This document shows positions 1 through 64,000 of a DNA stretch of 64,000 bases, in pieces. The first letter of the stretch is position 1; every line of letters begins with the position of its first letter. The position numbers were made by a program, and so were the translations under genes. The notes beneath the pieces are model-generated. The model was not told where the DNA came from, did not search any database, and saw only the letters and a program-made list of their open reading frames with translations. The DNA comes from an archaeon (GTDB lineage Archaea; EX4484-52; WAPT01), in the NCBI GenBank assembly GCA_029258795.1, contig JAPDKB010000002.1, positions 172,192-236,191 of the forward strand, in the 5' to 3' direction.

Positions 1-87
1 CCTCCTTATCTTTTTAAATTTTATGCTTCAAATATGCCTTACCACAACTACCGTTAAAAAAACAAAGATTCTGAGGGTGATGTGATT

Positions 88-1362
88 ATGGCAAAAGAAA
101 AACCTCACATAAACCTTGTTACAATTGGGCACGTTGATCAGGGTAAATCCACCCTGATCGGAAGGTTGATGTACGACACAAACAGCATACCTGAAACAGA
201 AATGAGAAAGATTGAGGAGAAGGCGAAGGAGCTCAAAAAGGAGAGCTTCAAGTTCGCTTTCGTGATGGATAGATTGAAGGAAGAGAGAGAGCGTGGATTG
301 ACAATAGACATCATGCACCAGAAGTTCGAGACGGACAAGTATGAGTTCACAATAATCGATGCGCCGGGACACAGGGACTTCGTTAAGAACATGATTACAG
401 GAGCTAGCCAGGCAGATGCAGCGATACTGGTAGTGGGTGTGAAGGAAGGTGTGATGCCTCAAACAAAAGAGCACGTGTATCTGGTTAGAACTCTCGGTAT
501 AAATCAGATGATTGTGACAATAAACAAGATGGACGAGGTTAACTACGATGAGGGAGCTTACAACAAGACAAAGGAGGAAGTGGAGAAGCTGTTGAAGACA
601 GTGGGTTACGACACAAGCAAGATACCGTTCATACCAATTTCAGCATGGTACGGAGACAACGTTGCAAAGAAGAGCGACAAGACACCTTGGTATAATGGCC
701 CGACAGTAATAGAAGCGCTTGATACTCTGCAGCCACCAGAGCAGCCGATAGACAAGCCACTCAGAATACCCATACAGGACGTGTACTCCATAACCGGTGT
801 GGGTACAGTGCCTGTCGGAAGAGTGGAGACAGGTGTGCTGAAGGTTGGAGACAAAGTAGTTTTCATGCCTTCTGGCAAGACGGGAGAAGTTAAGAGTATA
901 GAGATGCACCACGAGCCGATTCAGGAAGCAAGACCTGGAGACAACATCGGTTTCAATGTAAGAGGTGTGGGTAAAGACGAGATAAAGAGAGGAGATGTCG
1001 CTGGTCACCCAGACAACCCACCGACAGTAGCTGAAGAGTTCACAGCACAGATCATAGTGTTGCAGCACCCGAGCGTCATAACAAAGGGCTATACTCCAGT
1101 GTTCCACATAAACACAGCACACGTTGCAGGTCAGATAGTGGAAATATTGAAGAAGATAGATCCAAGAACCGGAGAAGTGGTGGAAGAGAATCCGGACTTC
1201 ATAAAGCCAGGAGATGCGGCAGTGATAAAGGTCAAGCCACTCAAACCTGTGTGTATAGAGAAGCAGAGCGACTTCCCGAAGCTTGCGAAGTTCGCTATCA
1301 GAGACATGGGCATGACAGTGGCAGCAGGTATGTGTATCGACCTCGTGCCAGCGAAGGAGTAA
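88..1362 (+). CDS. tuf: Translation elongation factor EF-1alpha (archaeal)
   Basis: [38 protein letters not shown] and NKMD motifs; RBS GAGGGTGA upstream of ATG at 88. Confidence 0.98.
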
Positions 1363-1455
1363 ATTTGGCTGGCATCCTTTCTTTTACCTTTTTAAATTTT
1401 TCATACATGTTTAATATGCGTGTTTCAATTTCATGATTAGCTCAGGTGAGATATC

Positions 1456-1767
1456 ATGCAGATAGCCAGGGTCAAGCTCAGCAGTCCAGACCACCAGAAG
1501 GTGGATGAGGTATCAAGGCAAATAAAAGAGATAGCTGAAAAATTCGGAGCAGCTGTATCTGGACCAATTCCTCTACCCACCAAAAGATTGAGAATTGTGA
1601 CCAGAAAATCTCCTGTCGGGAGAGGAAGCGAAACATATGAAAGATGGGAGATGAGAATCCACAAAAGAGTTCTGGACATAACCGTTAACGATAGGGCCTT
1701 GAGGCACATAATGCGTGTTGAGGTGCCTGATGGCGTGCATGTGGAGATAGAACTCAGGGAGAAGTGA
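1456..1767 (+). CDS. rps10: 30S ribosomal protein uS10
   Basis: SGPIPLPTKRLRIVTRKSP...YERWEMRIHKR; follows tuf as is usual in archaea. Confidence 0.97.
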   Translation: MQIARVKLSSPDHQKVDEVSRQIKEIAEKFGAAVSGPIPLPTKRLRIVTRKSPVGRGSETYERWEMRIHKRVLDITVNDRALRHIMRVEVPDGVHVEIELREK

Positions 1768-1793
1768 TCATTTTTGTTATGAGGGGTGTGGTG

Positions 1794-2534
1794 ATGGAAA
1801 CCTTTACTTTGGTTCTTCTTTCAGCTGGTGTAGTTAGCCTTGTGGCGCTGGTTGGGGCTTTCACCCTTGTGCTGAGAGAAAGTGTGTTGCGCAAGCTGAT
1901 TTTCGCTCTTGTCGGGCTTGCTGCCGGTACGATGCTGGGCGGAGCGATCTTTCACCTTTTTCCAGAAGGTTTTCACGAGCTGGGTTATGATGTCGCTGCA
2001 AAGCTTTTCATAGCGGGTTTCGTGGCCTTCTTTATCTTGGAACGCGTGCTCTACTGGCATCACTGCCACGAGCGGGAGTGTGATGTGCACACCTTTTCCT
2101 ATCTCATCCTGATCGGAGACGCGATCCACAACTTTATCGATGGTGTCATAATCGCTGCAAGCTATCTGACCTCTATGGCAATTGGTTTTGTCTCCACAGT
2201 TGCCATAATAATGCACGAGATCCCGCAGGAGCTTGGAGATTTCGGTGTGCTTGTTTACGGGGGTTTCAGCAAAAGGAAAGCTCTACTCTACAACTTCATC
2301 TCGCAGCTTACAGCTTTAGCTGGAGCGACAACCGCTTACTTTATTTTTACAAAATCACAGGCGGCAATGGGCTTTCACACATACCTTCTTCCGTTTGCAG
2401 CCGGCGGATTCCTCTACATAGCCACAAGCGATTTAATTCCCGAGCTCCACAAGGAAAAGAATCTGAAGAAATCGCTTGTGGCCATGCTGCTTTTCCTTGC
2501 CGGGCTCGGGATGATGATGTTTCATGGGCATTGA
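1794..2534 (+). CDS. ZIP-family Zn/metal transporter
   Basis: Multiple TM helices; HNFIDG and HEIPQELGD ZIP signatures; His-rich loop HHCHERECDVH. Confidence 0.92.
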   Translation: METFTLVLLSAGVVSLVALVGAFTLVLRESVLRKLIFALVGLAAGTMLGGAIFHLFPEGFHELGYDVAAKLFIAGFVAFFILERVLYWHHCHERECDVHTFSYLILIGDAIHNFIDGVIIAASYLTSMAIGFVSTVAIIMHEIPQELGDFGVLVYGGFSKRKALLYNFISQLTALAGATTAYFIFTKSQAAMGFHTYLLPFAAGGFLYIATSDLIPELHKEKNLKKSLVAMLLFLAGLGMMMFHGH

Positions 2535-2537
2535 GAA

Positions 2538-3653
2538 TCAGTTCACTCTATCCATAACAACGATCGTGGCATCAAGATCATCGTAGTTGACCCACAGCTT
2601 TTTCTTTATTACGAATCCTTTCGGCTTTTTCAAAAACTTGAGATTACGTGAGGCGGTTATCATCACCACCCTTTCGCATCGCGAGCTTTCCACATTTCTC
2701 ATGAACTTGGCATAGAGTTTCGGGATGTTGACCTTTCTCATCCTCACACCGTACGGCAGGTCAACGCAGATGATCCTTGAACTCAGCGGTATTTTTGTGG
2801 CATCTCCGAGGTAAAAGCGGATCTTTGCATTGGCTTCCATGCTGTTGATTCTTGCTTTCCTCACCACCTCTCTGTTCCAGTCTGAAGCCGCTATGAATGC
2901 ATTAACCCGCTCCTCCTTCCAGCTTTCCTTAATCTCTTCGAGCTTCTCCTTGCTGAACCACCACAATCTCTCAAACCTGAAGCTTCTGTTTTTGTTCGGA
3001 ACTTTTGCAAGGTAATGATAGGCTTCTATCGGAATCATGCCTGTTCCACACATAGGATCGTGGAAGGTTTCGCTTTCCCCGTTTTTCAGGTTGCTCAACC
3101 TGACCATGCTGTGCGCTATCGTGCTCTTTAGAGAGGTGATGTGCACAAGCTTTCTGTACCATCGTTTATGGAGGGAATCTCCTGTGGTGTCTATTCCGAG
3201 CCAGAATAAGTTGTTGTGCACCCTCGCCATGAATCTGACATCTGGGTCTTTGAGATACACCTTAAGCCTCGTGCCTTTCTCTTTCAGGTAGGAATCTATG
3301 ATGGCCTGTCCAACAACCTTGCTGACATCAATGCTGGTGAAGTCGTGCTTCCCGGATCTTTTGGACACTACACCAAAGGTTTGGTTAGGGAGGACATACA
3401 GAGAGTAATCAACATCAAGGCACTTTTGATAGATGTCATCCAGCGTGCTGAACTCACAGCTCACAACCTCTATCATGATCCGGTGGATGGTTTTGGAAGC
3501 GTAGTTCAGCAGCATCACGTCTTCATCGCCGGCATTTTTTATTTCCAGCAGGCCCTTGTCCAGCTTTGCAGCCTTATATCCCAGCTCTACAAGCTCCTCA
3601 ATGCCGACCTCCTCAAGCCCGGGGTTGCAGGTGAGAAGGAGATCGTGCTTCAT
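2538..3653 (-). CDS. THUMP-domain RNA methyltransferase (Trm14/RlmL-like, tRNA m2G6)
   Basis: N-terminal PGLE motif, THUMP region, DTTGDSLHKRWY, DPMCGTGMIPIEA and DLPYG. Confidence 0.85.
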   Translation of the reverse strand: MKHDLLLTCNPGLEEVGIEELVELGYKAAKLDKGLLEIKNAGDEDVMLLNYASKTIHRIMIEVVSCEFSTLDDIYQKCLDVDYSLYVLPNQTFGVVSKRSGKHDFTSIDVSKVVGQAIIDSYLKEKGTRLKVYLKDPDVRFMARVHNNLFWLGIDTTGDSLHKRWYRKLVHITSLKSTIAHSMVRLSNLKNGESETFHDPMCGTGMIPIEAYHYLAKVPNKNRSFRFERLWWFSKEKLEEIKESWKEERVNAFIAASDWNREVVRKARINSMEANAKIRFYLGDATKIPLSSRIICVDLPYGVRMRKVNIPKLYAKFMRNVESSRCERVVMITASRNLKFLKKPKGFVIKKKLWVNYDDLDATIVVMDRVN

Positions 3654-3676
3654 GCTTTAGAATTGCATGCGAATTT

Positions 3677-3898
3677 TTAAATCTCGCGCTTCTTCGCCCT
3701 AACTTTATTTGCAATGAAGGTGCCGATGAACGCGCCTATGAAAGCACCAAGAGCCCCGTAGCATGCAAAAGTTATGCTGACCGAACCTTTGGTGAGATAA
3801 CTGATCATGCACATCCCGGTAAACACACCTATTCCGTACACGAAACCCATCTTAATTGGTGACTGCCTGAAACCGCACTCCGACATCTTCCTCATCAC
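3677..3898 (-). CDS. Small two-TM membrane protein
   Basis: Two Gly-rich hydrophobic segments and a basic tail; packed operon-like with its neighbours. Confidence 0.55.
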   Translation of the reverse strand: MMRKMSECGFRQSPIKMGFVYGIGVFTGMCMISYLTKGSVSITFACYGALGAFIGAFIGTFIANKVRAKKREI

Positions 3899-3905
3899 AC
3901 CACAA

Positions 3906-4325
3906 TCACTCAGCTACGGGAACTCTGACTTCCCTCTGGTAGCACACCACCGCCTTTTGCTTTCCATCCGCTCTGACGAGAAAGACCGTGGTGTTAGCAA
4001 AGCTCCCGTTCAGGTAGCACACCACATCATTCCCTTTCAGCACGTTTTCGAAGCTGCAGATCACCTTTCCGGATGCTTCGGTCTTCACGTTGCTGAGGTT
4101 TGAGTTAGCACTTACGATTACAGCATTTCCCTCACATCTCGCCCAGAACGGCTCGGGCTTGTAGCCGTAATTTTCATGACCTGTCACGCGCTTCATCTCT
4201 ACATAAAAGCCAATAGCAGCAACCCCAATCAGAAAGACGCCGACGGCAAGCAAGAAAGCGCTGAACTTGGTGAGGTCGAGCTTTTTGCTCTGTGAAGCTC
4301 CCTTCGTTTGGTTTTTGGAGGGCAT
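3906..4325 (-). CDS. Membrane-anchored hypothetical exported protein
   Basis: N-terminal TM helix followed by a small beta-rich domain with 4 Cys; RBS-like GGTG upstream. Confidence 0.6.
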   Translation of the reverse strand: MPSKNQTKGASQSKKLDLTKFSAFLLAVGVFLIGVAAIGFYVEMKRVTGHENYGYKPEPFWARCEGNAVIVSANSNLSNVKTEASGKVICSFENVLKGNDVVCYLNGSFANTTVFLVRADGKQKAVVCYQREVRVPVAE

Positions 4326-4382
4326 TTAATACACCATTCTTCAATAGCTAATACCTCGGGATAGGGACTCAAACATTTATTT

Positions 4383-4582
4383 TGGTGCCGAGGGGGGGAT
4401 TTCCTGCCACCAGAGCAGGAAGCGCGACGAAGCTTTGCTTCGGCGGCGTTCGAACCCCCGACCTCCAGATTTCTCAGCGCCGTAACACAAAATCATCGCT
4501 TGCTCATTACTCGGCAAACTCATCACTCATAAGCCAACACGGCTTATGAGTCTGGCGCTCTAACCAGCTGAGCTACCTCGGC
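4383..4582 (-). tRNA. tRNA-Met (CAT, elongator type) with two introns: 37/38 (4544-4471, 74 nt) and 59/60 (4448-4400, 49 nt); CCA encoded
   Basis: Acceptor GCCGAGG/CCTCGGC-A-CCA; D-arm TAGCTCAGCTGGTTAGAGC; anticodon stem CCAGA/TCTGG with loop CTCATAA; T-stem GGGGG/CCCCC. BHB CTCA/TGAG with TAA/AAA bulges, and a relaxed BHB TTCG/AGGA with AAC/AAT bulges. Confidence 0.93.
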
Positions 4583-4627
4583 ACCGAACAAAAGCGTGGC
4601 TCCGTAACAGAATTTTTATCCGGCAAA

Positions 4628-4640
4628 ATTTTATAAAAAT
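4628..4640 (-). promoter_or_regulatory. Putative TATA box for tRNA-Met
   Basis: TTTTTATAAAA on the minus strand about 50 nt upstream of the mature 5' end. Confidence 0.45.
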
Positions 4641-4667
4641 TCACACGGCAGCTTCACAAAAACCTTC

Positions 4668-5861
4668 TTAGCGTCTTTCAAATTTTCTGGTGGCGGCTAC
4701 AAGCAGAACAGCTGCAACCAAGCTCATCACAGCTCCATACGCAAATGTTGCTCCAGCGGATACGGAGCTCCACAACACCCCAGCCACCATGCTCGCAGGA
4801 AGAGATGCAAGTCCAACAGTCGTGTGAAATGCTCCAAGAGCTGTGGCTTTAAGTTCAGGCGGAGCTATATCAGCTATCAGGGCACGCTGATTTCCGTCAA
4901 CTATGGCATAAACCACCCCGTAGAGCAGGAAAAGAAGAATGAATGCTGGAATGCTGGAGAGGGCATAAAAACCCAAACATACAGCTGAGAACAGCAGGTA
5001 GCCAAGGGAGATGACTTCACCCCTTCCGATCCTGTCGGAGAGAACTCCAAAGGGCACAGCAAAAAAGGTGTAGGAAACGTTGAAAATAATGTAAAACACC
5101 ACAGCCGTTATGGTGGCGTTCACAACACTAACGCTGTTCATGACCTTCATTATGAAGAACATGTAGCTGAAGTTCGCAAGGGCAAAAACTGTCATCGCAA
5201 CTACAACCCACCTAAGCTCGGGAGGCAGGCTTCTTAAAGCAAGTCCCAATTTTTCCACACCTTTTCCGCTTTTCACCCTTTCCTCTCTCACGAGCAGAAG
5301 GGGTATAAGCGATGCAAAGCTGAGCAAACCTGCCACGATCAGCACACTCCTAATTTCAAAGCTCATCCTCCACAATAAAAAGAGCGCTACGATCGAGCCA
5401 ACAACCGCCCCCAAGCTGTCCATGGCTCTATGAATTCCGAAACCCTCTCCTTTCCTCTTCGGCATCGATTCAGCTATTATCGCATCACGGGGAGCTGTCC
5501 TTATTCCCTTTCCAACACGCTCAGCGGAGCTGAAAAAAGCAACATGAACCCAGCTTTTGGAGAAGGGCAGGAGGAGCTTGAACACAGCCGAGATGAGATA
5601 GCCAGCGAACACTATCGGCTTCCTTCTGTTCCATCTGTCCGCAAGATATCCAGAGAATACCTTCAGCAAGCTGGAGATGCTGTCCCTCAACCCGCCAACC
5701 ACACCGAGAGCTACGCTCCCTCCACCAAGCGAGTTTATGAAAGCGGGGAGGAGTGGTGCTATCATATCGCTGCTCACATCGTTGAGAAAGCTGGTCATAC
5801 CCAGTGCATAGATGTTCCTCTTTTCCATTTGGCTGGCTGTTTTCCCGTCTTTCTTGCTCAT
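4668..5861 (-). CDS. MFS transporter
   Basis: About 12 TM helices; motif-A-like GYLADRWNRRK and GVLSDRIGR; RTAPRDAIIA. Confidence 0.92.
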   Translation of the reverse strand: MSKKDGKTASQMEKRNIYALGMTSFLNDVSSDMIAPLLPAFINSLGGGSVALGVVGGLRDSISSLLKVFSGYLADRWNRRKPIVFAGYLISAVFKLLLPFSKSWVHVAFFSSAERVGKGIRTAPRDAIIAESMPKRKGEGFGIHRAMDSLGAVVGSIVALFLLWRMSFEIRSVLIVAGLLSFASLIPLLLVREERVKSGKGVEKLGLALRSLPPELRWVVVAMTVFALANFSYMFFIMKVMNSVSVVNATITAVVFYIIFNVSYTFFAVPFGVLSDRIGRGEVISLGYLLFSAVCLGFYALSSIPAFILLFLLYGVVYAIVDGNQRALIADIAPPELKATALGAFHTTVGLASLPASMVAGVLWSSVSAGATFAYGAVMSLVAAVLLVAATRKFERR

Positions 5862-5866
5862 AGTTC

Positions 5867-6784
5867 TCACTCCCCGAACACCGTTTCAAGAGGGGGCACA
5901 ACCTGCTTCTTTCTCGACATCACTCCTTCAAGCCAAGCTTGGCCATTTTCAAACTTCACGTTAAAAGCTTTCTCAAATGGCTCGACATCATCCGCCACGA
6001 GCAGTGCTGTTGAGCCCTCCTTCATGATGTCCGTAACGAGCACAAGCACTGCAAAGAAACCCTCTTCCTCCTTCACTTTCTTCATCTCCTCCATGATCTC
6101 ATCCTTTCTGGAAAGCACTTCCTCGCCATCAACCACTTCCAGCTGGTCTATCAACACCCTTTTACCGGCGAATTCGTACACCTTGTAGTCATTATATATC
6201 AGATCACGAGCGCTTTTCTCACTCAGAGCAGATTTCGCCTTGAACATCTCTATACCCCACGCTTCCATGTTTTCCACGCCTGCGATCTCCGCAAGCTTCC
6301 TTGCCATCTCTTTATCCTCACTGGTGGTTGTGGGCGACTTGAAGATAACAGTGTCTGAAAGGATCGCGGAAAGCAGGATTCCTGCTATGTTTTCGGGCAT
6401 TTTAACTCCTTTCTGGAAGAATTTGTTTGCAATGATCGTGGCTGTGCTGCCCGCAGGAACTGTCAGGAAGTAGATGGGTCTGTCCCAGCCGAACTTGATC
6501 TTGTGGTGATCCACCACCTCCACTATGTTCGCCTGCTCTATATCATCGGCACTCTGATCAAACTCGTTGTGATCAACAAGCACAACATCTTTGTCAGCTG
6601 CGCTTTCAAGCAAAGGTGGAGCATCCATCTCAAATTTCTCGAGCACAAGCTTCGTTTCGTTATTTATCTCGCCAAGCCGGAAAGCTTTTGCCTCTTCCCC
6701 TATCACATTCTTGAGGTACGCGTACGCTATGGCCGAGCAGATGGAGTCCGTGTCCGGGCTTTTATGGCCGAAGACATGCAGCAT
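5867..6784 (-). CDS. ppaC: Mn-dependent inorganic pyrophosphatase (family II, DHH/DHHA2)
   Basis: GHKSPDTDS, LVDHNE, VVDHH, SDT and SRKKQVVP motifs; RBS GGAGGTGA before ATG 6784. Confidence 0.95.
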   Translation of the reverse strand: MLHVFGHKSPDTDSICSAIAYAYLKNVIGEEAKAFRLGEINNETKLVLEKFEMDAPPLLESAADKDVVLVDHNEFDQSADDIEQANIVEVVDHHKIKFGWDRPIYFLTVPAGSTATIIANKFFQKGVKMPENIAGILLSAILSDTVIFKSPTTTSEDKEMARKLAEIAGVENMEAWGIEMFKAKSALSEKSARDLIYNDYKVYEFAGKRVLIDQLEVVDGEEVLSRKDEIMEEMKKVKEEEGFFAVLVLVTDIMKEGSTALLVADDVEPFEKAFNVKFENGQAWLEGVMSRKKQVVPPLETVFGE

Positions 6785-6887
6785 AATATCATCACCTCCT
6801 TTCACATACGGGACTTAAAATTAAGCGTGCCTAAACTTTAAAACCGTAATCTTTATTTAGATCAAAGACCATTCTATTATCTCGGTG

Positions 6888-7490
6888 ATGGAAATGGCGG
6901 AGGAGGAAAGGGCAGAGACGGAAGACCTGATTAACTTTCTTGCTCGGGATATAGGGCAGAAGATAATGCAGTTATATGGAGGCAAACCGGAAAAGATAAG
7001 GAAGAAGCTTGGAGATCATGTTCATATTCTCGAGCTTCAGAATCGCCTCACATCTATAGTGCTCTTTACCATGGGTATGAAAGCTGCTGTCATGGGAGCA
7101 GGTCAAACCGTTGGGAGTGCAATGGCATCTTACATGACGCTATGCTGTGATGTTACGTCCAAAATGAAAAAGTTCCAGCAGGCAAAAACCCTGAAAGAAG
7201 CTAAGAACTCCGAGCTCATGAAAATGCTCAAGGAGCTCTTTGAGAAGACAGGATTGGGCATTCTGGATATGGAAGAATTCGAGAAAGATGAAAGGATTGT
7301 GCTCAGCATAGAGGAGTGTGTGGAAAGCGCAGGCCTTCCTAATGTCGGAAAGAAGGTCTGCTATTACATGTCCGGATATCTGGAGGGATTGTTCAGCGTC
7401 TTTCTCGGAAAGGAGGTGAAGTGCCGCGAGCTTAAATGTGTGGCGAAGGGCGATAAGAAATGCGTATTTGAAATCGAGATCCTGGAGTGA
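6888..7490 (+). CDS. V4R domain-containing protein
   Basis: GLG...ECVESAG...CYYMSGYLEG...ELKCVAKGDKKCVF is the V4R pattern. Confidence 0.85.
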   Translation: MEMAEEERAETEDLINFLARDIGQKIMQLYGGKPEKIRKKLGDHVHILELQNRLTSIVLFTMGMKAAVMGAGQTVGSAMASYMTLCCDVTSKMKKFQQAKTLKEAKNSELMKMLKELFEKTGLGILDMEEFEKDERIVLSIEECVESAGLPNVGKKVCYYMSGYLEGLFSVFLGKEVKCRELKCVAKGDKKCVFEIEILE

Positions 7491-7550
7491 GGAGGGTTTC
7501 TTGAGATATAGGGATATCTTTATATAGTTTTTAACCCCCCATTTTAAAAC

Positions 7551-7769
7551 ATGGCGACGGTAATAGATGTGACGGGCAAAGTCTGTCCATATCCGGTCGT
7601 GGTGGCTCTTGACAAGCTCAGAGAGATCAGCAAAAAGGGCGGAACGCTCGAGATCATAACGGACGAGCCCTTGGCAACCAGAAGCGTACCTGACGAGGCA
7701 AAAAGGCTTGGATTCAGAGCAACTGTAGAAAGAGTGGACAAGGGATGGAAGATAGTGATAAAAAAGTGA
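7551..7769 (+). CDS. TusA/SirA/YeeD-family sulfur carrier
   Basis: IDVTGKVCPYP (CPxP motif), 72 aa. Confidence 0.9.
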   Translation: MATVIDVTGKVCPYPVVVALDKLREISKKGGTLEIITDEPLATRSVPDEAKRLGFRATVERVDKGWKIVIKK

Positions 7770-7780
7770 GGTGAGGATTG

Positions 7781-8203
7781 ATGGGGCTTAAGGAGTTCTC
7801 ATCCAAGGTCTGGGTTGGAGCAGTGCTCTTTTCGATCGTCAACGTCTTCATGTACTACAGCATCGGCAAGTTCTGGATCGGAGGGAGCAGCTTCCTGCCA
7901 CTGATCGGCAGTCAGGTACAGAAGTTCCTGTTTCCACTGGTGGTCAATGCAGGAGTGGTGGTTGGGACATTTCTGGCAGCGTTGCTCACGAGGGAGTTCA
8001 TAATAAGGAAGCCAACCTCTGACATAGTGAAGAGATCAATACTCGGTGGCTTCCTTATGGGTATAGGAGTTACATTAGCTCCAGGAACATGCTCCACACC
8101 GTTCGTCACAGGAATGCCAATGCTGGGAGTGAACTCCTTCCTGTCAGTGATCGGTATAGTGATTGGAGCATATATAGGATACAGATGGGTGGGTAGAAAA
8201 TGA
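7781..8203 (+). CDS. YeeE/YedE sulfur (thiosulfate) transporter, C-terminal-half-like subunit
   Basis: GTFLAA..EF and GGFLMGIGVTLAPGTC motifs; TM helices; adjacent to the TusA-like gene. Confidence 0.8.
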   Translation: MGLKEFSSKVWVGAVLFSIVNVFMYYSIGKFWIGGSSFLPLIGSQVQKFLFPLVVNAGVVVGTFLAALLTREFIIRKPTSDIVKRSILGGFLMGIGVTLAPGTCSTPFVTGMPMLGVNSFLSVIGIVIGAYIGYRWVGRK

Positions 8204-8724
8204 CGCTGGCACAACCAACTTTGCTATTGGGATTCCTGTTCGGCGTGGTCTTTGGTTTCATAGTGCAGAGAATGAGCTTCTGCGTTTCCACTGACCTGGC
8301 TCAGGCGTTTGCAGGAAACCCCAGGAGAATTCTGACGTGGCTCACGATAATTTTCATAATCACAGGAGCGGGATTCGTTTACCTCGGACCAAAAGCGGTT
8401 GGTCAGCTCAGGGGTTACGGAATCTACAACATAATTTCTGGGATTTTCTTTGGCGTGGGCATCGTACTCAGCGGTGGCTGCGTGCTTGGAACCCTCAGAA
8501 GGATGGGAGAGGGCTTTCTGCACTCATGGGTGGTCTTCGTTTCATGGCTTCCGGGAATGGCACTGGTGGTTTACGTCCTTAACCCGATATTGCAGGGTAC
8601 GTACCACATACCAGAAAAGATGCCGCTGCTTTCGGACGTGCTTCACATCAGCAACTGGGCAGCTTATGCGCTGGTAGCAGTTGTGCTGCTTGTGATGACC
8701 TGCTGGGCCTACAGAAAGAAGTAA
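8200..8724 (+). CDS. YeeE/YedE sulfur transporter, N-terminal-half-like subunit
   Basis: GVVFGFIVQRMSFC and GIFFGVGIVLSGGC..G.L.RMGEG motifs; ATGA overlap with the previous gene. Confidence 0.85.
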   Translation: MTLAQPTLLLGFLFGVVFGFIVQRMSFCVSTDLAQAFAGNPRRILTWLTIIFIITGAGFVYLGPKAVGQLRGYGIYNIISGIFFGVGIVLSGGCVLGTLRRMGEGFLHSWVVFVSWLPGMALVVYVLNPILQGTYHIPEKMPLLSDVLHISNWAAYALVAVVLLVMTCWAYRKK

Positions 8725-8761
8725 CAGCATTGCAGAAAAACAGTCGATTGGCACTTTTCTC

Positions 8762-9682
8762 TCATTTTATTTTTATTTCCATGAAATCCTCCGCAATTTT
8801 TGTGTTCGGAAATATCTCCTGCGCCTCCTTCAGCAGCTTCTCCACCGTGTACTTTCTGTTGTTGTTATCCTGCTGGTACCTCCGGCTTATGTGGGTCAGC
8901 ACAAGCATTTTCACATTCGCCTCTTTCGCAAGCATTGCCGCCTGCCTTGCTGTCATGTGGTAATACGTATGAGCTCTGTTCTCAAATTCGGAGCAGAAAG
9001 TACCATCGCATATCAGCACATCAGCATCCTTTACAGCTTTGACAAGCGATTTTCTGTAGCCAGTATCGCCGGTGTAAGCTATTTTTTTACCCTTCACAAC
9101 CTCCACAACATCTTCCGGCTTTATTCTCCTGCCTTTGAACAGTATCTCCTCTCCCTTTTTCAACTTGCCTATCAGCGGACCCGAAGTTAAGCCAAACTTT
9201 TTCGCTTTTTCCATGTTCGCTTTGATTTTATCCTTTTCCTGAAACACAAAGCCAAGGGAAGGAATGCCGTGGTAGGTTTTGAACGCCTCGATGTAATACC
9301 TGTCAAACTCCACTCTATCCCCTGGCTTGAGGTCTTCAGCTATAACCGCAAAACCCCTCTCAAAATAACCTATGCTCAGCAGCTTTTCAACGAACCCGAC
9401 AGTACCTTCCGGGCCGTAAATATAGAGCGGCTTCTTTCTTCCCTCCATGCTCATGGTCTGTATCAATCCGGGCAGCCCAGCGAAGTGATCAGCATGCCAG
9501 TGCGTGATGAACACGGCTTTTATCCTCATGAACTTGAGGTTCTTTATCATGAGCTGTCTTTGCGTGCCTTCTCCGCAATCAAACAGAAAGCGGTCTTCGT
9601 TGTACTTTATCAGGATGGCAGGTAAACCACGCTCTCTTGTTGGTATGCCGGCGCTCGTCCCAAGAAAATGGATGGTCATCAC
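8762..9682 (-). CDS. rnz: Ribonuclease Z
   Basis: FLGTSAGIPT.ER, DCGEGTQRQ, THWHADH, GP flexible arm, YTGDT, LTHISRRY. Confidence 0.96.
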   Translation of the reverse strand: MMTIHFLGTSAGIPTRERGLPAILIKYNEDRFLFDCGEGTQRQLMIKNLKFMRIKAVFITHWHADHFAGLPGLIQTMSMEGRKKPLYIYGPEGTVGFVEKLLSIGYFERGFAVIAEDLKPGDRVEFDRYYIEAFKTYHGIPSLGFVFQEKDKIKANMEKAKKFGLTSGPLIGKLKKGEEILFKGRRIKPEDVVEVVKGKKIAYTGDTGYRKSLVKAVKDADVLICDGTFCSEFENRAHTYYHMTARQAAMLAKEANVKMLVLTHISRRYQQDNNNRKYTVEKLLKEAQEIFPNTKIAEDFMEIKIK

Positions 9683-10956
9683 AGCTCATCCACCTTAACC
9701 AGTTTTTCCTCCCCGCTTTCCATATCACGCACTTTAACTTTGCCTTCCTTAACCTCATCCGGCCCGACTATCACCACATATCTTGCACCTATTCTGTTCG
9801 CATGCTTCAGCTGCTTTGACAGGCTTCTGTCCATCAGCTCCATCTCGACAGCGTAGCCCTTACCTCTGAGCTTCGATGCTATGCTGGCACAGACATCCAT
9901 GAGCTGGGGAGTCACGAAAGCGATGAAGTAATCAGGACTGGTACTCACTTCAGGTAGCTTGCCCTCAGCTTTCAGCACCTCCATCAACCTTTCCACACCA
10001 CCGGCAAGCCCCACGGCAGGCATATCCTTACCATAAATTCCAACAAGCTCATCATACCTCCCGCCGCCAAAAATCGCGCTCCCCAGAGCTTTTCTGTTGG
10101 TTGCGTAAGCTTCAAACACTATTCCAGTATAATAATCGAGCCCTCTCACAATAGAAAGGTCGACCACGCAGTTTTCCAGCACGCGGAGAGCTTCCAGCGC
10201 ATCTCTCAGCTGCAAGAGTTCATCACATGCGGAATTGACATCCTTACTCTGCACTCTGCTCTTCACGGCTTCGACCACATCTTCGAACTCGCCTTTGAGG
10301 TCAAGAGCATCCAGCAGATCTTCAGCCTTCTCTCTCATTATTCCACGTCTTTCAAACTCATCCAGCAGCTCTTCCCGTTTCATTTTCTGTAACTTATCTA
10401 TGCACCGGAAAGCATCCAAAATTTTATCCCTCTCTATTCCGACAGCTTCCATCACCGCCTGCACAAGTTTCCTGCTACTCACCCTCACCTCAAAATCCAC
10501 ATCAAACGCTTTCAGCACATCACATCCTAGCGCTATGCATTCCGCATCCGCATAAACGCTTGCTGAGCCGAAAATTTCAGCATCCCACTGCCAGAATGCT
10601 CTGTAGCGTCCTTTTTGTGGAGCTTCATACCTGAACATGTCAGCAATGCAGAACCATCTTACGGGAGTGGGGTAAGCCGAGCCAGCAACCATTCTCGCCA
10701 TCCCAACGGTCAGATCAAACCTCAATCCGAGCTTCCTGCCGGCCTTGTCCTCAAAAGCGTAAATCTCTTTTTCTATCTCCTCTCCTGATTTGGCAGCCAG
10801 CGTTTCAAAGCTCTCTATTTTGGTGGGCTCCACCTCCTTAAACGAGTATCTTTTCATGATCTCTCTTATCGTGGAGAATATCGCCTGCCTCGCGGCCATC
10901 TCTTCCGGATAAATGTCCTTCATCCCTTTGGGTGGTTGAAACTTATCGGACGCCAT
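9679..10956 (-). CDS. hisS: Histidine--tRNA ligase
   Basis: PKGMKD, LRFDLTV, FRYEAPQKGRYR, RGLDYYTG and GGGRYD; C-terminal anticodon-binding domain. Confidence 0.97.
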   Translation of the reverse strand: MASDKFQPPKGMKDIYPEEMAARQAIFSTIREIMKRYSFKEVEPTKIESFETLAAKSGEEIEKEIYAFEDKAGRKLGLRFDLTVGMARMVAGSAYPTPVRWFCIADMFRYEAPQKGRYRAFWQWDAEIFGSASVYADAECIALGCDVLKAFDVDFEVRVSSRKLVQAVMEAVGIERDKILDAFRCIDKLQKMKREELLDEFERRGIMREKAEDLLDALDLKGEFEDVVEAVKSRVQSKDVNSACDELLQLRDALEALRVLENCVVDLSIVRGLDYYTGIVFEAYATNRKALGSAIFGGGRYDELVGIYGKDMPAVGLAGGVERLMEVLKAEGKLPEVSTSPDYFIAFVTPQLMDVCASIASKLRGKGYAVEMELMDRSLSKQLKHANRIGARYVVIVGPDEVKEGKVKVRDMESGEEKLVKVDEL

Positions 10957-10981
10957 GAAAGAGAATTAGCCATCAGAATTT

Positions 10982-11425
10982 TTAAATAAGTGATTTTGGG
11001 CCTTTTTCCTCCTTCATATTGCAGTAGATTTTGGTTTCGGGATAAATGTTCCTTATACTCGATATCAAAGATAGCGCTCTATAGGTGGCGTCGCTTCCTT
11101 CCTCATTAATCCTGATCACCAATTCTCCATCGTTACTGTAATAATCTCCTTTTAGGGAATATCTTTCGGGCTCAACCCCCAGAGAGGCAAGATAGTCCAT
11201 TGCCACTTTTTCAATTTCTTCCAAGGTTTTTTTAGGTCGAGACGCCCCACAGAAATGAATTTTTATCTCTCTACTGCCCTCAATTCTGTCAAACTCCTCA
11301 TTAACAACAACATGTTTCGGCTGACTTTTTACAATGTTCCTGTACAGTTGTTGGAAGGATGTTAGCATAACCATCCCTTCCAATTTTCTGGTGGGAATTT
11401 TTAATTTGTTGTGTTTATAGCTCAT
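10982..11425 (-). CDS. Hypothetical protein
   Basis: 147-aa ORF filling the gap between hisS and alaS; no recognisable motif. Confidence 0.55.
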   Translation of the reverse strand: MSYKHNKLKIPTRKLEGMVMLTSFQQLYRNIVKSQPKHVVVNEEFDRIEGSREIKIHFCGASRPKKTLEEIEKVAMDYLASLGVEPERYSLKGDYYSNDGELVIRINEEGSDATYRALSLISSIRNIYPETKIYCNMKEEKGPKSLI

Positions 11426-11489
11426 CCGTCAAGGAATACATAATCCCCATAACCAAAAATAAAAAGTTTCGCTCTCCAATTTTCTGAGC

Positions 11490-14192
11490 ATGGTCGTTGA
11501 TGAGAAAAAGATCAAGCAGGAGTTCAAGAAGAAAGCGCAGAAGACGCCTGAGAAATACTATCCTGCAGAATTCCTGAAAAGCGAGGGCTTTGTTAGAAAG
11601 CAGTGCAAGAAGTGCGGCACATTCTTCTGGAGTGTGGATGAAAGCAGAGAGATCTGTGATGATCCCAACTGCACCGGCTTCTATTCTTTTATAGGAAATA
11701 GTCCTTCTCCCGTGAAAATGGACTTCATAAAGGTCTGGAAAGAGTTTGCGAAGCTGTTTGAAAAGCTCGGCTACACACCCATAGCGAGATATCCGGTTGT
11801 TGCAAGGTGGAGGGATGACATGGATTTTGTGATAGCCAGCATAGCTGATTTCCAGCCGCATGTTGTGAGCGGTGAGGTTGAGCCTCCTGCAAATCCCCTT
11901 GTTGTTCCGCAGTTCTGTCTGCGCTTCACGGACATAGAAAACGTTGGTATAACGGGAAGGCATTACACGGGTTTCGTGATGATAGGGCAGCATGCCTTTG
12001 TGCCAGCAGAGCAATACGATCAGGAGAAGTATCTCGCGGACATATATGAATGGCTGAGAAGGGGTCTAAAGCTTCCGAAGGAGGAGATAGTTTTTCATGA
12101 GGATGCTTGGGCAGGCGGTGGAAACATGGGCCCGAGCATGGAGTTTTTCTCCCGCTCTCTGGAGATCGGGAATCAGGTCTACATGATGTTTGACATCAGA
12201 GATGGCACGATAAAGGAGCTGCCTATAAAAGTGCTCGACATGGGGATGGGGCAGGAAAGGTGTGCGTGGCTAACAACTGCTTCCGCCACCAGCTATGAGG
12301 CCAATATGCCGAAGGTGGTTGAGCTTCTTTACAGGCTTACCGGAGTTAAGCCGGAGCATGAAATTATCGAAAAATTCCTGCCTTATTCGGGCGTGCTGAA
12401 CGTGGATGAGTTGGAGGATGTTGAGAAAGCATGGCAGAGTGTAGCGAAAAAGATGGGCGTGGATGTTCAGCAGCTTAAAAGGGCAATTCTCCCTGCTGCA
12501 GCCATATATGCCATAGCAGACCACACAAGAAGCCTGCTCTTCGCTATAGGAGACGGTGCCCTGCCGTCCAACGTTGGTGGCGGCTACAATTTGCGTGTAA
12601 TTCTGCGCAGGGTTTTTGATTTGATGGACGAATACGGCTGGAGTTTTGATCTGGCAAAGGTGCTGGAAACTCATGCCTCCTACATGAAATCCCAGTACCC
12701 CGAGCTGATGGATGTGGTGGAGCACGTTGCCACGGTTTTTGAGGTTGAACGTAAAAAATACGATGCCACCAGAAAGATGGTGAAGAAAATAGTGGCGAAG
12801 CTGAAAGAAGAGAAGCTGGACGAAGAAAAACTCGTGGAGCTCTATGACAGCAAGGGCATCTCTCCGGAAATGCTGGTAAAAGAAGGTATCATAGAGAAGG
12901 TACCGAAGGACTTCTACACAAAGCTGGCTGAAAGGCATGAGAGGGCAAGAAGGAAAGAGCTTGAAAAGAAGGAGAAGGAAGTAAAGCTCGAGCTTAAAGG
13001 CGTGCCGCCAACTCAGATTCTTTACTATGATGATTACAGGCTTGTGGAATTTGAGGCTAAAGTTGTCAGGGTAGATGGAAACTTTGTGGTGCTGGACAGG
13101 ACCGCTTTTTACCCGACGAGCGGAGGTCAGCTTCACGATGTTGGGTGGCTTGATGGAGTGGAGGTTGTGAACGTATTCAAGGAGGGTAATCTAGTGGTGC
13201 ATGAGGTTAAAGATGGAGGCAAATTCAGGGAAGGGATGAAGGTCAGGGGCAAGATAGATGTGGAGCGAAGAGTGCGGCTTGCACAGCTGCATACCGCTAC
13301 ACACATAATAGGTGGCGCGTGCAGAAAGGTTGTAGGAAAGCATGTGTGGCAGGCAGGAGCGGAGAAAAGGCCGGAAAAGGCGAGGCTTGATATAACCCAT
13401 TACGAATCGCTGGATGAGAAAATGATAAGAAAGATTGAGGAGGAGGCGAACAGAATCGTGATGCTCAACATTCCGGTAGAGAGCTTGATGATAGAAAGGA
13501 ATGAAGCGGAAAAGAAATTCGGATTTGTGATCTATCAGGGCGGGGCCGTGCCGGGGAAGATACTCAGGATAGTCAAGATAGATGATTTCGATGTGCAGGC
13601 GTGCGGAGGAACGCACGTAAAAAGCACGGGTGAGGTTGGACCCATAAAGGTGGTGGGCACAACCAAAATTCAGGATGGTGTTGTCAGACTTGAGTTTGTA
13701 GCTGGTTTAAGTCTGCTTGACTACGTGAAGGAAATGGAATCGTATTTAAAGGAAAGTTGTTCGGTGCTTGAGGTAGCACCACAGCATCTTGCAAAAACCG
13801 TCAGAAGATTCTTTGAAGAGTGGAAGAAGCAGAAAAAGGAGATAGAAGTGCTGAGAAGCAAGCTTGATGAGGTGCTTGTGAGCAAAGCGAAACTGGAGAG
13901 AAAGGAGTTTGATGGTGTTACATGCATGTTCTCCAAGCTGGAGGACATGGAGCTGAAGGACGTGCTCAAATATGCTAGTGAGAAGGCAAAGGATGCTGAC
14001 GTTCCAATCTTGGTTGTCAGCGTGAAGGGTAAAGGTGCGCAGCTCGTAATCGCTTACAACAAGAACACATATGATAAAGCTAATGTGCTGAAAGAATGGG
14101 TGGAAAAGGAGCTACAGGTAAAGATGCGTGAGGGCAAGGATGTATTCGTGGGCGGGTGCGCTGCAGAGAAACTCAAGAGTAAGCTACTGTGA
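11490..14192 (+). CDS. alaS: Alanine--tRNA ligase (archaeal type)
   Basis: N-terminal CKKC...CDDPNC Zn ribbon, YPVVARWRDD, FYPTSGGQ, editing-site HTATH and CGGTH. Confidence 0.97.
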   Translation: MVVDEKKIKQEFKKKAQKTPEKYYPAEFLKSEGFVRKQCKKCGTFFWSVDESREICDDPNCTGFYSFIGNSPSPVKMDFIKVWKEFAKLFEKLGYTPIARYPVVARWRDDMDFVIASIADFQPHVVSGEVEPPANPLVVPQFCLRFTDIENVGITGRHYTGFVMIGQHAFVPAEQYDQEKYLADIYEWLRRGLKLPKEEIVFHEDAWAGGGNMGPSMEFFSRSLEIGNQVYMMFDIRDGTIKELPIKVLDMGMGQERCAWLTTASATSYEANMPKVVELLYRLTGVKPEHEIIEKFLPYSGVLNVDELEDVEKAWQSVAKKMGVDVQQLKRAILPAAAIYAIADHTRSLLFAIGDGALPSNVGGGYNLRVILRRVFDLMDEYGWSFDLAKVLETHASYMKSQYPELMDVVEHVATVFEVERKKYDATRKMVKKIVAKLKEEKLDEEKLVELYDSKGISPEMLVKEGIIEKVPKDFYTKLAERHERARRKELEKKEKEVKLELKGVPPTQILYYDDYRLVEFEAKVVRVDGNFVVLDRTAFYPTSGGQLHDVGWLDGVEVVNVFKEGNLVVHEVKDGGKFREGMKVRGKIDVERRVRLAQLHTATHIIGGACRKVVGKHVWQAGAEKRPEKARLDITHYESLDEKMIRKIEEEANRIVMLNIPVESLMIERNEAEKKFGFVIYQGGAVPGKILRIVKIDDFDVQACGGTHVKSTGEVGPIKVVGTTKIQDGVVRLEFVAGLSLLDYVKEMESYLKESCSVLEVAPQHLAKTVRRFFEEWKKQKKEIEVLRSKLDEVLVSKAKLERKEFDGVTCMFSKLEDMELKDVLKYASEKAKDADVPILVVSVKGKGAQLVIAYNKNTYDKANVLKEWVEKELQVKMREGKDVFVGGCAAEKLKSKLL

Positions 14193-14255
14193 TTCCCCTT
14201 TTATCGGCAACCCAGACACACAATCTTTATCTGCTTTTTCACCCTTACATTCTTC

Positions 14256-14804
14256 ATGATGCTCTTCTTTCGCGTTTCTGAAGTGGGAAAATGCATGAGG
14301 TTCCTCTACTTTACCAGAGTGCTCGGGAGGCTTGAGGACATCTCCTCCAAGCCAGAAGTCGTGGAAGGCAAAACCCTACATGAGAACTTCCAGAACGAGT
14401 GGATCGAGCAGGTTGACAGCGAAGCTAAACAGGAAGAGGAAGCGATGTTCCTACATGACAAGTTCGTGGTGAGGGGTAAAGCTGACATAGTGAGCGGAGA
14501 TAAGGTCATAGAGATAAAGACCACAAATAAGCTGCCACCCAGACCATATGAGACCCATGTAAGGCAGCTTAATTTTTACCTCGGGCTTTTCAAGCTGGAG
14601 CACGGCTTACTGATTTACCTCCTGCGGAACGGAAACGGCAGGAGAGAGTTTGAGGTGGGCTTTGACGAAGGAATGTTTCTCAACGACCTCAGACGGTTCG
14701 AGAAACTTTACGAATGCCTCACTAGCTTCATAGTTCCGGAAAAGGAGCCATCGCCGCTCTGCAACTTCTGCGAGTACAGGTTCTTGTGTGATAGAATGAA
14801 ATAA
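14256..14804 (+). CDS. Stand-alone Cas4-like PD-(D/E)xK nuclease
   Basis: N-terminal Cys (GKCMR), G..LH, GKADIV...IEIKT, QLNFY and C-terminal CNFCEYRFLC (4-Cys Fe-S staple); no CRISPR array or other cas genes in the window. Confidence 0.82.
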   Translation: MMLFFRVSEVGKCMRFLYFTRVLGRLEDISSKPEVVEGKTLHENFQNEWIEQVDSEAKQEEEAMFLHDKFVVRGKADIVSGDKVIEIKTTNKLPPRPYETHVRQLNFYLGLFKLEHGLLIYLLRNGNGRREFEVGFDEGMFLNDLRRFEKLYECLTSFIVPEKEPSPLCNFCEYRFLCDRMK

Positions 14805-14842
14805 TGGTTTGATTCTTAAAATTATGGAATAAACATGTTTGC

Positions 14843-15730
14843 ATGCATGAAAATTACGGATTTACATGCGCATACGACTTGTTAAGGGGAGGATATGATC
14901 CTCAAAGAAAAAATGAACTGGTAGCGGAACTGTATCGCGCTGAGAGTTCTTTTCTAAAAGATTTGGTGGATGAGTGGATCGCAGAGAAGGTTGTTGAGAG
15001 CAGGGAAAAGCTCGAAAAGGAAATCAATGAAATTTATGATGGTGTATGCACATCCTTACCGCCTGTGCTCACAACAAAAACTCACTGCAATGTTGTGCCC
15101 TACAGAATAGACATAAAACACAAGGGCGGTGTGCCTTGCCTATCACTTAGATTGGTTTCATGGTTTAAGGGGGATGAGGTGTATATTCAGCCAGCGGGGC
15201 TGTACGAGTTGGAGGTGTGTGGTGAGTTTCCACAGGAATTGGAAAATTATGAAATTGTGCTTCATTCCGAGGGTAGCATGATATCTCCATCAGCTTCGGT
15301 TTGCATTCCTCATAAAGATCTGGCGGAAAATGATAGAAAGCTTGTGGAAAATTTTGTGCAGCTTGTTCTGAGCTATTTTGGTCATGTTTATGAGGCAGAA
15401 AGAAAAATGGAAAGCTTGGAAAAGGATTTGGAGCTAATGGAGAAAGAACTTAACAAACTTTATGCTGATCCTGTGCTTTTTTATTCTCGAACGGATAACA
15501 GACCTGTGGGAATCCTCATTCCTCCCCATTTTACACACATAGTGGTTGGTGAGGATGTTCTTCCTACTTCCAACGGAAAAATTGCTGTTGAGGTTGATGG
15601 AAAGAGGCTTCAGAGAGCTTTACTGCTTTTAAGGGCGGAGGCCTTTGATAGAGCGGTGGTGCAGGAGGACTGGAGATGGGAGCCGTGGTACTGGTATGCT
15701 GAGGTGAAGGAAGGTACAGTTTTTCGCTGA
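14843..15730 (+). CDS. Hypothetical protein
   Basis: 295-aa ORF with coiled-coil-like segments; no recognisable family. Confidence 0.65.
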   Translation: MHENYGFTCAYDLLRGGYDPQRKNELVAELYRAESSFLKDLVDEWIAEKVVESREKLEKEINEIYDGVCTSLPPVLTTKTHCNVVPYRIDIKHKGGVPCLSLRLVSWFKGDEVYIQPAGLYELEVCGEFPQELENYEIVLHSEGSMISPSASVCIPHKDLAENDRKLVENFVQLVLSYFGHVYEAERKMESLEKDLELMEKELNKLYADPVLFYSRTDNRPVGILIPPHFTHIVVGEDVLPTSNGKIAVEVDGKRLQRALLLLRAEAFDRAVVQEDWRWEPWYWYAEVKEGTVFR

Positions 15731-15786
15731 ATTAAAGAGCTGAGCAGTGGAAATAATAAATAGTAGTTTGCCAACATTACTTTTTC

Positions 15787-17190
15787 ATGAGGAAGGATGA
15801 AATGAGGAAAGTGCTTGCTCAAGCATTGAACCTTGTTAAACCGTCTGTCGAGGAAAAAAAGAAGGTGATGAAGCTTTTCGAGAAGATAAAAGAGTTTATA
15901 GAGCAGAATTACGGGCTGGAAGCTAGGTTAATGGGTTCTGTGGCCAAGGACACGTTTTTGAGGGGAGCAAGAGACCTGGACATCTTCGTGCTATTTCCGG
16001 TTGATGTGAGCAGGGAGGAGCTGGAGAAGAAGGGGCTTGAAATTGGAAGAGCGGTTTTCGAGCATTTTGGAGGAAAGGATGTCGTTGTTGCCTATGCCGA
16101 ACATCCGTACACGAGAGGTGTGATCGATGGTTTTGAGGTTGAAATCGTGCCAGCTTACAAGATAAAGGATGCGTCTCAGCTTAAGAGCGCGGTTGACAGG
16201 ACTCCATTTCACACGGATTACGTGCTCAAAAATTTAAGGAATCATGATGATGTCAGGCTGTTGAAAGCATTTTTGAAAGCGATAGGAGCGTACGGTTCTG
16301 ATCTCAAGACTGCTGGCTTTTCCGGCTACTTGTGTGAGGTGCTCATAATCCATTGCGGAGATTTTATTTCCCTGCTGGAAGCGTGTCAGAGATGGGGATG
16401 GCAGGAGATTATAGATCCCGCAGGCCATTACAGCAGGAAGGATTACTCCAAGCTCAGAAGGATGTTCAAAGGACAGCCGCTGATAGTTGTGGATCCCGTC
16501 GATCCCAAGAGAAACGTGGCTGCTGCGCTTTCTGCTGAGAAGCTCGCTTTATTCATTTACGCTGCCAGGAAGTTCATGGAAAAGCCATCCATTAAATTCT
16601 TCCAGCCCATCAAGATCAGAGTGAACAAGAAAGCGGAGCTGGAAAAGCTGAAAAAGGAGGGCAGGAAAGTTTACGCTCTTGTGTTGGAAAGGCCTGCCGG
16701 AGTGATGGACGACACTCTTTACCCGCAGTTGAAAAAACTCGCTGACAACATCAAAGCTTTTCTCGAGCACAACGAGTTTGTGGTGGAGGATACATGGATT
16801 TTCGGGGATGAGGAGGTCGGAGTTGGGTTTGAAGTGGTTGATGACAGGCTTCCATTGACGAGGATAATGAAGGGCCCGCGCATTTTCGATGATGTGAAGC
16901 ATCAGGAAAGGTTTGTGAGCAAGCACAAAGTTGTGTGGATCGGAGAGGGCGGGAGATTTTATGCGAGGGAAAAAAGGAAGTACAGAAACGTGAGGGAGCT
17001 CATCTCCTACCATCTCTCAGGCAGTTTTGAGGAGATAAGGCAGAAGGGTGTACCCAAACACATAGCGAGAAGCGTGACAGAGCATGGCTATCTCTTGTTC
17101 AAGAACGAGGAATTAAGAGAGGTGAAAAGCAGAGAGTTCTGGGAGGGGCTTGTCAAATTCAACCTGCGAAAGCTGGAAAGATTAGAGTAA
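15787..17190 (+). CDS. cca: CCA-adding enzyme (class I, archaeal)
   Basis: GSVAKDTFL...DLDIF, YAEHPY, SAVDRTPFH, GFSGYLCE and DPVDPKRNVAAA. Confidence 0.96.
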   Translation: MRKDEMRKVLAQALNLVKPSVEEKKKVMKLFEKIKEFIEQNYGLEARLMGSVAKDTFLRGARDLDIFVLFPVDVSREELEKKGLEIGRAVFEHFGGKDVVVAYAEHPYTRGVIDGFEVEIVPAYKIKDASQLKSAVDRTPFHTDYVLKNLRNHDDVRLLKAFLKAIGAYGSDLKTAGFSGYLCEVLIIHCGDFISLLEACQRWGWQEIIDPAGHYSRKDYSKLRRMFKGQPLIVVDPVDPKRNVAAALSAEKLALFIYAARKFMEKPSIKFFQPIKIRVNKKAELEKLKKEGRKVYALVLERPAGVMDDTLYPQLKKLADNIKAFLEHNEFVVEDTWIFGDEEVGVGFEVVDDRLPLTRIMKGPRIFDDVKHQERFVSKHKVVWIGEGGRFYAREKRKYRNVRELISYHLSGSFEEIRQKGVPKHIARSVTEHGYLLFKNEELREVKSREFWEGLVKFNLRKLERLE

Positions 17191-18300
17191 AAGGGTGCAG
17201 GTCTCAGCCACCATGGCAAACAGTATCACCGCCATGCACAGCGCGTAGAGAATCTTCTCCATAACTTTCAGCTTTTCAACCCTCATAAGTGTGAACAGAA
17301 TGAACCCTATGGGTATTAGCACGCCGTAACAGGCGGCTATAGCAAGCAGCTGCGTAAAGCTGAAATTTCCCAGCCCCATAAACACGCTGACGAGAAGGAG
17401 CAGAATGGCTGACTCTCTCCTGAGCTTCAGATCACTTTCCATCATATCACACGCGGCAAGCGTTACCGCAATGGCTGATGTTGCTACTGCAAAAAACGCG
17501 AAGCTCACTCCAAGCACCTGCAGAACACCGCTGCTGAAGGATGTTGGTGCAATTTCATTGACTTCAGGCATCGAAGCCACAACAGCAAGCGAGAAGAGCA
17601 GGTAAATCAGAGCGGGAATTCCGAAGCCAAGCACAATAACGCTCCTGAAGTTCCTTTCAAGGTGCTCGTGCCTCAGCAGTTTGTACGCTTCGGGAATCAC
17701 CATGTGGGCATCCATCGCAAATAGTATGACCAGAAATGAAGTGAGTAGATTTCTCATTTCATTATCCGCGCTCCAGAAAAGCGGTACCTTTTCAACATTC
17801 CCGTTGGGAAGCAAAAGAACGATGAGAAGAAGGATAACTGTGACCATCATGAACGTTATGACGGATTCCAGCCTGCCGGTGCTTTTCAATCCCGTGATTA
17901 CGGGAAAAGTGCAGAGCAGAAATAACACCACAACTCCGTAGATGTTGCTCAACCCTACATGAGCAAAGAGCGAGCTGTAAGCGGTGAAATATGCCCCGAG
18001 CGTCGGCACAAAGAAAAGAAGAAGCGAAAGCACGACCACCCTCTTGCCTGTTTTTCCAAACCCGAGCTCCACCAGCTCTCCCAGATAAACCCGATCCACA
18101 TTTTTGAAATGCTGCATCAGCCTTTTGGTGGCGAGGGATGTAAGATAATATATCCAGAACGCGATGACTGCAAGCAGAATATAAGGCACAAGTCCGCTCT
18201 CCTTCAGGCGGGAGGGCAAACCCAAGATGCCAGCACCTATTACCGCTCCCACAAGAATTGATACGCTCTCCACATATGCTTCGCGTTTCCACAGAATCAT
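17182..18300 (-). CDS. Aromatic amino acid permease family transporter
   Basis: LVGAVIGAGILGLP N-terminal motif; about 11 TM helices. Confidence 0.82.
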   Translation of the reverse strand: MILWKREAYVESVSILVGAVIGAGILGLPSRLKESGLVPYILLAVIAFWIYYLTSLATKRLMQHFKNVDRVYLGELVELGFGKTGKRVVVLSLLLFFVPTLGAYFTAYSSLFAHVGLSNIYGVVVLFLLCTFPVITGLKSTGRLESVITFMMVTVILLLIVLLLPNGNVEKVPLFWSADNEMRNLLTSFLVILFAMDAHMVIPEAYKLLRHEHLERNFRSVIVLGFGIPALIYLLFSLAVVASMPEVNEIAPTSFSSGVLQVLGVSFAFFAVATSAIAVTLAACDMMESDLKLRRESAILLLLVSVFMGLGNFSFTQLLAIAACYGVLIPIGFILFTLMRVEKLKVMEKILYALCMAVILFAMVAETCTLLL

Positions 18301-18363
18301 GATTTTATGGTTGACCCTTCAAAACTATTTTAAGATTTCGGTGGTATAATATAGCTACACCAC

Positions 18364-18490
18364 GCGGGGGTCGCCTAGCCTGGTTTGGCGTGGGACTGCA
18401 GATCCCATTTACCCGGGTTCGAATGCTGCGGAAGCAAAACTTCCTTGCATTTCCAGCTGTCCGCAGCTGAAAATCCCGGCCCCCGCTCCA
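18364..18490 (+). tRNA. tRNA-Cys (GCA) with a 50-nt T-loop intron at 59/60 (18424-18473); CCA encoded
   Basis: Acceptor GCGGGGG/CCCCCGC with U73 discriminator; anticodon arm TGGGA-CTGCAGA-TCCCA; T-stem CCGGG/CCCGG. Full BHB: TTCG/TGAA helix, AAT/AAT bulges, GCTGCGGA/TCCGCAGC outer helix. Confidence 0.94.
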
Positions 18491-18543
18491 GAAAGATTTT
18501 TCTTTTGGCTCTAATACCCAAAAATGAAGAAAAAGAGGAGGTG

Positions 18544-18636
18544 TTACTTCCTCTTCTTGTGTCTCATTTTCTTCCTTCTTTTCTTCAGTTTGTGTTTCCT
18601 TATTTTTGCACGCTTCCTTTTCTTTCCCGATGGCAT
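18544..18636 (-). CDS. 30-aa highly basic protein resembling ribosomal protein bS22/mS38 (AURKAIP1/COX24-like); missed by the ORF track
   Basis: Manual translation gives MPSGKKRKRAKIRKHKLKKRRKKMRHKKRK*; RBS-like GGGTG upstream; lies directly downstream of 18655-19407. Confidence 0.75.
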   Translation of the reverse strand: MPSGKKRKRAKIRKHKLKKRRKKMRHKKRK

Positions 18637-18654
18637 TCCATGCACCCTGAAATC

Positions 18655-19407
18655 TCACTCAAGCTTTTTTAACAGCTTCCTTAAATTGAAATATTTTTTG
18701 TTTAACTTCTCGCTCTCTTTCTTGACCTCTATGAGCTTATCCTCGATTTCCCGCGCAACCTTCCCAACCTCATGTATTTCTTTCTTCTTTAGCGCTTTTG
18801 AGAGTTTTAGAATCACCTTGATTTCTTCTTCCAGTTTTTTCTTTTCTTTCTCGAACTCCTCTATCTCCTTTTCCATCCCTTCCAGAACTTCAGCTTTTTT
18901 CTTTATTATTTCGGAAACACTCTTTTCTTCTTTTTCCACTTCCTCCTCTTCCTTCACAACATTCTTCAGCTCTTTTTCAAGTTCAGCTTTCCTTTTCCTC
19001 AACTCTTCCAGCTCCCTCTCAACCTCTCTAACCTTCTCCAAGTCCTTATCCAGAACCTTCTCAAACTTCTCCATGACCTTTTTGAATTCCTTGATCCGTC
19101 TTTCCTTCGCTTTCAGCTCTTCCTTCAGAGTTCTTGCTTGTTTATTCACCCTCTCCCCAAGCTCCTTTACCTTCTTTTCACCCAGCTCTTCGGCTTCCTC
19201 AGAAAGGTAAAGATGGCACCTTCCCCTCGCATCATAATCGAGAACCATGAACCCCTCCCTGGCAAAAACCTTAGCCCACACTTCCACCGTCTTTTCAGGC
19301 ACATTGAGAATGGAAGCAGCAGATTCTATCGTTATGCCGGGATCATTTTTTACAAGCTCGATAAGCTTGTCAGCTTCCGTTTCAAGAAGCATGTTTTTAA
19401 ATTCCAT
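18655..19407 (-). CDS. Protein with N-terminal wHTH-like domain and long coiled coil
   Basis: ETEADKLIELVK...ESAASILNVPEKTVEVWAKVF HTH-like start, then E/K-rich heptads. Confidence 0.75.
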   Translation of the reverse strand: MEFKNMLLETEADKLIELVKNDPGITIESAASILNVPEKTVEVWAKVFAREGFMVLDYDARGRCHLYLSEEAEELGEKKVKELGERVNKQARTLKEELKAKERRIKEFKKVMEKFEKVLDKDLEKVREVERELEELRKRKAELEKELKNVVKEEEEVEKEEKSVSEIIKKKAEVLEGMEKEIEEFEKEKKKLEEEIKVILKLSKALKKKEIHEVGKVAREIEDKLIEVKKESEKLNKKYFNLRKLLKKLE

Positions 19408-19453
19408 GCCGACACCTCAACCTTTATATGAAGGCATGAATTAAAATATTTTT

Positions 19454-19888
19454 ATGTCTTCCGCAAATTTCCTTCATTTTCGCAAAAAATCGCAGTCCGC
19501 CACAGAATATCTTGTTGTGGTGAGCGTAGCGCTTGCACTCCTCTCTCCTCTTATCGTCATGGCTCAGCAAACCGTTTATGACCTCAACACCTCCATAAAT
19601 CTCATAGAGGCGAACAACGCTCTGACAAAGATAAAAAACGCTGCCGACAGGGTTTATGCTCAAGGGTATCCATCAAAGCTTAGCTTTATGGTTATCGTCC
19701 CAAACAGAATGGAGCGGATGTTCGTTGATGATCATGCGCTGATAATGGAACTTTCTTACAAGGATGCCCCATCCCATGTGGTTGAGTTCTTCGATTATGA
19801 TATTGTGCTGAGTGGAACTCCGGAAAAGGGGCTTAACAGGGTTACGGTGATGGCATACCAGAACTATGTGAATATAACTCTCGAATGA
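19454..19888 (+). CDS. Archaeal type IV pilin-like protein (class III signal peptide)
   Basis: RKKS/QSATEYLVVV: basic leader, +5 Glu, hydrophobic helix. Confidence 0.85.
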   Translation: MSSANFLHFRKKSQSATEYLVVVSVALALLSPLIVMAQQTVYDLNTSINLIEANNALTKIKNAADRVYAQGYPSKLSFMVIVPNRMERMFVDDHALIMELSYKDAPSHVVEFFDYDIVLSGTPEKGLNRVTVMAYQNYVNITLE

Positions 19889-20310
19889 TTTTGTTGGTGG
19901 ATCTCATGCACAGGAATGGTGGTAAGAGGAGAGCGCAGGTTAGCATAGAGTTTCTGATGGTCATTGCATTCATGATAATGGCATTCAGCGTTTACTTTGC
20001 CTATCTGTCAGAAAGGAGTTTAAAGTACGCGGACATTGAAAAGAAGAGCACAGCGGAGTCCATAGCACATTATGTTGCGGAAACCCTCGATTCCGCGCTG
20101 CTTGTAGGGGATGGTTTTTCGAGAGTCGTGGAGCTACCACCAACAATTAAGGGCGAGGACTACTCTATTAACATCACGAACGGGCTGGTTATAGTAAGCT
20201 TCAATGAATACGTGGTGTACAGCCCCACACTCGTTAAAAGTATTGTTGGCACCATCAAACCCGGTAAAAACACGATTTCAAATGTGGGAGGGGTGATTCA
20301 TGTTGAGTAG
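19885..20310 (+). CDS. Archaeal type IV pilin-like protein
   Basis: KRRA/QVSIEFLMV class III signal peptide; GDGFSR..ELP motif. Confidence 0.88.
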   Translation: MILLVDLMHRNGGKRRAQVSIEFLMVIAFMIMAFSVYFAYLSERSLKYADIEKKSTAESIAHYVAETLDSALLVGDGFSRVVELPPTIKGEDYSINITNGLVIVSFNEYVVYSPTLVKSIVGTIKPGKNTISNVGGVIHVE

Positions 20311-20839
20311 TGATGCCGGGAACAGTTCAACAAGAAAGGCGCAGGTACTGCTGGAGGACTTCGTGATAAGCCTCATGGTTTTCACGATGGTGGTGGCAGC
20401 TGGGTTTAAGATGTACTACGCATCACAGGAGAGAGAATCGTGGAGCACAGAGCTTGAGCTCGAGTGGCACACCACGATGGCAGCGCTGGATTATCTGATA
20501 AAGGGTCAGGGAGTTCCCGCTGACTGGAACTACACCAATGTGGAAAGGGTGGGGCTTGCTACCAGAAGCCATGTGGTATCTGTTAACAAGTTCCTCCAGC
20601 TGATGAATTTGAGTTACGAAGATGCGAGAGCCAAGCTTGGAGTGGGAGGTTATGACTACTATCTGACATTAAAATACCTAAACGACACCGTAATGGAATG
20701 GAATGGAGAACAGCTTTATTTTGGTATGTCTCCTCCTCCAGATGCAAGAACCCTGAATGCGGGCAGGAGGTACGTTTATGTTGTTTATCCGGATGGAAGC
20801 AAAACGATCGGTATGGTTGAGTTGGGTGTGTGGAGATGA
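20300..20839 (+). CDS. Minor pilin-like protein
   Basis: RKA/QVLLEDF signal peptide; G.P.DW...VGLA motif; ends in ELGVWR. Confidence 0.82.
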   Translation: MLSSDAGNSSTRKAQVLLEDFVISLMVFTMVVAAGFKMYYASQERESWSTELELEWHTTMAALDYLIKGQGVPADWNYTNVERVGLATRSHVVSVNKFLQLMNLSYEDARAKLGVGGYDYYLTLKYLNDTVMEWNGEQLYFGMSPPPDARTLNAGRRYVYVVYPDGSKTIGMVELGVWR

Positions 20840-22785
20840 GGAGCAAGGCGTTTTTCCTCACGATGGACGCGCTAATAGCAGCGATAATAATTGGGATAGG
20901 GGCAATACTTGTTGTGCAATCAGATGCGGGTGTGCAGAGCGTGACCTCTTATAGTTACGAGAAAGCTCACTATCTGGCTGAGGATGCCATGACGATTCTG
21001 AGTTTAACAAAGTTAAAAGACCTGAACAGTAGTGTGATCAATTATCTGCTTTCCAACACCAACCTCACTCAGGAAGATCTTGAGAAAAAAGTGCTGGAGT
21101 GCCTGACAATTTTATGGGCTTATAACGAGAGTGAATTTGCAAGGTATCTTGCAAGTGTGGTGCTTGATCCCATCCTCCAATCTTCAGAGTACAACTACTC
21201 CCTCTATATTCAGGACTCCTTGGGTCATAGACATCTGATTTATGGAAGCGATACACCCTCAACAGCAAAATTCGTGGTAGCGTCATCTCGCGTGCTCTCT
21301 GGATACAAAGAAAATGCTTTGCCTCGTGGCTATATGGCAAGAGCTTTTCTGAGAAATCTGGAGAGGAATGAGACGCTTGTTGTGCCGATAGAGCCGGAGG
21401 GGGGTGCCGAAGGTTTGGATTCAGCTCTCACGATCTCCAAACTCTTCAGACTCAATGCCTCAAAAGTTTACAACGCCACAGTGCATCTTGCTCTCCATAT
21501 GGATGAGATTAACTGGGGCACAAGCAGAGCATACTTTAATGGAGTTGATGTAACGTCCAGAATAAAAGAGGTCAAAAGAAGAACCGATAGCTCTGGAGTG
21601 GCGTGGTATGGAACGATCGACATTACCGACATACTAAATCAGAGTATAGCTAATGGAGACGTATGGCATAACTTCACTTTTAAAGTTATAGGTACTGGAA
21701 AGTATAACCTTCATGTACACCCAGGTAGCAGAATAGAGGTTACATACAGATCTGCAGAGTTGAAAGAAATAAGTGAGGTGGTGGAAGAGAGAAGATATCT
21801 GGACTCTGTGATCTCAGAACCCGACAGATGGGGAAGTGGAAGTGGAGTCTGGGTTTTTGTTCCAATAAACTTACCAAAAGATGCAGAAATTATCAACGCA
21901 ACTTTATACTTGCGGGTTTACAATGTAACTGATACCGGATATTGGTGGTTTTGGTGGTGGGTTGATAGAGTTGATGTTATAGTATATTTTGACGATCAAG
22001 TTATATATCAAGATTCTTCTCCTTCCTCAAATCCATACGAATTAAGGATCGATCTCACCTCATACATAGAGTCCACTAATACTACTCACATCGTTCTGGC
22101 GGAATTTAATTGCAGAGAAGAGTCGGATTCTTATTATGGCGACAGACCAATTAAATTATATTCAAATCCCGAACTTGATCCTTTAAACTCATCATATCTT
22201 TATCTTAAGTACCGGTACTCTCCCCTGAGCAAGTATAAATTTGGGTACGTAATGGCATCAGGCACTTTACCGCTAAAGAATCCTGTTGATGAGGAATTTG
22301 CATGGTTAAGATGGATTGATGTAAATTTCACGAACATAAATCTGTACTCGAGCTACGTCCACCCAGTGGAATTTTACAGCACAACCTTCACCGCCACCGT
22401 TGATGAAGTCGATGTCTTTGAATCTCCTACGACTAGAGCTGTGCCATCTTCTATCTATATTGATCCATCCTACTACTCTAAAACCACCACTTCACGCTTG
22501 GAGGTTCGCGAAGAAAATTCATGGAACGATTACATCCACAACAGTACAATTTTGAGCTTCGAGTTTTTCATTCCATCTCAGGTACCCTATGGAGAAGTTT
22601 TTGATACGCAGGAGGAAGCTGTTGAAGATGCGCGAAGCCGGCTACTTGATTTGCTCAGCCCTTACTGCGGAAAGTACATAAATTGCTCGCCATCCAACAT
22701 AGCCAACTCAAGCCAGAATTTACCCATAGCCAACATACCATCCATGTATGGCCCGGTCATAGCAAAGCTGGAGGTGTGGAGATGA
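20836..22785 (+). CDS. Large pilin-like adhesin (about 650 aa)
   Basis: SKA/FFLTMDALIA class III-like signal peptide; large beta-rich central region with N-glycosylation sequons; ends in KLEVWR. Confidence 0.8.
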   Translation: MRSKAFFLTMDALIAAIIIGIGAILVVQSDAGVQSVTSYSYEKAHYLAEDAMTILSLTKLKDLNSSVINYLLSNTNLTQEDLEKKVLECLTILWAYNESEFARYLASVVLDPILQSSEYNYSLYIQDSLGHRHLIYGSDTPSTAKFVVASSRVLSGYKENALPRGYMARAFLRNLERNETLVVPIEPEGGAEGLDSALTISKLFRLNASKVYNATVHLALHMDEINWGTSRAYFNGVDVTSRIKEVKRRTDSSGVAWYGTIDITDILNQSIANGDVWHNFTFKVIGTGKYNLHVHPGSRIEVTYRSAELKEISEVVEERRYLDSVISEPDRWGSGSGVWVFVPINLPKDAEIINATLYLRVYNVTDTGYWWFWWWVDRVDVIVYFDDQVIYQDSSPSSNPYELRIDLTSYIESTNTTHIVLAEFNCREESDSYYGDRPIKLYSNPELDPLNSSYLYLKYRYSPLSKYKFGYVMASGTLPLKNPVDEEFAWLRWIDVNFTNINLYSSYVHPVEFYSTTFTATVDEVDVFESPTTRAVPSSIYIDPSYYSKTTTSRLEVREENSWNDYIHNSTILSFEFFIPSQVPYGEVFDTQEEAVEDARSRLLDLLSPYCGKYINCSPSNIANSSQNLPIANIPSMYGPVIAKLEVWR

Positions 22786-23906
22786 AGAGCGGAAGGAAGG
22801 GCATCATCTATACTCTCTTCGCTATAGTTCTTATCTCCCTTTTAATGTTCTCGATAGCATTAAAAACAAAGCCCATCACAAGAGAAACCACCATAAACGA
22901 ACGTGCCAGAGTGGAGCAACTCCACTACTACGTGGAAGATGTAATGGCGGACATGGAAAGAGCAACGACAATATCGTTCAAGAGAGCGCTCGTGGCAATT
23001 ATAACTCAAGAGGTCTCGACCGGAAACTTTGTGAGTAATGTAACTGAGATAATTCCCGAAGTAACAGTTAATGGAACTCTTAACGGCACGGAGCTACCAT
23101 TTCTTCAGAATGAGACGCTTTCAGCATGGCAGGAAAAGATATCGACACTTCTTTCACGTTACCATTTTGTGCTCAATTCATCATCTAGCAATTTTGTAAT
23201 TGCTCTGAGTAATTACACAGAAGTAAAACTCAATATGAATTACAGCTTAAATATCCGCGACAACATCCTCCAAGCCAATTTGACGAAGCACAGCAACATG
23301 AGCACATCCATATCCATGGAAGGTGTGGAAGACCCATTCATAACGATCAACACCTTGGCCTACGTGCTCAACACTTTCAGAATGTGTCCTGCAATTGAAT
23401 CCTCAAGTTACAGCACATCAGATTTTTATGGTAAAGCTTACGTTGACATGTCAAGCACCGATTTTAGTCATGTTGGTGGAAAGGCATCCAAAGTTCTTGT
23501 TACAGATACGCTTGTGGGCAAATCAAATTACTCGGGTTTTGCTGGAGTGATAGTAGAAAATAACGAAATTCCGGCTGAATCAGTGGATTACGCTTCTGGC
23601 GTGAGTAATGCCGTATCCCTCATAAGGAACGCCAGTTATGTTATTAAACACGACTCGCTAATCTACCTTACAAATCTGACGGATGAGGACTGCACAAGTA
23701 ATGGAAACAGCTCATGTTATTTTCCCATGGATGGCGCGCCAACACTGCTTGACAGACTGGAAGGAAGAAATTACCACACCGCTATTTATGATCCAGCAGG
23801 AATTTTTGGCATAGGATCATACATCTGCAACTACAGGTTACCAGCAGAACTCAGAAAAAGCTCCAACCCCCTCGTACTGGATTATAAATACCTGCCTCTG
23901 TTGTGA
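22782..23906 (+). CDS. Pilin-like/pilus accessory protein
   Basis: True start ATG 22782 overlaps the previous stop; RKG/IIYTLFAIV signal peptide; EGVEDP and PTLLDRLEG motifs. Confidence 0.78.
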   Translation: MKSGRKGIIYTLFAIVLISLLMFSIALKTKPITRETTINERARVEQLHYYVEDVMADMERATTISFKRALVAIITQEVSTGNFVSNVTEIIPEVTVNGTLNGTELPFLQNETLSAWQEKISTLLSRYHFVLNSSSSNFVIALSNYTEVKLNMNYSLNIRDNILQANLTKHSNMSTSISMEGVEDPFITINTLAYVLNTFRMCPAIESSSYSTSDFYGKAYVDMSSTDFSHVGGKASKVLVTDTLVGKSNYSGFAGVIVENNEIPAESVDYASGVSNAVSLIRNASYVIKHDSLIYLTNLTDEDCTSNGNSSCYFPMDGAPTLLDRLEGRNYHTAIYDPAGIFGIGSYICNYRLPAELRKSSNPLVLDYKYLPLL

Positions 23907-23933
23907 AAAACCGGTTTTAGAATTAAAAAGCAG

Positions 23934-26900
23934 TTACTCGATCACCATGGGCGACTTATCCTTTAACTCAACAAGCCTGCCGTATAGCTTTCTTAACTTC
24001 TCCAGTTCAAATTTAAGCAAAGCATTCTCCTTTTCCAGAGCCCTCAATCTGGAGGCAAGAACACTCACCGCATCTTCATCCTCTTGCTCCTCTCTCTCCA
24101 CTTTCATAACCTCGGACGCCACACTTCTGAACTTACTTTCCAGATCCCTTTCAATCTTATCCATGATGATCGCGAATCTCCTCTCAACCTCATCTTCCAG
24201 CTTATCCAACCTATCGTTCACATAACTTTCCATCTTGTCAACTTTCAGCTCCTCCTCCTTGAAGTCCTCGAGAGCTTTTGACACCATAGCGTTTACTTCA
24301 TCAATAATTTCATCTCGCATCATTTTCAGGAAGTTGATTTCGCTCTGCATTTTTTGCAGATTTGAAGCTATCTGCTCCATTCTGGAGGAAAAACTATCAA
24401 TAGAGGATTTTATGAGATTGAACCTTTGCTCTACACTCTTTTCCATCATCATTTCCTTTTGTCTCAAATTTTCTATCTCACTCTGTTTTTCCTTTATCGC
24501 TGTCAGCGCATTCTCCATATCATTTACCGCTTTAATCAATTCCTCAATCACGCTCTTTATTTTTGCATCCGTAGACCCGGCAATTTCCTTGGGGAGGTTG
24601 GACATGCGACTTTCCAAGAACGAGATCTTATGTAAAAGCTCGGAATATTTCTTTTCCATGTTATTAATTTTAGCATCAAGTTCGGCTTCATCCTTTTTAA
24701 CTCCACCTTCAGCGAGAGCTCTTTCAAGTGCTGCGAGTTTCTTGTTTATTTCTGTGAGTCCCTTCTCCGCCTCTTCTTTAAACTTCGCAGATTCGTTAAC
24801 CTTCAACACCATCTTCCTCAACTCCTCCTGAAGGCTTGCAATTCTTTTATTTAATTGAGTATGTTCATCTTTATATTCTTTAAGAGACTCAAATTCCCTT
24901 CTCAACATTTGGTTTTCAGCTTGAAGTTTCGTAACGGCATCCTGTAAAGCTTTTATGGCATCTACATTTTCATCCAGCCTATCCACACTATCTTTCAGAT
25001 TGTCTAACTCCCTCACCTTAGATTTCATCTCGGAGAGCTCGTTAAGAATCGTTTCAACTTCATTCCTTACCTTCCCTATCTCCATTTCCATCAATTTCTG
25101 AGCACCACTCCCCGCATCCTCAATCTTGCTTTCCAGCATCTTTACAGCAACTCTTACCTCATCGATCTCCTCCTCAGCATCCTCTAACCTCTCCTTAAGC
25201 GATTTCAGCACTTTTTCAACATCACCCCTCTTTTCCTTTTCCAGAGTCTCAATTTTCATGGAGATGGAGTCCACATCCCTCCTTATACCTCTGACCTCGG
25301 TGTCCAGCAGATTAACATTCTTCAACATTTCTCCGTGTTCTTTCAGCTTTTCCCTGAGTTTTTCAATTTCCTCCTTGTCCTTTTTCTTTTCGATGTTCTT
25401 TTCGACATTCTCCATCCTTGTTTTTATTTCCTCAATTTTACGAGATAACAATTCAACATCTCTTTTAATAGGGTCAATTTCATCTCCAACTTCACTTTTT
25501 ATTTGCTCAAGTTCTTTCACATCCTTCTTTATGTTTTCCACAGCTTTCTCGACAACCTCGATCCGTTTCTTCATGCTTTCCATTCCAGCTGACAATTCCA
25601 CAACATCATTTTCAATTTCTTCAACAAGTGTGGAGGCTCGGGTTGATGTCTTTTCCACATCCTTGAACCTCTTTAGAACCTGTTTGTAGGATTTCACCAC
25701 ATGATTGGCATCCTGCTCAAGAATCTTCAGCTCGTCAAGCGCTCTTTCTAGTTCCTCAATTTTTCTTCTGAGCACTTCAAAATCACGGTTTTCCAATTTA
25801 TTAACTCTTCGAAAAACATTGTTTAATCCCGATTCAACACTTTCAACGGTTGAATGTATCTCATCAATATCTTTCTGAATTTTTGAAATTTTTTCTATGT
25901 TCTTTTTCATTTTATTAAGATTTTTCTCAACCTTTTCTGCTTTATCTTCGAAATTTTCACCCTTTTTCTCGTATTCCTCAAGTATTTTATTGAATTGTTC
26001 AACTTTTTTGGAAGCCTCGCGAATCTCTTTCCTGAGCGTTTCATAAGCATCCCAGAAATCATTCATCTTCTTCATCGCATCATTAAATTCCTTTTCAATA
26101 TGCTTCATTCTTTTTTCCATCTTCCCGATACTCGAGATATAATTCTCCAGTTCATCTATGCTGTGCTCAACTTCCTCGATACGTGATTTTAACCTCTCGT
26201 CCACCTTTTCCAGTTCCTCTTTACTTGCGTACTTTTCCTTTCTCAGCTCATCACCCAAGCCCTTGAGCGCGTCTTCAACAGCCATTAATCCAGCATCAAC
26301 GCGCGTGATCTCCCTTTCCAGTTCCTTGACTTTCCTGAAAACATCGTGTTCTTTACCGTGTACGCTTTCCTTCGATTGTTTTTCAATCTCTTCTATCCTC
26401 TTTTCAAGAACCTCTAGTTTGGGCTTCAGAGAAGATAAAGCGGCATCAACACGTTTTTGGAGTGCTTTCAGCTCTTCTTCCCCATGCTTTTCTTCCTTTT
26501 CATGCACGCTTTGCGAGATCTTACTTATATCCTCTTTAATCTTGAGAAAGTCCTTTTCCAGACTTTCCAGCTTACTCTCGAGTTTCTTTATTGTCTCTTT
26601 CTCTTCCCATTCTTCCTTTTTCGCCCCGGTAGGAGGTGATGTTTTTAATTTATTCAATTCCTGCTTGACATTCTCGAATTCCTTCCATATTCTCTTTTCC
26701 AGTTCCTCCAACCCTTTCGTATCTATTTGTTGTGGAGCAGCACTCCCACCTTTCAACTTACCTTCCAATAACTCTACCTTTAAAAGCAATTCCTTTTTTG
26801 TCTTCTCCATCTCGGACCTGAGAGCTTCAAGCGATGCCGATAAGTTTGCTAATTTTTCTTGATCAACGGATTTTGTTGCAGGTTGTGGTGCTGGGGTGGT

Positions 26901-27971
26901 AGCGCCGCTTGGTGGTTGGGTGGTTTGAGGTGATTGTGGGGATGGGAGTGTTTTCCTCACCATCTCGATCTCGGATTGTAATGAAGCTATCTTGGAAGTT
27001 AGCTCAGTCATCCTGGAACTTAGGCGAGTATACATATTTTTGAGCTCTTCAATTTGTCTTTGAGGCACCGCTGAAACTGCGGACGGTGGTTGTACAGTAG
27101 GTGTGGTGCTTGAAGCTGCTTTCGGAATCGAAGATGAAATCTTTGCAATATCACTAACCTTTCTTTCCAGCGCCTCCAGCCGTGACCTCAGCGCTGACAC
27201 CTCAACCTGAAGTTTAGTATCAACAGGCGCCGCAGGGGAAGAGGGGGTAACGGGCTTACCCGGAATCACTGTACCGGGTCTCAGTTTCAGAGCATTGACC
27301 TCCCTTTCCATGGCAGCAAGCCTTGCCTGCAGGGAGGTAAGCTGTGTTTTTATTGAGGTAATGAGAGCATCGGATGGTGCTGATGTTGGGGCAGTGGGTG
27401 ATGCTGCCGATGGAACCGCAGTTTTGTCAGCAGGTTTGGATGAGAGCTTTTGAATCTCCTGTTGAAATGCATCAATCCTTTTCTTTAGCTCTTCCAGGTC
27501 CTTAATTCGCACAGCTTCCTTTTCAACCTTTTCAAGCCTGCTTTTCAATTCTTCAACATTCTCGGTGAGTTTCTGGACTTCCTCAACATCAAGCTTTTCC
27601 AGAACATCCAGCTTTTTCAGGTTCTCCAGTGCAGAGAGTATGGCCTCAACGCTGTCCTGCATTTCCTTTATCTCATCCCGAAAAATCTCGATTTCTTCCG
27701 AGCCCTTCAACACGTCAAGCTTGAGCACGAGTTCATTGTTTTCCACATCATCCAACCGCTTCTCAATATCATCCAGCCGCTTGAGAAGTGTCTCAACTTT
27801 ACCCTTTTCGCTCTTTTGAGAAGCCTCTTTCTTTATATTCTCAAGCTCCTCATATAAGTTCTCCAGTTTCTGGTTAACATCCACACCGAGAAGCTCCATT
27901 TTGTTCTTGAGCTCTTCCAGTGAGTTTTCAACTTTTTTTATTCTTTTAGTGAGAACAGAATCATCACCCAT
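23934..27971 (-). CDS. Very long coiled-coil protein with Pro/Ser/Thr-rich linkers (about 1345 aa)
   Basis: Continuous E/K/L heptads; no Walker A, signal peptide or TM. Start placed at 27971 from a GGTGGG RBS and a TATA-like TTTATATA near 28020. Confidence 0.85.
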   Translation of the reverse strand: MGDDSVLTKRIKKVENSLEELKNKMELLGVDVNQKLENLYEELENIKKEASQKSEKGKVETLLKRLDDIEKRLDDVENNELVLKLDVLKGSEEIEIFRDEIKEMQDSVEAILSALENLKKLDVLEKLDVEEVQKLTENVEELKSRLEKVEKEAVRIKDLEELKKRIDAFQQEIQKLSSKPADKTAVPSAASPTAPTSAPSDALITSIKTQLTSLQARLAAMEREVNALKLRPGTVIPGKPVTPSSPAAPVDTKLQVEVSALRSRLEALERKVSDIAKISSSIPKAASSTTPTVQPPSAVSAVPQRQIEELKNMYTRLSSRMTELTSKIASLQSEIEMVRKTLPSPQSPQTTQPPSGATTPAPQPATKSVDQEKLANLSASLEALRSEMEKTKKELLLKVELLEGKLKGGSAAPQQIDTKGLEELEKRIWKEFENVKQELNKLKTSPPTGAKKEEWEEKETIKKLESKLESLEKDFLKIKEDISKISQSVHEKEEKHGEEELKALQKRVDAALSSLKPKLEVLEKRIEEIEKQSKESVHGKEHDVFRKVKELEREITRVDAGLMAVEDALKGLGDELRKEKYASKEELEKVDERLKSRIEEVEHSIDELENYISSIGKMEKRMKHIEKEFNDAMKKMNDFWDAYETLRKEIREASKKVEQFNKILEEYEKKGENFEDKAEKVEKNLNKMKKNIEKISKIQKDIDEIHSTVESVESGLNNVFRRVNKLENRDFEVLRRKIEELERALDELKILEQDANHVVKSYKQVLKRFKDVEKTSTRASTLVEEIENDVVELSAGMESMKKRIEVVEKAVENIKKDVKELEQIKSEVGDEIDPIKRDVELLSRKIEEIKTRMENVEKNIEKKKDKEEIEKLREKLKEHGEMLKNVNLLDTEVRGIRRDVDSISMKIETLEKEKRGDVEKVLKSLKERLEDAEEEIDEVRVAVKMLESKIEDAGSGAQKLMEMEIGKVRNEVETILNELSEMKSKVRELDNLKDSVDRLDENVDAIKALQDAVTKLQAENQMLRREFESLKEYKDEHTQLNKRIASLQEELRKMVLKVNESAKFKEEAEKGLTEINKKLAALERALAEGGVKKDEAELDAKINNMEKKYSELLHKISFLESRMSNLPKEIAGSTDAKIKSVIEELIKAVNDMENALTAIKEKQSEIENLRQKEMMMEKSVEQRFNLIKSSIDSFSSRMEQIASNLQKMQSEINFLKMMRDEIIDEVNAMVSKALEDFKEEELKVDKMESYVNDRLDKLEDEVERRFAIIMDKIERDLESKFRSVASEVMKVEREEQEDEDAVSVLASRLRALEKENALLKFELEKLRKLYGRLVELKDKSPMVIE

Positions 27972-28080
27972 AACCATCCCACCCATTAAAGCTTCAATTA
28001 AAAGTTTGAGAAAACCTGTATATAAAATTATACACATAGCGGATTAAATGGGGTGCGCCTGCTTTTTTCGCGTTTTCGTT

Positions 28081-28464
28081 TTATATAGCTTCAATTAACT
28101 TCAGCAAGCGTTCCGTCCTTTCTTTGAGATCCTCCGCAAACTTTTTCTTCAAATCATCAATATTTATTGCCTGGTAAACGTAGAATCTGCCTTTCTTGCC
28201 GCCAGTACAGCATCTCGCTTCCCTCTTAACGAATCCATCCTCATAAAGCTCAGCAAGAATTCTGCTCACCGTGGTTTTGTCCTTCCCCACAATGGATGAG
28301 AGCTCATCCACACACATACCTTTATCTTGCTTCATGAGTTCCAGAAGGCATGTTATCTCGGTATGGTTCAGGTTGTAGAATCTTTCCAGGAACTCAGATA
28401 AAGCATCATAATTAATACCTTTACTCTTTTTTTTCTGAGTTTTTCTTGTTGTTTTAGGTCCCAT
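28081..28464 (-). CDS. HTH transcriptional regulator (TrmB/COG3355-like)
   Basis: VDELSSIVGKDKTTVSRILAELYEDGFVKRE...GR.YVY wHTH pattern. Confidence 0.85.
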   Translation of the reverse strand: MGPKTTRKTQKKKSKGINYDALSEFLERFYNLNHTEITCLLELMKQDKGMCVDELSSIVGKDKTTVSRILAELYEDGFVKREARCCTGGKKGRFYVYQAINIDDLKKKFAEDLKERTERLLKLIEAI

Positions 28465-28544
28465 ACTTTAGCTTCTTTTTGAACATCTATTTAAAGTTTT
28501 TGTATGAAATTGTAGATATCTTACAAAAACAAAGGTGAGACTAC

Positions 28545-28874
28545 ATGGCAGGAAATGTCATCGAAATAAAAAACAAGGATGAGTTTGAAAAAGAAGTTTT
28601 GAAAGGAGATGCTCCAGTGGTGGTGGATTTTTGGGCAGAGTGGTGCATGCCATGCAGGATGATGGCTCCTGTGCTGGAGGAGCTTGCAACAGAGATGAAT
28701 GATGTGCGCTTCTTCAAGGTCAACGTGGATGAGGTGAGAGATGTTGCAATGGAGTATGGTATAATGAGCATACCGACTTTCATAGTTTTCAAAGGTGGGA
28801 AGGAAGCCGGCAGGATCGTGGGAGCAATGCCGAAGGATGTGTTCAGGAAGAAGTTGGAGGAATTGCTGCAGTGA
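28545..28874 (+). CDS. trxA: Thioredoxin
   Basis: VDFWAEWCMPC and SIPT motifs. Confidence 0.95.
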   Translation: MAGNVIEIKNKDEFEKEVLKGDAPVVVDFWAEWCMPCRMMAPVLEELATEMNDVRFFKVNVDEVRDVAMEYGIMSIPTFIVFKGGKEAGRIVGAMPKDVFRKKLEELLQ

Positions 28875-28948
28875 TATGGTTTAATTTTTAAAAGTGCACA
28901 CTCACAACTAATTCTTATTCAGCAGAATAAAACGAGCAGGTGGTGAAG

Positions 28949-29527
28949 ATGGCGGAAGAGGTTGTAATACTTGCGGGCGTGCCTGGAGCAGGGAAAACAA
29001 GCGTTGCGGAACTCGCAATTAAAGAAATGGGCGAGAAAGGGAAGGAATACAAGATAGTCAATTTTGGAGATGTACTCTTCGAGCTGATGAAGAAGGATGG
29101 TGTGGTGGAGCACAAGGATGAGATAAGGGCCAAGGTTGATCAGGCGACGTATGTGAAATACCAGAAAGCTGCTGCCGAAAAGATAGCACAGGAGGAAGGA
29201 AAGGTCATAGTCACCACCCACATGTCTCTCATGACACCGTCCGGATTTTATCCTGGACTGCCCACCTACGTGCTGGAAAGGCTAAAACCGAGCAGGATAA
29301 TCATAATTGAGGCTCCTCCCGAAGACATAAGAAAAAGGCAGGAGGAAGATACAACCAGAGTTAGGGGTTATGATTTTGAAAAGGACATTGAAACTTATCA
29401 GGAGTTCAACAGAATGTATGCTGTGGCTTATTCGGCTATGAGTGGAGCACGACTCAAAATAATCCAGAACCTGCAGGGGAAGCTGAAGGAAGCTGCTGAG
29501 GAGTTCGTCAGGGCGCTTGAATTGTGA
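28949..29527 (+). CDS. adkA: Adenylate kinase (archaeal type)
   Basis: GVPGAGKT, NFGD, GFYPGLP and RQEEDTTRVR motifs. Confidence 0.92.
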   Translation: MAEEVVILAGVPGAGKTSVAELAIKEMGEKGKEYKIVNFGDVLFELMKKDGVVEHKDEIRAKVDQATYVKYQKAAAEKIAQEEGKVIVTTHMSLMTPSGFYPGLPTYVLERLKPSRIIIIEAPPEDIRKRQEEDTTRVRGYDFEKDIETYQEFNRMYAVAYSAMSGARLKIIQNLQGKLKEAAEEFVRALEL

Positions 29528-29548
29528 TGAGTGCTGGAGGTGGTTGTC

Positions 29549-30613
29549 ATGGCGGTTAAAGATTATGTGATTCAACTTTCCAACCTTCCGGGGGTTTCCG
29601 GTAGGGAGAAGGAGGTTAGAGAGTACATAAAGAAGGAGCTGGGAAAGTACTGCCAAAATGTTGAGGAGGACAGTTTGGGTAACGTTATCGCGAGAATCGG
29701 AAAGGGGGATTTCAAAATAATGGTTGCAGCGCACATGGATGAGATAGGTATGGCTGTAAAGTACATCGATGAGAAGGGATTCATCAAGTTCACAACAATA
29801 GGCGGCATTTTTGACCAGACGCTTCTCAACCAGAGGGTTGTGGTGCACACAAGGAAGGGGAAGATCGTGGGTGTGATTGGTTGCAAACCACCCCACTTGA
29901 TGAAGGATGAAGAAAGAAAGAAGGCCGTTGAAGTGGAGGACATGTTCATCGATGTTGGCGCTAAAGACAGGAAGAATGCGGAGAAGATGGGTATAGAGAT
30001 TGGCAACCCGGTAACCATCATGATTGAAGCGGTGGAGATGGCGAACAACAAGCTCACGGGTAAGGCGTTCGATAACAGGGTTGGTTGTGCTGTGCTGCTG
30101 GAGCTTGCAAAGAAGCTCAGCAGGAAGAAGCCAAAAGCCACAATATATTTCGTTGCAACAACCCAGGAAGAGGTGGGGCTGAAAGGAGCAAGGGTGGCAG
30201 CGTTCCGCATCAACCCAGATATTGCTCTCGCCATAGATACTTGTGTTGCGGGAGATCATCCTGGGGTGAAGGAGGAGGAAGCACCTGTCAAGATGGGTAA
30301 AGGTCCGGCAATAACTCTAATAGATGGTGGCGGCTACGGACTGATAGCCCCTGAAAAGCTGGTGGACGCTGTAAAAACCATAGCAGAAAAGAAAAAAATT
30401 CCGTATCAGCTGGAAGTTGCAGAAGGAGGCACCACCGATGCCACAATCATAAACCTTACCAGAGAGGGCATACCTGCCACCACCATCTCAATTCCAGCCA
30501 GATACATCCACAGCCCTGTGGAAATGATAGACATAAGTGACGCGGAAAATGCCGTCAAGCTGCTTGAGGCAGTGGTGGAAAATGCCGAGGAGCTGAAGAG
30601 AGCACTCAGTTAA
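29549..30613 (+). CDS. M42 family aminopeptidase (TET-like)
   Basis: AAHMDEIG, KAFDNRVG, QEEVGL, GGTTDA and RYIHSP motifs. Confidence 0.95.
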   Translation: MAVKDYVIQLSNLPGVSGREKEVREYIKKELGKYCQNVEEDSLGNVIARIGKGDFKIMVAAHMDEIGMAVKYIDEKGFIKFTTIGGIFDQTLLNQRVVVHTRKGKIVGVIGCKPPHLMKDEERKKAVEVEDMFIDVGAKDRKNAEKMGIEIGNPVTIMIEAVEMANNKLTGKAFDNRVGCAVLLELAKKLSRKKPKATIYFVATTQEEVGLKGARVAAFRINPDIALAIDTCVAGDHPGVKEEEAPVKMGKGPAITLIDGGGYGLIAPEKLVDAVKTIAEKKKIPYQLEVAEGGTTDATIINLTREGIPATTISIPARYIHSPVEMIDISDAENAVKLLEAVVENAEELKRALS

Positions 30614-30620
30614 GCTTTGT

Positions 30621-31256
30621 TTACCTCAACACCGCAACGACCGTAGTTTTATCGTCTCTATAGCTCCTCTCCTTTTTCTCTGCAAGTTTCACAAGCTCCC
30701 TGCAGATATGAGAAGCTTCTCTCGCCTTGCTCACCACACTGGCGATATCTTCTGGCTTGAGAATCGAGCTTATTCCATCTGTGGCAAGCACCACAACATC
30801 TCCTTTCTCAAGCTCAACCTTTCTTTCATGCACCCTTATGTGCTCTTCTCCAATCGCCTGAAGCAGCACACCACCGCGCAAATCTTCAAGCGTGGTGAGC
30901 ATTTTCGCCTTCCCATCTCGTATCAGATAAGCCATGCTGTCTCCAACCCAGCAGAGCTCCGCAGCGTTGTTTTTTATCAGCATTGCGGTTATGGTCGTGT
31001 ATCCACACTCCCTCATCTTCCTCGCTCTGTTAACCAGCTGATTCACATGCAGAATGGCATCGCCTAACTTTCCGTACTTTCTGACCGCATCTGGCAGGAG
31101 CTTTCCAACAAGTCTGGCCGCTTCTCCTCCACCCGCGGGAATGGAAACACCGTCCATGACAGCATAAAGGTTGAGAGCAGCATCAACAACATAAGTGTCT
31201 TCATTCTCCATATGATCCTTGCCCTTGACGCTTATCGCTGCATGCTCGAGTATCAC
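30621..31256 (-). CDS. PP2C/PPM-family Ser/Thr protein phosphatase
   Basis: NED, AVMDG, GYTT, WVGDS, LATDG and DDKT motifs. Confidence 0.88.
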   Translation of the reverse strand: MILEHAAISVKGKDHMENEDTYVVDAALNLYAVMDGVSIPAGGGEAARLVGKLLPDAVRKYGKLGDAILHVNQLVNRARKMRECGYTTITAMLIKNNAAELCWVGDSMAYLIRDGKAKMLTTLEDLRGGVLLQAIGEEHIRVHERKVELEKGDVVVLATDGISSILKPEDIASVVSKAREASHICRELVKLAEKKERSYRDDKTTVVAVLR

Positions 31257-31340
31257 AATTATTCATTCCGACTACACATCATTTAAATTTTAACTGCAAA
31301 AATGAAACATTAATCGCAATTTTCAAAGGATGTGGTGGGT

Positions 31341-31649
31341 ATGTCAAGTAAAAAAATTAAAAGCGTGGAAGAAATGATATCCATCCTGAAAAAGCATGAG
31401 AAACATCTAAGGGAGGAATATGGAGTCAAATCCATAGGCATCTTTGGATCTGCGGTTCGAGGAGAGCTGAAAGAAGATAGTGATATAGATGTTCTCGTGG
31501 AGTTCGAAAGCCCGATCAGCCTTTTCAAATTCTTGGAGCTTGAAGAGTACTTGGAGAAAATTCTGGGAAGAAAGGTTGATCTCGTCTCCAAAAAAGCTTT
31601 GAAACCGAACATCGGAAAACGAATCCTCAGAGAGGTAGTTTCCGTATGA
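31341..31649 (+). CDS. Minimal nucleotidyltransferase (MNT) antitoxin
   Basis: FGSAVRGE...SDIDVLVEF and GRKVDLV motifs. Confidence 0.92.
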   Translation: MSSKKIKSVEEMISILKKHEKHLREEYGVKSIGIFGSAVRGELKEDSDIDVLVEFESPISLFKFLELEEYLEKILGRKVDLVSKKALKPNIGKRILREVVSV

Positions 31650-31990
31650 GTGATAGAACCTATAAAGATTATGTTCTTGATATACTCAATTCAATCGAGG
31701 AGATTGAGGAATTCATTAGAGGGATGGACTTCGAGGACTTCGTTAATGATAGAAAAACAATCAATGCTGTGCTGCGAAGCTTAGAAGTCATGGGTGAAGC
31801 TGCTAAAAAGATCCCAGAAGAAGTAAAAAAGAACCATTCATCAATCCCATGGAAACAGATGGCTGGGATGAGAGATAAACTAATCCACGAATATCACGGT
31901 GTAGATTTGGAGATTGTCTGGGAGGTGATAGATAAAGAAATCCCAGCTCTAAAACCTGAATTTGAAAAAATACTTGAAGAGATCGAATAA
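31646..31990 (+). CDS. HEPN (DUF86) toxin RNase
   Basis: IPWKQMAGMRDKLIHEY (Rx4HxY); ATGA overlap with the MNT gene. Confidence 0.92.
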   Translation: MSDRTYKDYVLDILNSIEEIEEFIRGMDFEDFVNDRKTINAVLRSLEVMGEAAKKIPEEVKKNHSSIPWKQMAGMRDKLIHEYHGVDLEIVWEVIDKEIPALKPEFEKILEEIE

Positions 31991-32000
31991 CCAAGAAAAG

Positions 32001-32735
32001 TTAAATCAGCCCTCTTCTCCGCATATTCCTCTCGACAAAAGGATAGGGCTCCAGGTATTCAAGCTCTATGTCGTGGAGGGAGAAGCCCGAAACTTTCAGA
32101 ATCTCAGCAAGTTTCTGAACATTTTCCATGCCGAAGACATCAAACATGACGGCAGGCCAAACTTTCACGTGAGATTCCTTTAGCTTCCTTAGAGCTTCGA
32201 TCTGCAGGTGGAAGTACTCGCCTTTTGCTCCTGAAATTCTCTCAAAACTCTCCTCATCCCAACCCTTGACAGAGATTCTGACCATGAGATTTCTCACGCC
32301 TGATAAGAGCTCGTGGACATCATCGCTTTGCCCTATCATGATTCCATTCGTCTCCAGGATGAACCGCGCTTTCTTTCCGCAGCTGCTGGCCACGCCATCC
32401 ACCACATTTACCACATGCACCGCACTTTTAACTCCAAGCACCGGCTCGGCTCCACTAATTCTGAAAAGAGCTCTGCCGTGCTTTTCCGCAAGCGCAACCA
32501 GCTTGGATGCAACGCCCTGAGAAGAGTAAAAGGCCCCGTGCTTCTCCGGATGAAGATTGCGATAATAGTTCCAGCAGTACGCACAAAGCAGGTTGCAGCC
32601 CATGGCATCGGCTGTGGCTATCCCTCCATAATACGGAGCGAATCTGAAGCGATAGTACTTCCTCCTTCCTCTCTCATCCATCACAATGCTCTCCACTTTT
32701 CTTGCCCTTTCCACCGGGTCAAACGGAATTAGCAT
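32001..32735 (-). CDS. Radical SAM protein (COG5014-like)
   Basis: YGGIATAD..GCNLLCAYC, RISGAEP and LETNG motifs. Confidence 0.88.
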   Translation of the reverse strand: MLIPFDPVERARKVESIVMDERGRRKYYRFRFAPYYGGIATADAMGCNLLCAYCWNYYRNLHPEKHGAFYSSQGVASKLVALAEKHGRALFRISGAEPVLGVKSAVHVVNVVDGVASSCGKKARFILETNGIMIGQSDDVHELLSGVRNLMVRISVKGWDEESFERISGAKGEYFHLQIEALRKLKESHVKVWPAVMFDVFGMENVQKLAEILKVSGFSLHDIELEYLEPYPFVERNMRRRGLI

Positions 32736-32747
32736 TTTTCCACCATC

Positions 32748-33353
32748 TCAAAACTCCGCCTTATCAAGTAACCCGCTTTTTTCCAGAAAGCAGATCACGA
32801 TCTCCTTAACCTTTTCAGCCGGGGCATGCTCCACATTGAGGACAAGGTCAAACACCTCCAGCTCTTTTCCCAGCGTGAATCCGTAGATTTTTTTGTAGAG
32901 CTCGACGTTCTCCCTGTCTCGCTTCTTAACATACTCCATAGCATCTTCCAAGCTTATGCCGTCTCTTCTGCTTATCCTCTCAGCCCTTGTTTTCTGGCTT
33001 GCCTGCAACCATATCTTTATCCCTTTTCCCCACACCCAAGGTAGCGCCCAGGACGTTATGGTGCAGTTGCCCTTTTTAGCCCTCTCTATGAGCATCTCAT
33101 CAAGTTTTTTATCAAAGTTAGGATCCTCCTTTCTTTTCCTCAGAAACTCCATACCTTCAGGAGTTTCCCACCAGTTTTCTGTTGGCTCGTAACCTTCCTG
33201 CCTCGCAATTTCCTTCAGCATGTCCCCTCCACACACGTAATCAATGCCGTAATGATCAGCAAGAGCTTTTGCAAGTGTGGATTTACCCACACCGGCCATT
33301 CCGCTTATGATGATGGGAGGGATAATTCTCTTTGTTTCACTCACAATGATCAC
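32748..33353 (-). CDS. cmk: Cytidylate kinase (archaeal type)
   Basis: ISGMAGVGKST P-loop; RAERISRRDG; YKKIYG. Confidence 0.88.
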   Translation of the reverse strand: MIIVSETKRIIPPIIISGMAGVGKSTLAKALADHYGIDYVCGGDMLKEIARQEGYEPTENWWETPEGMEFLRKRKEDPNFDKKLDEMLIERAKKGNCTITSWALPWVWGKGIKIWLQASQKTRAERISRRDGISLEDAMEYVKKRDRENVELYKKIYGFTLGKELEVFDLVLNVEHAPAEKVKEIVICFLEKSGLLDKAEF

Positions 33354-34912
33354 CCCTCAGCAACCCTCTTTTTAACAGCTTCCTTTATCTTTTCATGCAT
33401 TTCCTCTTCTGCCCTGAAGCTGTATGCAACATCATGACCTCCCGGTTCAGCAATGCCCTCAATCTCCTCTTTCAGCATGTTCCCAAGCACATCCTTCGCA
33501 AAGAATTCTGATGCCTTACCCTCATCCACCCGCACTATAACATTCTCACCCACAAAACAGAAGAGAGCCACACTCTTACCTTTCTCTTCCTTCAGCTTTT
33601 CGAAGAGCAGCCCTGTGCTTCTTCCCGCAGGAGGATACTGCCATCCCTTCCCCTTGAGCTCGGAGAACGCCACAACAATGTCCTTTCCCTCCACAACTTC
33701 CAAGGATGATGACATCTCACCCATCCTGCTCTCGATCATGCTGCTGATGGTTGGGTAAAGAACATCCACCATTTCCTTAAACCTCTCATCCCTAAGCATT
33801 CTCTCCACAAACAAAACATCCAGCCTCGTGTTAAGAACCGTGATTACGTAATCAAGAACCCATCTCACCTTTTCCACAAATTCTTCCCCCCAGACCTCCT
33901 TAGCTTTTTCCACAATTTCCTCAGCCCTTTCTCCCTTGCTCTTATCCGCGATGACGGCTAGAGCGCAGATAAGCAAATCGTGTTCATCAGGATTATTGAC
34001 CAGCTCCAGCATTTCATAGAGAATCAAGGCGGTGTTCTCATTCTTATCTCCACCCCAGAGATAGGGGTTCAGGACAGAGTTCACAACATCTTCCACATTT
34101 TCGTCAGGAGGGTGGTGGTCAACCACCACAACTTTGAAACCATCGGCACGAGCCAGTTTTAGCGCATCAACATCATCTTTAGTTGAGCCGTTGTCAAGGA
34201 TGACAAGCACGGTATTTTCTGCTTCCCCTCCCAAACTCTGCATGTCCAGCAAAGCATCCTCAATAGTATAGGATGGCTTCCTCATCCCGAAAAACCTGAT
34301 TTGCGGAGATTTCACCTTCAGTTTTTTGCTCATTATTTCGACAAGCTTTCCGAATAAGAGCGCGGAGGCAACACCGTCAAGGTCAAGATGGTACTTGACA
34401 ACGAACATCTTGTTCTTTTCCACACATTCAAGCAGAACAGATATTGATTTTCTCAAAAGCTCCGCTTTTTTGCCTTCACACCCCCCTACAACGGAAGCCA
34501 TAATTTCATTCTTAACACTTTCTTTTCCTTTTTCCAGTTCCTCAAGAAATTTCTCCGCTTCCTCTTTGCTCGCTTTTTCAGCTCCGACCAGCACGAAGGA
34601 GGGAATGTTCTTTTTTTCATCCCAACCTTTCAGTATTTGAGCAACAATAACATCCCCCCTATTTATCTCCGGAAAAGCCCTGATGCCCCTGCCCTGAAAA
34701 GCCGCAGTCATGATACTGCCTGTGTTGTCCTCAAGCCGGAAGAGTGTGGGCCCCTTCGTCTCCCTCACAGAAACAACTTTAGCCACCACTGTATAGGTCT
34801 TTCCCAGTCCTTCGTCATTTTTCAAGGTCTCGATGGTGACCTTTTCTTGAGATTTTAAACTTTCCTTCGGCACAGAATCTTCGGGTTTTGACATATTGGG
34901 TTTGTTTTCCAT
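33350..34912 (-). CDS. Archaeal RecJ-like DHH phosphoesterase with N-terminal OB fold
   Basis: ETKGPTLFRLED OB fold; HLDLDG, ILDNGS, VVDHH and GGH motifs. Start placed at 34912 from an upstream TATA-like TTTAAA. Confidence 0.8.
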   Translation of the reverse strand: MENKPNMSKPEDSVPKESLKSQEKVTIETLKNDEGLGKTYTVVAKVVSVRETKGPTLFRLEDNTGSIMTAAFQGRGIRAFPEINRGDVIVAQILKGWDEKKNIPSFVLVGAEKASKEEAEKFLEELEKGKESVKNEIMASVVGGCEGKKAELLRKSISVLLECVEKNKMFVVKYHLDLDGVASALLFGKLVEIMSKKLKVKSPQIRFFGMRKPSYTIEDALLDMQSLGGEAENTVLVILDNGSTKDDVDALKLARADGFKVVVVDHHPPDENVEDVVNSVLNPYLWGGDKNENTALILYEMLELVNNPDEHDLLICALAVIADKSKGERAEEIVEKAKEVWGEEFVEKVRWVLDYVITVLNTRLDVLFVERMLRDERFKEMVDVLYPTISSMIESRMGEMSSSLEVVEGKDIVVAFSELKGKGWQYPPAGRSTGLLFEKLKEEKGKSVALFCFVGENVIVRVDEGKASEFFAKDVLGNMLKEEIEGIAEPGGHDVAYSFRAEEEMHEKIKEAVKKRVAEG

Positions 34913-34946
34913 ACATAGTTTGGTTAGGTGAAAAATTTTAAAGAAA

Positions 34947-35807
34947 TCAGCTCCAGTCAGCCAGCGATTTTCTATGTTGCTCATCCTTACCTTCACTTCC
35001 TTCCACTACATCCTTCAGCTTGATCTCTTGAAAGTCCCGTGCGGCTATCGTTTTCACCCCCGTCTCTTCGGTTATACGCTTCGCAACCTCCCACGGCATA
35101 CTCCTGAGCATCTCCATGCCGAAATGCTGCAGCACCGCAAGCTTTGGCTTCGCATGCCTGATTATCTCAAGCGCATCCTCGCTATCCATGTGCTTCGAGA
35201 ATTCTACATCCTGCCCTTTGTACGGATTCTGGTTGAAAAGGCAGTTAAGGATAAGGACGTCACACCCCTTAAACTGGCTGCCGATGTTATCAAAATAAAT
35301 CGTGTCTCCAGTGTAACCAATCACATACTTATCGCTCTCTATCCTGAAACCCACCGCTTTAGGGTCTGTGTGTAGCGCTTTAGTGGCTGCAATTTTCACG
35401 TTCCCGACTTCCACTTCATCTCCAGCATTAACCACAAAATACTTCTCCAGCGCGTTCAGATGGTAGTCTGTTGTAATCCGTTCAACTCTTTTACCATTAT
35501 TCTCATAACCCTCAATGGCCGAAACGTTCCCGATGAGCACACCTCTCTTTTTGGTTATGCCGTTCGTCATAGCCTCTATCATAACGTTGGCATCATTGCA
35601 ATGATCTATGTGTGCATGCGAAACAAGCAACGCATTGAGTTTTCTCAGAGGCAGGTTATGTCTGGTGGCATGAACAAGCGCGCCGGGGCCGGGATCAATG
35701 TAGAGTCGGGTGTCATCCATCTCAATGTAAATTCCGCCTGTTGCTCTCAGCTGCGTTATCAGAACGAATCTTCCGCCACCCGTCCCCATGAACTTTATGA
35801 AGTCCAT
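34947..35807 (-). CDS. MBL-fold metallo-hydrolase
   Basis: FMGTGGGR, IDPGPG, SHAHIDH, YTGDT and QHFG motifs. Confidence 0.9.
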   Translation of the reverse strand: MDFIKFMGTGGGRFVLITQLRATGGIYIEMDDTRLYIDPGPGALVHATRHNLPLRKLNALLVSHAHIDHCNDANVMIEAMTNGITKKRGVLIGNVSAIEGYENNGKRVERITTDYHLNALEKYFVVNAGDEVEVGNVKIAATKALHTDPKAVGFRIESDKYVIGYTGDTIYFDNIGSQFKGCDVLILNCLFNQNPYKGQDVEFSKHMDSEDALEIIRHAKPKLAVLQHFGMEMLRSMPWEVAKRITEETGVKTIAARDFQEIKLKDVVEGSEGKDEQHRKSLADWS

Positions 35808-35838
35808 GGGAGAAGATAGTGGTCAGTGTTTTAAAAAT

Positions 35839-36633
35839 TTATTCGGTCAGGGATTGCTTCAGAAACTCTCTGATGATCCATGCAACAGTCCTGCTTGAAA
35901 CGTGCGATTCCACCAGCGGGTTAAGCTCAACAACATCCATACCAGCGAGATTTTTAAAGCGCTTTATCACGGAAACAATGTCCTCAACTTTCAATCCAGC
36001 TGGAACCGGGTCAGCAACCCCCGGCATGATGGAAGGATCGAGCACATCAACATCCAAGCTGATGTAGGTCGGCATCTCAGCATCCAGCTCTTCCAGTTCC
36101 ACCAGCTTCAGCTCTTCCAGCCCGTTCATTTCCTCCCTCACACCCATGACGGCAATTTTAACGTTATTCAGTTCCGCTATCCTTTTCAGCACGGTTGCAT
36201 GGCTCAACTTCAGGCCCATATATTCATCGTAAGCATCGCCATGTGCGTCCATGAAAACGAGCTGCAAATTATCCAGCTTGCTGGCGAGAAATTTAACCAT
36301 ACCGTAAGTTATGGTGTGCTCTCCACCCAGCACGAGAAGCTTAGCATTGTTATTCTTACTCCATATCTCCTGAAGAACATCCTCCAACTTTTCCATCGTC
36401 TTCTCCACACTTCCGTGCACTACTACAACATCTCCTGCATCGTAAAGCGTATCAGCGATTCGCTCGTTCACATCCATAGAGAGCAGGGCTTTTCTGATCT
36501 CAAGCGGTGCAAGCCTCTGTCCCGGCAGCGTGGTTTCGGTGGTATCGAAGGGCACACCAAGAACGATAACCCTTGCGTTTTCTATATCTTCTCTCTCACT
36601 CACCAGAAAGTTTCTTGTGGTGTTGAGGAGCAT
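35839..36633 (-). CDS. speB: Agmatinase / arginase-family ureohydrolase
   Basis: GVPFD, GGEHTIT, DAHGD, SHAT, SLDVDVLDP and DVVELNP motifs. Confidence 0.88.
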   Translation of the reverse strand: MLLNTTRNFLVSEREDIENARVIVLGVPFDTTETTLPGQRLAPLEIRKALLSMDVNERIADTLYDAGDVVVVHGSVEKTMEKLEDVLQEIWSKNNNAKLLVLGGEHTITYGMVKFLASKLDNLQLVFMDAHGDAYDEYMGLKLSHATVLKRIAELNNVKIAVMGVREEMNGLEELKLVELEELDAEMPTYISLDVDVLDPSIMPGVADPVPAGLKVEDIVSVIKRFKNLAGMDVVELNPLVESHVSSRTVAWIIREFLKQSLTE

Positions 36634-36723
36634 GATCTCACCTCATTCACACTTTTCATTGAAAGTATTTTAAAATATTCACCATAAAATAATAAATCGA
36701 TGAGGTCGAATCGAGCCGGGTGA

Positions 36724-36954
36724 TTGTGGTTGGCAAGGTTGGCGAGGTGCAGTTACAGGGATTGTAATGACAATGAAGGTGGCGTGTGTTTGTTTGACGG
36801 GTATTGCGGGAATCCCCAGAGATACACCGAATATTTCAGTGATGAGAGATATGTGAGAGAAATTCTTAACCGTGCCAGAGAGGAAAGAATGAAGAGAATA
36901 GAGGAAAACCTGAAGAAAAAGTACGGGGAAGAAATCGTAGGAAGCATACTTTAA
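36724..36954 (+). CDS. Small Cys-rich hypothetical protein
   Basis: Cx4C...Cx5C followed by a charged helix; RBS-like GGGTGA. Confidence 0.45.
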   Translation: MWLARLARCSYRDCNDNEGGVCLFDGYCGNPQRYTEYFSDERYVREILNRAREERMKRIEENLKKKYGEEIVGSIL

Positions 36955-36980
36955 AAATTTTCCGATTCCAACCTTGATAT

Positions 36981-37682
36981 ATGGGTGGAATGGATTTCGA
37001 CCAGCAGGCATTCAACGATTTCATCTTGGAGAACGGCATAGTTGGTTTTTTTGAGGAGCCGATAACTCTCAAATCCGGGAGGCTTTCTCACTTCTATGTC
37101 AACTGGAGAAATGTGACCGAAGACGTGTTTCTCATCGATCGGCTTGCCGATTTCATCATAAGCTTCGTGAGAAGCAAAGGGCTTAAAGCGGACTGCTTTT
37201 TTGGCGTGCCTGAAGGAGCAACCAAGACCGGTATAATAGTGCAGTACAAATGGGCCAAGATGAGCGAGAACTTCGGAAAGGGAAGTCACGTTCTTCCCAT
37301 GGGGCGAGGAAAGGTAAAGCAGCATGGCATGCCCAAAGACAGATTTTTTGTGGGGGCTCCGAAAGGCAGAGTGGTGGTGATAGAGGATGTCACCACGACC
37401 GGATCATCTCTGATAGAGTGGGTTAGCAAGCTGACGGAGCTTGATGCGGTGGATAGGGTAACTGCTATAGCACTCACAAACAGGATGGAAAGAAGGGATG
37501 ACGGGAAGAGCGTTGCTGAAGTGCTTGCTGAGATGAACGTGCAATATCACGCGATGAGTAACGCTGTAGAGCTGCTTCCACTCGCATTTCAGAGATGGAA
37601 AAGCGAGAAAAAAGAAGAAGTGGGCAGGAAAGTGGAGGAGTACTTCAAAACTTACGGATTGGAGGAATTGAAGCTGCTGTGA
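36981..37682 (+). CDS. pyrE: Orotate phosphoribosyltransferase-like PRTase
   Basis: TLKSGRLSHFYVN and the PRPP motif VVVIEDVTTTGSS. Confidence 0.78.
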   Translation: MGGMDFDQQAFNDFILENGIVGFFEEPITLKSGRLSHFYVNWRNVTEDVFLIDRLADFIISFVRSKGLKADCFFGVPEGATKTGIIVQYKWAKMSENFGKGSHVLPMGRGKVKQHGMPKDRFFVGAPKGRVVVIEDVTTTGSSLIEWVSKLTELDAVDRVTAIALTNRMERRDDGKSVAEVLAEMNVQYHAMSNAVELLPLAFQRWKSEKKEEVGRKVEEYFKTYGLEELKLL

Positions 37683-37735
37683 ACCTCCTGTTATTTTGAA
37701 GTAACTAATGGAGATCTCTGAGTTTGTAGGGGTAA

Positions 37736-38137
37736 TTACTCGGACTTCTTCACCTTCACCAGCACCTTATCTCTGCCAGCCAGCACCCAGTATTCTGCTT
37801 CCGCTCCTTCCACCACATCATTCTTCAAATCTTCCGGTATGCGCAGCTCAAAAACCTCATAAGTCTCAAGGTCCATCAGCTGAGCCATATCACCCATTAC
37901 CGCCACGATCTGAGCTTTTCTCTTATCAACATTCGGGCTGGGTATTTTGGAATTTCCGGGAAGAGTAATTTCTCTCCTTCTACCATCAGCTATCCCTTCC
38001 GCTATTATCCTGCACTTAGCACTTCCGTGCTTTCCAGTGGAAGCTATCTTGAGGTCTATAACAACGCAGGGCACATTATCGATCATCACATATGTACCTT
38101 TTTTGGCCTGTTTTGCTTCTATCTGTTTCACATCCAT
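37736..38137 (-). CDS. eif5a: Translation factor aIF5A
   Basis: STGKHGSAK hypusination loop; QLMDLETYEVFE; ATG 38137 preceded by GGAGGTGA. Confidence 0.96.
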   Translation of the reverse strand: MDVKQIEAKQAKKGTYVMIDNVPCVVIDLKIASTGKHGSAKCRIIAEGIADGRRREITLPGNSKIPSPNVDKRKAQIVAVMGDMAQLMDLETYEVFELRIPEDLKNDVVEGAEAEYWVLAGRDKVLVKVKKSE

Positions 38138-38242
38138 CAATATCACCTCCTGAAACAACAGCTGAAAACATATCGAGAATTTCGATATGAGAAAGTTCAC
38201 ACAGGAATCTTTATAAATATTTTTGGCGCGGAAGTTTGAGTT

Positions 38243-38761
38243 ATGCCTGAAAATGAAAAAGAACAAATAGTTCATGTTCTGGATACAAGCGTGTTCATCA
38301 AGCCAGAGGGGAGAAAGTTCAGTGATAAAGTGTGCGTAACCACCTATTCCGTGATGGATGAGCTTCAAAGCCTGGAGTCCAAGGTAGTGTTTGACATGTT
38401 TCTCAAGAAGGGTATGGCACTCATGCATCCTTCGGAGGAGAAAATGAAAGAAGTGGAGCGTGGTGTTGAAAAGTTAGGAGATAGGGTGAGTAAAGCAGAT
38501 GTTAGTGTTGTGGCACTTGCGCTCGAATTAAGAGAGAAAGGAAAAAATGTGGTGGTCGTTACTGATGACTACTCTGTCCAGAATCTTTGCTCTTTCTTCA
38601 AGATGGAGTTTACACCGGTAGCAACACAGGGGATAAGGGAAAGGGTGGAATGGGTGAAAAAGTGCATTTATTGCAACATTTCTGTGGAGGAAGATGAATG
38701 TCCGCGTTGCGGAATGCACGACTTTAGGTTCGTGCCCCGAAAAAAGAAGAGGTTAAAGTGA
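38243..38761 (+). CDS. nob1: Nob1 endonuclease (PIN domain + Zn ribbon)
   Basis: VLDTS, S.AD, TDDYSVQN and CIYC...CPRCG motifs. Confidence 0.9.
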   Translation: MPENEKEQIVHVLDTSVFIKPEGRKFSDKVCVTTYSVMDELQSLESKVVFDMFLKKGMALMHPSEEKMKEVERGVEKLGDRVSKADVSVVALALELREKGKNVVVVTDDYSVQNLCSFFKMEFTPVATQGIRERVEWVKKCIYCNISVEEDECPRCGMHDFRFVPRKKKRLK

Positions 38762-39793
38762 ATGAGTACTGACCTTTCTGTTTAAGAGGTCAAATCTTTT
38801 GAATCCCAGGTAATACGAGCTGGCAACACCTATCAATGCGGGAACAAGAGTGTTTAGCATCCTATCTATCACCATCATTGCCGCAGCTATCTGGAGGGGA
38901 ACGCCCATCATTTTCAGCACGAGCATATATGCGCTTTCCACGACACCCATACCTGCTGGTGGTGAGGGAACGAGTGTTGACAGTACCACCACCACGAATA
39001 GCATAATCGCATGCTCTATTGAGAGATTTATGCCAAGAGCTAACATCACGAAATACAGGCGCAAAATTTCCAGAGCACGTATGAGGAAGGAATAGAAAAG
39101 ACCTTTCCAAGTTTTATCTAGCAGTATCTTCTTGAAAGAATGGGAGTATTCCTCCACAGTATCCTCCAGCTTTGATGCCCACTCGTCTATTTTATTCATG
39201 AGAGGTTTTATGTTTCTGAGGAAGCGGAATATGAACCTGAGGAGTTTTAGCGCCTTGTTCTTGTTTACCGAAATGTAGAGAGCAAGAATGGTGAGCATTA
39301 TTATGAACAGGATTGCTATCACTATCATTATTGTTCCCAACCATCCGAAGGAGTAAGCATGCAGTAGCATGACAAGCCCCAAAATTATGACCAGGAGGTA
39401 GCTTATAACATCATAAACGCGTTCTGCAACGATGGATGCAAAGCACTTGGATGGGCTGAGTTTTTCCACCTTGCTCAGGACATAAGCCCTTGCTGGTTCT
39501 CCGCCAGCTTGTGCACCCGGAGTTAGAGCATTGACAAGGAAACCGAGCGATGAAACCATATAGATGTTGGAGAATCTCGTGCCTTTACCCATGGAAGATA
39601 AGAGATATTTCCATCGCAAAGGATACAGTAATGATATTGAAAGCTGAAAGAAAAGCGCTATCAAAATCATTTTATGATTTGCAGCATTTATAGCGTGAGC
39701 TATTTCTCGAGGACCTGCTAGAAGGAGAAGAATACTTATTATTGCTATTCCTACAACAGCAGTCACCAGTGTGAACTTTCGCTTTCTATCCAT
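38753..39793 (-). CDS. UPF0104 / lysylphosphatidylglycerol-synthase-TM flippase-like membrane protein
   Basis: RW, NALTPGAQAGGEPAR, ER..D and PPAGMGVVE motifs. Confidence 0.88.
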   Translation of the reverse strand: MDRKRKFTLVTAVVGIAIISILLLLAGPREIAHAINAANHKMILIALFFQLSISLLYPLRWKYLLSSMGKGTRFSNIYMVSSLGFLVNALTPGAQAGGEPARAYVLSKVEKLSPSKCFASIVAERVYDVISYLLVIILGLVMLLHAYSFGWLGTIMIVIAILFIIMLTILALYISVNKNKALKLLRFIFRFLRNIKPLMNKIDEWASKLEDTVEEYSHSFKKILLDKTWKGLFYSFLIRALEILRLYFVMLALGINLSIEHAIMLFVVVVLSTLVPSPPAGMGVVESAYMLVLKMMGVPLQIAAAMMVIDRMLNTLVPALIGVASSYYLGFKRFDLLNRKVSTHSL

Positions 39794-39851
39794 ATGTATC
39801 TCCTCAAGAGTAATATCTATGACCAACCTAAATAAAAGCATTACGGTTATG

Positions 39852-40889
39852 TTAGCTCTTCATATATTCTTTGACAACAGTTTCCACAATAACCAGAAGG
39901 AGGGGACCAATTAAGAAGCCTTTTATCCCAAAAACAACGGGTCCGCCAAAGAAACCGAGGATTACGGTGAGTGGGTGCACGTTTCCTGCTTTACCACACA
40001 GCACCGGACGTAAGAGAAGATCGGGGATGAGACTCAGAAACACAACCCCCAATATAAGCAAGATTATGGCCTGTTGTATCTCCCCCACATAAAATAAGTA
40101 AGCTGCTATACCTCCGTATATCATAGGAGTGTTCAGTATCGGAAGAAACGCAAAAATCCACGTTATCACAGCCATAAGTCCTGCATAGGGCACACCCACA
40201 AAATAGTATATGATTGCACTTAAAATCCCCACGATGGTTGAGATACCTATGTATGATACAAAAAGAACTCTGAAACTGTTGTCCAATCCCGTCACTATAC
40301 TTTCTATCACCCTTCGTTCTTCCTTTTCAAACTTTCTGCTCCACTTTAAAACAAGTTCTCTGAGCCGTTTACCATCTCTCAGGAAGTAGTACGTGGCAAA
40401 AAGGTAAACGAAAAAATCTATTATGATGTTGGGTATGTTCTTTATCCATGATGTTAGAGAAACTTGCACCTGTTCTACGAAATCAGATACGACACTCTGA
40501 AGTGTGGAGATAACTGATTGCGATCCGGGTATTTCAAGGTCTAAAGAGGAGACGTATGTGTTAAGCTTGAGAAGAAACGTGTTGATGTCGGCGGCAAACT
40601 GGTAGATTGTCATTATTATAGTATTCACACCACCGGCAAAACCACTTATCGCCCAGCCGATGGGTCCGAAGATCAGTATGATGACGATAAGGATGGAGAG
40701 ATTGTAGGATTTAAGATAGCGCTGTATGTAATTCACAAGCGGGTAGAAGGTGTAGGCAGTCACAGCTGCGAGCACGAGCGGAGTGGAGAACGGCCAGATT
40801 ATCCAGAGTCCAGCTAGAGCTATGAGAAAAACAAGAACTTTCTCAAATTCTATGATTGAGGGCTTATCAACATCTTTTTTTCTGCTCAT
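39852..40889 (-). CDS. AI-2E family transporter
   Basis: YYFLRDG, FLP, LLRP...VHPL..ILGFFGG..FG..GFLIGP motifs. Confidence 0.9.
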   Translation of the reverse strand: MSRKKDVDKPSIIEFEKVLVFLIALAGLWIIWPFSTPLVLAAVTAYTFYPLVNYIQRYLKSYNLSILIVIILIFGPIGWAISGFAGGVNTIIMTIYQFAADINTFLLKLNTYVSSLDLEIPGSQSVISTLQSVVSDFVEQVQVSLTSWIKNIPNIIIDFFVYLFATYYFLRDGKRLRELVLKWSRKFEKEERRVIESIVTGLDNSFRVLFVSYIGISTIVGILSAIIYYFVGVPYAGLMAVITWIFAFLPILNTPMIYGGIAAYLFYVGEIQQAIILLILGVVFLSLIPDLLLRPVLCGKAGNVHPLTVILGFFGGPVVFGIKGFLIGPLLLVIVETVVKEYMKS

Positions 40890-40973
40890 ATTATTAGAAT
40901 ATCTGGCATGGCACACTTATATAAATTATGATAATTAGAGTTGGTAGAGTTCGTGCTTGTCATTTTATATTCT

Positions 40974-42140
40974 TCAATCTTTACTCTCTGATTCAACTTC
41001 AACTCGCTCACACCACCTTGCAAGCCGCATGAGGGCAAGCTTTTTCTCATTCTTTCCTATTTCAGCATTCTTTATTGCATCCTCCAGCAATTTTGCGGTT
41101 TTTTCCATCCTTCTCCGATTTACCTTGTACGGCACACCATCTTTCCCACCGTGGGCAAAGGAAAACTTTGCAGGGTCTTTCCAGCTGAGTTCCGTGCCGT
41201 AAACCAGCTGCGAGGTTAAAGCAAGTGCTCTTATTGTAGCTGCACCCACACCCTTCACTTCCAGAATTTCTTCAAATGAGGTGGGTTCGAGTTCCGCAAG
41301 ATTTTCAAATAGTTTTAAAGAACTCTTTTTGAGAGAGATGCTGAAGTGATCGGCAGGCATTGTCAGATGAGGCGCACCATATACCCTATCATTTGAATTA
41401 GAAGTGTAGTTCAAAAGAGAGTTTCTTGCATACATAACACTCCATTTAACGACTTTATGTTTGCCCTCATTTACGAGGTCAACACAGGCATTTCTCACCT
41501 CTCTATTTTCTCTGGATGTGAAGTCAAGGACACAATCACTTCTTTTTTCAGCACATATCGCGGTATGGGGCTCATCCACAAATCCCCTTTCTTGTGTTCT
41601 GTTATACACCCAGTGGTACCTTCTTGCATAATGTGCTGATGTGTTCATACCCTGCTGCACAACACACCACCTGCCATTTTTATCAAAAAGCATGACATGG
41701 TGGTAGAGTTCATAACTGTCCTGCACCGCAGCACTGTCCACTTTTGCACTCATTCTGCTGGTGTAAATGAGTCTTTCTATATCGCTGTCCCCGAGACCAA
41801 GCTCTTCGCCCCAGTTCCTTATTTCTTCTGGAGCTTTTCTGGACACCTTGCCTTTACCTCCCGCTACCTTCACCCCCATTTCTTCATCGTTATTCAGCGC
41901 TTCCTTCAAAGCACCACAGACAGTGGTTGTCACGCCCGAGCTGTGCCAGTCAAAGCCAAGTACATTACCCAATGCCTGAAACCAGAAGGGATCGGAAATC
42001 CTTCTCAAAAGCTCGGATGTACCGTATTCATGCACCACAGCACGAGCAATACTTCTAGCTAGAGGCACCATCCTGCTGAACAGCCATCTCGGGCATTTCC
42101 CGGTGTGTAAAGGAAGTTCAGCGATACCTGAACGTTGCAT
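40974..42140 (-). CDS. DUF763 family protein
   Basis: LPLHTGKCPRWLF, DWHSSGVTT, VVQQGMN and DPAKFSFAHGGKDGVP motifs. Confidence 0.9.
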   Translation of the reverse strand: MQRSGIAELPLHTGKCPRWLFSRMVPLARSIARAVVHEYGTSELLRRISDPFWFQALGNVLGFDWHSSGVTTTVCGALKEALNNDEEMGVKVAGGKGKVSRKAPEEIRNWGEELGLGDSDIERLIYTSRMSAKVDSAAVQDSYELYHHVMLFDKNGRWCVVQQGMNTSAHYARRYHWVYNRTQERGFVDEPHTAICAEKRSDCVLDFTSRENREVRNACVDLVNEGKHKVVKWSVMYARNSLLNYTSNSNDRVYGAPHLTMPADHFSISLKKSSLKLFENLAELEPTSFEEILEVKGVGAATIRALALTSQLVYGTELSWKDPAKFSFAHGGKDGVPYKVNRRRMEKTAKLLEDAIKNAEIGKNEKKLALMRLARWCERVEVESESKD

Positions 42141-42203
42141 CAATGTCAATAATCTCGATACAAGTTTAAAAAATGTGGAACATAATCATACCGATAAAAA
42201 ATT

Positions 42204-43358
42204 TTACTTATTTGAGCTCAGAAGCTCCAGCATAGAAACTACATCTTTGAGAGCTTTCATGATCCTGGAGATTTCATCTTTTAATTCCTCATTTTCCTTT
42301 TTCAATATTTCCAGCTCTTCTTTCAACATCTCAACCTCAGGGAGCGGCTTTTTCTTGGTTTTTTCACCAGTATTTTCTACTTTTTTCAGTTTGCGCTCCA
42401 TTTCCTTCAACTTGTTTTTCAGGATGTTGACATCCTTCGTTGTGGCTTCAATTTTAACCTCAACACCTTCATCCAATGCAAGGGCTTTATTTACAGTTTT
42501 TGTTAAATCATCCTCTTTCTTTTCAAGGTCTTTCATACGTGAAGACATTTTATTCATCAAACTTTTAAGATGAGTTAGCTCTTTCTCTAGATTCTCCAGT
42601 TGTTTGGTGTCGTTAAGACCGCCGCTTTTAATCAGTTTATTAATCCCCTTTTTATCGACAATCTGAGCATGTTTCAGCATTACCTCGCTTCTTTCAATAA
42701 GTTCATCCATAATTTTAAGTTTGTTGTTTATATTTTCCAACAAATTATCAATTTCCTCTTTTTTAACGACCGATTTCAGATGCACTGTGTGTTTTTCCAC
42801 CACCTCTTTCAAACTTTCCAGTTCCGCGCTTATTTTCTTGATTTCCCGTTTCATCTCCAGAAATTCCCTGTATTTTTTCTCAATTTCTTCCAGCACAGCA
42901 ACGCTCTTCTCTGCGTTTATTTTCGTGGACGCTTCCAGTTTTTTGAGCACGCCGATATCGTCTTTCATCTCCTCATACAAACTCTTGACGACCTCGAGTC
43001 CTTTAAACTCCATCAATGTCTTCCTTATGTCTTTTATCTCGTCCACAACCCTCTTTATTATCTTTTCATTTTTCTCTATCATTTCTTTCAGAATATCCAT
43101 TTTATCCTCGACTTTACTTATTCTTGTGAGAATTTTCTCGGGCTCGACCTCCTTTGCTATGGCTTCCATTCTGTCGTACACCGCTTGCATCTCCGCCAAG
43201 TTTTTTTCATCTTCCAGCAGCATGCCACGAAGCTCCCCTATCTCTTCCCTTATCTCCGCGATCATTTCAGAAGTGGCTTTCCTCATCTCGTTCAGAGCTT
43301 CAATCTTGGCTTCCAGCTCTTCAACTTTGGCTTCCATTCCAAGTTCTTTTTCAGACAT
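42204..43358 (-). CDS. Coiled-coil protein (384 aa), translationally coupled to the giant upstream gene
   Basis: Heptad-rich throughout; its start overlaps the stop of 43351-52623. Confidence 0.85.
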   Translation of the reverse strand: MSEKELGMEAKVEELEAKIEALNEMRKATSEMIAEIREEIGELRGMLLEDEKNLAEMQAVYDRMEAIAKEVEPEKILTRISKVEDKMDILKEMIEKNEKIIKRVVDEIKDIRKTLMEFKGLEVVKSLYEEMKDDIGVLKKLEASTKINAEKSVAVLEEIEKKYREFLEMKREIKKISAELESLKEVVEKHTVHLKSVVKKEEIDNLLENINNKLKIMDELIERSEVMLKHAQIVDKKGINKLIKSGGLNDTKQLENLEKELTHLKSLMNKMSSRMKDLEKKEDDLTKTVNKALALDEGVEVKIEATTKDVNILKNKLKEMERKLKKVENTGEKTKKKPLPEVEMLKEELEILKKENEELKDEISRIMKALKDVVSMLELLSSNK

Positions 43359-46300
43359 GCTCCTCTACCTTGAACAAGCCAGCTTTCAACCTCTCCATCC
43401 TCTCCTTAATCCTCCTCAGCTCCTTAACATTCTTTTCAGCTGATGCCATCCTTATCTTCGGCTCAAGCGTTTCGAGCTCCATCTCAGCATCAAAGACATC
43501 CACGCCCTTGGCTTTCAAATCCACAACCTTGTCCTTCAGCTCTTCATACAGCTTTGAAAGGTAAATTGCTAAATCCTCAGCTGTCTCCACCCTTGCCTTT
43601 CCCACAAAGCTCTCAAGCTCCTCTTTGCTTATCTTTTCCTTTTTCAGAGCTTTTAAATCTATGCCATGAATTCTTGCTTTTTCAAAAGCGTTCTTTTCAA
43701 GAGAACTCAAATACAGCTCGACCATCTCAAATCTGCCCTGAGCCAGCTTGGAATCAGCAAGCTTTAATTCTGTCTCAAGCTCAAAAACATCTATACCCTT
43801 AGCTTTCAGAAGCTTCACGATCATCCTTATCCTCTCAAGCTTCTTGTCATAAGCCACATATTTGGCCAGCTCCTCATCGCTCAGCCTTGTAACCTGATGG
43901 AGTATCGGTCTAAACTCAACAAAGTATGGCCTCCCTCTATTGTACTCGCTGAAAACAAGCATTCCTGTTCCAACTCCAGCTTTAACAACGCTTGCCATGT
44001 ATATGTCGCCATACTTCATTCTTACCCTTTCCAGATCGTTCTCATACCTTGTTCTGAACTGTATTTCCATTCCAATGTTCGCTCTTATCTCTCCAACGAA
44101 ATCGCTCAGAACTTGGGAAATCAACATGAGACCTATTCCCCATTTCCTGAATTCCCTTGTTGCTTTCTCTATGGCAAGGAAACCCTTGCCGGTTCCTCCG
44201 AATTTTGGAAGCAATCTGTGCACCTCATCAAAGATAAGAGCAGCTTTCAGCTCATGACTTTCCTCCATGTTGGAGTTGAATATTGAGCTTATGAAGTTTA
44301 CAACGAAGTCCTCAATTTCCTTGTGGCTGAGCTTGTTCAGCACGAAGATAGTTATCCTTCCTTTTTGAGAGAGAAGCTCCTTTACATCGACCTTTTCGTA
44401 AGCGTCTTCAACCACCTTTATTTTTCCCGCAAAACCCCTCGCATCCTCCTTCTTCATTCCGAATTCCTTGTATTTCTTGAGCATGAAATCTTCCTTGCAT
44501 TTCCTTAAGAAGCCCGTCCACTGGGCCGTTGGATCAAAGACTATCACGCTCTTTCCTTTGAGCAGGAGTTCTTCAGCCATCACCATGGCTGAGATGGTTT
44601 TGCCCGAGCCGGTTGCTCCTGCTATCATAACATGCGTGGATAGATGGTTTGGATGGATGAATGCCCTTATTGCTTTGCCGGCTATGTTTCCTATGAAGAG
44701 GGAGGAGGTTGTGGGTTTTGGGAGGTGGTGAACATCTATGGGTGTGTCCATCTTTTTCTTAGCGAGTTTTCTTCTCCTCTGCCAGTAGAAGTAGGTAGCT
44801 CCAGCTATCACGCCACTCATCTGCATGAGTATCGCGAGCTCTTTAACTTTCAGGCCGAGAGGAGTTTTCTTTTCAAGGAAAGGAACACCAACCTCTACGT
44901 ACTGCATTGCCGTAGCCTGCAACGGTCTCGATGCAGAGATGTAACTTGCTGTTGCTTTAACCATGTACTTCTTTTTCTCCAAGTTTTCCGGAATCTTCAG
45001 AGTGAGTATTTTTGTTAAGCTGGTTTCCACAGCCATCGTTTCAGTCTTTGCCGCAACAGTTTCCAGCGTGTCCGGATCCACAAGCTCTATCGTTACGTTT
45101 GCATCCACTCTTTTCGTTTTTCCTAAATTGAAGAGCTCAACCTGAACTTTCAGCGTGTCTCCGGGATCAACAGCGTCCTGCAGGAGGTTTATTTTCATGT
45201 CCATCAGTTCTTCCGGCTTCTGGAGAACTTTGATTGTTATCGGTACGGTTGTGCTCTGGTTCTCAGCGGAGATTTTCAGCACACCCGTGTAGGTGCGTGT
45301 TTCAGCATCCTCCGGTATATCGAATTCAACTATGAAGTATCCTTCTCTTTTTGCATCGACTCTAATTAACGGACTGTATAGCTTTGCCAAGGGAATAACA
45401 TCACCATATATCGTGGCCACGAATTCCGCTTGTTTGTCCAGAAGGTTGAACACGTAAATATTCTTCATGGTTTTCTCGCCCTGATAAAGCGTGAGGTCTA
45501 TGGATTGTGTCTGCACAACGAAATCCTTCTTTCCAAGTTTTTCCAGAAGCTTTTCGATCAGCTCCTCCTCATCTAGCTCGTTGACAACAGTAGTTCCACC
45601 CCCAGAACTCACAACCTTTGGCTGCGGAGCCGGACAGTCAGCGGGACAATTATACGGACTCTCACCGTATTCACAAACGCCGTTACCGCATATAGCTGAA
45701 ATCTCTGATTCGGGCTCAGCCAACACAAGCAGCGGGTCACTTTCGTTCAGATCGATCCGCACCTCTGCTCTTGCATAGTTTATGGTTGGCGTGATCATGG
45801 TGAAGTTGCTCTCGCAGATACCGCTCTCCACAGAATAATTGGTGCACTTGTACACAGCAAGATGAGATAAATCTGAGACTTGATCGAGGTATGGAAGAAC
45901 GTTGAATACTATAGTGATGTTTTTGAGAGGGATGTCTGTATTGTACATTATTGCCCTGTATCTTGCCTTCACTCCAGTTAGTGGTACGAGCTTCGGATTC
46001 AGTTCCGTTATCTCGAGAATGCTGTCGTTTGTCAAGTTCGCATCATTCACCATTATTTCTTCATAGGGGGAGATGGCTTCAATATCGTAAAGTCCCTGCT
46101 TGACATTGACAACCTTGGTGTTGGTAATGGTGAAATTGTAAAAGACAAAATTGGCATTACTTTTCTTCATCACTACCTGTGTCTGGTTTGGTGATATTAT
46201 GGCGAGGGTTATGAGTGGTGTATCCCTCACCCAGACAGAAACACTGGCGTTGTTGCCGGTTGAGTCGAAAGCTGTGTAAGCTATCTGATAATCTCCGCTC

Positions 46301-49300
46301 TCATTCAAATAGTAATTTCCCAGTTTCCAAACGTCTTTGGTGGAGTTGTAGGAGAGTGTGAGTTTCTCCTCTGCTCCAGAAGGATAAGTTATGGTTGCGT
46401 CGACTCCACTGACTCCTACATTATCTTTAACTTTCACCTCCGCGCTCAGAATTCCATCTTTCACGGTTTCATTGGTTGAAGTTATGGATGGGGGGGTTAT
46501 GTCCTTGTAATGGATTGAGTTTACGGCTGTTGCTCTAACAGTAAATCCGTAAACATTATACGTGGCAACCACGGTCAAATTGTGGAATTTTCCATCCTCA
46601 ACCTCTGGAAGAACACATTCCATGTTCCAGTAGCCTACGGAATAAGAAACAGTGGAAGTGCATTCCTCATTATCAACATAAACATGGAATTCAGAATCAG
46701 AGCTTATTGGATTGTTGGCAAGGGTGAATGAAACGTTCACTTTTATGATTTCGTTTGCGAGCATGTTGGTGTAGGGGTCGGTTTGTGAGGGAGAGATTAC
46801 GTTTAATTCAGCCTCATAAACATCCATCACAACTTTAACTTTCATGATCTGATTGTAGTTCACTTCCTGGATGGTGATGTTTCCTTCATAATGGTTTGCA
46901 GAGGGTATTTTGTTCCATGAGAGGAGAAGGGAGTAGTTGTTCTGCTTAGCCAAGCTTGTTGATGTTTCGTTTATGGAGAGCACGTCGGTTATGTTGCCCT
47001 CGAGAGAAAAGTAGAATTTGAGCTGCACATTACCCAGATTCTTTATGAGCAGTGCTCTATTTCCACTCATGTTTGCAACGGCCGGGATGTTGAGCTGCGT
47101 TGCATTTATCTCCCACGAACTGTCTTCTGGAATGCTTACCTCCATGGTTTTTTCGTCACACATTTCGGGTGTGCAAGCACGCAAAGCAGGTATGTACGTG
47201 CCCGGAGCAAAGCCAGCTGGAAGCTCTATCCTTACTGTCACGTTTCCTGACGCTCCAGGAGAGAGAGATGTTATAGTCGAGGGAACGAAATGCACGTATG
47301 GGCACAGGCCTGGCTGGTATGCACAAGCGAATGTTACGTTTTCCGCGTTGTCGTTGCCCTGGGATTCCACAAGGATCCATCCTAGCATGGTGGCATTGTG
47401 CCGGGCGGTCACAGACTGAGACATGCTCGTTATGTTTACTATCCTGGTTGGCGTAACATTGATTAAGACAGGGTCAGAGGAGACCTTGTCATAAAACGAC
47501 GGGTTGGGGTTGAGCCATTCAACATACGGCTGGATAGCATATGTCGAGGGCGGCGTGCCATTTGTTATATATAGAGAGAGCAAGCAGTCCATGCTTTCAT
47601 TTGGAGCAATCTGAGCACGAGCACATTTCCCAACACTCCACGATGTCCCCGGTGGGGGGCTTGCTGTTACGTTGATATTGTAAGCGTTGACGTTACCCTC
47701 ATTGGTAACATTCAGTAATACGGATATCGACCTCCCCTCGAGGAGGCTGACATTGTCAACCCTGACATTGGTTGTTGCCGGGGTTATGGAGAGCCTTGTC
47801 CTCTCAAGAGCCTCAAAAGAAAAGCTTTCAGAGCTGCATTTCGAGCCAGAATCGCACGCCACGAGCTCTCCAGTATACACCCCCCCGACATCTGGAGTAT
47901 AGACACAAGAGTGGTAGCCGTCTGGAATAGAGGGCGATTGCTCGCAAACAATCTCGGTCACCGTCCCGTTCGGATGGGTAACCTTCATTTTTATCAAGGA
48001 GAGCATGTCCTGGTCGTCATCAAAACGGGCTGTTACGACCTGCTGGGTTCCTATCTCTATCATCTCCTTATAGGCGAGGTCCGAAATGTACGGGGGCATG
48101 TCCAGGTATGTCATATAGAGAGGAGCACTCCTCTCTTGTGGCAATGCCGTGCTGTTCCGGAAGGTTATGTTGGTCGCGTAAGTGGTCGCTAGATAGCTGC
48201 CCTCCTGGAAAAAGTCAATCCTCTTCTCTTCCTGTTCTTCTAGGTAGACATGGGAAGGATTATAGACTGTGCCATTATAATACTTGTCTATGATCATTAT
48301 TTTCGGATCCTGTCTTGTTGGATTGGCATAGCCTGCTATGTCCTCGTAGGTTATCGTGAAGTTGAGCGGCACGTTTCCCGTGTTCCTGATGATTATGTAG
48401 CCTGCAGAGCCGTTGGTGTTGAGAGGGAAAGTAAGGTTCAAGAACGGAGCTTGGGTGCTGTTGGGATAGAACACTTTGATGGAGTAGGTTGTGTTGACAG
48501 GAACCTGAATGTTTACGGGCAGTATTTTTATTCTTTCATCAAACTTTCCGAGGTTTGCACTTATGTTTATCTCTCCTGTGTAGTTTCCTGGTGGAAATCC
48601 AGCAGGAAGGGTTATGGTTATGCATGTTGTTTTGCTCTCTTCCGGATAGATCACGCTGAAGTAGGAGGGAGAGATGCTCACGGTTTGGGATGGGAGTGTT
48701 TTTGCGGTGTAGTTTATCCAGACATCATAGAGTTCAGCGTTGCCGGTATTGTTTATGAGTATTACGTATGTTCTTGATGTTCCGTGTTCCATGGTGTCGT
48801 TTATGGCGGTGATGTTGGGAGTTATCTCGGGATTTCCGACAACGTGTACATTCTGCTGGTTGGAGTATACAAAGGATTCGGAATTCTCATTATTATTCCA
48901 TATCAACTTGTAAACCTGCTTGTAAGTTGCTGGAGAGGTTCCCGCGGGTATGGTCATGTAAAATGTTATGTTTATTGCTGTTTCGGGTGGAACATCCGGG
49001 ATGAGTGTTGTGTTTGTTACATTGAACGATCCAGAGTACCTTTCAACTCTTATATTCCTCATAGTTGCTCTGCCAGTATTGTTTATCGTCATGTTGAAAC
49101 TCACAATCTTGTCTTGTGTTGTAGAGACATTGTAGACCACAATATCGTAAGCTTTCAGGGTGGCTGTTGTGGTTTTCTCGTCAAAAAAGTATTCGAACGC
49201 ATCATCGTGTGGGAAGTAAAGAGCGGTCTCATTTTCAACGTGCACAACAACAGTAAGATTTCCCCCCCTCTGCTCACACCCGTAGGACGGGTCTCCAAAG

Positions 49301-52300
49301 GAGAACGTTAATGTGCAGTTTCCAAGGCCAAAGCAGTTTTTGGAAACACTCCCTATCTTCACTGTGAAGTTTCCGTGCAATGGCTGGCCATTTGTTGCGT
49401 TAATATAGTTTCCAGCCGTTATTGTGTAGATTGAGCAGTCGTCATCCGAAACAAAATCAGGAACTATGACATAGTCTTTGGTGAAATTGGCCGGCCACCT
49501 GACTTTCAAAATTGTGGAGTTTTTCCCATCAATTCCGTTGGGGTCTGTTAGATTAACCCTGACAACGTAGTCTCCTGCTTCCAGAGGAGCGTGGAACGCA
49601 TACTTATAGTGACCGGAAGTATTCGTGAAGACCAAAGCTTTTTTCACTTCTGCGGACTTGAAGTTTGCCGGATCGGCAAGCTTGTAGACCCTCACATAAT
49701 CAATATACAACCTGTCTGCCCTGTTGTCCGTCCACTGTCCTTGCGAAAAGAACAGTTTTTTGGGATTGGAATGATAGTTCGGAAAGTTAACCGAAAACGA
49801 GTTTACCTCGTCATAATACGTAACTGTCGGTGCAAAATAAAGCCTTTCAGTCCTCCACTCACCCGGGACCACAGTCCATGGAGAATAGCCCATATCCACT
49901 GCATTTCCACTATCATCCACTTCGTATATCACATGCCTATAGTCCGAAGTATCTGTGTAGAAAGATGTGAGCACGGCCAACCCACTGTACACTGCTGGAT
50001 TTGCAACTACTGGGCTCATCATGTCCGCATTTTCAACAAGAGCAAATTTAGTGTATTCGGGGGTGGAATCCAAAATTTTCCATCTGTATTCCACAATTAT
50101 TCCCGTGGTGAACGTTTTTTTGCTCAATATCCTGTCGGAATCAGCAATCCCGAGCTTCCCGCCAAGCGAGAGATATCCGTTCTCCACCGTAAGGTTCAGA
50201 CCGGAATAACTGTCCCATTTGGTTGTGTTAAGGACAGAGCAATCGAACCCATCAAAAAACTCGAACACTCTCTCTGGATCGTGGTAGCCGCTCCATGTGG
50301 CAAGCGGATCGCCATAAGCGATGTTGATACCAGTAGAGCCGCTGCTCACATTGATCCAGATCACTGCGGTTTGGTTTGAGTAGTCCCACTCTTCTATCCA
50401 GAAATAAAGCTGGTTTCCGTTCTGGTCGAAAACTCGGATGTCTTCTCCTGTGCTTTTGACCCTATTCCAGAAGTTGTTGTTCGTGGCGGATATTTCTACA
50501 TCCCCCATTACATTGTAAACGGTCCAGTTTGTTCCGTTAATGACTATCCTGTAGTTTGCACTCTCTGATAGAGCGTTGGTTAGTGAGAAACCCATTTGTT
50601 CGGGCCAGGTTTCAGTGTTAGGGTTAATGATCTGATCATCTATCCAGATGAAAGCGGGGTTGTTGGAGACAGGACTGTTATCCTCATATATTGCTCTTCC
50701 GTAAACCAACACACTCTGGTTTGGAAGTGTAAAGGTAACGTTTTCGTAGGTGGTGATAGATATATTTCTCACACGATAAGTATAATTGGTATTTAGAACA
50801 CTACCTTTTATCCCATTGGCTGATACACCAGAAACATTAGCCAAGAAACTATAATGGCCGGTAATTGAAGGAGCAGTGCCAACAGTCTCGTTGGTTTGCC
50901 ATGTTCCATCACTGATATGCACAAGAGTGTAGTTCTTCCCGTCCACCTCTAACTGGAAGCTTCCGGATGTGACATCAAAATAATTCGTGCCGTTGAACTC
51001 TCTTATCTCCACGGTAAGGTTGTAGCCTTCTCCCGGATTAAGGATATTGTCAAACTCTCCGTGCTCGTCCAGCAAGTTGAACCGGTCAAAAGTGAGATTT
51101 CTAACATCAAAAATGATGGATTTCTTGGCATTTCTCGCGTCCCAGACCGCGGTGATGTTGTGCACGCCCAAACTTGTGGGAGCTGTGAACGTGTAGGAGT
51201 AAACCAGAGCTTCATCGGACACTGTTTTACCAATAACAACACCATCAAGCAGGATGGTCACGTTCTGGTTTGGTGCTGCTAACACGTCAGAACAAACATA
51301 ATAAGAAGACAAGGTCTGGTTGGTCAAATAACCACAATATCTCGTTTCACCAGATATCGTCAGGGAATCCCCAGGATTCACCACCAGATCAATATCATTC
51401 AGAAAACCCGATATAGTAGTAGCCACAAACACCGAACCATTATCACCATGTTCGTATCCTGTTCCTCCTTTAGCTTCTATACTCCCATCAAACAGGAACT
51501 GACTGGCATAAATGGCTATTCTTCCTCCTGATCCTCCTCCGCCATCGTAATCAATATTTCCTCCATCGCCACCATCAGCATGTATCGTTCCATTTCCTTC
51601 CATCTTATTTACCACGATAAGAATAGAACCTCCCGATCCTCCTCCCGCTCCTTGCTTAGGAGAATCACCTTCCGTTCCACCATTCCCTCCGTTTGCAGAT
51701 AAGGTTCCATTTATGATGAAAATGTTCGTGACGTTCAGGAATATCATCCCCCCTCCATATCCTCCTTTAGCACCTTGAGCATTACCTCCTCCTGATCCAA
51801 AATCAGTTGGCCATGAATAAGAACCGTATGGAGAGCCGACAGAGTCCCATCCATAACCATCTCCTCCATATCCTCCGTATCCAGCTCCTCCACCACCCCT
51901 CGAGGTATCACTTCCGTAACTCGCTCCAGCACCTGGACCCTGCTCATTAGGATAACCCTTCCCACTGGCATCAATAACCCCTCCCGCATAAACTGTTAAA
52001 TTCTGTGCTGTTATGTTGACATTCCCCAAAATTTTCCCTCCGCTTTCGATTATGATCTCCTTGAAGTTTAAGATGGCTATTTCAAGCGGGTTTGTGGTCA
52101 GAACTCCGGCACTCTGGATTACAAGAGTTCCAGAACCAGATATCACTGTGTTGTTCGGAATGGTGTAAGTACTGTTGACATAACACGTGGTGGAATAATT
52201 TCCGGAGTCGCAGATGTGTACAATCACTGTTGTTGTGTTTTCCCCATAATTTCCGCTTGTATCTGTTATGTTAACTTTAATTGTATGAGTTCCCACTGTT

Positions 52301-52623
52301 AGCGAGCTTATTGTATAATTATAGTTACCATTCGAATCTGTGGTTGCTGTCCCACTCAATGAACTATCCACATAAACATAGACATCTGTGTTGTTTACTC
52401 CAGTTCCATTAGAATATAATGCCTGCCCGGAAATTGTTACAGTTTCTTCCGGTTTGTAAGCCGGTTTATCTAGGTTTATAGTAATGTTAATGGACGAGCC
52501 CTCCGTCTGGGCTGTGGCTGGAATGGAAGCATGGATGAAAATTGCAAGAAGCGAGAAAATGGTGAGCAGTGCCAAGTATTTCGTGCTTGCTCTTATCATT
52601 GCCTTTGGGCTATACTCTCTCAT
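43351..52623 (-). CDS. Giant (3090 aa) surface protein: signal peptide, Ig-like, Gly-rich and DUF2341-like domains, Cys-rich motif, TM helix, C-terminal HerA/DUF87-like ATPase
   Basis: Hydrophobic N-terminus; GGGSGG repeats; DIRVFDQNGNQLYFWIEEWD; many NTGN-type Ig motifs; CGNGVCEYGE...CPADC; TM followed by RRRK; GATGSGKT, DPTAQW, LIFDEVHRL and REFRKWGIGLMLISQ. Confidence 0.9.
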   Translation of the reverse strand: MREYSPKAMIRASTKYLALLTIFSLLAIFIHASIPATAQTEGSSINITINLDKPAYKPEETVTISGQALYSNGTGVNNTDVYVYVDSSLSGTATTDSNGNYNYTISSLTVGTHTIKVNITDTSGNYGENTTTVIVHICDSGNYSTTCYVNSTYTIPNNTVISGSGTLVIQSAGVLTTNPLEIAILNFKEIIIESGGKILGNVNITAQNLTVYAGGVIDASGKGYPNEQGPGAGASYGSDTSRGGGGAGYGGYGGDGYGWDSVGSPYGSYSWPTDFGSGGGNAQGAKGGYGGGMIFLNVTNIFIINGTLSANGGNGGTEGDSPKQGAGGGSGGSILIVVNKMEGNGTIHADGGDGGNIDYDGGGGSGGRIAIYASQFLFDGSIEAKGGTGYEHGDNGSVFVATTISGFLNDIDLVVNPGDSLTISGETRYCGYLTNQTLSSYYVCSDVLAAPNQNVTILLDGVVIGKTVSDEALVYSYTFTAPTSLGVHNITAVWDARNAKKSIIFDVRNLTFDRFNLLDEHGEFDNILNPGEGYNLTVEIREFNGTNYFDVTSGSFQLEVDGKNYTLVHISDGTWQTNETVGTAPSITGHYSFLANVSGVSANGIKGSVLNTNYTYRVRNISITTYENVTFTLPNQSVLVYGRAIYEDNSPVSNNPAFIWIDDQIINPNTETWPEQMGFSLTNALSESANYRIVINGTNWTVYNVMGDVEISATNNNFWNRVKSTGEDIRVFDQNGNQLYFWIEEWDYSNQTAVIWINVSSGSTGINIAYGDPLATWSGYHDPERVFEFFDGFDCSVLNTTKWDSYSGLNLTVENGYLSLGGKLGIADSDRILSKKTFTTGIIVEYRWKILDSTPEYTKFALVENADMMSPVVANPAVYSGLAVLTSFYTDTSDYRHVIYEVDDSGNAVDMGYSPWTVVPGEWRTERLYFAPTVTYYDEVNSFSVNFPNYHSNPKKLFFSQGQWTDNRADRLYIDYVRVYKLADPANFKSAEVKKALVFTNTSGHYKYAFHAPLEAGDYVVRVNLTDPNGIDGKNSTILKVRWPANFTKDYVIVPDFVSDDDCSIYTITAGNYINATNGQPLHGNFTVKIGSVSKNCFGLGNCTLTFSFGDPSYGCEQRGGNLTVVVHVENETALYFPHDDAFEYFFDEKTTTATLKAYDIVVYNVSTTQDKIVSFNMTINNTGRATMRNIRVERYSGSFNVTNTTLIPDVPPETAINITFYMTIPAGTSPATYKQVYKLIWNNNENSESFVYSNQQNVHVVGNPEITPNITAINDTMEHGTSRTYVILINNTGNAELYDVWINYTAKTLPSQTVSISPSYFSVIYPEESKTTCITITLPAGFPPGNYTGEINISANLGKFDERIKILPVNIQVPVNTTYSIKVFYPNSTQAPFLNLTFPLNTNGSAGYIIIRNTGNVPLNFTITYEDIAGYANPTRQDPKIMIIDKYYNGTVYNPSHVYLEEQEEKRIDFFQEGSYLATTYATNITFRNSTALPQERSAPLYMTYLDMPPYISDLAYKEMIEIGTQQVVTARFDDDQDMLSLIKMKVTHPNGTVTEIVCEQSPSIPDGYHSCVYTPDVGGVYTGELVACDSGSKCSSESFSFEALERTRLSITPATTNVRVDNVSLLEGRSISVLLNVTNEGNVNAYNINVTASPPPGTSWSVGKCARAQIAPNESMDCLLSLYITNGTPPSTYAIQPYVEWLNPNPSFYDKVSSDPVLINVTPTRIVNITSMSQSVTARHNATMLGWILVESQGNDNAENVTFACAYQPGLCPYVHFVPSTITSLSPGASGNVTVRIELPAGFAPGTYIPALRACTPEMCDEKTMEVSIPEDSSWEINATQLNIPAVANMSGNRALLIKNLGNVQLKFYFSLEGNITDVLSINETSTSLAKQNNYSLLLSWNKIPSANHYEGNITIQEVNYNQIMKVKVVMDVYEAELNVISPSQTDPYTNMLANEIIKVNVSFTLANNPISSDSEFHVYVDNEECTSTVSYSVGYWNMECVLPEVEDGKFHNLTVVATYNVYGFTVRATAVNSIHYKDITPPSITSTNETVKDGILSAEVKVKDNVGVSGVDATITYPSGAEEKLTLSYNSTKDVWKLGNYYLNESGDYQIAYTAFDSTGNNASVSVWVRDTPLITLAIISPNQTQVVMKKSNANFVFYNFTITNTKVVNVKQGLYDIEAISPYEEIMVNDANLTNDSILEITELNPKLVPLTGVKARYRAIMYNTDIPLKNITIVFNVLPYLDQVSDLSHLAVYKCTNYSVESGICESNFTMITPTINYARAEVRIDLNESDPLLVLAEPESEISAICGNGVCEYGESPYNCPADCPAPQPKVVSSGGGTTVVNELDEEELIEKLLEKLGKKDFVVQTQSIDLTLYQGEKTMKNIYVFNLLDKQAEFVATIYGDVIPLAKLYSPLIRVDAKREGYFIVEFDIPEDAETRTYTGVLKISAENQSTTVPITIKVLQKPEELMDMKINLLQDAVDPGDTLKVQVELFNLGKTKRVDANVTIELVDPDTLETVAAKTETMAVETSLTKILTLKIPENLEKKKYMVKATASYISASRPLQATAMQYVEVGVPFLEKKTPLGLKVKELAILMQMSGVIAGATYFYWQRRRKLAKKKMDTPIDVHHLPKPTTSSLFIGNIAGKAIRAFIHPNHLSTHVMIAGATGSGKTISAMVMAEELLLKGKSVIVFDPTAQWTGFLRKCKEDFMLKKYKEFGMKKEDARGFAGKIKVVEDAYEKVDVKELLSQKGRITIFVLNKLSHKEIEDFVVNFISSIFNSNMEESHELKAALIFDEVHRLLPKFGGTGKGFLAIEKATREFRKWGIGLMLISQVLSDFVGEIRANIGMEIQFRTRYENDLERVRMKYGDIYMASVVKAGVGTGMLVFSEYNRGRPYFVEFRPILHQVTRLSDEELAKYVAYDKKLERIRMIVKLLKAKGIDVFELETELKLADSKLAQGRFEMVELYLSSLEKNAFEKARIHGIDLKALKKEKISKEELESFVGKARVETAEDLAIYLSKLYEELKDKVVDLKAKGVDVFDAEMELETLEPKIRMASAEKNVKELRRIKERMERLKAGLFKVEEHV

Positions 52624-52936
52624 ACATACCTCCTGAAAAAAATCATGAGTTGTTGATATGTTAAGATATTTTCCGAAGAAAAACTATATATTTCTTAACC
52701 GACTCAAATCGGGTCGATTTCAACTGAGTGGGCAAAATCCTTAAGAACGGAATCGCTTCGTCAGCTTTTTACACAGGATTCGATAAGCAAAAAACTTCTT
52801 GCCCCTGTATGTATTCAAAACCACAGCAACCACCCTTTATCCCAGCGGGAGTTTGAGATTCTGTACGGAAATTCGGTTGGTGAACAAAAACAATATAAGC
52901 GGGGTTTGTTCAGAAAAATTTTTCGAGGTGATCGCC

Positions 52937-53637
52937 ATGAAAACCAGACCCCGCTGTGAATGTTGTTACTCACAAAACATTATAAAGTTTGGCACAAGAA
53001 AGACCAAAAGAAGAGGAAAGATTCAGAGATATAAATGCGAGGACTGCAATAAAACCTTCACAATAAATGACGGATTCAAGCACAACATTGTGACACATAT
53101 ACTATATTCTGTGGAAAGAACACTAAAGCATTGCTGCTTTGCACATGGATGAGCTTTCCATAAAGATGAAGAAAAGCTATTATTGTCTCTTCGATTCTTT
53201 TGACAAGCAAAGCAGATTTGCTGTGCTTTATTTATCAAGCTCAAGAAATGCTGATTCTGCTTTTAGCCTTGTCAAGCTCAGCCCTTTAGCAAATGAGATA
53301 ATAACCGATGGATTGGAGAGTTATCATAAAGCTCTGCTGAAATATTTTTCATCCAGCCCGAGAGAATATTTCAGAAAGCATAAGGTTTGTAAAACTGAGC
53401 TTAAATGGCTTAACAATCCTATTGAAAGATTTCAGTCAACCTTGTGTAGATTTCTTTACTTCAGCTGAGCTTAATGGTGAGAACATATTGTTTATTCCTT
53501 TGCTTTGGATTTATTATAACTTCGTGAGAGTCCATTCAGCTATTGGATCAACTCCTGCTGAGAGAGCTTAGCTCATAGCTTATCCTAGCTGGGTTGGGAA
53601 TGAAAAGGAAAGGCTGTTGTATCTGATCGAACCTTGA
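52937..53637 (+). mobile_element. Decayed IS transposase (N-terminal Zn ribbon + IS6-like DDE domain), frameshifted and deleted
   Basis: CECCYS..IIKFG...QRYKCEDC; in other frames HMDE, IITDGLESY, NNPIERF and YYNFVRVHSAIGSTPAE; internal stops. Confidence 0.8.
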
Positions 53638-53740
53638 ATTCTAGCTTTGGATGGATTTTTGTGAGGTTACCAACTGGAAATTCCTACAGAACATCTCGAC
53701 CGAACCATTATAAATTTTCTCTTTCATAATAAAAAAATTA

Positions 53741-54628
53741 ATGATAGCGTTAGATATCGGCGGGACAAAAACCACCGTACTCTTTTCTGACAAAGATAAG
53801 TTGCTCGAGTTCGAAAAGAAATACGGAGAAATAATAAAGGAGTCAAACAAAAAACAAAAATACTGTGTGATTCCAACATTTTTCAAGGAATCAAGAGAAA
53901 AGTTCGATGAGTTCTTCTCATTCTTAAAATCACTGGATAACGAAATAATCTCGACCTTCCCCGGAATAATAAGGATGGAAAAGGTTGAGGGGGAGTGGAA
54001 ATTCCGGCTTTATTCCAAGAGATTTCCATTCATGATAGGAGAGTACGTGGATGTTAACTTTGCAGTCAACGATGTTTACGCTTTTGCTTACCATCACGCC
54101 AAAAAGTTCTTCAAGGATGCTTACAATCGAAGAAAATCCATTCTGGTAATTCAAATAGGCACTGGAGTGAACGCGATTCACATGAACTACTACGATTACA
54201 AAGAGCTTCTCATCCTTGACAAAATATTTGAGGCAGGACACATCACTATGAGGCAGAATGACGGCAAATGTTTCTGCGGGAGAAAAGGGTGTGCCGAGCT
54301 TTTCATCTCCGGCAGATACTTGGAGAAGCTTGGTGGTGGAGACCCTGCAGCTGTGTTCAGAGATGAAGCACTGAAAAAGAAGTTTTACGAGAACCTCGCA
54401 AGCTATCTCAGCTCGCTGGTGATCCTAACGGCTCCTAACAAAATTGTGTTTGGTGGCAGCGTCGCTAAAAGTTTAGATACGGTGCTAATTCACAAGTTAG
54501 TGGAGGACAGATTTCCTCATTTCAAAATTCATCTGAACATAGAGTACGAGAAGGACCATTCGCGTTTATCTAATTTGAGGGGATTGTGCGATCTTTATCA
54601 TAGGTATAAAAAAGGTTTCTTGTCATAG
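53741..54628 (+). CDS. ROK-family sugar kinase-like protein
   Basis: ALDIGGTKT, ND, QIGTGV and EAGH...CFCGRKGCAE motifs. Confidence 0.85.
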   Translation: MIALDIGGTKTTVLFSDKDKLLEFEKKYGEIIKESNKKQKYCVIPTFFKESREKFDEFFSFLKSLDNEIISTFPGIIRMEKVEGEWKFRLYSKRFPFMIGEYVDVNFAVNDVYAFAYHHAKKFFKDAYNRRKSILVIQIGTGVNAIHMNYYDYKELLILDKIFEAGHITMRQNDGKCFCGRKGCAELFISGRYLEKLGGGDPAAVFRDEALKKKFYENLASYLSSLVILTAPNKIVFGGSVAKSLDTVLIHKLVEDRFPHFKIHLNIEYEKDHSRLSNLRGLCDLYHRYKKGFLS

Positions 54629-54740
54629 AATAACCTAATTTTTGTAAAAATTTTTTCAAAAAAATTTGTTAAAATTATATGAAAAATTCAACAATATTAC
54701 CGAAAATTTTATATATTTGTTTTAATCAAAATCTCTACCT

Positions 54741-55406
54741 ATGAAATATCTTGAGACATCGATAGTTTTAGACCTCGATGGGTGTCTTTATCCAAAGCGT
54801 TACGAAGTAGAATTACAGGAAAAATATGAATACCCGCTCCTTCGCGAATTTCTAGAGGATCGTGCTGGATTAAACTTCGAATCTAACGAAGAAATAAGGA
54901 ATTGGATAGAGAGACTAAAAGTAATTCATGGAATTTACGCTCACGAACTTGCTATTGCTCGCGAGCTAGGAATAGATGTAAATAAAATCATTCAGGATGT
55001 ATTTTATCAAATACCTGTTGAAAGGGTCATAAGGAAAGACAGAGAATTATCCGAACTTTTGGAACAGATTAAAAATCGCTACAAGGTCACTCTATTTACG
55101 GAGAGACAGGATAAATACCTTACTTCCAGAGTGTTAAACGCTTTAGGTTTGGATTTAGATTATTTCGACGATGTTAGTACGAGGGCAGAGAGACTGAAGG
55201 TCGGAGATCCGTCTAAATATAATCCTGCTGTGCATAAATACGTGTTCCGAGAGCACAAAGATGCCCATTATTTTGAAGATAATCCAGCATATCTTGAAAT
55301 AGCAAAACGTGCTGTGAGCGTCAATGGTAATAAAATAACACCAGTGCCTGTAAAGGATGATTTAAAGGAAAAACTGAATGCTTATATAACTCAAACTCTT
55401 AGTTAA
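54741..55406 (+). CDS. HAD-superfamily hydrolase (nucleotidase-like)
   Basis: LDLDGCLY motif I, T motif II, K motif III, FED motif IV. Confidence 0.78.
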   Translation: MKYLETSIVLDLDGCLYPKRYEVELQEKYEYPLLREFLEDRAGLNFESNEEIRNWIERLKVIHGIYAHELAIARELGIDVNKIIQDVFYQIPVERVIRKDRELSELLEQIKNRYKVTLFTERQDKYLTSRVLNALGLDLDYFDDVSTRAERLKVGDPSKYNPAVHKYVFREHKDAHYFEDNPAYLEIAKRAVSVNGNKITPVPVKDDLKEKLNAYITQTLS

Positions 55407-55409
55407 GAA

Positions 55410-56333
55410 TTAGAGTTTTCTTGCAACAGCGACGTGTATGTGAAATTCAGTTATGTCAATGCCTTGCTCATTGTTATTTTCTTTAATAACCCCCAACCCA
55501 CCTATTAGTTCCTTACCATTATTGGAAGATGCTTGCGAAACGGATGTATGCTTGACTATCTCATATTTTTCTAGTTCAAACATATTTTTTTAATGCTTTT
55601 TCAAATTCTTTCGTAAAAATTTTATTTAATAAATGCATTTTCCTTCTTTTAGTCAAATATGCAATTTCTTTGGCAATTCTTTTATGGGTTATCTCTACAT
55701 TACATGAAAAATAAAAACTAGCAGCTTTTTCGGGGTTTTCAATCCAAATTCACATGCCACTAACATCATTGGAGATAGCGAGGTCCTTTATTTTTTGATA
55801 TTTACTCTCGGGAATTAAAACAACACCCCGGTATTCGTCCTTAATCGCTGGTGCCAGTATACACCCTTCTCTCACAAGAGATTTTAGAACAAAAGTTGGA
55901 AATACCTCCACATCCAAAAAGTGAATAAATTTTCTGCCTTGCCGCAGGATGCGATAAATTTCTTCCACGGCGGTTTTTATATCCATATTATCAATACAAC
56001 TCAAGCCAATGACATAATCGAACACTTCATTTTTGAAAGGAAGTGTGGTGACATCCCCACATATAACCGCGGGTATGGTGCTGTGACGATATTTTGATCT
56101 TTTACACATCTCATACGAATGATCAATACACACTACTTCATTGTTTTCTAGAAAATGGGCGATATTTATTCAACAATTCCATTAAACATCCTTCTCCACC
56201 CTCCTATTTACAAGACTTTCGCATGTGAACGTTCTACATGGTTCTCCAATATTTCGCGAATCAGAACACCTTCTTGAGGCTTGAAAATTTTTCTGTATTC
56301 GTATATATGTTTGTATGGAGATTTATCGTCCAT
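55410..56333 (-). pseudogene. Class I SAM-dependent methyltransferase pseudogene
   Basis: Motif I reads KVL*IG-(frameshift)-GGEG; later GDVTTLPFKNEVFD...EIYRILRQG; several stops and frameshifts; C-terminus HIHVAVARKL*. Confidence 0.75.
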
Positions 56334-56392
56334 ATTTGTCAAGAAACATCTGTCGCAAAAGTTTTAAAACTAGTTTGTAGTCTAATCTGAAC

Positions 56393-57229
56393 ATGCCGCT
56401 GCTCACACCATTTGACCCGTGGAAGTTCAAGCTCTGCACCTGCCCGCCAAAGCTCTCCTTCAACCCCTATACAGGATGCGCTCATCATTGCCTTTACTGC
56501 TACGCCACCTACATTCCCCGCTTCTGGGAGGTGAGGGAGAAGAAGGACCTGCTGAAGCGGCTTGAAAAGGAGCTTGAGAAACTGCCTGCCGGAGCCATCA
56601 TATCCATGTCCAACAGCTCGGACCCTTACCCTCCCGTGGAGAGGGAGAAAGGACTGACGAGAAAGTGCATCGAGCTCATGAAGGAGCACGGCGTCAAACT
56701 GCTCGTTGTCACGAAAAGCGATATTGTAGCCAGAGATGCTGATCTGCTGGCAGAGATGAGGGCTGCTGTTGCCATGACCATAACCGGCAGAACAGCCCAG
56801 CAGCTTGAGGTGAACGCTCCGTCAATGGAGAAGAGGATAAAAGCGCTGAAAGTTCTGCACGAGGCAGGAGTGCCTGCAATTCTACGACTTGATCCTCTCC
56901 TTCCCTGGGCGGATGAAAGAGAGTGGATGGAGGTGATCGAGTCCTGCAGTTTCGTTGACCACGTCGTGACCTCAACTCTAAAGCTGAAAAAAGATGCGTA
57001 TTCCAGAATAATTCTTCACCATCCCGAGCTGAAAGAAACGCTGGAAGAACTTTACATAAAGCGCGGCCAAAGAATCAGCTCCTACTTCTACCTACCGAAA
57101 GAGCTGCGTGTTGAAATGTTGAAGAAGGTGGAAGCAAAATGCAACGAGCTCGGCATAAGCTGCGCTTTTTGTAGAGAGGGTGTGGCTTTCAAGGCAAGGA
57201 GCTGTGATGGGAGTCATCTGCTTAAATAA
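56393..57229 (+). CDS. Radical SAM protein (SplB/COG1533-like)
   Basis: NPYTGCAHHCLYCY, SDPYPP.E, TKS and RLDP motifs. Confidence 0.9.
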   Translation: MPLLTPFDPWKFKLCTCPPKLSFNPYTGCAHHCLYCYATYIPRFWEVREKKDLLKRLEKELEKLPAGAIISMSNSSDPYPPVEREKGLTRKCIELMKEHGVKLLVVTKSDIVARDADLLAEMRAAVAMTITGRTAQQLEVNAPSMEKRIKALKVLHEAGVPAILRLDPLLPWADEREWMEVIESCSFVDHVVTSTLKLKKDAYSRIILHHPELKETLEELYIKRGQRISSYFYLPKELRVEMLKKVEAKCNELGISCAFCREGVAFKARSCDGSHLLK

Positions 57230-57255
57230 GCAATGAGCGCCGCAAAACCCTTCCA

Positions 57256-57585
57256 TCACTCTAGAGGTTGAAGGGGCTCGTAGAGCTTTCTCATTTCTTC
57301 GAAATCCCTCTCCCGAATTATATGGATCTCAACGAACGGGTTGTCCTCACATGCCTTACGCAGTTCATCGTACAGCTTCCATCTCTTATCCCACATTTTA
57401 GCCGGGATCACAACCAGCACGTCCAGATCGCTGGAAGGCAATGAGCTTCCGCGCACCCTCGAGCCAAAGAGATAGCATCTCAGCCCGTGCTTATGACACA
57501 CGCGCTTTATGTTCTTAAGATAAGTATTCAGGTTTTTCTCAAATTTTTCTCTTTCCTCCTTCACTATATCCAACACTCTAGGCAT
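57256..57585 (-). CDS. Stand-alone MNT nucleotidyltransferase
   Basis: YLFGSRVRG...SDLDVLV and EIH motifs. Confidence 0.82.
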   Translation of the reverse strand: MPRVLDIVKEEREKFEKNLNTYLKNIKRVCHKHGLRCYLFGSRVRGSSLPSSDLDVLVVIPAKMWDKRWKLYDELRKACEDNPFVEIHIIRERDFEEMRKLYEPLQPLE

Positions 57586-57597
57586 CCTCACACTACT

Positions 57598-58506
57598 TCA
57601 CACAAGCTTCGGCAAATCTATCCCTTCTTTCTCCACCTTTTCCATCATCTCCCAGTGTTCCCTCACGTGCCTCTCCACCATCTCAATTATATCCTTCCTG
57701 CCAAGAAGGTGTTTAAACCTGCCCTGCAGCTTGAAGTACTCCTCCACGGGCTTGAATTCCTTTGGCTTGTAATTTATCTTCAGCTTTCCTTCCTCCACCT
57801 CGTAGAGCATCCACAAGCCCGTTTCGACGGCAAGCTTTGCCACTTTTATCGTTTTGCTCGGATCAACGTGCCATCCTATCGGACACGGTGAGTAGATATG
57901 GATCAATCTTGTCCCGCCCTCCATCTCATAAGCTTTTCTGACCTTGGCCTGCAGGTCGGCCCAGAACGCAGGATTGGCTGTTGCCACATACTTTGCGCGG
58001 TGCATGACCGCTATCATCGCTATGTTCTTCTTCCACTCCTGCTTGCCGGGAATTTTCTTGCCAGCAGGACTCGTGGTGGTTGAAGCACCGAAAGGTGTGC
58101 CTCCGCTCCTCTGCAGTCCGGTGTTGCTGTAAGCTTCTGTATCGTAAACTATGATGATTATATCCTCCCCCCTCTCCAGAGCGCCAGAAACAGCTCCGAA
58201 CCCTATGTCTATCATACCTCCGTCTCCACCCATGGCAACAACTCTGGTGTGATTGTTGCCCTGAGCTTTCAGCGCTCTTTTAACACCCGTAGCAACGGAA
58301 GCCGCGTTTTCAAACACAACGTGAATCCACGGCACCTTGAAGGACGTTTCGGGATAAGGGGTGGTTGTAACTTCCATACAGCCCGTGGCCTGACATATTA
58401 TCACATCATCGCCCAGCGCTTCAAGAACGTGCCTGAAAACTATGGCTGATCCGCATCCTGCACAGGTTCTGTGTCCGGGTGCAAACTGCCTTAGCCCTAT
58501 CCCCAT
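57598..58506 (-). CDS. porB: Pyruvate/2-oxoacid:ferredoxin oxidoreductase beta subunit
   Basis: GHRTCAGC, TPP-binding GGDGG, SNTGLQRS and SPCPIGW motifs. Confidence 0.95.
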   Translation of the reverse strand: MGIGLRQFAPGHRTCAGCGSAIVFRHVLEALGDDVIICQATGCMEVTTTPYPETSFKVPWIHVVFENAASVATGVKRALKAQGNNHTRVVAMGGDGGMIDIGFGAVSGALERGEDIIIIVYDTEAYSNTGLQRSGGTPFGASTTTSPAGKKIPGKQEWKKNIAMIAVMHRAKYVATANPAFWADLQAKVRKAYEMEGGTRLIHIYSPCPIGWHVDPSKTIKVAKLAVETGLWMLYEVEEGKLKINYKPKEFKPVEEYFKLQGRFKHLLGRKDIIEMVERHVREHWEMMEKVEKEGIDLPKLV

Positions 58507-58524
58507 TCTTCAGCACCTCCAGCT

Positions 58525-59691
58525 TCAATATGATGAGCTGACCTCGCTTCCATCCACAATTTCCACATGACCGCTCTTAACCGTCCTCGCTTTTTCAACC
58601 ACATAATTCAGCGTTGCCTTGTTAACATCCACCCCTCCGAGCCCCACAACAAAATCCACCACTTTTGGCTTGTCTTTTTCATCGTAAAGCGCGTCCCTAA
58701 CCTCCAGGTACACCGCCCCCGCATTACCCAAAGATATGTTTCTGTCGAGCACAACCACAGCATCCCTATCTTTCAGCACCTCTACAATTTCATCCTTCGG
58801 GAAGGGCCTGAAGGTTCTTATGCGTACAAGACACACATCTTTCAGCTCGTCCTTATCGATCATGTCTTTTATCGTGCCGCATACCGACCCCATGGCAACC
58901 AGAGCAATGCTACCATCTCCGTAAACCTCCAGCAGCCCATCCCCGTATACTCTACCGAATTGTTTGGCATAGATATCATGCACCTCTTTAATCACTTTCT
59001 TTGAATTCCAAACAGCTTCAGCCAGCTGCTTCCTCAATCTTGCATAATCAGCCGGAAAGCCGAGAGGACCCATAGTTAACGGCTTTTTAGGATCGAGCTT
59101 GTAAGGGTAGTTGAACTTGCCCAGGAATTTGTGCACCTTTGACTTCGGAGGAATCTCAACCGGCTCGTAAACGTGAGTCAAATAAAACCCGTCCATGCAC
59201 ACCATGACTGGCAGAAGCACGTTCTTATTCTCCGCAATTTTATATGCCTGCACGACACTATCCACAACCTCCTGCACGCTCTCGCAGTATATCTGGATCC
59301 ATCCAGAGTCGCGTTCAGCAATGCTGTCCTGATGGTCATTCCATATGTTTATCGGAGCGGAAAGTGCTCTGTTGGCTATCACCATAACAAGTGGCAAGCG
59401 CATGCCAGCTGCAGCAAAAACAACCTCATGCATTAGCGCTAAGCCCTGCGAGCTTGTTGCGGTGAAGCTTCTTGCTCCGGCTGCAGTAGCGCCAAGAATG
59501 GCCGAGATGGCTGAGAACTCAGCTTCCACATTAACGAACTCGCAATCAATCAGGCCATCAGCATGCATTTTGGCAAGCTCCTGCACTATGTGTGTCTGGG
59601 GAGTGATGGGATAAGCTGCAATAACTTTAACATCGCAGTTAGCAACAATCCTCGCTACAGCCTGACTGCCTTCCATAACCTCTCTTGCCAT
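58525..59691 (-). CDS. porA: Pyruvate/2-oxoacid:ferredoxin oxidoreductase alpha subunit
   Basis: AYPITPQT, TATSSQGL and NRALSAPINIWNDH motifs. Confidence 0.95.
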   Translation of the reverse strand: MAREVMEGSQAVARIVANCDVKVIAAYPITPQTHIVQELAKMHADGLIDCEFVNVEAEFSAISAILGATAAGARSFTATSSQGLALMHEVVFAAAGMRLPLVMVIANRALSAPINIWNDHQDSIAERDSGWIQIYCESVQEVVDSVVQAYKIAENKNVLLPVMVCMDGFYLTHVYEPVEIPPKSKVHKFLGKFNYPYKLDPKKPLTMGPLGFPADYARLRKQLAEAVWNSKKVIKEVHDIYAKQFGRVYGDGLLEVYGDGSIALVAMGSVCGTIKDMIDKDELKDVCLVRIRTFRPFPKDEIVEVLKDRDAVVVLDRNISLGNAGAVYLEVRDALYDEKDKPKVVDFVVGLGGVDVNKATLNYVVEKARTVKSGHVEIVDGSEVSSSY

Positions 59692-59704
59692 GATCACATC
59701 ACCG

Positions 59705-59992
59705 TCATTTCGATTCCACGACACTGCTTATGGCCTTGAACGGGCACTCCTCCATGCAGATCAGACAGCCCTTGCAGTAATCGTAATCGATGGTGCATTT
59801 GGGTTTGTCGTATCCCTTAACTTTTTTTATCGTTATACACCCTTCCGGACAGAACTTCTCGCAGATGCCGCAGCCGGTGCACTTTTCCAGATCCACCACG
59901 GGTCTGAAGGTGCGCCAGCTTCCGGTTTTATTCCTTGCGGTGCTTCCAACATCGATTATTATTCCACCCGGAAGGTCCTTTGTTTTCGGCAT
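59705..59992 (-). CDS. porD: POR delta subunit (2x[4Fe-4S])
   Basis: TGSWRTFRP, CTGCGICEKFCP and CKGCLICMEECP motifs. Confidence 0.95.
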   Translation of the reverse strand: MPKTKDLPGGIIIDVGSTARNKTGSWRTFRPVVDLEKCTGCGICEKFCPEGCITIKKVKGYDKPKCTIDYDYCKGCLICMEECPFKAISSVVESK

Positions 59993-60001
59993 GAAAACAC
60001 C

Positions 60002-60553
60002 TCAGTTTTTCATGGATTTGTATATGGTTTCGGTTGCCTTTTTGTTCAGTTTGGCCACCTCTGGCTTTGAGGCGAACATTTCATCTATTGCTTTTTTAAG
60101 ACCGTTCAAGCTCACCAGTCCCGAAATCGATGCAAAAGCTCCGAGCATTATCACATTGACGAATGGTTTTCCGATTATTTTGAGAGCTATGTTCGTGGCA
60201 TCTACATGATGAATGTTGATTCCTTTCGCACTCTTAAGCTTATCAGGTGCATGGGTGGAATTGACTATAACCGTGCCACCTTCCTTAACCCTGCTTATAA
60301 CATCCACGTTATCCAGCAATGCAGCATCAAGCACGAGCAGGTAGTCGGCATGATAAACCTGCTGCCTGAGCTTTATTTGCTCATCACTTATCCTGCAGAA
60401 GGAAAAGACAGGAGCACCTCGTCTCTCCACACCGAAGAATGGAAATGCCTGTGATTCTTTTCCATCATGGAAAGCTGCCTTCGCAAGAACGTATGCGGAA
60501 GTTACGGCACCCTGACCTCCTCTACCCAGAACGGTTATCTCGTGCATTGTCAT
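60002..60553 (-). CDS. porG: POR gamma subunit
   Basis: GRGGQGAVT and FPFFGVERRGAPV motifs. Confidence 0.95.
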   Translation of the reverse strand: MTMHEITVLGRGGQGAVTSAYVLAKAAFHDGKESQAFPFFGVERRGAPVFSFCRISDEQIKLRQQVYHADYLLVLDAALLDNVDVISRVKEGGTVIVNSTHAPDKLKSAKGINIHHVDATNIALKIIGKPFVNVIMLGAFASISGLVSLNGLKKAIDEMFASKPEVAKLNKKATETIYKSMKN

Positions 60554-60586
60554 GTCATAGAATAAAGTACGAGGTAGTTAATAAAG

Positions 60587-60762
60587 TTAACGTCGTCCCT
60601 CCACAATCTGCCCAACAATCTCGATCGGTTTTTTCGCATCTTCCACTGCTGCTTTACAGTCATCTCTGGATATATTGAACTCAAGACCGTAAAGTATCTC
60701 ATGCCTTTCCAACCGGTACGCGTCCATGGCAATCTCTTCTTGAAGCAATCCTCTAACTTCAT
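60587..60762 (-). pseudogene. Internally deleted HEPN toxin remnant
   Basis: Start MKLEDCFKKRL overlaps the MNT stop; another frame holds the C-terminal DAYRLERHEILYG...AVEDAK; far shorter than an intact HEPN gene. Confidence 0.6.
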
Positions 60763-61316
60763 TCCACCACCGGGAGCTCACCGTAGAGGGGTAAGCCGTA
60801 GGTTATTACCTCTCTATAAAAGGGTGTGTTTTCCTTGTATACTTTTTTCCATTCACCCCAGCTCATCCAGATCAATTGTATCTTCCGGTTTATTTTTCCT
60901 TCGAATAGTGAAATGTCTTTTAGAATTTTATCATTTCTCTTCCCCCCAATGACAAGCAAGTCGATGTCACTCTCTGCGGAGTCCAAACCTTTTGCAGCAG
61001 AGCCGTAGAGGATGATGCAGTAGAGAGCAGGTACTTCCTTCTTAAGAAATTTCAATAATCCCGATTTTTCTATTTTCCACACAGTATAGGCTACCTTGGT
61101 ATACCGGAAGGAAACATTCTCAACATTGGCCCTCAATATCCTCATTCTTCCCCTAAACTCTTCCACAAGCAATTCCTCACGGACAAGAACATCGACAAGC
61201 TTTTTAAGAAATGACGGAGAAATCTCTAACTTCCTTGCAAGCTCCCGTACATAAACCTCTTCATATGGATGATCAAAAAAATAGCCGAGCACTTTCCACA
61301 GATTCTCGCTGAACAT
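60759..61316 (-). CDS. HTH-MNT fusion antitoxin
   Basis: YVRELARKLEISP HTH; ILYGSAAKG...SDIDLLVIG. Confidence 0.88.
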   Translation of the reverse strand: MFSENLWKVLGYFFDHPYEEVYVRELARKLEISPSFLKKLVDVLVREELLVEEFRGRMRILRANVENVSFRYTKVAYTVWKIEKSGLLKFLKKEVPALYCIILYGSAAKGLDSAESDIDLLVIGGKRNDKILKDISLFEGKINRKIQLIWMSWGEWKKVYKENTPFYREVITYGLPLYGELPVVE

Positions 61317-61349
61317 ACAATGTTTCTATTTTTCAAACAATATAAATTT

Positions 61350-61391
61350 TTGTTCTCATTTCACGAACAAATGTTCTCAATTTGAGAACAT
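61350..61391. promoter_or_regulatory. Two tandem 21-bp palindromic operator-like sites next to the TATA box of the HTH-MNT gene
   Basis: TTGTTCTCATTTCACGAACAA then ATGTTCTCAATTTGAGAACAT (perfect 10-bp inverted repeat); TTTATA on the minus strand at 61346-61341. Confidence 0.65.
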
Positions 61392-61436
61392 TCGGGTCCT
61401 TGTTCTGTTGAAATTGGATTCCGAAAAAGAGAACGG

Positions 61437-61514
61437 TGGTGGTCCGGGGGAGATTTGAACTCCCGACCTCCCGCTTATCAGGCGGGCGCTCCGACCAGGC
61501 TAAGCTACCGGACC
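61437..61514 (-). tRNA. tRNA-Ile (GAT), no intron, CCA encoded
   Basis: GGTCCGG/CCGGACC-A-CCA; CCCGC-CTGATAA-GCGGG; GGGAG-TTCAAAT-CTCCC. Confidence 0.96.
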
Positions 61515-61571
61515 ATGGAGAAGATGGAGCACACAGATAAGATATTGGCGGGAGCTTTTTAAATTTTCTCA

Positions 61572-62279
61572 TTACGCCCGTTCCAGAACGGCTTTTCCTG
61601 GTTTTAAAGCGGGCTCATCCCGGCAGCGTCTCACGAGCTCCATGCGTATTGGCGGTTCTTCTTTCAGCTCCACGGCGGCACCTATCAAACCATCGTGCGG
61701 AGCATAGTCATTACCTATAAAACATTCGCAATCATCGAGCTTTATCCTTTCGTGGTGTGGGAGCTTAACGCGCAGGAAACTTTCAAGAGCAGATTCGGGA
61801 TCGGGATCGCAGCTCACGAACTCCAAAATGTCAGCGCAAGATAGCTGTGAAAGCACAACTCCCATCACCGTGGGTTCAACAGCGTAGAGACCATAAATCT
61901 CTATCTCGAGAGAGGGACGTGTGTGGCGAGGAGTTTCGATTTCTATGTGGAGTTTTGGTTTGTGTCCGTATTTCAATATGGGGTTTGCGTGATCCTTGGG
62001 GTAAAGGTTGATATCCACGCTGCAGTGCTCGTCATAATCTTTTTTGGAAGAAAGATAAAAGCTCTCGATCTCGCTCGCAATCAATTCCGTCATTTCATCC
62101 CTCGATTTCTTTCTGGAAATGCTACCGAGATAGGAGGATGTGGTGCCGAACTCTCGCGTGGATACCACCGCAAGGAAATTATCACAACCGGCAGAGCGCG
62201 CCCTTTCAGCGAATTCATCGAACACGTTATCCACGGTTTCCTGAAGAAAAAGCGTTCTGTAGTGCTCGCGCATTCGCAC
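61572..62279 (-). CDS. Hypothetical protein
   Basis: 235-aa ORF with GAGG RBS; no recognisable family. Confidence 0.6.
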   Translation of the reverse strand: MRMREHYRTLFLQETVDNVFDEFAERARSAGCDNFLAVVSTREFGTTSSYLGSISRKKSRDEMTELIASEIESFYLSSKKDYDEHCSVDINLYPKDHANPILKYGHKPKLHIEIETPRHTRPSLEIEIYGLYAVEPTVMGVVLSQLSCADILEFVSCDPDPESALESFLRVKLPHHERIKLDDCECFIGNDYAPHDGLIGAAVELKEEPPIRMELVRRCRDEPALKPGKAVLERA

Positions 62280-62499
62280 ACCTCAAAACCGTTGAATCAG
62301 ACATGGGAGGCGAGCTCATCGCAAAGTGCTCGCGTCACCTCCTCCTCATCATCTAATAATTGTTTTTGTTGGGATATTTAAAAAGATTAAACGTTTAGAA
62401 TCCCGCTTCTGTAAAAATTTTGTAAAATGTGTTGTACGAGTGTTATATGAAAAAGTTAATATATGGGATGTTTCTTAATAGTGATAGGAGGGTGATCAA

Positions 62500-64000
62500 A
62501 TGGATACCAGAGCTTTCATTCTGTTTGGATTGATGTTCCTGTCCTTATCCGGAATTGTTATTATCGCTTCCCACAACGCCGCTTTCTTTAAAAACATAAC
62601 CGGACATCTGTTGAGGGAGCTGGCTTCAGGTTCAACTTTAGTGGTAAATCAAACATCTCCAGCGTGCACGACGGGGGATGCTTACTTCTCAACCATACAG
62701 GCTGCTCTCAATGCAGCAGTTAATGGCGACACCATTATTGTTTGCCCTGGAACATACACGGAAAACGTGGATGTAAATGTGTCTGTTGAAATACGCTCTT
62801 ACTCCCAGAACCCCAAAGACACGATAGTGAACGCTTCCAACTCCGGAGACCATGTTTTTAACGTAACGGCAGACAACGTTACAATCCTCGGATTTACTGT
62901 AACGGGAGGAGACACTGTGGATGAAGAAATAGCAGCGATATACATCTACAACTCAAGTTATTGCAAAATCGAGAATGTGAACATATCAAAAAATTATTAC
63001 GGAATTCATGTTGATCATTCCAGTAACACCACTATACTCGATAGCATCATCTCGGGCACGTTCTTTGGTGGTATCTACCTTGATCATTCCAGTAACAACA
63101 CTATCATGAACAACACTTTTGTATCAACCGGGTTGTGGGTGGATGAATCTTTCAACAACACGGTCATCAACAATACGGTTAATGGAAAGCCCCTCGTTTA
63201 TCTAGAGGGCGTATCAGACTATGTTGTGGAAGAAAATGCAGGTCAGGTTATTGCCATCAACTCAAACAATATAACGGTGCAAAACCAAAATCTCTGCTCC
63301 ACAAATGTGGGCATAGAGTTCTGGAACATCAACAACAGTAGGATAGTGAACAACACCATCTCTAATAGCAAATTCGGAGTCTACCTTAAGTTCTCATCTT
63401 ACAATAGCATCCTGAACAATGATGTTTCTAATGGATTAGGTGGTATTGCTCTCATAAACTCAACAGATAATCTAGTTATGAAAAACAATATCTCACAAAA
63501 CTTAGTGGGAATTTTGCCTAAAAATTCGACCAACAATGTAATTTATCTCAACAACTTTGCCAATCGACTTGATGAGGTTCAGTCCGAAAATTCAAGAGAT
63601 ATATGGTATTCCCCCCATAAATTTGTTTACAAGTACAACGGGAGTCAATACAGAAACTATATTGGAAACTACTGGAGTGATTATAACGGGAATGATGCTG
63701 ATGGAGATGGAATTGGGGATACTTCTTATTCAATCGATAAGAATAATACGGACATCTTTCCTTTAGTGCAGCCGTGGGAGAACTACCTCTTGCTTTGGAA
63801 CGGCACGGCGGTGCTGGTGGTAAATCAAACCTCTCCCGCATGCCAAGCATCATCTCCGGAAGGATTGTACTATTCAACCATACAGGATGCGGTCAACGCT
63901 GCAATTGATGGTGACACCATTATTGTTTGCCCTGGAACATACACGGAAAACGTGGATGTAAATGTGTCTGTTGAAATACGCTCTTACTCCCAGAACCCCA
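62500..64000 (+). CDS. Secreted parallel beta-helix (NosD/CASH) repeat protein; runs off the window end and is absent from the ORF track
   Basis: ATG 62500 after GGAGGGTGA; N-terminal TM followed by ITG; TIQAALNAA..GDTIIVCPGTYTENV; Asn ladders; GNYWSDY.G.DADGDGIGD; second module starts near 63815. Confidence 0.9.
   Translation, partial: MDTRAFILFGLMFLSLSGIVIIASHNAAFFKNITGHLLRELASGSTLVVNQTSPACTTGDAYFSTIQAALNAAVNGDTIIVCPGTYTENVDVNVSVEIRSYSQNPKDTIVNASNSGDHVFNVTADNVTILGFTVTGGDTVDEEIAAIYIYNSSYCKIENVNISKNYYGIHVDHSSNTTILDSIISGTFFGGIYLDHSSNNTIMNNTFVSTGLWVDESFNNTVINNTVNGKPLVYLEGVSDYVVEENAGQVIAINSNNITVQNQNLCSTNVGIEFWNINNSRIVNNTISNSKFGVYLKFSSYNSILNNDVSNGLGGIALINSTDNLVMKNNISQNLVGILPKNSTNNVIYLNNFANRLDEVQSENSRDIWYSPHKFVYKYNGSQYRNYIGNYWSDYNGNDADGDGIGDTSYSIDKNNTDIFPLVQPWENYLLLWNGTAVLVVNQTSPACQASSPEGLYYSTIQDAVNAAIDGDTIIVCPGTYTENVDVNVSVEIRSYSQNP
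62728..64000 (+). repeat. Direct repeat: 62728-62815 is identical to 63913-64000 (88 nt, up to the window edge)
   Basis: GACACCATTATTGTTTGCCCTGG...CAGAACCCCA occurs twice, 1185 nt apart. Confidence 0.92.

Follow-up and report, generated by a model that had tools for sequence, protein, structure and literature searches.

Homologous T-loop introns in two archaeal tRNA genes and a second fold predicted for their excised circles

Archaeal tRNA introns are usually regarded as passive: only the BHB matters, and the excised piece is waste. Two tRNA genes within a stretch of 64,000 nucleotides of archaeal DNA (the window, in whose coordinates positions are given) raise the question whether an intron of this kind can also hold a second structure. 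A sequence-only reading of the window had described homologous T-loop introns in tRNA-Met and tRNA-Cys and proposed that selection maintains a rod-like fold of their excised circles. If such a fold is conserved, excludes the BHB, is favoured only after circularisation and has the terminal nucleotides paired side by side, the passive view would change: events that follow cleavage, such as the release of products or the closure and stability of the ring, would be encoded in the intron itself. The kind of intron is itself known.

Two tRNA genes interrupted at position 59/60

The genes, their introns and the elements of the BHB are as follows.

18364-18490, plus strand: tRNA-Cys(GCA) gene with a T-loop intron inside, CCA encoded, read by hand
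18424-18473, plus strand: T-loop intron of tRNA-Cys, 50 nt, at tRNA position 59/60, the insertion point being set by intron-less orthologues
18418-18421, plus strand: exon side (T54-G57) of the central helix (4 bp) in the Cys BHB, pairing with intron nt 45-48 (18468-18471)
18422-18424 and 18472-18474, plus strand: the 3-nt bulges of the Cys BHB
18425-18429, plus strand: 5' strand of Cys BHB helix 3 (intron nt 2-6), pairing with 18463-18467
4582-4383, minus strand: tRNA-Met(CAT) gene with two introns, CCA encoded, read by hand
4448-4400, minus strand: T-loop intron of tRNA-Met, 49 nt, at position 59/60
4447-4442 with 4411-4406, minus strand: helix 3 of the Met BHB
about 4544-4471, minus strand: second intron of tRNA-Met, at the canonical position (37/38), with motifs that resemble C and D boxes, outside the claim of a rod

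Coordinates and sequences of both 59/60 introns agreed with those given in the sequence-only reading, and a recount by hand returned its 26 identities between Cys and Met over the first 35 intron nucleotides. The splice point is fixed independently, since the orthologues in two congeners (G001 and G002) are continuous exactly there; the intron boundary is uncertain by 1-2 A residues. Removal of the intron restores a canonical tRNA: tRNA-Cys and tRNA-Met of the congeners are the identical genes with an uninterrupted T-loop. ARAGORN and Rfam at gathering score both missed the two genes in the window, where their only find was a tRNA-Ile (61437-61514).

A BHB was confirmed at the junctions of both introns. 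That of Cys is strict, with 4 bp including one G.U and 3-nt bulges on both sides, and its helix 3 can be extended in the precursor to 11 bp with one bulge; its BHB-constrained fold lay within 1 kcal/mol of the MFE. The Met central helix, read by hand, is relaxed (3 bp and a G.A mismatch). In alignments of the introns, the columns of the central helix (6-9/57-60) were 94-96% paired, and covariation of the BHB was supported in all sequence sets. The genome encodes both RtcB and EndA, with one gene each. EndA has 197 aa and carries N and C domains (PF02778 and PF01974); a search of the genome for a second EndA subunit found none at E ≤ 0.001. Judged by their sequence, the Cys and Met elements would be archaeal tRNA introns of the ordinary BHB type, spliced by proteins and located at 59/60.

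Among the closest precedents are non-canonical BHB introns in the T-loop (59/60) of DPANN archaea, for instance the one that Candidatus Micrarchaeum acidiphilum ARMAN-2 has in its pre-tRNA-Cys(GCA) (Fujishima et al. 2011, PMC3239211). Position, isoacceptor and a strict or relaxed BHB are common to both cases. Both hosts are small-genome archaea; here, the nearest relative bears a kingdom-level DPANN label. The passages on this intron in the ARMAN-2 account (PMC3239211) deal with the BHB only and say nothing of another structure that the intron might adopt once excised. The present genome further differs in that at least 26 of its tRNA genes carry a T-loop intron.

A family of T-loop introns spread between tRNA genes

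We searched with a covariance model carrying the BHB only (R1). It matched the Cys intron at C2:190604-190670 (66.4 bits) and the Met T-loop intron at C2:176585-176650 (53.1 bits). At E ≤ 1 there were 29 matches in the genome (G000), and the flanks of 26 of these were read and found to be tRNA-gene-like. The 1.17-Mb genome thus holds at least 26 T-loop introns, Cys and Met among them, and the majority of its tRNA genes carry one. The search across the genomes of relatives returned 21 matches in G000, 5 in G001 and 7 in G002; those at the level of order, class and phylum led to the same 42 genomes and yielded nothing further. Sixteen T-loop introns of the genome align with each other, and outside their last 13 nt the Cys and Gly-CCC introns are 86% identical.

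The homology of the Cys and Met introns that the sequence-only reading had put forward was supported by this analysis, as was spread to non-orthologous tRNA genes: a similar intron lies at the same position in both, and tRNA-Cys and tRNA-Met of G001 and G002 are without a T-loop intron. Both introns therefore appear to belong to a single sequence family whose copy number in this genome rose recently. Such a multiplication would fit the known spread of BHB introns between tRNA genes. Near-alike "transposed" introns have been described in non-orthologous tRNA genes of Thermoproteales (Fujishima et al. 2010, as presented in PMC4090602 and PMC3239211); gain after speciation in non-orthologous genes is common to the two cases as described there, and the lineage is different.

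The second fold of the excised circle

The alternative fold consists of the following elements.

18430-18444, plus strand: hairpin H1 of the Cys intron (intron nt 7-11 with 17-21), compatible with the BHB and the rod alike
18447-18459, plus strand: middle segment of the Cys intron, of which nt 24-26 pair with the first three intron nt (P0) and nt 27-36 with the last 10 nt (H2)
18464-18473, plus strand: 3' strand of the Cys intron common to both folds; in the BHB it is engaged with helix 3 and the T-loop, in the rod with the middle segment (H2)
4448-4446 with 4425-4423, minus strand: P0 of the Met intron
4442-4437 with 4433-4428, minus strand: H1 of the Met intron
4421-4414 with 4408-4401, minus strand: H2 of the Met intron

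Evaluation of the dot-brackets reproduced the 17 bp, the 3x2 internal loop and the single A.C mismatch that had been described for each rod. The interior of each intron had been called complementary to its own joined ends. The complementarity is present, but it takes the form of neighbouring local hairpins, one of nt 1-26 and one of nt 27-50, with zero pairs across the junction. Similarly, the differences between Cys and Met had been listed as compensatory; only three pairs, i1:i26, i7:i21 and i32:i45 (which aligns with i32:i44 of Met), differ in both partners, whereas the remaining differences are one-sided, wobble or lost. In alignment A3, the H1 helix (18-22/28-32) was 78.8% paired and four of its five pairs changed on both sides. 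The rod and BHB helix 3 are mutually exclusive in both introns. The intron segments are of low complexity: four-letter words of purines and of pyrimidines recur in them, and they also contain a 6-nt palindrome, so that several alternative pairings arise easily.

The Cys rod is the exact MFE of the circle (-16.3 kcal/mol). The Met rod was evaluated at -18.4 kcal/mol versus a circular MFE of -19.1 kcal/mol, and the latter consists of the same three helices: H1 and H2 are identical and P0 is retained with two extra pairs. When helix 3 was forced, the energy of the circle rose to -12.1 (Cys) and -15.0 kcal/mol (Met). The circle MFE and the helix-3-forced fold were -15.5 versus -14.1 kcal/mol for ProTGG1, -13.7 versus -12.8 for Gly-CCC and -12.9 versus -10.5 for the Ala intron of G001. 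The rod is the predicted MFE in the circle only. The linear Cys intron favours helix 3, and helix 3 was kept in all seven T-arm precursor sequences folded; in the precursor, the two-hairpin fold cost 4.8 (Cys) and 2.0 kcal/mol (Met) over the BHB. By these energies, the ground state is predicted to change with context, from the BHB in the precursor to the rod in the excised circle. That both introns hold a second structure which excludes helix 3 was borne out, and this structure is predicted to dominate in the circle. Its predicted pair probabilities there were ≈ 0.99 at 37 °C and 0.84-0.96 at 60 °C. At 75 °C they were 0.34-0.49 (Cys) and 0.71-0.77 (Met), and the predicted MFE of the Cys circle is positive, that is, marginal.

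Comparison with shuffled controls, a check that had been proposed along with the rod, gave a stability better than chance for both introns. When only the middle segment was shuffled, the observed circular MFE was reached in 17 (Cys) and 37 (Met) of 1000 shuffles, and shuffling of the interior gave p = 0.010 and 0.007, respectively. The same middle-segment shuffles were unremarkable for Gly-CCC (193/1000) and ProCGG (319/1000).

The rod had also been suggested to gate splicing. Because the precursor prefers the BHB at equilibrium, gating is possible only kinetically: the local hairpins would form first during transcription and hide both splice sites, and refolding to the BHB would delay or regulate removal of the T-loop intron. 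Both hairpins are local and should be complete before the 3' strand of the T-stem is made, the alternative fold places both scissile positions in helices, and for Met it lies only 2.0 kcal/mol above the MFE of the precursor. We nevertheless consider such a gate improbable, given that the BHB is favoured at equilibrium in 7/7 precursors, that the gap is 4.8 kcal/mol for Cys and that most T-loop introns of the genome are without such a competitor.

The best explanation as a whole, to which we give an even chance, is a bistable subfamily within an ordinary BHB intron family. It would comprise the Cys, Met, two Pro and Gly-CCC introns of this genome, the Glu and Ala introns of two congeners, and related introns from two further families of the phylum. 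Before splicing, the intron 3' strand would pair with the T-loop and the intron 5' strand and so form the BHB that is cut by the splicing endonuclease. After excision and closure, this strand is predicted to form H2 with the middle segment, which resembles the T-loop, and intron nt 1-3 to pair just beside it (P0). The predicted outcome is a dumbbell, with both ends of the intron meeting on a splint inside it. The intron would release T-loop nucleotides 54-57, its ends would be held together for RtcB, and burial of the junction and of the T-loop-complementary tail would leave a compact, inert ring. We infer that this refolding happens and that it matters. More tentatively, and in our view rather less probably than not, the subfamily might act as a topology-sensing RNA switch: from the BHB of the precursor, cleavage and RtcB closure would lead to the dumbbell, and the T-loop mimic would strip the tail off the T-loop. 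With ends and junction buried, splicing would be irreversible and the T-loop freed to fold, and an unusually durable ring of 50 nt would result that could be used by the cell or by the intron family.

A different role for the ring, as a mobile or viroid-like minicircle, had been put forward on the sequence. The ring would be the vehicle of spread, by reverse splicing and copying into DNA, or would replicate itself. That non-orthologous tRNA genes share this family through spread is clear, and the ring is predicted to be compact, but the proposal found no support in our searches and we regard it as very improbable. All copies in the genome lie in tRNA T-arms, with none free-standing; the genome, which is 96% complete, has no RVT_1 reverse transcriptase; and there was no match to an Rfam ribozyme or other Rfam family. 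Moreover, the dumbbell buries the loop that a reverse reaction would need, and subfamilies without the fold have spread too. A 17-base pattern was searched in viral and genome collections; of the four viral and three archaeal-titled loci that were put to the intron model, only the known congener locus passed the intron model, and thus none of the four on viral contigs. In a metagenome scan with a gapped pattern (at least 118 stretches), 0 of the 80 listed loci passed the intron model, so that these matches are due to chance.

Mobility at the level of DNA was also considered. The T-loop introns are always inserted after the same T-loop word, and hairpins at both ends of an element together with a fixed insertion word are features that we take to resemble IS200/IS605-type elements. 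The hairpins would then be single-strand DNA signals for a Y1 transposase that inserts after this target word. Y1_Tnp, however, had 0 matches in G000, G001 and G002 (it occurs in 8 of the 42 genomes, none of the own genus), and the BHB accounts for the fixed position. We rejected this reading, whose probability we hold to be close to nil.

Excised tRNA introns are known as circles from Sulfolobus and Haloferax (Danan et al. 2012, PMC3326292). Most archaeal intron circles are described there as relatively unstable and some, such as that of tRNA-Trp, as highly stable (PMC3326292). The stable circles are explained in that report by a C/D box RNP, whereas the stabiliser proposed here is a predicted refolding of the RNA. 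In metazoans, tRNA intron circles (tricRNAs) arise by a conserved endonuclease and RtcB pathway and persist in cells (Lu et al. 2015, PMC4536317); these are eukaryotic and at the canonical position, and the abstract claims no topology-dependent refolding (PMC4536317).

Distribution and covariation of the second fold

A rod-type fold was the circle MFE in only 4 of 25 distinct introns of the genome and in 12 of 98 introns of the phylum, and it is therefore a trait of a subfamily. The ProCGG intron and the Glu intron of G002 kept helix 3 in the circle MFE. Equally spread subfamilies are without the second fold, one with Val, Ala-CGC and two Leu introns and another with Glu-TTC and Gly-TCC. Complementarity of the 3' end to the interior was scored as contiguous runs in 42 representatives, 14 of which were positive versus 5.5 expected from shuffles and 8 with a mock, reversed 3' end. 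We replaced this test by duplex energies against reversed interiors, upon which most of the apparent excess disappeared; outside the own genus, the energies equalled those of the reversed-interior control (-3.73 versus -3.70 kcal/mol, p = 0.30). The second fold is not a general property of the T-loop introns of the phylum. A large intron family of other genera, in families f3 and f6, was considered because its middle segment appeared to pair with the 3' end, and was rejected. By hand, its compensatory changes fitted a BHB-compatible hairpin of the 5' part with the middle segment, and it thus provides no evidence for the rod.

Covariation was evaluated for the pairs of P0 and H2. The absence of a phylum-wide tendency and the recent gain of the introns favour the reading that the fold is a by-product of descent: the ancestor happened to have repeated words and a palindrome, the copies are young, the complementarity would have come down from this ancestor without being maintained, and the fold would have no role. 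Identity per column is 80% among the seven genus-level copies, and in these the pairing (89.8% versus 87.5% after column shuffling, 69/500) and the double changes (3 versus 1.7 expected, 112/500) did not exceed the column shuffle. A set of nine relatives from three families (A5), defined by pairwise identity with an arbitrary cut-off of 0.76, behaved differently; pairwise identity was used in place of an nhmmer-based definition, which recovered only two weak extra members. In this set, 88.4% of P0 and H2 was paired versus 83.5% after shuffling (0/500), and 5 of the 13 pairs changed on both sides versus 2.2 expected (10/500). Among these five is the terminal pair i1:i26 (U-A in six sequences, C-G in two), which is unconstrained by the BHB and thus argues against mere inheritance.

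So does a tree-aware null, which was exceeded in 3/3 sets as strongly by P0 and H2 as by the T-stem and the BHB. In the sets of 7, 9 and 12 sequences, the percentage paired gave P = 0.024, 0.006 and 0.008 with P0 and H2, 0.068, 0.026 and 0.001 with the BHB, and 0.025, 0.005 and 0.000 with the T-stem. This independent-site simulation is a crude one: the alignment is short, the tree comes from FastTree and the roots were set by majority rule. The two-hairpin architecture is also retained in G013 and G005, which belong to other families of the phylum. When the next four sequences by identity were added, to give a set of 13, P0 and H2 fell to 81.0% paired (P = 0.042) and double changes to P = 0.215, and the BHB signal strengthened. 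The covariation of P0 and H2 is thus weakened as evidence; it is not robust and depends on the sequences admitted. This variation, together with the unremarkable middle-segment shuffles of Gly-CCC and ProCGG, leaves descent without a role as a serious possibility, though one that we think somewhat short of probable.

Of the claim of selection, therefore, one part stood, in that the pairs of the nine relatives covary about as those of the BHB and the T-stem do; it was not upheld among the seven copies, where the shuffle was not exceeded, or among the 13 sequences, where double changes were not significant. On these alignments we would put selection for the second fold at about even odds. The second fold itself is present in the sequence, and its evolutionary maintenance is only moderately supported. 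For the bistable subfamily, the genome would be a compact test system, since some of its closely related introns have the second fold and others lack it. Should inheritance alone account for the fold, this is still a clean case of a recent burst of T-loop intron gain outside Thermoproteales.

The canonical intron of tRNA-Met had gone unmentioned in the sequence-only reading. It matches the Rfam C/D sRNA family sR11 at 4473-4530 with a sub-threshold 23.9 bits (gathering score 39), and it is kept in tRNA-Met of G001 and G002 with 95% identity.

Two tRNA genes with T-loop introns

The two genes were missed in the whole window by ARAGORN and by Rfam at its gathering score, the sole report of both being a tRNA-Ile at 61437-61514. 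Reading of the sequence placed them as follows:

18364-18490, + strand: tRNA-Cys(GCA)
18424-18473, + strand: 50-nt insert of tRNA-Cys, between T-loop positions 59 and 60
4582-4383, - strand: tRNA-Met(CAT)
4448-4400, - strand: 49-nt insert of tRNA-Met, at 59/60 as in tRNA-Cys
About 4471-4544, - strand: canonical intron of tRNA-Met, with C and D box-like motifs

Insert lengths and position agreed with the sequence-only reading, and a hand count reproduced its 26 identities in the first 35 nt. In tRNA-Cys, the T-loop word (18418-18421) forms the central helix with intron nt 45-48, each splice site lies in a 3-nt bulge, and helix 3, the intron-internal helix of the bulge-helix-bulge (BHB) motif, joins nt 2-6 with nt 40-44; the Met intron has a relaxed form of this motif. 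The orthologues of both genes in two congeners (G001 and G002) have an uninterrupted T-loop, and both congeners retain the canonical tRNA-Met intron (95% identity). The Cys and Met T-loop introns are thus BHB introns that were gained recently.

The canonical tRNA-Met intron (4471-4544, - strand) appears to resemble a C/D box sRNA; its Rfam match to the C/D family sR11 was sub-threshold (23.9 bits versus a gathering score of 39). The sequence preceding the putative D' box repeats the 5' acceptor strand of its own tRNA and could therefore pair with the 3' acceptor strand. tRNA-Leu(CAA) (contig C3:113026-113219, +) and tRNA-Trp (C2:24449-24636, +) of the same genome also carry, as read from sequence, two introns each, one in the T-loop and one at the canonical position that has C/D box-like motifs.

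An nhmmer profile found 14 T-arm-plus-intron sites at E ≤ 0.02 in the 1.17-Mb genome. R1, a covariance model carrying the BHB only, gave 29 matches at E ≤ 1, and the 26 inspected with their flanks were tRNA-gene-like. At least 26 tRNA genes here carry a T-loop intron, versus 5 and 7 model matches in G001 and G002 (completeness 90-94%). Run across the relatives, R1 matched 21 sites in this genome, 5 in G001 and 7 in G002, and had a match in 27 of 41 genomes, our own counted; searches at order, class and phylum level covered the identical 42 genomes. ARAGORN with its intron option called only 27 "genes" in the whole genome, several of them spurious, so that standard annotation badly under-calls tRNAs here.

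The BHB ends are common to all family members, and the interiors split into subfamilies. The Cys/Met-type interior recurs in two tRNA-Pro genes and in tRNA-Gly(CCC). Two other types differ from it, one in Val, Ala-CGC and two Leu genes, the other in Glu-TTC and Gly-TCC. The T-loop introns of tRNA-Leu(CAA) (C3:113156-113219) and tRNA-Leu(CAG) (C5:31276-31339) have the same sequence throughout, indicating that copying or gene conversion took place very recently.

Broad-specificity endonuclease types are said to be required for the splicing of non-canonical and relaxed BHB introns. Despite the many such introns, the only splicing endonuclease gene detectable in the genome was a single EndA (C6:35295-35888, +), a protein of 197 aa with an N-terminal and a catalytic domain; the search may have overlooked a further subunit or an unusual architecture. 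RtcB is also encoded once, and its nearest relative (91% identity) bears a kingdom-level name used for DPANN archaea.

Two papers describe similar introns in non-orthologous tRNA genes, and 59/60 introns in ARMAN-2, tRNA-Cys among them (PMC4090602, PMC3239211), the latter at the position of the Cys intron here (PMC3239211). The Cys/Met introns are of this known kind, 59/60 BHB introns of a spreading family; what may be new is a predicted second fold.

A predicted second fold of the Cys and Met introns

The sequence-only reading had each excised circle pair its interior with its own joined ends in a 17-bp rod. The fold can form, with 17 bp in each intron, and consists of two neighbouring local hairpins, no base pair crossing the junction. 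In nt 1-26, P0 (nt 1-3 with 24-26) encloses H1 (nt 7-11 with 17-21); in nt 27-50, H2 is formed by the middle segment, nt 27-36, and the final 10 nt of the intron. In the circle, the hairpins would stack end to end. H1 can coexist with the BHB; P0 and H2 are incompatible with it because they occupy the helix 3 strands as well as the strand that the intron contributes to the central helix.

Predicted energies of intron circles (ViennaRNA nearest-neighbour, kcal/mol): circle MFE; fold forced to keep helix 3; number of 1000 shuffles of the middle segment only that reached the observed circle MFE
Cys: -16.3; -12.1; 17
Met: -19.1; -15.0; 37
ProTGG1 (tRNA-Pro): -15.5; -14.1; 7
GlyCCC (tRNA-Gly): -13.7; -12.8; 193
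G001 Ala: -12.9; -10.5; 24
ProCGG (tRNA-Pro): circle MFE retains helix 3; 319
G002 Glu: circle MFE retains helix 3; 56

Shuffling the whole interior with the ends fixed gave p = 0.010 (Cys), 0.007 (Met) and 0.003 (ProTGG1), so the Cys and Met circles do fold better than most shuffles. For the H2 pairs of the circle, the predicted probability was about 0.99 at 37 °C; at 60 °C it was 0.84-0.92 for Cys and 0.93-0.96 for Met, and at 75 °C 0.34-0.49 for Cys and 0.71-0.77 for Met. The linear Cys intron preferred helix 3 (-17.2 kcal/mol); the preference for the rod thus arises with ring closure. Helix 3 was also retained in the MFE of all seven T-arm precursors folded, the two-hairpin fold being worse by 4.8 (Cys) and 2.0 (Met) kcal/mol. 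That the second fold is a kinetic gate on splicing is unlikely.

Conservation of the pairing

All alignments were made with MAFFT, none fitted to structure. In a 12-sequence set, picked by eye and hence biased, P0 was 88% and H2 83.5% paired, with both-side changes in two of three and five of ten pairs; the whole rod structure, T-stem and H1 included, was 87.0% paired versus 74.4% in shuffles (0/500), with 15 both-side changes versus 8.0 expected (0/500). The BHB of the same set was 91.4% paired versus 74.5% (0/500; helix 3 90.0%, central helix 95.8%). Seven sequences chosen by nhmmer from the genus only gave no significant excess for P0+H2 in pairing (89.8% versus 87.5%; 69/500) or both-side changes (3 versus 1.7; 112/500), the BHB reaching 96.1% versus 91.7% (6/500). 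Nine sequences of three families (identity ≥ 0.76 outside the last 13 nt) gave 88.4% versus 83.5% for P0+H2 (0/500), 5 both-side changes versus 2.2 (10/500), and 92.6% versus 85.8% for the BHB (0/500).

P for percentage paired in a rough tree-aware simulation with independently evolving sites (7; 9; 12 sequences)
P0+H2: 0.024; 0.006; 0.008
BHB: 0.068; 0.026; 0.001
T-stem: 0.025; 0.005; 0.000

When the next four sequences in order of identity (0.74-0.75) were added, P0+H2 fell to 81.0% paired (P = 0.042), with P = 0.215 for double changes, and the BHB improved. Covariation of P0+H2 thus has support in the 9- and 12-sequence sets, does not exceed the column shuffle in the 7-sequence set and weakens with this addition. 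The most telling pair is i1:i26 (intron nt 1 and 26), U-A in six sequences and C-G in two: nucleotide 1 sits in a BHB bulge, so the BHB gives an interior partner no reason to track it.

Reach and possible meaning of the fold

Among 98 distinct T-loop introns of the 42 genomes, 12 had a two-hairpin, ends-abutting circle MFE (15 were flagged, and three were dropped because a single terminal pair made up the second "hairpin"), as did 4 of the 25 distinct introns of our genome. At least six contiguous pairs between 3' end and interior occurred in 14 of 42 representatives (<75% identity), versus 5.5 in shuffles and 8 in a reversed-end mock. Against a stricter reversed-interior control, mean duplex energy was -5.00 versus -4.42 kcal/mol (n = 42, p = 0.04); outside the genus there was no excess (-3.73 versus -3.70 kcal/mol; n = 24, p = 0.30). 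The second fold is accordingly a subfamily trait and not a general property of T-loop introns.

Taken together, the observation behind the sequence-only reading was confirmed and its interpretation supported in part. The chances that the Cys/Met subfamily is bistable, as the modelling suggests, are about even. Cleavage and closure would come first, and the T-loop-like middle segment would then capture the intron 3' tail. Every step beyond this predicted refolding we infer: T-loop nt 54-57 would be released, an internal splint would hold both intron ends next to each other, and the tail complementary to the T-loop would be buried together with the junction. That the complementarity was simply inherited and has no function is a real possibility, if a somewhat doubtful one. 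A mobile or viroid-like ring, as first proposed, is very improbable: no free copies of the intron and no reverse transcriptase were found in the genome, and no ribozyme with Rfam. A DNA hairpin element is hardly credible, no Y1 transposase having been found in the genus. Nor does spread of the family require the second fold, since subfamilies without it multiplied too.

According to PMC3326292, archaeal tRNA introns are found as circles after excision; most are described as relatively unstable, the tRNA-Trp ring as very stable. Full-text literature searches turned up no description of T-loop intron circles adopting another fold that excludes the BHB; intron-internal structure may already have been noted in Fujishima 2010. 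The Cys/Met introns are of moderate interest, chiefly because they offer a cheap, well-defined experiment.

A large intron family of other genera (f3/f6) was considered as a relative of the rod and rejected, since its compensatory changes, read by hand, fit a BHB-compatible hairpin. This well-populated family (loci L064, L095, L097, L098, L100, L103-L106, L110, L111, L114, L116, L120 and L123) has clear compensatory swaps in that internal hairpin and a relaxed BHB whose helix 3 begins three nt inside the intron. In our genome, the T-loop intron at C1:64119-64184 (-) has an interior unrelated to the Cys/Met type; its circle is predicted to form two hairpins in which both termini are paired (-10.2 kcal/mol; p = 0.033 against interior shuffles). 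This could be a separate occurrence of such a fold or a coincidence.
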